Origin: Chthoniobacteraceae bacterium
GTDB lineage: Bacteria > Verrucomicrobiota > Verrucomicrobiia > Chthoniobacterales > Chthoniobacteraceae
NCBI GenBank assembly: GCA_031409335.1
Contig: JANNWY010000026.1
Location: 1-10,827, forward strand
Reading direction: 5' to 3'
DNA: 10,827 bases
Under the pieces are notes generated by a model. The model saw nothing but the letters and a program-made list of their open reading frames with translations. It was not told the DNA's origin and did not search any database. Positions 1 to 10,827 of the stretch are shown piece after piece (the first letter of the stretch is position 1; the number at the start of each line of letters is the position of its first letter). The position numbers and the translations under genes were made by a program.

Positions 1-174
1 GTGCCGCCGAAGATGGAGTCGATCACTTATGAGATCATCGTGGACACCGATGAACCCGACCACCGACTGGAACTGCTGCACGACAATGTGAAAAAGTTTG
101 GCACGGTCTTCAACACTGTGGCCCCTGGCACCACACTCAGCGGCGTGCTGCATCGGAAGGAGGCGCAGACATGA
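1..174 (+). CDS. 3' end of a probable OsmC-family protein (partial, runs in from the left edge)
   Basis: Frame 1 is open from base 1 and reads VPPKMESITYEIIVDTDEPDHRLELLHDNVKKFGTVFNTVAPGTTLSGVLHRKEAQT*. TGA 172-174 overlaps the next ATG (ATGA, 171-174). The PPKM..I.Y...VDTDE....LELLH.NV.K.GTVFNT pattern resembles OsmC-like C-termini (recognised from memory, not searched). Not in the ORF track. Confidence 0.65.
   Translation: MPPKMESITYEIIVDTDEPDHRLELLHDNVKKFGTVFNTVAPGTTLSGVLHRKEAQT
157..163 (+). promoter_or_regulatory. Shine-Dalgarno site for the P1B ATPase
   Basis: AAGGAGG ends 7 nt upstream of ATG 171. Confidence 0.75.
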
Positions 175-2183
175 TCGCTGAACCACCGCCCCGTGAGTCG
201 CCCCCGATTAAAACTGAATCCGGCGCTGGAGAACGTAGCCACGACCACGAGCACGAGCATGGCGGTGCGCCGCACTTCCTGCCACACTGGATGCAAGAGC
301 GCTGGACCGTGTTGACGGTAGCTGTCGCCGGACTGGCGCTGGTCATCGGATTCTTCGGGGAGAAGTATTTTGGCCTGCCGCATTCCGTCGCCCTTGCGTT
401 CTACATTCTGTCCTACGTGGCCGGTGGCTACGATTTCGCTTGCGCGGCCTTGCCCGCGCTCCTTCGCGGGAAGTTCGACATCGATCTTCTGATGATCGCG
501 GCGGCGGCTGGCGCGGCATTGCTTGGCGAATGGGCGGAGGGCGCGTTCCTGCTGTTTCTCTTCTCGCTCGGCCATGCCGGGGAGCACTACGCGATGGATC
601 GGGCGCGCAATGCCGTCGGCGTTCTCGGAAAACTCATGCCCCGCACCGCGTTCACGAAACGTGGAGACCGCCTGGAAGAAGTGCCGGTGGAACAACTCAC
701 CGTGGATGAAATCGTCGTCGTAAAACCCGGCGAGCGCGTGCCGGTGGATGGAGTCATCATGGCGGGCGAAAGCAGCATCGATCAAAGCGCGATCACTGGC
801 GAGAGCGTGCCGGTGGAGCGCAATCCCGGCGACGAGGTGTTTGCGGGAACGATCAATCAGGACAATGCGCTCGACGTGCGCATGACGCGGCTGGCCCGCG
901 ACAACACCCTCGCCCGTGTGATGCAGCTCGTCGCCGAAGCGCAGGAACAAAAGAGCCCGACGCAGCGGTTCACCGAAACCTTCGCGCGCCGCTTCGTTCC
1001 GACGGTGCTCATCGGCACGTCCCTTGTCATCGTGCTGCTGCCGCTCGTGTTCGGCTGGACGTGGAGCGCGAGTTTCTACCGCGGCATGTTGTTGCTGGTG
1101 GCCGCTTCGCCCTGTGCGCTGGCCATCGGCACGCCCGCGGCCGTGCTCGCGGGCATTGCCCAGGCGGCGCGTCGCGGAGTGCTGATCAAAGGCGGGATTC
1201 ACTTGGAAAGCCTCGGACGCCTCAACACCGTGGCGCTCGACAAAACCGGCACGCTCACCACCGGTCTTTTCGCAGTCTCGCAGGTCATCGGCTTTGACGG
1301 CACACCGGAGGACGAGGTCCTGCGCATCGCCGCCGCCGTCGAGGAACAATCCAGTCATCCGCTGGCCGCCGCCATCGTGAAGACAGCGAAAGAGCGCGGC
1401 ATCAGTTTCCCCTCGGCCACCGACATCGAAAACCTCGCGGGCAAAGGAATCCAGGCGCGTGTGGAGGACGCTGAAGTTCTGGTCGGAGCCATCCGCGCCT
1501 TTGCCGGAGATGCCGCGGCGGAGAAAGGGAAGCCGCTGGCGGAAGCCATCGCCAAGCTGGAAGCCGATGGCCAGACAACGGTGATCATTCGTCGCGCCGG
1601 AAAGTTCATTGGCGTCATCGCCCTCGCCGACGAGCCGCGTCCTCTTGCCGAAGAGGTGATGAAGCGCCTGCGGGCGCAGGGCATCGAGCGCCTGTTGATG
1701 CTCACCGGTGACAACACTTCCGTCGCCCGCCGGGTTGCGGAAAAAGTCGGTATCACCGAAGTCCGCGCGGAGTTGCTGCCGGGACAAAAGCTGACCATCG
1801 TTCGCGAACTGGAGAAGGATCGTGGCGTCATCGCGATGATCGGCGATGGCGTGAACGATGCGCCCGCGCTGGCCGCGGCCACAGTCGGCGTGGCGATGGG
1901 TGCCGGAGGCACTGCGGTTGCCTTGGAGACCGCCGATGTCGTGTTGATGGGCGATGATCTCGGCAAGCTGTCTTTTGCCATCGGCCTGAGCCGGGCCAGC
2001 GCGCGCATCATCCGCCAGAACCTCGTGATCGCGCTCGGAGTCATCGCCCTGCTCCTGATTGCCTCGGGGTTTGGGGTCATCCCGCTGAGTGTCGCGGTCG
2101 TCCTGCACGAAGGCAGCACCATCGTGGTCGTCCTGAACGCCCTGCGGCTCCTTGCGTGGCACGAGCCCGCCGTCTCCATCTGA
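171..2183 (+). CDS. Heavy-metal-translocating P-type ATPase, P1B-4 subgroup (Co/Zn/Cd/Fe exporter type)
   Basis: Contains TGES (actuator), SPC in the metal-binding helix (AASPCALA), DKTGTLT (phosphorylation site), SHPLA, TGDN, GDGVNDAPAL and HEGST in the last helix. It has a short N-terminal HDHEHEH tract and no CxxC HMA domain. Confidence 0.95.
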   Translation: MIAEPPPRESPPIKTESGAGERSHDHEHEHGGAPHFLPHWMQERWTVLTVAVAGLALVIGFFGEKYFGLPHSVALAFYILSYVAGGYDFACAALPALLRGKFDIDLLMIAAAAGAALLGEWAEGAFLLFLFSLGHAGEHYAMDRARNAVGVLGKLMPRTAFTKRGDRLEEVPVEQLTVDEIVVVKPGERVPVDGVIMAGESSIDQSAITGESVPVERNPGDEVFAGTINQDNALDVRMTRLARDNTLARVMQLVAEAQEQKSPTQRFTETFARRFVPTVLIGTSLVIVLLPLVFGWTWSASFYRGMLLLVAASPCALAIGTPAAVLAGIAQAARRGVLIKGGIHLESLGRLNTVALDKTGTLTTGLFAVSQVIGFDGTPEDEVLRIAAAVEEQSSHPLAAAIVKTAKERGISFPSATDIENLAGKGIQARVEDAEVLVGAIRAFAGDAAAEKGKPLAEAIAKLEADGQTTVIIRRAGKFIGVIALADEPRPLAEEVMKRLRAQGIERLLMLTGDNTSVARRVAEKVGITEVRAELLPGQKLTIVRELEKDRGVIAMIGDGVNDAPALAAATVGVAMGAGGTAVALETADVVLMGDDLGKLSFAIGLSRASARIIRQNLVIALGVIALLLIASGFGVIPLSVAVVLHEGSTIVVVLNALRLLAWHEPAVSI

Positions 2184-2216
2184 CTTTTCCGCCGCCGAAT
2201 TTCCTAAACCATTCAA

Positions 2217-3281
2217 ATGAGCACAATGAAAGCGACTGTATTTCACGGAACGAACGACATTCGTGTCGAAGAAGTAGAGCGACCTCATGCCGGAGTTGGG
2301 GAGGCCGTGATACGCGTGACGTTGACCACGATTTGCGGCACCGACCTTCACATCGTGCGCGGGGAGTATCCGGTAAAGCCGGGCTTGGTCATCGGGCATG
2401 AACCGGTGGGCGTCATCGAGGAACTTGGACCGGGCGTGACTGGGTATGAAGTGGGCGACCGTGTGCTAGTCGGCGCTATCACCCCGTGCGGCCAATGCCG
2501 CGCGTGCCTTTCCGGACATCTCTCTCAATGCGGACACGGCGACGGCTACGAAGCGCTCGGCGGATGGCGCTTTGGCAATACGATCAACGGCGCGCAGGCC
2601 GAATATCTTCTCGTGCCGTCTGCTCAAGCCAACCTCGCGAAGATTCCTGATGAGTTGACGGACGAGCAAGTGGTCCTGCTCTCCGACATCGCCTCGACGG
2701 GAATCTCCGGTGCGGAGGCGGCACCAGTGCGGATCGGCGATGCCGTCGTGGTGTTCGCGCAGGGACCGATCGGATTGTGCGCCACCGCCGGAGCAAAGCT
2801 GATGGGTGCTTCGCTGATCATCGGAGTGGATGGCGATGAAACGCGGCTGGCGATGGCGCGTCGCATGGGCGCCGATGTGGTCCTCGACTACCGCGCCGTG
2901 GATGTGGTGGCCGAAGTCAAACGTCTGACGGGCGGCGGAGCGGATGTGGCCATCGAAGCCTTGGGCACGCAGCAAACCTTTGAAAGCGCGCTGCGCAGCC
3001 TGCGACCTGCGGGCACGCTTTCGAGCCTCGGCGTTTACTCCGGCAAACTCCAAATGCCCTACGACGCATTTGCCGCTGGCCTCGGCGATCACCGCATCGT
3101 CACCACGCTTTGTCCCGGTGGCAAAGAGCGGATGCGGCGGCTGCTGAGTCTGGTGCAATCCGGGCGGTTTGATCCCACTCCGCTCATCACCCACCGCTTC
3201 TCGCTGGAGGAAATTCCCCAAGCCTACCAGCTCTTCGGCGACCGCTCGGACGGTGTCTTAAAGGTCGCGATCAAACCGTAG
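2217..3281 (+). CDS. Zinc-dependent alcohol dehydrogenase (MDR superfamily); alternative start at 2226
   Basis: ICGTDLH, GHEPVG, structural-Zn CGQCRAC...SQC, Asp as third catalytic ligand (LSDIAST), AQGPIG nucleotide-binding loop, and a typical ITHRFSL...KVAIKP C-terminus. Confidence 0.93.
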   Translation: MSTMKATVFHGTNDIRVEEVERPHAGVGEAVIRVTLTTICGTDLHIVRGEYPVKPGLVIGHEPVGVIEELGPGVTGYEVGDRVLVGAITPCGQCRACLSGHLSQCGHGDGYEALGGWRFGNTINGAQAEYLLVPSAQANLAKIPDELTDEQVVLLSDIASTGISGAEAAPVRIGDAVVVFAQGPIGLCATAGAKLMGASLIIGVDGDETRLAMARRMGADVVLDYRAVDVVAEVKRLTGGGADVAIEALGTQQTFESALRSLRPAGTLSSLGVYSGKLQMPYDAFAAGLGDHRIVTTLCPGGKERMRRLLSLVQSGRFDPTPLITHRFSLEEIPQAYQLFGDRSDGVLKVAIKP

Positions 3282-3284
3282 GTA

Positions 3285-3491
3285 ATGAAACCGATCTCGC
3301 CGCAGCCAACGAAACGGGACTGGCACAGCCAGTCTTCCGAGGAAGCGCTGGCGCAGCTTGGCCCCGCAGCGACCGGACTTTCTACCGCCGAAGCAACAAA
3401 ACGCCTCGCCGCTGACGGCACGAGCGTGGCTGTGGAACAGGGTTGCGTGGGCAGGCGCGAGACAACCTTCACCGCCACCGCGAAGCCATGA
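3285..3491 (+). pseudogene. Truncated N-terminal fragment of a P2-type cation-transporting ATPase (Cation_ATPase_N domain)
   Basis: DWHSQSSEEALAQLGPAATGLSTAEATKRLAADG matches the WH..S.EE...L.....GLS..EA..RL...G(PNEL) start of Ca/Mg-type P-ATPases. Similarity stops at about 3419 and the ORF ends after 68 aa, against roughly 900 aa for an intact protein. Confidence 0.8.
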
Positions 3492-4591
3492 CGATCGCGA
3501 TGAAGCGCCGGGCCGGCCGCGCCCGGAGAACTCTAAAATGGGCGCTCGGGAGCATGGTGGGCTTTGTCGCGCTCGCGGTTGTGGCGGCGCTCGCGTTCCG
3601 CGCTTACGAGCGCTCACAAGTGCGGGCACGAACGAAAATCGACGCCCAGACCGGAATCGAGTCGTTGGAAAAAGTGCAGATGGGAGGCATCGAGCAGTGG
3701 ATTCTCATCCGCGGTCACGACCGCTCCAAGCCGCTCTTGCTCGTCGTTCATGGCGGGCCGGGCTTTTCGGAGATGCCCCTTTCGCACCGCAACGCCAAGC
3801 TGGAGAAGGAGTTTGTGGTCGTGCAGTGGGATCAGCGCGGAGCCGGCAAGACGTATTCGCCGGACACGCCGCGCGACACGATGAATGTCGAGCAATTCGT
3901 CTCCGACACGCACGAGTTGTCGCGGCTGCTGACGGCGCGCTTTCATACGCCGAAACTCTATCTCGTCGGCGTGTCATGGGGCTCGATTCTCGCAACGATT
4001 ACTGCGTCGCGCCATCCGGAGCTGTTTCACGCGTGCGTGGGGATCGGACAGGTCGCCGACGTGAAGGAGAGCCAGCGCATCCTGCATCGCTTCGCGATGG
4101 AAGCGGCGGAACGCGCGGGAAACCGTCGCGCCATTGCCGATCTCAAAAAGCTCGGACCAACCTTCATGCAAAGCGCCAATCACATGCGCGTCTGTCGCTG
4201 GGTCTCCCGCTTAACGTCAGAACAATACCCTGGGCTTCCGCGATGGGAGCTGTTTCGCGATGCAGCCGGTTCGCCCTCCTACGACATCGCGGATTTCTGG
4301 CGACTCTATCGCGGGATGAAATTCTCGCTCGATTGTCTGTGGCGGCCCCTCAACGACGTAAATCTCTTCGAGCAGGCCCCGCGTATCGAGGTGCCCGTCT
4401 ATTTCTTTCTCGGACGACACGACTACGTGGTGACCTCGGAAGTTGCCGAGCGATACTTCCGGGCGCTCGACGCGCCGCGCGGAAAGCAAATCGTCTGGTT
4501 CGAAAAGTCGGGCCACATGCCACACCTCTCGGAGCCGGAGAAATTCCGCGCCGCGCTTATCGGCAAAGTGCTCGCGGAAACGCGGCGCTAG
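3488..4591 (+). CDS. Alpha/beta-fold hydrolase, proline-iminopeptidase-like, with N-terminal membrane anchor (start ATG 3488 or 3500 preferred over GTG 3443)
   Basis: HGGPG oxyanion motif, WDQRGAGK, GVSWG nucleophile elbow, GRHD acid and KSGH catalytic His. A basic N-terminus is followed by the hydrophobic stretch WALGSMVGFVALAVVAALAF. Confidence 0.9.
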   Translation: MTIAMKRRAGRARRTLKWALGSMVGFVALAVVAALAFRAYERSQVRARTKIDAQTGIESLEKVQMGGIEQWILIRGHDRSKPLLLVVHGGPGFSEMPLSHRNAKLEKEFVVVQWDQRGAGKTYSPDTPRDTMNVEQFVSDTHELSRLLTARFHTPKLYLVGVSWGSILATITASRHPELFHACVGIGQVADVKESQRILHRFAMEAAERAGNRRAIADLKKLGPTFMQSANHMRVCRWVSRLTSEQYPGLPRWELFRDAAGSPSYDIADFWRLYRGMKFSLDCLWRPLNDVNLFEQAPRIEVPVYFFLGRHDYVVTSEVAERYFRALDAPRGKQIVWFEKSGHMPHLSEPEKFRAALIGKVLAETRR

Positions 4592-4613
4592 CGAGAATCT
4601 GAACAAAACGCCC

Positions 4614-6404
4614 ATGACATCCACGACCCAACATTTCACCCGCCGCCACTTTCTGCGCAACGCCGCCGCCGTCAGTGCGCTGGCGGGATTTGAAAGCCTC
4701 GTCCCGGCCTACGCGCGACCCGGAAAAAAGGCGCGCGAAACGGGAGGACCGATTGAACTCACCATCGACAAACAGTCCATCGACATCGGCGGCCGGCGCG
4801 CGTCGGCCATCGCGGTCAATGGCACGGTGCCGGGACCGCTCGTGCGTTTGCGCGAGGGCCAGGATGCCGTGATCCACGTGACGAACCGGCTCGCGAAGGA
4901 GAGCACGTCGATCCATTGGCACGGCTTGATCCTGCCATTTCAGATGGATGGCGTGCCGGGCGTGAGTTTCGCGGGCATCGGAGCGGGCGAGACTTTCACC
5001 TACCGCTTTCCCGTCCGGCAGAACGGCACCTATTGGTATCACAGCCACACGGCGGTGCAGGAGCAGCTTGGCCTCTATGGGCCGTTGATCATAGACCCGG
5101 CTGACGGCGAGCCGTTTCACTACGATCGCGAGTATGTGGTGATGCTCGGGGACTGGCTTTCCGGCGATCCGATGGCGATGGTCGCCAAGCTCAAGAAGCA
5201 AAGCAGTTACTCGAATTTCCAGCGGCGCACTGTCGGTGATTTCATCGGCGATGCCGGCAAGGACGGCCTGCGGGCGGCGCTCGCGGATCGTTGGGCGTGG
5301 GGCAAGATGCGGATGGACCCGACGGACATCGCTGACATCACCGGCCACGACTTCACCTTCCTCATGAACGGCCTCGCGCCGGACTCCAACTGGACCGGCC
5401 TCTTCCGGCCCGGCGAGCGTGTGCGGCTGCGCTTTATCAACTCGGCGGCGGTGACGTTCTTCGATGTGCGCATCCCCGGCCTGCGGATGACCGTCGTTGC
5501 CGCCGATGGACAAAATGTAAAGCCGGTGACGGTCGATGAATTCCGCATCGGAGTCGCGGAAACCTACGACGTCATCGTCGAGCCGCACGACAGCCGCGCT
5601 TACACGATCTTCGCCGAAACCACCGACCGCAGCGGCTTCGCGCGCGGCACACTGGCCCCGCGTGCCGGCATGAGCGCGCCTCTGCCCGAGCGACGCAAGC
5701 GCCCCGTGCGCACGATGGCCGACATGGGCATGGCCATGACCGGCGACATGCCGGGAATGCCGGGGATGAAAGGAACCGCGGATTCCGCGAGCGGAGCGAT
5801 GCCGGACATGCCGGGTATGAAGGGCAACTCGATGCCGGGCATGAAAATGGACGCCGCGCCCGGCGGTGCTGCGCCCGCGATGCACGGCCCGGACAAACAC
5901 GGCCCTGGCAATTCGGCCGTCGCCATGTCTCCGCAAAACCGGCTCGGCGAACCCGGCACCGGACTAGAAGGAATGCCGTGGCGCGTCCTCGTTTACAACG
6001 ACCTCCAAAGCCTCGTCGCCAATTACGACCGGCGCCCGCCCGAGCGCGAAATCGAACTGCACGCCACCGGCAACATGGAACGCTACATGTGGGGTTTCGA
6101 CGGCAAGAAATACTCCGAAGCCAAAGCGCCCATCGAGTTCAACTACGGGGAGCGCCTCCGCTTCACCTGGGTGAACGACACGATGATGGATCACCCGCTG
6201 CACCTGCACGGGATGTTCATGGAACTCGACAACGGCCACGGCGCGCACAATCCGCGCAAACACACCGTCGTCCTCAAGCCAGGGGAAAAGCTCTCGCTCA
6301 ACATCACCGCCGACGCGCCCGGCCTCTGGGCCTTTCATTGTCACATCCTGTATCACATGGAAATGGGCATGTTCCGCGTGGTTTCCGTCGCGCGAAAAGA
6401 CTGA
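4614..6404 (+). CDS. copA: Copper-resistance multicopper oxidase, CopA/PcoA family, Tat-exported
   Basis: ATG 4614 gives the twin-arginine signal TRRHFL. All four multicopper oxidase Cu motifs are present (HWHG, WYHSH, HPLHLHG, HCHILYHMEMGM), along with WGKMRMDPTDIAD and LHATGNMERYMW family motifs and a Met-rich insert. The track start at 4443 overlaps the upstream gene and is unlikely. Confidence 0.96.
   Translation: MTSTTQHFTRRHFLRNAAAVSALAGFESLVPAYARPGKKARETGGPIELTIDKQSIDIGGRRASAIAVNGTVPGPLVRLREGQDAVIHVTNRLAKESTSIHWHGLILPFQMDGVPGVSFAGIGAGETFTYRFPVRQNGTYWYHSHTAVQEQLGLYGPLIIDPADGEPFHYDREYVVMLGDWLSGDPMAMVAKLKKQSSYSNFQRRTVGDFIGDAGKDGLRAALADRWAWGKMRMDPTDIADITGHDFTFLMNGLAPDSNWTGLFRPGERVRLRFINSAAVTFFDVRIPGLRMTVVAADGQNVKPVTVDEFRIGVAETYDVIVEPHDSRAYTIFAETTDRSGFARGTLAPRAGMSAPLPERRKRPVRTMADMGMAMTGDMPGMPGMKGTADSASGAMPDMPGMKGNSMPGMKMDAAPGGAAPAMHGPDKHGPGNSAVAMSPQNRLGEPGTGLEGMPWRVLVYNDLQSLVANYDRRPPEREIELHATGNMERYMWGFDGKKYSEAKAPIEFNYGERLRFTWVNDTMMDHPLHLHGMFMELDNGHGAHNPRKHTVVLKPGEKLSLNITADAPGLWAFHCHILYHMEMGMFRVVSVARKD
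5715..5900 (+). repeat. Met-rich MPGM repeat insert in CopA
   Basis: Translates as MADMGMAMTGDMPGMPGMKG...AMPDMPGMKGNSMPGMKM...MHGPDKH. ATGCCGGG recurs in the DNA. Confidence 0.85.
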
Positions 6405-6416
6405 TCGAAGCCGCGT

Positions 6417-7685
6417 ATGAAACTCAAATTTTCCACCGCACGCACCGCCCTCGCGACGACGCTCATGCTCACCGCGAGTGTCTTCCAGCCCAGCGCCGCG
6501 TGGGCGCAGGCAGACATGAAGGACATGCCCGGCATGGCTCCAAAAGCCACGCCCGCGCCGAAGAAATCCGATGCCGCAGCGACTCCCAAACCTGCCGCTG
6601 CCGCCATGTCCCAGCAGGAGATGGATGCGATGCCGGGAATGGCCCCGAAAAAGGCTTCGCCCGCGGCGACCTCGACTGCCAGGCCCGCCAAAGCCGCTAC
6701 GTCCCAAGCGGAGATGGACGCCATGCCGGGAATGAGCCCGGCTAAACCCTCCGCCAGCAAATCCGCCGGTTCCGCGCCCGCCAAGAACGACATGGCGGGA
6801 ATGCCGGGCATGGCAGCCCCCGGCGTATCCAAGACCAAAGGCATGGCCGGAATGCCGGGGATGCCGGCAGGCGACGCATCCACTCCGCAGCGCATGAGCG
6901 CCCCCGGCGTCTTCATTCTCCGCCCGCCGCAAAAGTGGGTGCCGCCACGCGGCGACAACCGCGCCGCCGAACTGCTCTCGCGCCCCGCGCTGGAACAGCT
7001 CATGAAGCCGCTGCCGCCGCCCGTCGAGGACTCCATGCTGCACAGCTTTCTCCTCACCGAACTGCTCGAATACCGCGCGAACAGCGCGGGACCGAATTCG
7101 TTCGTATGGGACTTCGTAGGCTGGTTCGGCGGCGACTACAATCGGCTCTGGATCAAGACCGAAGGCCGACAGGATCTATCCGACGGCAATCGCGGCGAAG
7201 GCGATCTTCAGCTTCTTTACGGCAGGCTCATCGCACCGTTCTGGGATTTCCAGATCGGCGTCCGCGGCAAATCCAATCTCGGTTCCGGTTTCAAAAACAA
7301 CACCCGCACCTACGCCGTCATCGGCCTGCAAGGGCTGGCCCCCGGCAACTTCGAGGTCGAGCCCGCCATCTACATCAGCGACCGCGGCGAAGTCTCCGCC
7401 GAGCTGACCGTGAGTGCCGATCTCTACCTCACCCAGCGCCTCGTCTTGCAGCCGCGTTTTGCGGGTGAAGTGTCGGTTCAAGGCGACGACCGCTTCGGCA
7501 CCGGCTCCGGCGTCACCGAGACCGACATCGGCCTCCGCCTCCGCTACGAAATCCGCCGTGAGATCGCACCCTACATCGGCGTCTCCTGGCTGCGCAGCTA
7601 CGGCGAAACCGCCCGCATTTCCCGGCAGGAAGGCGAAGCCACCGACACCGTCGCCCTCGTCCTAGGCCTCCGGCTTTGGTGGTGA
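6417..7685 (+). CDS. copB: Copper-resistance outer-membrane protein CopB/PcoB with extended Met-rich N-terminus
   Basis: Starts 12 nt after copA. Has a Sec signal (AWA|Q), CopB motifs WFGGDYNRLWIKTEG, LYGRLIAPFWDFQIG, GLQGLAP, LTQRLVLQPR and GLRLRYEIRREIAPYIGV, and an aromatic C-terminus (LRLWW). Confidence 0.95.
   Translation: MKLKFSTARTALATTLMLTASVFQPSAAWAQADMKDMPGMAPKATPAPKKSDAAATPKPAAAAMSQQEMDAMPGMAPKKASPAATSTARPAKAATSQAEMDAMPGMSPAKPSASKSAGSAPAKNDMAGMPGMAAPGVSKTKGMAGMPGMPAGDASTPQRMSAPGVFILRPPQKWVPPRGDNRAAELLSRPALEQLMKPLPPPVEDSMLHSFLLTELLEYRANSAGPNSFVWDFVGWFGGDYNRLWIKTEGRQDLSDGNRGEGDLQLLYGRLIAPFWDFQIGVRGKSNLGSGFKNNTRTYAVIGLQGLAPGNFEVEPAIYISDRGEVSAELTVSADLYLTQRLVLQPRFAGEVSVQGDDRFGTGSGVTETDIGLRLRYEIRREIAPYIGVSWLRSYGETARISRQEGEATDTVALVLGLRLWW
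6513..6869 (+). repeat. Five MxxMPGM units separated by Ala/Pro/Lys/Ser linkers in the CopB N-terminus
   Basis: Units are MKDMPGM, MDAMPGM (twice) and MAGMPGM (twice). The two SQxEMDAMPGM units start at 6609 and 6702, 93 nt apart, and are similar at DNA level. Confidence 0.88.
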
Positions 7686-7708
7686 ATACGCGCGACGGGA
7701 TGAGCTAG

Positions 7709-7727
7709 GCCGGGTTCGTAGCCCGGC
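7709..7727. other. Short GC-rich inverted repeat downstream of copB (possible mRNA-stabilising or pause hairpin)
   Basis: GCCGGGT-TCGTA-GCCCGGC forms a stem with one G-U pair. There is no U-tract, so it is not called a terminator. Confidence 0.35.
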
Positions 7728-7802
7728 GGGCAGCGTTCTCTCGTCAGCGGGATCGAATTGCGTAAGGCCAAGACTCCGGCGGGGCCGATACCTGAGTTGA
7801 CG

Positions 7803-8804
7803 ATGTGTGATCCCGCCAATTCCGGCCAGCGCACGCTGGAAGTGCTCTCCGAGTCGCAAATGTATCGCGACTACGAACGGGCTTTCACCGAAGGCACGGG
7901 ACTCCCGCTACGGTTGCAAGGGCCGAACCTGCTCCACATCGTCCGCTACGCGAAAAAACAGGAGAATCCATTCTGCGCGCTCATGGCAAAAACCGACCGG
8001 AACTGCACGCCGAGCAGCGCGCAATGTTACGCTTTGCAATGCAGGCTGGAGGAGGAGGCGCAGTTTGCGCCGAGGACGCTCAAGGGCTTCGCGGGACTGT
8101 GCGAAACCGTAGTGCCAGTGCGCGTCGGCGAGACCGTGATCGCATTTCTCCATACCGGGCAGGTCTTGTTGCAGCGACCCGACAAAGTGCAGTTCAAACA
8201 AATCGCCGCGACGCTCCTCAGATGGGGTGCGGAGGTCGATTTGAAAAAACTGGAGGAATGCTATTTCCGCACGCGCGTCCTCAAGCTGAAGCAATATCAG
8301 GCGTTGATCGAGTTGCTGAACGCCTTCGCCCGGCAACTCGCCTCGTGCTGCCGCGACCTCATTTTGCAGTCCCAGCAAAAGGATTCGCCGGCCATTGGGC
8401 GGGCGCGCACCTTTATCGCGGACCACTCGGACGAAGAGCTGTCGCTCGCATCCGTCGCGCGCGTGGCGAACATGAGCACGACCTATTTCAGCGAGAAATT
8501 CAAGGAGGACGGCGGGATCAACTTCGTCGATTACGTGGCGCGCACGCGCGTCGAGAAAGCACGCAATCTATTCCTAAATCCCAACCGGCGGGTGAGTGAA
8601 GTGGCGTTCGAGGTGGGATTCCAGTCGCTCTCGCAGTTCAACCGCGCGTTCAAGAAAGTCGCCGGTCAATCGCCGCGAGAATGTCGCGCTGCATTCGCAG
8701 CGACGCAGAACGCAGCGGACGGGTCGTACCGAGGAAGTGCGGACTATTTCCGAAGGGATGCGGAGCGGAGTTTTCGCCGCGGCTCTAAAGTGTGCGTTCC
8801 ATGA
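7803..8804 (+). CDS. AraC-family transcriptional regulator with N-terminal PocR ligand-binding domain (start ATG 7803; TTG 7758 possible)
   Basis: N-terminal YERAF...TGLPL...ENPFCALM...FAGLCETVVPVRVG...FLHTGQV is PocR-like. The C-terminal double HTH reads LSLASVARVANMSTTYFSEKFK...RVEKARNL...VSEVAFEVGFQSLSQFNRAFKKVAGQSP. Confidence 0.9.
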   Translation: MCDPANSGQRTLEVLSESQMYRDYERAFTEGTGLPLRLQGPNLLHIVRYAKKQENPFCALMAKTDRNCTPSSAQCYALQCRLEEEAQFAPRTLKGFAGLCETVVPVRVGETVIAFLHTGQVLLQRPDKVQFKQIAATLLRWGAEVDLKKLEECYFRTRVLKLKQYQALIELLNAFARQLASCCRDLILQSQQKDSPAIGRARTFIADHSDEELSLASVARVANMSTTYFSEKFKEDGGINFVDYVARTRVEKARNLFLNPNRRVSEVAFEVGFQSLSQFNRAFKKVAGQSPRECRAAFAATQNAADGSYRGSADYFRRDAERSFRRGSKVCVP

Positions 8805-8865
8805 GTCTGCAATCACGCGGCTCGTGCAGAATCCGATAACCTCAACAAACGAAAAAACAACGACC

Positions 8866-9087
8866 ATGAAGACACTGACACTCGCACTAATGGCACTGGC
8901 CTTCGCCGCCTCTCCCGTGCTCGCACAGGACAAGCCCAAGCACGAGAAGATGAAGGCCACCAAAGAATGCGGCACCTGCTGCAAACAAGGCGGCGACTGC
9001 TGCGACAAGTGCGCCCACGATAAATGCGCGCCCTGCTGCGACAAGAAAAAGGAAGCGCCGAAAACGTCTTCGGCTGCCATCCGCTAA
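8866..9087 (+). CDS. Small exported Cys-rich, metallothionein-like protein (73 aa)
   Basis: ATG 8866 follows an A/C-rich leader. Signal peptide MKTLTLALMALAFAASPVLA precedes a 53-aa mature region with 9 Cys in 24 residues, Lys-rich and free of aromatic residues. It is the 3' part of track ORF 8596-9087, whose upstream part overlaps the AraC gene. Confidence 0.8.
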   Translation: MKTLTLALMALAFAASPVLAQDKPKHEKMKATKECGTCCKQGGDCCDKCAHDKCAPCCDKKKEAPKTSSAAIR

Positions 9088-9177
9088 AACGCCACCCGCT
9101 CATGCACTGCGCAGCGCTTCGGCCTGCGCAGTGCGGGGCGAAAACTCAACAAACAGAAAGACAGGCAAAGTTATGAA
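9087..9177 (+). repeat. Intergenic hairpin-plus-leader element, copy 1
   Basis: Aligns by eye with 10568-10658 over 92 columns with 7 substitutions and 2 single-base indels. Contains GCACTGCGCAG (9104-9114) and its reverse complement CTGCGCAGTGC (9124-9134) around C-GC-TTCG-GC. Confidence 0.92.
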
Positions 9178-9529
9178 TACAAATCGCACCTTCTTCAATC
9201 CCACGCGTCGGCTCACATGGCTGCTTTGCGCCGCACTTATCGCCATCGCATTGCCCGCCTTCGCAGGCAAAAAGAAACATAACCGAGGTCATGGCAGCTA
9301 CACCCATCAATACAATTCCCATTACGGCGGCCAGTCCCGTGGGCACTCCGGTGGGCACTCAAGAGGCCGCAACTTCGACCGATACACTCCCTCCTACGGT
9401 TACTACGACGGTTACTACGACGACTACCCCGTCTATTCGCCCCGCTACCGAGGTCACAGCAGCTACGGCCACAGCAACTATGGCCGCAACCGCCACAATT
9501 CACTAAGCTTGCAATTCAATCTTCGATAA
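9173..9529 (+). CDS. Exported low-complexity Gly/His/Tyr/Ser/Arg-rich hypothetical protein (118 aa)
   Basis: ATG 9173 sits at the end of the repeated leader. Signal peptide ends in LPAFA|G. The 87-aa mature region has 9 His and 14 Tyr. Stop is 11 nt before the next ATG. Confidence 0.78.
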   Translation: MNTNRTFFNPTRRLTWLLCAALIAIALPAFAGKKKHNRGHGSYTHQYNSHYGGQSRGHSGGHSRGRNFDRYTPSYGYYDGYYDDYPVYSPRYRGHSSYGHSNYGRNRHNSLSLQFNLR

Positions 9530-9540
9530 CTGAACACACC

Positions 9541-10563
9541 ATGAAATTTCAACCGACAACCTCGTCCGCATTCATCCAGCGCTTCGCCCTGCTTGCGGCG
9601 CTCTGTTTCATCTCCGGCTCGGTGCTCCGGGCCGCCGACGCGCCGCCCAAGTCGCCGCCAGCCGAAGCTGAATCGCAGCGCCTGGTCTCACTCGTTTTGC
9701 TTCTCAGTGAACCTCGCACCATGGATGCCGGCGCCGTTGCGCACGCGGTGTCCAAAGCCGTGGGAAGCGAAGTGCCGGAAGGTGCTGTCGTCGCCCAGCC
9801 TCCTTCATTCATCGTCAAGGTCGGTCCCGGCCGGTTCGCCATCAATAGCGTGGACGAGCCGTATTTTGCGGAAAGCGACAAGCTCGCTGCCGAACTGAAG
9901 GATTCCACCCTCGCCAAGGCCATTCGCGAACACCGTGCCTGGCTGTCTGTGGACTGGATTGAAAAAGATGAGAAGGCAGACCTTCGCAAAGTCTATCAGC
10001 AAATCGGTCTGATCCTCGCGCAACTGGTGAGAAAAGACACTCTCGCTGTTTACAGCCCGGACACCGACCAGTTTCACCTCAGCGACGCGACTCTTTTAGT
10101 TCATCTGAAAAGCGAGGATCCGCTCCAAGACCTGTATCCCGCAGGCGTGGCTGCCGCTGCGGACGGCAAGGTCACCATCAGCAGCGACGACCCGCAGCTC
10201 ATCGCGGCGCAAACGGAGGCAGACGAGCGCTGGCCGGAGTTTCTGCGCGCATTCAAAGAACGCGGCAAGGACCAATACTTTGCGGTTAAAGGCCGCATCC
10301 TTGAGGGTGACAAGGGCGAATATCTCTGGCTTCAAGTCAGCGACATAGACGACAAGCTCGTTCACGGGAAACTCGACAACGATCCCGCGACGCTGAAAAA
10401 GGTCGCGCGAGGCGCCGACCTGCACATTCCCATCGACGAAGTGGATGACTGGCTCTACAGCACCGGTTCTGGCAAGGACGCAAGCTCAGGCAAGGAGGAG
10501 GTGAAGGGCGGTTTTACGCTTCGCCTATTCGACCAGCTCGCAAAAAACAAACGTCAGCAATGA
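9541..10563 (+). CDS. Exported DUF2314 (YegJ-like) domain protein
   Basis: N-terminal signal peptide (VLRA|AD). The C-terminal A...A.....F...F.VK......E.LW.......G.LDNDP.......G........V.DW...GGFT pattern is characteristic of DUF2314 (from memory, not searched). Confidence 0.75.
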   Translation: MKFQPTTSSAFIQRFALLAALCFISGSVLRAADAPPKSPPAEAESQRLVSLVLLLSEPRTMDAGAVAHAVSKAVGSEVPEGAVVAQPPSFIVKVGPGRFAINSVDEPYFAESDKLAAELKDSTLAKAIREHRAWLSVDWIEKDEKADLRKVYQQIGLILAQLVRKDTLAVYSPDTDQFHLSDATLLVHLKSEDPLQDLYPAGVAAAADGKVTISSDDPQLIAAQTEADERWPEFLRAFKERGKDQYFAVKGRILEGDKGEYLWLQVSDIDDKLVHGKLDNDPATLKKVARGADLHIPIDEVDDWLYSTGSGKDASSGKEEVKGGFTLRLFDQLAKNKRQQ

Positions 10564-10567
10564 CGTG

Positions 10568-10658
10568 AAACTCCACTCGCTCATGCACTGCGCAGCGCTT
10601 CGGCACTGCGCAGTGCGGGGCAAAACACAACAAACAGAAAGAAAGACACAGCTATGAA
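10568..10658 (+). repeat. Intergenic hairpin-plus-leader element, copy 2
   Basis: Arms GCACTGCGCAG (10585-10595) and CTGCGCAGTGC (10606-10616) flank C-GC-TTCG-GC-A. They are followed by GGGGCAAAACACAACAAACAGAAAG and ATG 10654 at the same register as in copy 1. Confidence 0.92.
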
Positions 10659-10785
10659 GACGAAAGACACGGTCATCCGCAGGATCATCGCGGGGACACA
10701 ATCGAAATGGCTTCGGCCTTCGCTGCTGACGCTGGCGATCATCGCCACCGTCCTCGCCGCGACCGGCTGCACGCCCCACCACTAA
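10654..10785 (+). CDS. 43-aa putative prelipoprotein; predicted mature product CTPHH
   Basis: Reads MKTKDTVIRRIIAGTQSKWLRPSLLTLAIIATVLAATGCTPHH*. It has a basic n-region, a hydrophobic h-region and a lipobox-like ATG|C. The ATG is positionally equivalent to ATG 9173 in the repeat. It is below the ORF-track length cutoff. Confidence 0.7.
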   Translation: MKTKDTVIRRIIAGTQSKWLRPSLLTLAIIATVLAATGCTPHH

Positions 10786-10798
10786 GTCATCCTCCACC

Positions 10799-10827
10799 AT
10801 GAAAACGACACTTCCATCCACACTCGC
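10799..10827 (+). CDS. Possible start of a further small or exported gene (partial at right edge)
   Basis: ATG lies 13 nt after the previous stop and reads MKTTLPSTL(A), similar in style to the neighbouring MKT starts. Only 9 full codons are visible. Confidence 0.4.

Follow-up and report, generated by a model that had tools for sequence, protein, structure and literature searches.

The window, i.e. the whole stretch of 10,827 nt analyzed here, stems from a Chthoniobacteraceae bacterium (assembly of 7.9 Mb, 98% complete) and overlaps at its end with contig C220 by 141 nt; its continuation on this contig forms a larger metal island. Genes for a P1B ATPase of the Cd/Zn type, which also occurs on C220, a CopA multicopper oxidase, CopB, and a PocR-AraC regulator are followed by four ORFs on the same strand, denoted A to D (Table 1). 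As the original prediction stated, these four consecutive genes harbor export signals: scored by a simple script, all four combine a basic N-region with a hydrophobic stretch (Kyte-Doolittle maximum over 11 residues, 2.4-3.1) and a subsequent AxA site or lipobox. The fifth ORF supposed to begin at the edge proved real as well and is completed on C220 as a 55-aa lipoprotein-like ORF (ORF E). The notion of a run consisting only of small proteins, all of them rich in metal ligands, has to be abandoned, since the third gene (ORF C) encodes 340 aa without a ligand cluster and with 2% His and 0% Cys after its signal.

Table 1. Features of the window
Feature	Position	Strand	Remarks
Heavy-metal P1B ATPase, Cd/Zn-type	171..2183	+	TIGR01525, TIGR01512
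CopA multicopper oxidase	4614..6404	+	TIGR01480, 821 bits vs cut-off 479
CopB, Met-rich N-terminal repeats	6417..7685	+	PF05275
PocR-AraC regulator, 333 aa	7803..8804	+	Pfam PocR and HTH_18
Operator-like 39-bp motif	8732..8770	+	TGCGnAG at 8738 and 8759, 21-bp period
-10 element TAAAGT	8786..8791	+	predicted; fixed offset from motif
ORF A, 73 aa, exported metallothionein-like candidate	8866..9087	+	signal peptide, 9 Cys
Hairpin copy 1, 13-bp, UUCG loop	9104..9134	+	inside repeat copy 1 (9087-9175)
ORF B, 118 aa, 9 His, 14 Tyr	9173..9529	+	8 clusters
ORF C, 340 aa, exported-type two-domain protein	9541..10563	+	C-terminal DUF2314 (Imm34), E 2.9e-14
Hairpin copy 2	10585..10616	+	inside repeat copy 2 (10568-10656)
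ORF D, 43-aa prolipoprotein-like, ends ATG-C-TPHH	10654..10785	+	66 clusters
ORF E start, 55-aa lipoprotein-like ORF	10799..10827	+	completed on contig C220:113-280

The predicted mature chain of ORF A (53 aa, residues 21-73) is Lys-rich and shows the pattern CxxCC-x5-CCxxC-x4-CxxCC, with Cys making up 17% of the chain and 38% of its 24-aa core. It thus combines small size with a high Cys content in CC and CxxC motifs, one criterion of the metallothionein superfamily. ORF A belongs to a conserved, unannotated family of Verrucomicrobiota with 57 clusters, 49 of which possess exactly nine Cys in the same pattern; among the 57 sequences, five Cys are invariant and the other four are present in at least 90%. 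Codon differences in the core amount to 13, 33, and 92 at codon positions 1, 2, and 3, respectively, and a simple script detected a hydrophobic N-terminal stretch in 55 of the 57 members. The odd number of Cys leaves at least one thiol free. In the host genome, a CxxC thioredoxin-like domain occurs in fusion with a VKOR, so that exported Cys could be oxidized to disulfides. Up to E 1, no Pfam metallothionein family was matched by any of the 57 members, ORFs A, B, and D are without a Pfam or NCBIfam family match, and no PDB sequence match was obtained for ORF A. Its model, a weak one (pLDDT 64) with almost no predicted regular structure, yielded neither a Foldseek match nor a VIA match at Z of at least 2. 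An ESM look-alike denoted 'putative Metallothionein' (score 0.88) is regarded as a lead only. No copy was found on plasmids, and none of 125 pattern matches in viral contigs was confirmed.

The recurrent linkage to metal genes that had been proposed for the small ORFs is clear for ORF A, visible in few loci for ORF D, and weaker for B-C. A copA, copB, or P1B ATPase gene lies within the fetched DNA of 14 of 27 genome loci of ORF A and in 8/9 of those with at least 15 kb; counting Met-rich, YHS, or DUF6799 genes as well, 25/27 loci are covered. In one sample of 301 genomes, copB occurs in 5/5 genomes with a close ORF A and in 5/296 others; with the own genome taken out and one distant match taken in, the figures are 4/5 vs 5/295 (p 1.9e-6, with kin not being independent). 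Conversely, 5 of the 10 copB genomes of this sample are without an ORF A match. A distant ORF A relative in genome G022 adjoins ABC-transporter genes, and one protein is a fusion of ORF A to the Met-rich DUF6799, the profile of which finds CopK as its best solved match, albeit a weak one (E 0.027).

Upstream of ORF A, a 39-bp motif with a direct repeat is predicted from its sequence and distribution to be the binding site of the PocR-AraC regulator. This operator-like element, which ties the genes to the regulator, was overlooked in the original prediction. A motif matrix derived from other genomes scores the site in the window with 49 bits. The TGCGnAG halves occupy matrix columns 6 and 27, and a TTTCCG box occurs once only. 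The host genome harbors only three strong sites, each beside a close PocR-AraC paralogue (3/3), and two block shuffles gave none. Regulator copies picked by protein similarity alone show the same association: the motif lies just downstream in 8/12 close copies and 0/20 distant ones, the remaining close copies being without a site (3/12) or accompanied by a 17.7-bit site only (one). At a fixed offset outside the matrix, nAnnnT follows 53 of 66 motif sites (mean of 1.5 at other offsets). Direct repeat, fixed -10 spacing with the downstream half at -35, and co-occurrence with the regulator are features of AraC/XylS-type promoters. A recognized copper gene follows 25 of the 66 sites within 5 kb; for another 34, only island genes without a proven function follow, and for seven, none of the reference genes. 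First genes behind the motif include acetate kinase, a PNPOx-like gene, an fn3 protein, and, behind YHS, an N-ATPase-like operon. As several matrix seeds stem from ORF A loci, motif counts at these loci are partly circular. The copAB genes of the window are not preceded by the motif. For the regulator clade located directly before ORF A, alignment and tree reveal a loss of the conserved Cys in the C-F-A-G motif, and the signal may therefore come through an intact paralogue, encoded on contig C61 or C195. In the literature, no paper joining PocR-AraC proteins to copper control and no described copper regulator for Verrucomicrobiota were found.

ORF A is followed by a hairpin that lies within a 90-nt repeat. 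The two copies of this repeat flank B-C, are 90% identical, and represent the only ones in the assembly. The claim of two conserved, structured elements (fold z about -4.4) thus stands, but not the leader role ascribed to them: a leader RNA was rejected, as the hairpin of relatives stands behind ORF A regardless of the gene downstream, which links it to the end of ORF A rather than to the beginning of B or D. Across 14 copies, 94% of cells are paired and two pairs show double changes. An intrinsic terminator was likewise discarded, since the hairpin's tail is A-rich without a U-tract and absent from the terminator scan. The presence of only two genome copies speaks against an attC site, an integron cassette array, or a REP element, and hence against the cassette-like character suggested earlier; attC core ends, the mark of integron cassette sites, were not seen in the repeat sequence. 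Three miRNA matches in Rfam are no more than expected by chance.

ORF B encodes a signal peptide followed by a Gly/Tyr/Ser/His-rich low-complexity chain with an alternating hydrophobic strand at its end. Its earlier description as His/Tyr-rich has to be qualified, with His accounting for only 10% of the mature chain; more His-rich relatives precede ORF C homologues elsewhere. ORF C terminates in a DUF2314 domain, which PMC3482391 lists among immunity proteins as Imm34. In contrast to Imm34, it possesses a signal peptide, an unassigned N-terminal domain, and a His/Gly/Tyr-rich partner gene, and no toxin or poly-immunity context was seen in the window, on C220, or in loci L159, L160, and L161. 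Relatives of its DUF2314 with 32-33% identity reside in a non-metal context, and the ORF C model (pLDDT 73) found no Foldseek match at E 0.001. The view of B and C as pure passengers was dropped, since the pair recurs in copper-type islands of two other genomes (G367 and G006) at 42% identity.

ORF D shows the basic N-region, H-region, and lipobox Cys of a lipoprotein signal, with an unusually long N-region that places the Cys at position 39 in most clusters. The lipobox [AVL]-[TS]-G-C, a pattern of bacterial lipoproteins, is found in 66/66 clusters, 65 of which end 2-6 residues past its Cys, giving mature tails of 3-7 residues and varying length with 2-3 His. The processing enzymes LspA and Lnt are both encoded in the host genome. 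The mature product is predicted to be the lipidated peptide C-T-P-H-H, i.e. five residues. The signal region displays no synonymous excess (86 synonymous vs 250 non-synonymous codon differences), and a fourth metagenome locus (L086) looks spurious and was left out of the context count. The idea, taken from amicyanin, that CTPH represents a cupredoxin ligand loop was rejected, as 17 of the 65 short tails differ in length with the lipobox remaining constant. ORF E shows an invariant Cys, an invariant His, and three invariant Met; together with A and D, it constitutes one of the conserved families of such metal islands.

Taken at slightly better than even chances, the locus is an operon for copper buffering in the envelope, activated by an AraC-type protein and encoding a metallothionein-like protein for export. 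According to this model, the run of genes with export signals starts at ORF A in a Verrucomicrobiota copper island, behind a motif likely bound by the PocR-AraC regulator, with products that likely act as copper buffers of the envelope. A regulator dimer would bind the repeat, the downstream half of which overlaps the -35 region, and thereby activate the promoter. ORF A would be exported by Sec and bind several soft metal ions via its nine thiolates, Cu(I) being the most probable one, working like a metallothionein or a PcoE sponge, while D and E would be lipid-anchored peptides holding copper at the membrane via His or His/Met. The hairpin, lacking a U-tract, might protect the 3' end of the ORF A message and so provide ORF A in excess. 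B-C could be an older two-gene unit inserted between the two hairpin copies, with ORF B as a weaker His-based binder. The absence of CopC and CopD, so far noted for the window, extends to the genome: no CopD match is found, and a typical CopC is missing, the single match lying in a 1562-aa open frame elsewhere, which leaves the sequestration niche open. A wider claim is rather doubtful, namely that Verrucomicrobiota own a separate copper regulon, in which a PocR-AraC protein detects copper via its cysteines and switches on a Sec-exported metallothionein and a ribosomally synthesized lipopeptide of five residues (lipid-Cys-x-Pro-His-His), a copper chelator at the membrane, in place of CopC/CopD/PcoE and CopRS.

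The main rival is a low-oxygen or redox regulon, considered unlikely, in which PocR cysteines sense redox or hold an Fe-S cluster, ORF A cooperates in disulfide or redox reactions with the products of the genes that usually follow it (reductase, membrane protein, and multihaem cytochrome), and copper genes belong to the regulon owing to the increase of Cu(I) stress in the absence of oxygen. An FAD/NAD/2Fe-2S reductase gene is indeed present in 12 and a multihaem cytochrome gene in 10 of the 27 ORF A loci, the islands also harbor aldehyde and alcohol dehydrogenases, glucoamylase, and G6PD, and motif sites precede NirK-like, azurin-like, acetate kinase, and N-ATPase-like genes. A distant regulator paralogue on contig C37 even adjoins cbb3 oxidase genes, but this copy, as the other distant ones, lacks the motif. 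Moreover, CopAB, CusCBA-type efflux, and Cu P1B ATPases are the commonest recognized targets, and the first genes behind motif sites mostly encode Cys-, Met-, or His-rich exported proteins.

Within the same regulon, A, D, and E might instead deliver copper to the CopA oxidase, NirK, and azurin, feed CusCBA, or prefer Ag, Zn, or Cd. This variant, deemed improbable, draws on the CopA, NirK-like, and azurin-like genes and the CusCBA-type operons found alongside, as well as on the Cd/Zn-type ATPases of the island, but nine Cys within 24 residues point to a cluster and not to one site for metal transfer, and the copB genomes devoid of ORF A indicate that it is not needed for CopA loading. Quite unlikely, too, is a set of unrelated cargo genes that accumulated downstream of a strong promoter within a mobile island, with B-C as a secreted peptide plus Imm34-type immunity and A as a disulfide-rich peptide. 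Gene order downstream of ORF A varies freely, B and C are present in only 4/27 ORF A loci, and weak matches (E 0.008-0.5) link 16 of the 57 ORF A members to the Cys-rich MSSP family and one to Big defensin, all of which would suit such cargo. On the other hand, ORF A neighbors the same metal genes across records labeled Chthoniobacterales and Verrucomicrobiales, and both the fusion to DUF6799 and the recurrence of B-C in copper-type islands likewise speak against this reading.

If the copper-buffering reading is true, copper sequestration outside the cytoplasm by ORFs A and D would represent a new way of copper handling for these bacteria. Characterized bacterial metallothioneins are few; with an exported thiolate sponge, the class would reach into the oxidizing envelope, where it would have to be explained how the cysteines are kept reduced. 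A lipidated pentapeptide as the whole mature product would be a minimal metal chelator, and one that is inexpensive to synthesize.

Compared to SmtA/BmtA and MymT, ORF A is likewise small and Cys-rich, with few aromatics, CC/CxxC motifs, and a metal-resistance context; it differs by its signal peptide and by the lack of a sequence or fold match (its model being weak), including one to the zinc-finger fold of SmtA, and no sensor of the SmtB type was seen next to it. PMC3323870 describes metallothioneins as cytosolic, a location that ORF A does not share with BmtA/SmtA if its predicted export holds. PcoE/SilE and CopK are small metal binders that are exported and encoded at the margin of cop/pco loci, which makes them similar to the candidates of the island, with the weak likeness of DUF6799 to CopK as a further parallel. 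They use Met/His, CopK included, and are under two-component control, whereas ORF A offers Cys, lipid-anchored peptides are predicted for D and E, and control is predicted to be exerted by a PocR-AraC protein. PMC7558416 describes PcoE as a first-line Cu sponge and Csp1 as an exported protein storing Cu(I) via Cys thiolates. ORF A is likewise a candidate exported Cys-thiolate binder; unlike Csp1, a Tat-exported, pre-folded four-helix bundle, it shows a Sec-type signal, 53 residues, and little predicted structure. CopA and CopB are true members of the copABCD-RS/pcoABCDRSE type, from which the locus deviates by the missing CopD match and typical CopC and by the lack of copRS beside copAB, in the window or on C220.

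What is new here is the 39-bp direct-repeat motif with its fixed -10 element, which lies before ORF A and tracks a PocR-AraC subfamily. Together with the regulator, it provides a candidate operator-regulator pair for Verrucomicrobiota, by which the signal of these PocR-AraC proteins becomes directly testable in a reporter strain of the laboratory. It resembles the sites of XylS-Pm, MekR, AraC-PBAD, and MtlR in its direct repeats with a period of 21-22 bp, upstream of or touching the -35 region, and differs in motif sequence, PocR sensor domain, and linkage to copper genes; the period of exactly 21 bp is shared with the XylS and MekR sites (PMC4514859).

The window spans all of contig C26 of a 7.9-Mb, 98% complete assembly. 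At its end, ORFs A to E follow a Cd/Zn-type P1B ATPase, an alcohol dehydrogenase, a hydrolase, CopA, CopB, and a PocR-AraC regulator. The closest relatives of the window genes are supplied by records labelled Chthoniobacterales and other Verrucomicrobiota, which suggests that the window belongs to this lineage. A 141-nt overlap joins the window end to contig C220. There, ORF E is followed by an aldehyde dehydrogenase, a His-rich paralogue of ORF D, a YHS protein, and a Met-rich exported protein; the contig also carries an FAD/NAD/2Fe-2S reductase, a multihaem cytochrome, and two further P1B ATPases. ORFs A to E thus open a metal-island run of genes that extends past the window. Four ORFs with export-type N-termini and two hairpin repeats (90% identical) are present as in the original account. 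Pfam and NCBIfam contain no family matching ORFs A, B, or D. ORF C has to be removed from the supposed run of ligand-rich mini-proteins: it encodes a 340-aa DUF2314 protein without a ligand cluster.

Coordinates of features in the window, on other contigs of the source genome (C), and in fetched loci (L)
Feature	Location	Remarks
PocR-AraC regulator frame	window 7803-8804	extends about 35 codons beyond the usual end, crossing the regulator's downstream motif and -10 element
Short ORF like the N-terminus of a cation-transport P-type ATPase	window 3285-3491	presumably a remnant
D paralogue, His-rich	C220:1698-1916	signal peptide same as that of ORF D; tail of three D-S-D-H-R repeats
Met-rich exported protein, 384 aa	C220:2149-3303 (L024)	Metal_resist match weak (E 1e-4), below cut-off
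Four-gene unit: membrane protein, FAD/NAD/2Fe-2S reductase, membrane protein, multihaem cytochrome	C220:5199-8704 (L024)	conserved
Second copAB pair, behind a CusA-type gene	C157:7-3830 and C61:1-160	several frames appear interrupted by stops or shifts
Other two motif sites	C61:3602-3961 and C195:109356-110138 (L025, L027)	before exported CxxC proteins
Distant PocR-AraC copy	C37:47634-48644	adjoins cbb3 oxidase genes
Clusters of small His-rich exported ORFs	L159:8557-11712 and L160:11516-12282	adjoin B-C relatives

The ORF A family comprises 57 clusters (profile; 7,992 candidates scored), and an exhaustive search of 50% representatives gave nine matches, one of them a chance cadherin. Five Cys are invariant among the 57 clusters and four more are kept in at least 90%, with exactly nine Cys in the full pattern in 49. 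Within the core of six genes, third codon positions take most differences (13/33/92 for positions 1/2/3). ORF A is predicted to act like a metallothionein or a PcoE-type sponge, although it is not a member of BmtA. The nearest ESM Atlas cluster is named 'putative Metallothionein' (score 0.88, a lead only), and structure prediction was uninformative. One protein fuses ORF A to the Met-rich domain DUF6799, whose profile (four sequences) ranks CopK first among solved structures at an E of only 0.027. The source genome encodes DsbD and a VKOR fused to a CxxC domain, and gave no match to DsbB, so the redox state of ORF A after its predicted export is a key point. A wider family comprises exported mini-proteins that are Cys-rich and similarly spaced but more distant (P0056, P0057, P0068, P0069, and one in L033 of genome G022); its context was seen only once (ABC transporter).

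Upstream regions of ORF A align over a recurrent 39-bp element. A matrix built from 15 sites, all in other genomes, finds three strong sites in the source genome (51, 49, and 37 bits; next best 20 and 19), and two block shuffles of this genome gave none of at least 16 bits. Each strong site adjoins one of three close regulator paralogues and lies 78-95 nt 5' of a small exported Cys-rich gene. The exact pattern occurs in 10 of 301 genomes, six of them with copB; the reversed control pattern matches none of the 301. For a prospective test, eight of 20 close-regulator regions, already seen through ORF E or the pattern, were set aside. The motif lies just 3' of 8 of the remaining 12 copies versus 0 of 20 more distant copies (p 5e-5), and one further copy of the 12 has a site of 17.7 bits. 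In 53 of the 66 non-redundant sites, nAnnnT, which is not part of the matrix, has the same offset (mean 1.5 at other offsets), as expected for a sigma-70 -10 element. Relative to this element, the second TGCGnAG falls at about -39 to -33. The promoter before ORF A has the anatomy of an AraC-activated one, with the regulator as putative activator. For XylS and MekR sites, a period of 21 bp is described (PMC4514859). The two other source-genome sites also precede a stand-alone ATP-synthase-epsilon-like beta-sandwich gene and an outer-membrane efflux gene, and in relatives CusB/CusA-type genes extend the run; many of these metal islands contain the epsilon-like gene. Genome G009, which has no close regulator match, carries the motif before a YHS gene and an N-ATPase-like operon (L130).

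ORF A was found at 27 loci in 23 assemblies. The Met-rich gene is its most constant partner (22/27), and a YHS gene occurs at 12 of 27; copA, copB, or a P1B ATPase occurs in the fetched DNA of 14, among them 8 of the 9 loci of at least 15 kb. All five close-A genomes encode copB versus 5 of 296 others, in one 301-genome sample with non-independent kin, the unpublished genomes G198 and G184 entering only the denominators of such tallies. The motif lies within 2.6 kb upstream at 21 of the 27 loci and within 200 nt at 13, a partly circular count. The observed gene content, conservation, linkage, motif anatomy, and co-occurrence point to an envelope copper-buffering operon; that regulator activation, a copper signal, export, lipidation, metal binding, and a buffering role all hold is judged slightly better than an even chance. 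Unrelated cargo is a quite improbable account. Equally improbable is a chaperone, or a metal other than copper. The sole distant A match of the 301-genome sample (G022) adjoins ABC-transporter genes without copB, and the two loci with none of the reference genes are on contigs of only 5.8 and 2.7 kb. Among the 66 sites, 25 have a recognised copper gene within 5 kb downstream, 34 island genes only, and 7 neither, a split biased by the many loci fetched through ORF A, and the window copAB has no motif site in front.

A low-oxygen or redox regulon is unlikely, if less so than unrelated cargo or a chaperone. The distant PocR-AraC group (35-47%), widespread (109/301 genomes) and without the motif, includes the C37 copy and one in L143 that adjoins cbb3 oxidase genes as well; such copies could be oxygen sensors. 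The reductase-cytochrome unit of C220 may supply the envelope with electrons, holding Cu or thiols in reduced form. Cysteines of PocR could be metal ligands. One clade (support 100/99) unites the six regulator copies that immediately precede ORF A; all lack the Cys of C-F-A-G and most also the first PocR Cys, which the window copy keeps. A four-residue insertion in its PocR region is common to most copies before ORF A. For the copper-buffering operon, searches of open-access literature yielded no exported bacterial metallothionein (supplements of metagenomic metallothionein screens could list ORF A), no His-tailed micro-lipoprotein, and no PocR-AraC copper control in Verrucomicrobiota.

In relatives, the hairpin lies 3' of the ORF A stop codon whichever gene follows (B, D, E, or Met-rich; A-hairpin-D in direct order in L044), and where B-C is present a second copy follows ORF C. 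The 14 copies keep 94% of pairs, two pairs being doubly changed; their covariation score, inflated by related sequences, is reached by 3 of 500 shuffles. The hairpin lacks a U-tract. It may be a stem that protects the A message at its 3' end, presumably duplicated at B-C entry. Close B and C occur at 4 of the 27 loci, and among 151 family genomes in 3 and 7, respectively. Two genomes (G367, G006) encode C homologues at 42% identity, each preceded by a B relative richer in His (profile probability 96% and 94%, with a low-complexity caveat) and near a Cu-type P1B ATPase; one locus also has copAB and NirK-like genes, the other an ECF sigma and a Metal_resist anti-sigma factor. Relatives of ORF C at 32-33% identity stand in non-metal context. 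DUF2314 is named Imm34 in one paper (PMC3482391), and its function is given as unknown in another (PMC8466066).

By sequence, ORF D resembles a lipoprotein whose mature part is extremely short, and it is predicted to be lipidated; LspA and Lnt are both encoded in the source genome. All 66 clusters (among 70 candidates) keep the lipobox, and in 65 the mature tail is 3-7 residues long and includes 2-3 His (CKPHH 26, CTPHH 14, CQPHH 5, CPSGHPH 4, and others). The signal region changes freely. As the search was biased to sequences sharing words with the query and limited to 23-76 aa, the count is too low for longer forms, of which two appeared: P0135 and the C220 paralogue. ORF D occurs at 4 of the 27 A loci and at four metagenome loci, of which one looks spurious and three adjoin island genes (a CxxC protein; the Met-rich gene with an HMA-P1B ATPase; an outer-membrane efflux protein). 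One metagenome locus, L084, has an ECF sigma in place of the motif. All 14 aligned ORF E sequences retain a Cys, a His, and three Met, and five of six new full-length matches (L087, L090, L091, L093, and L095, not L094) have the motif nearby.
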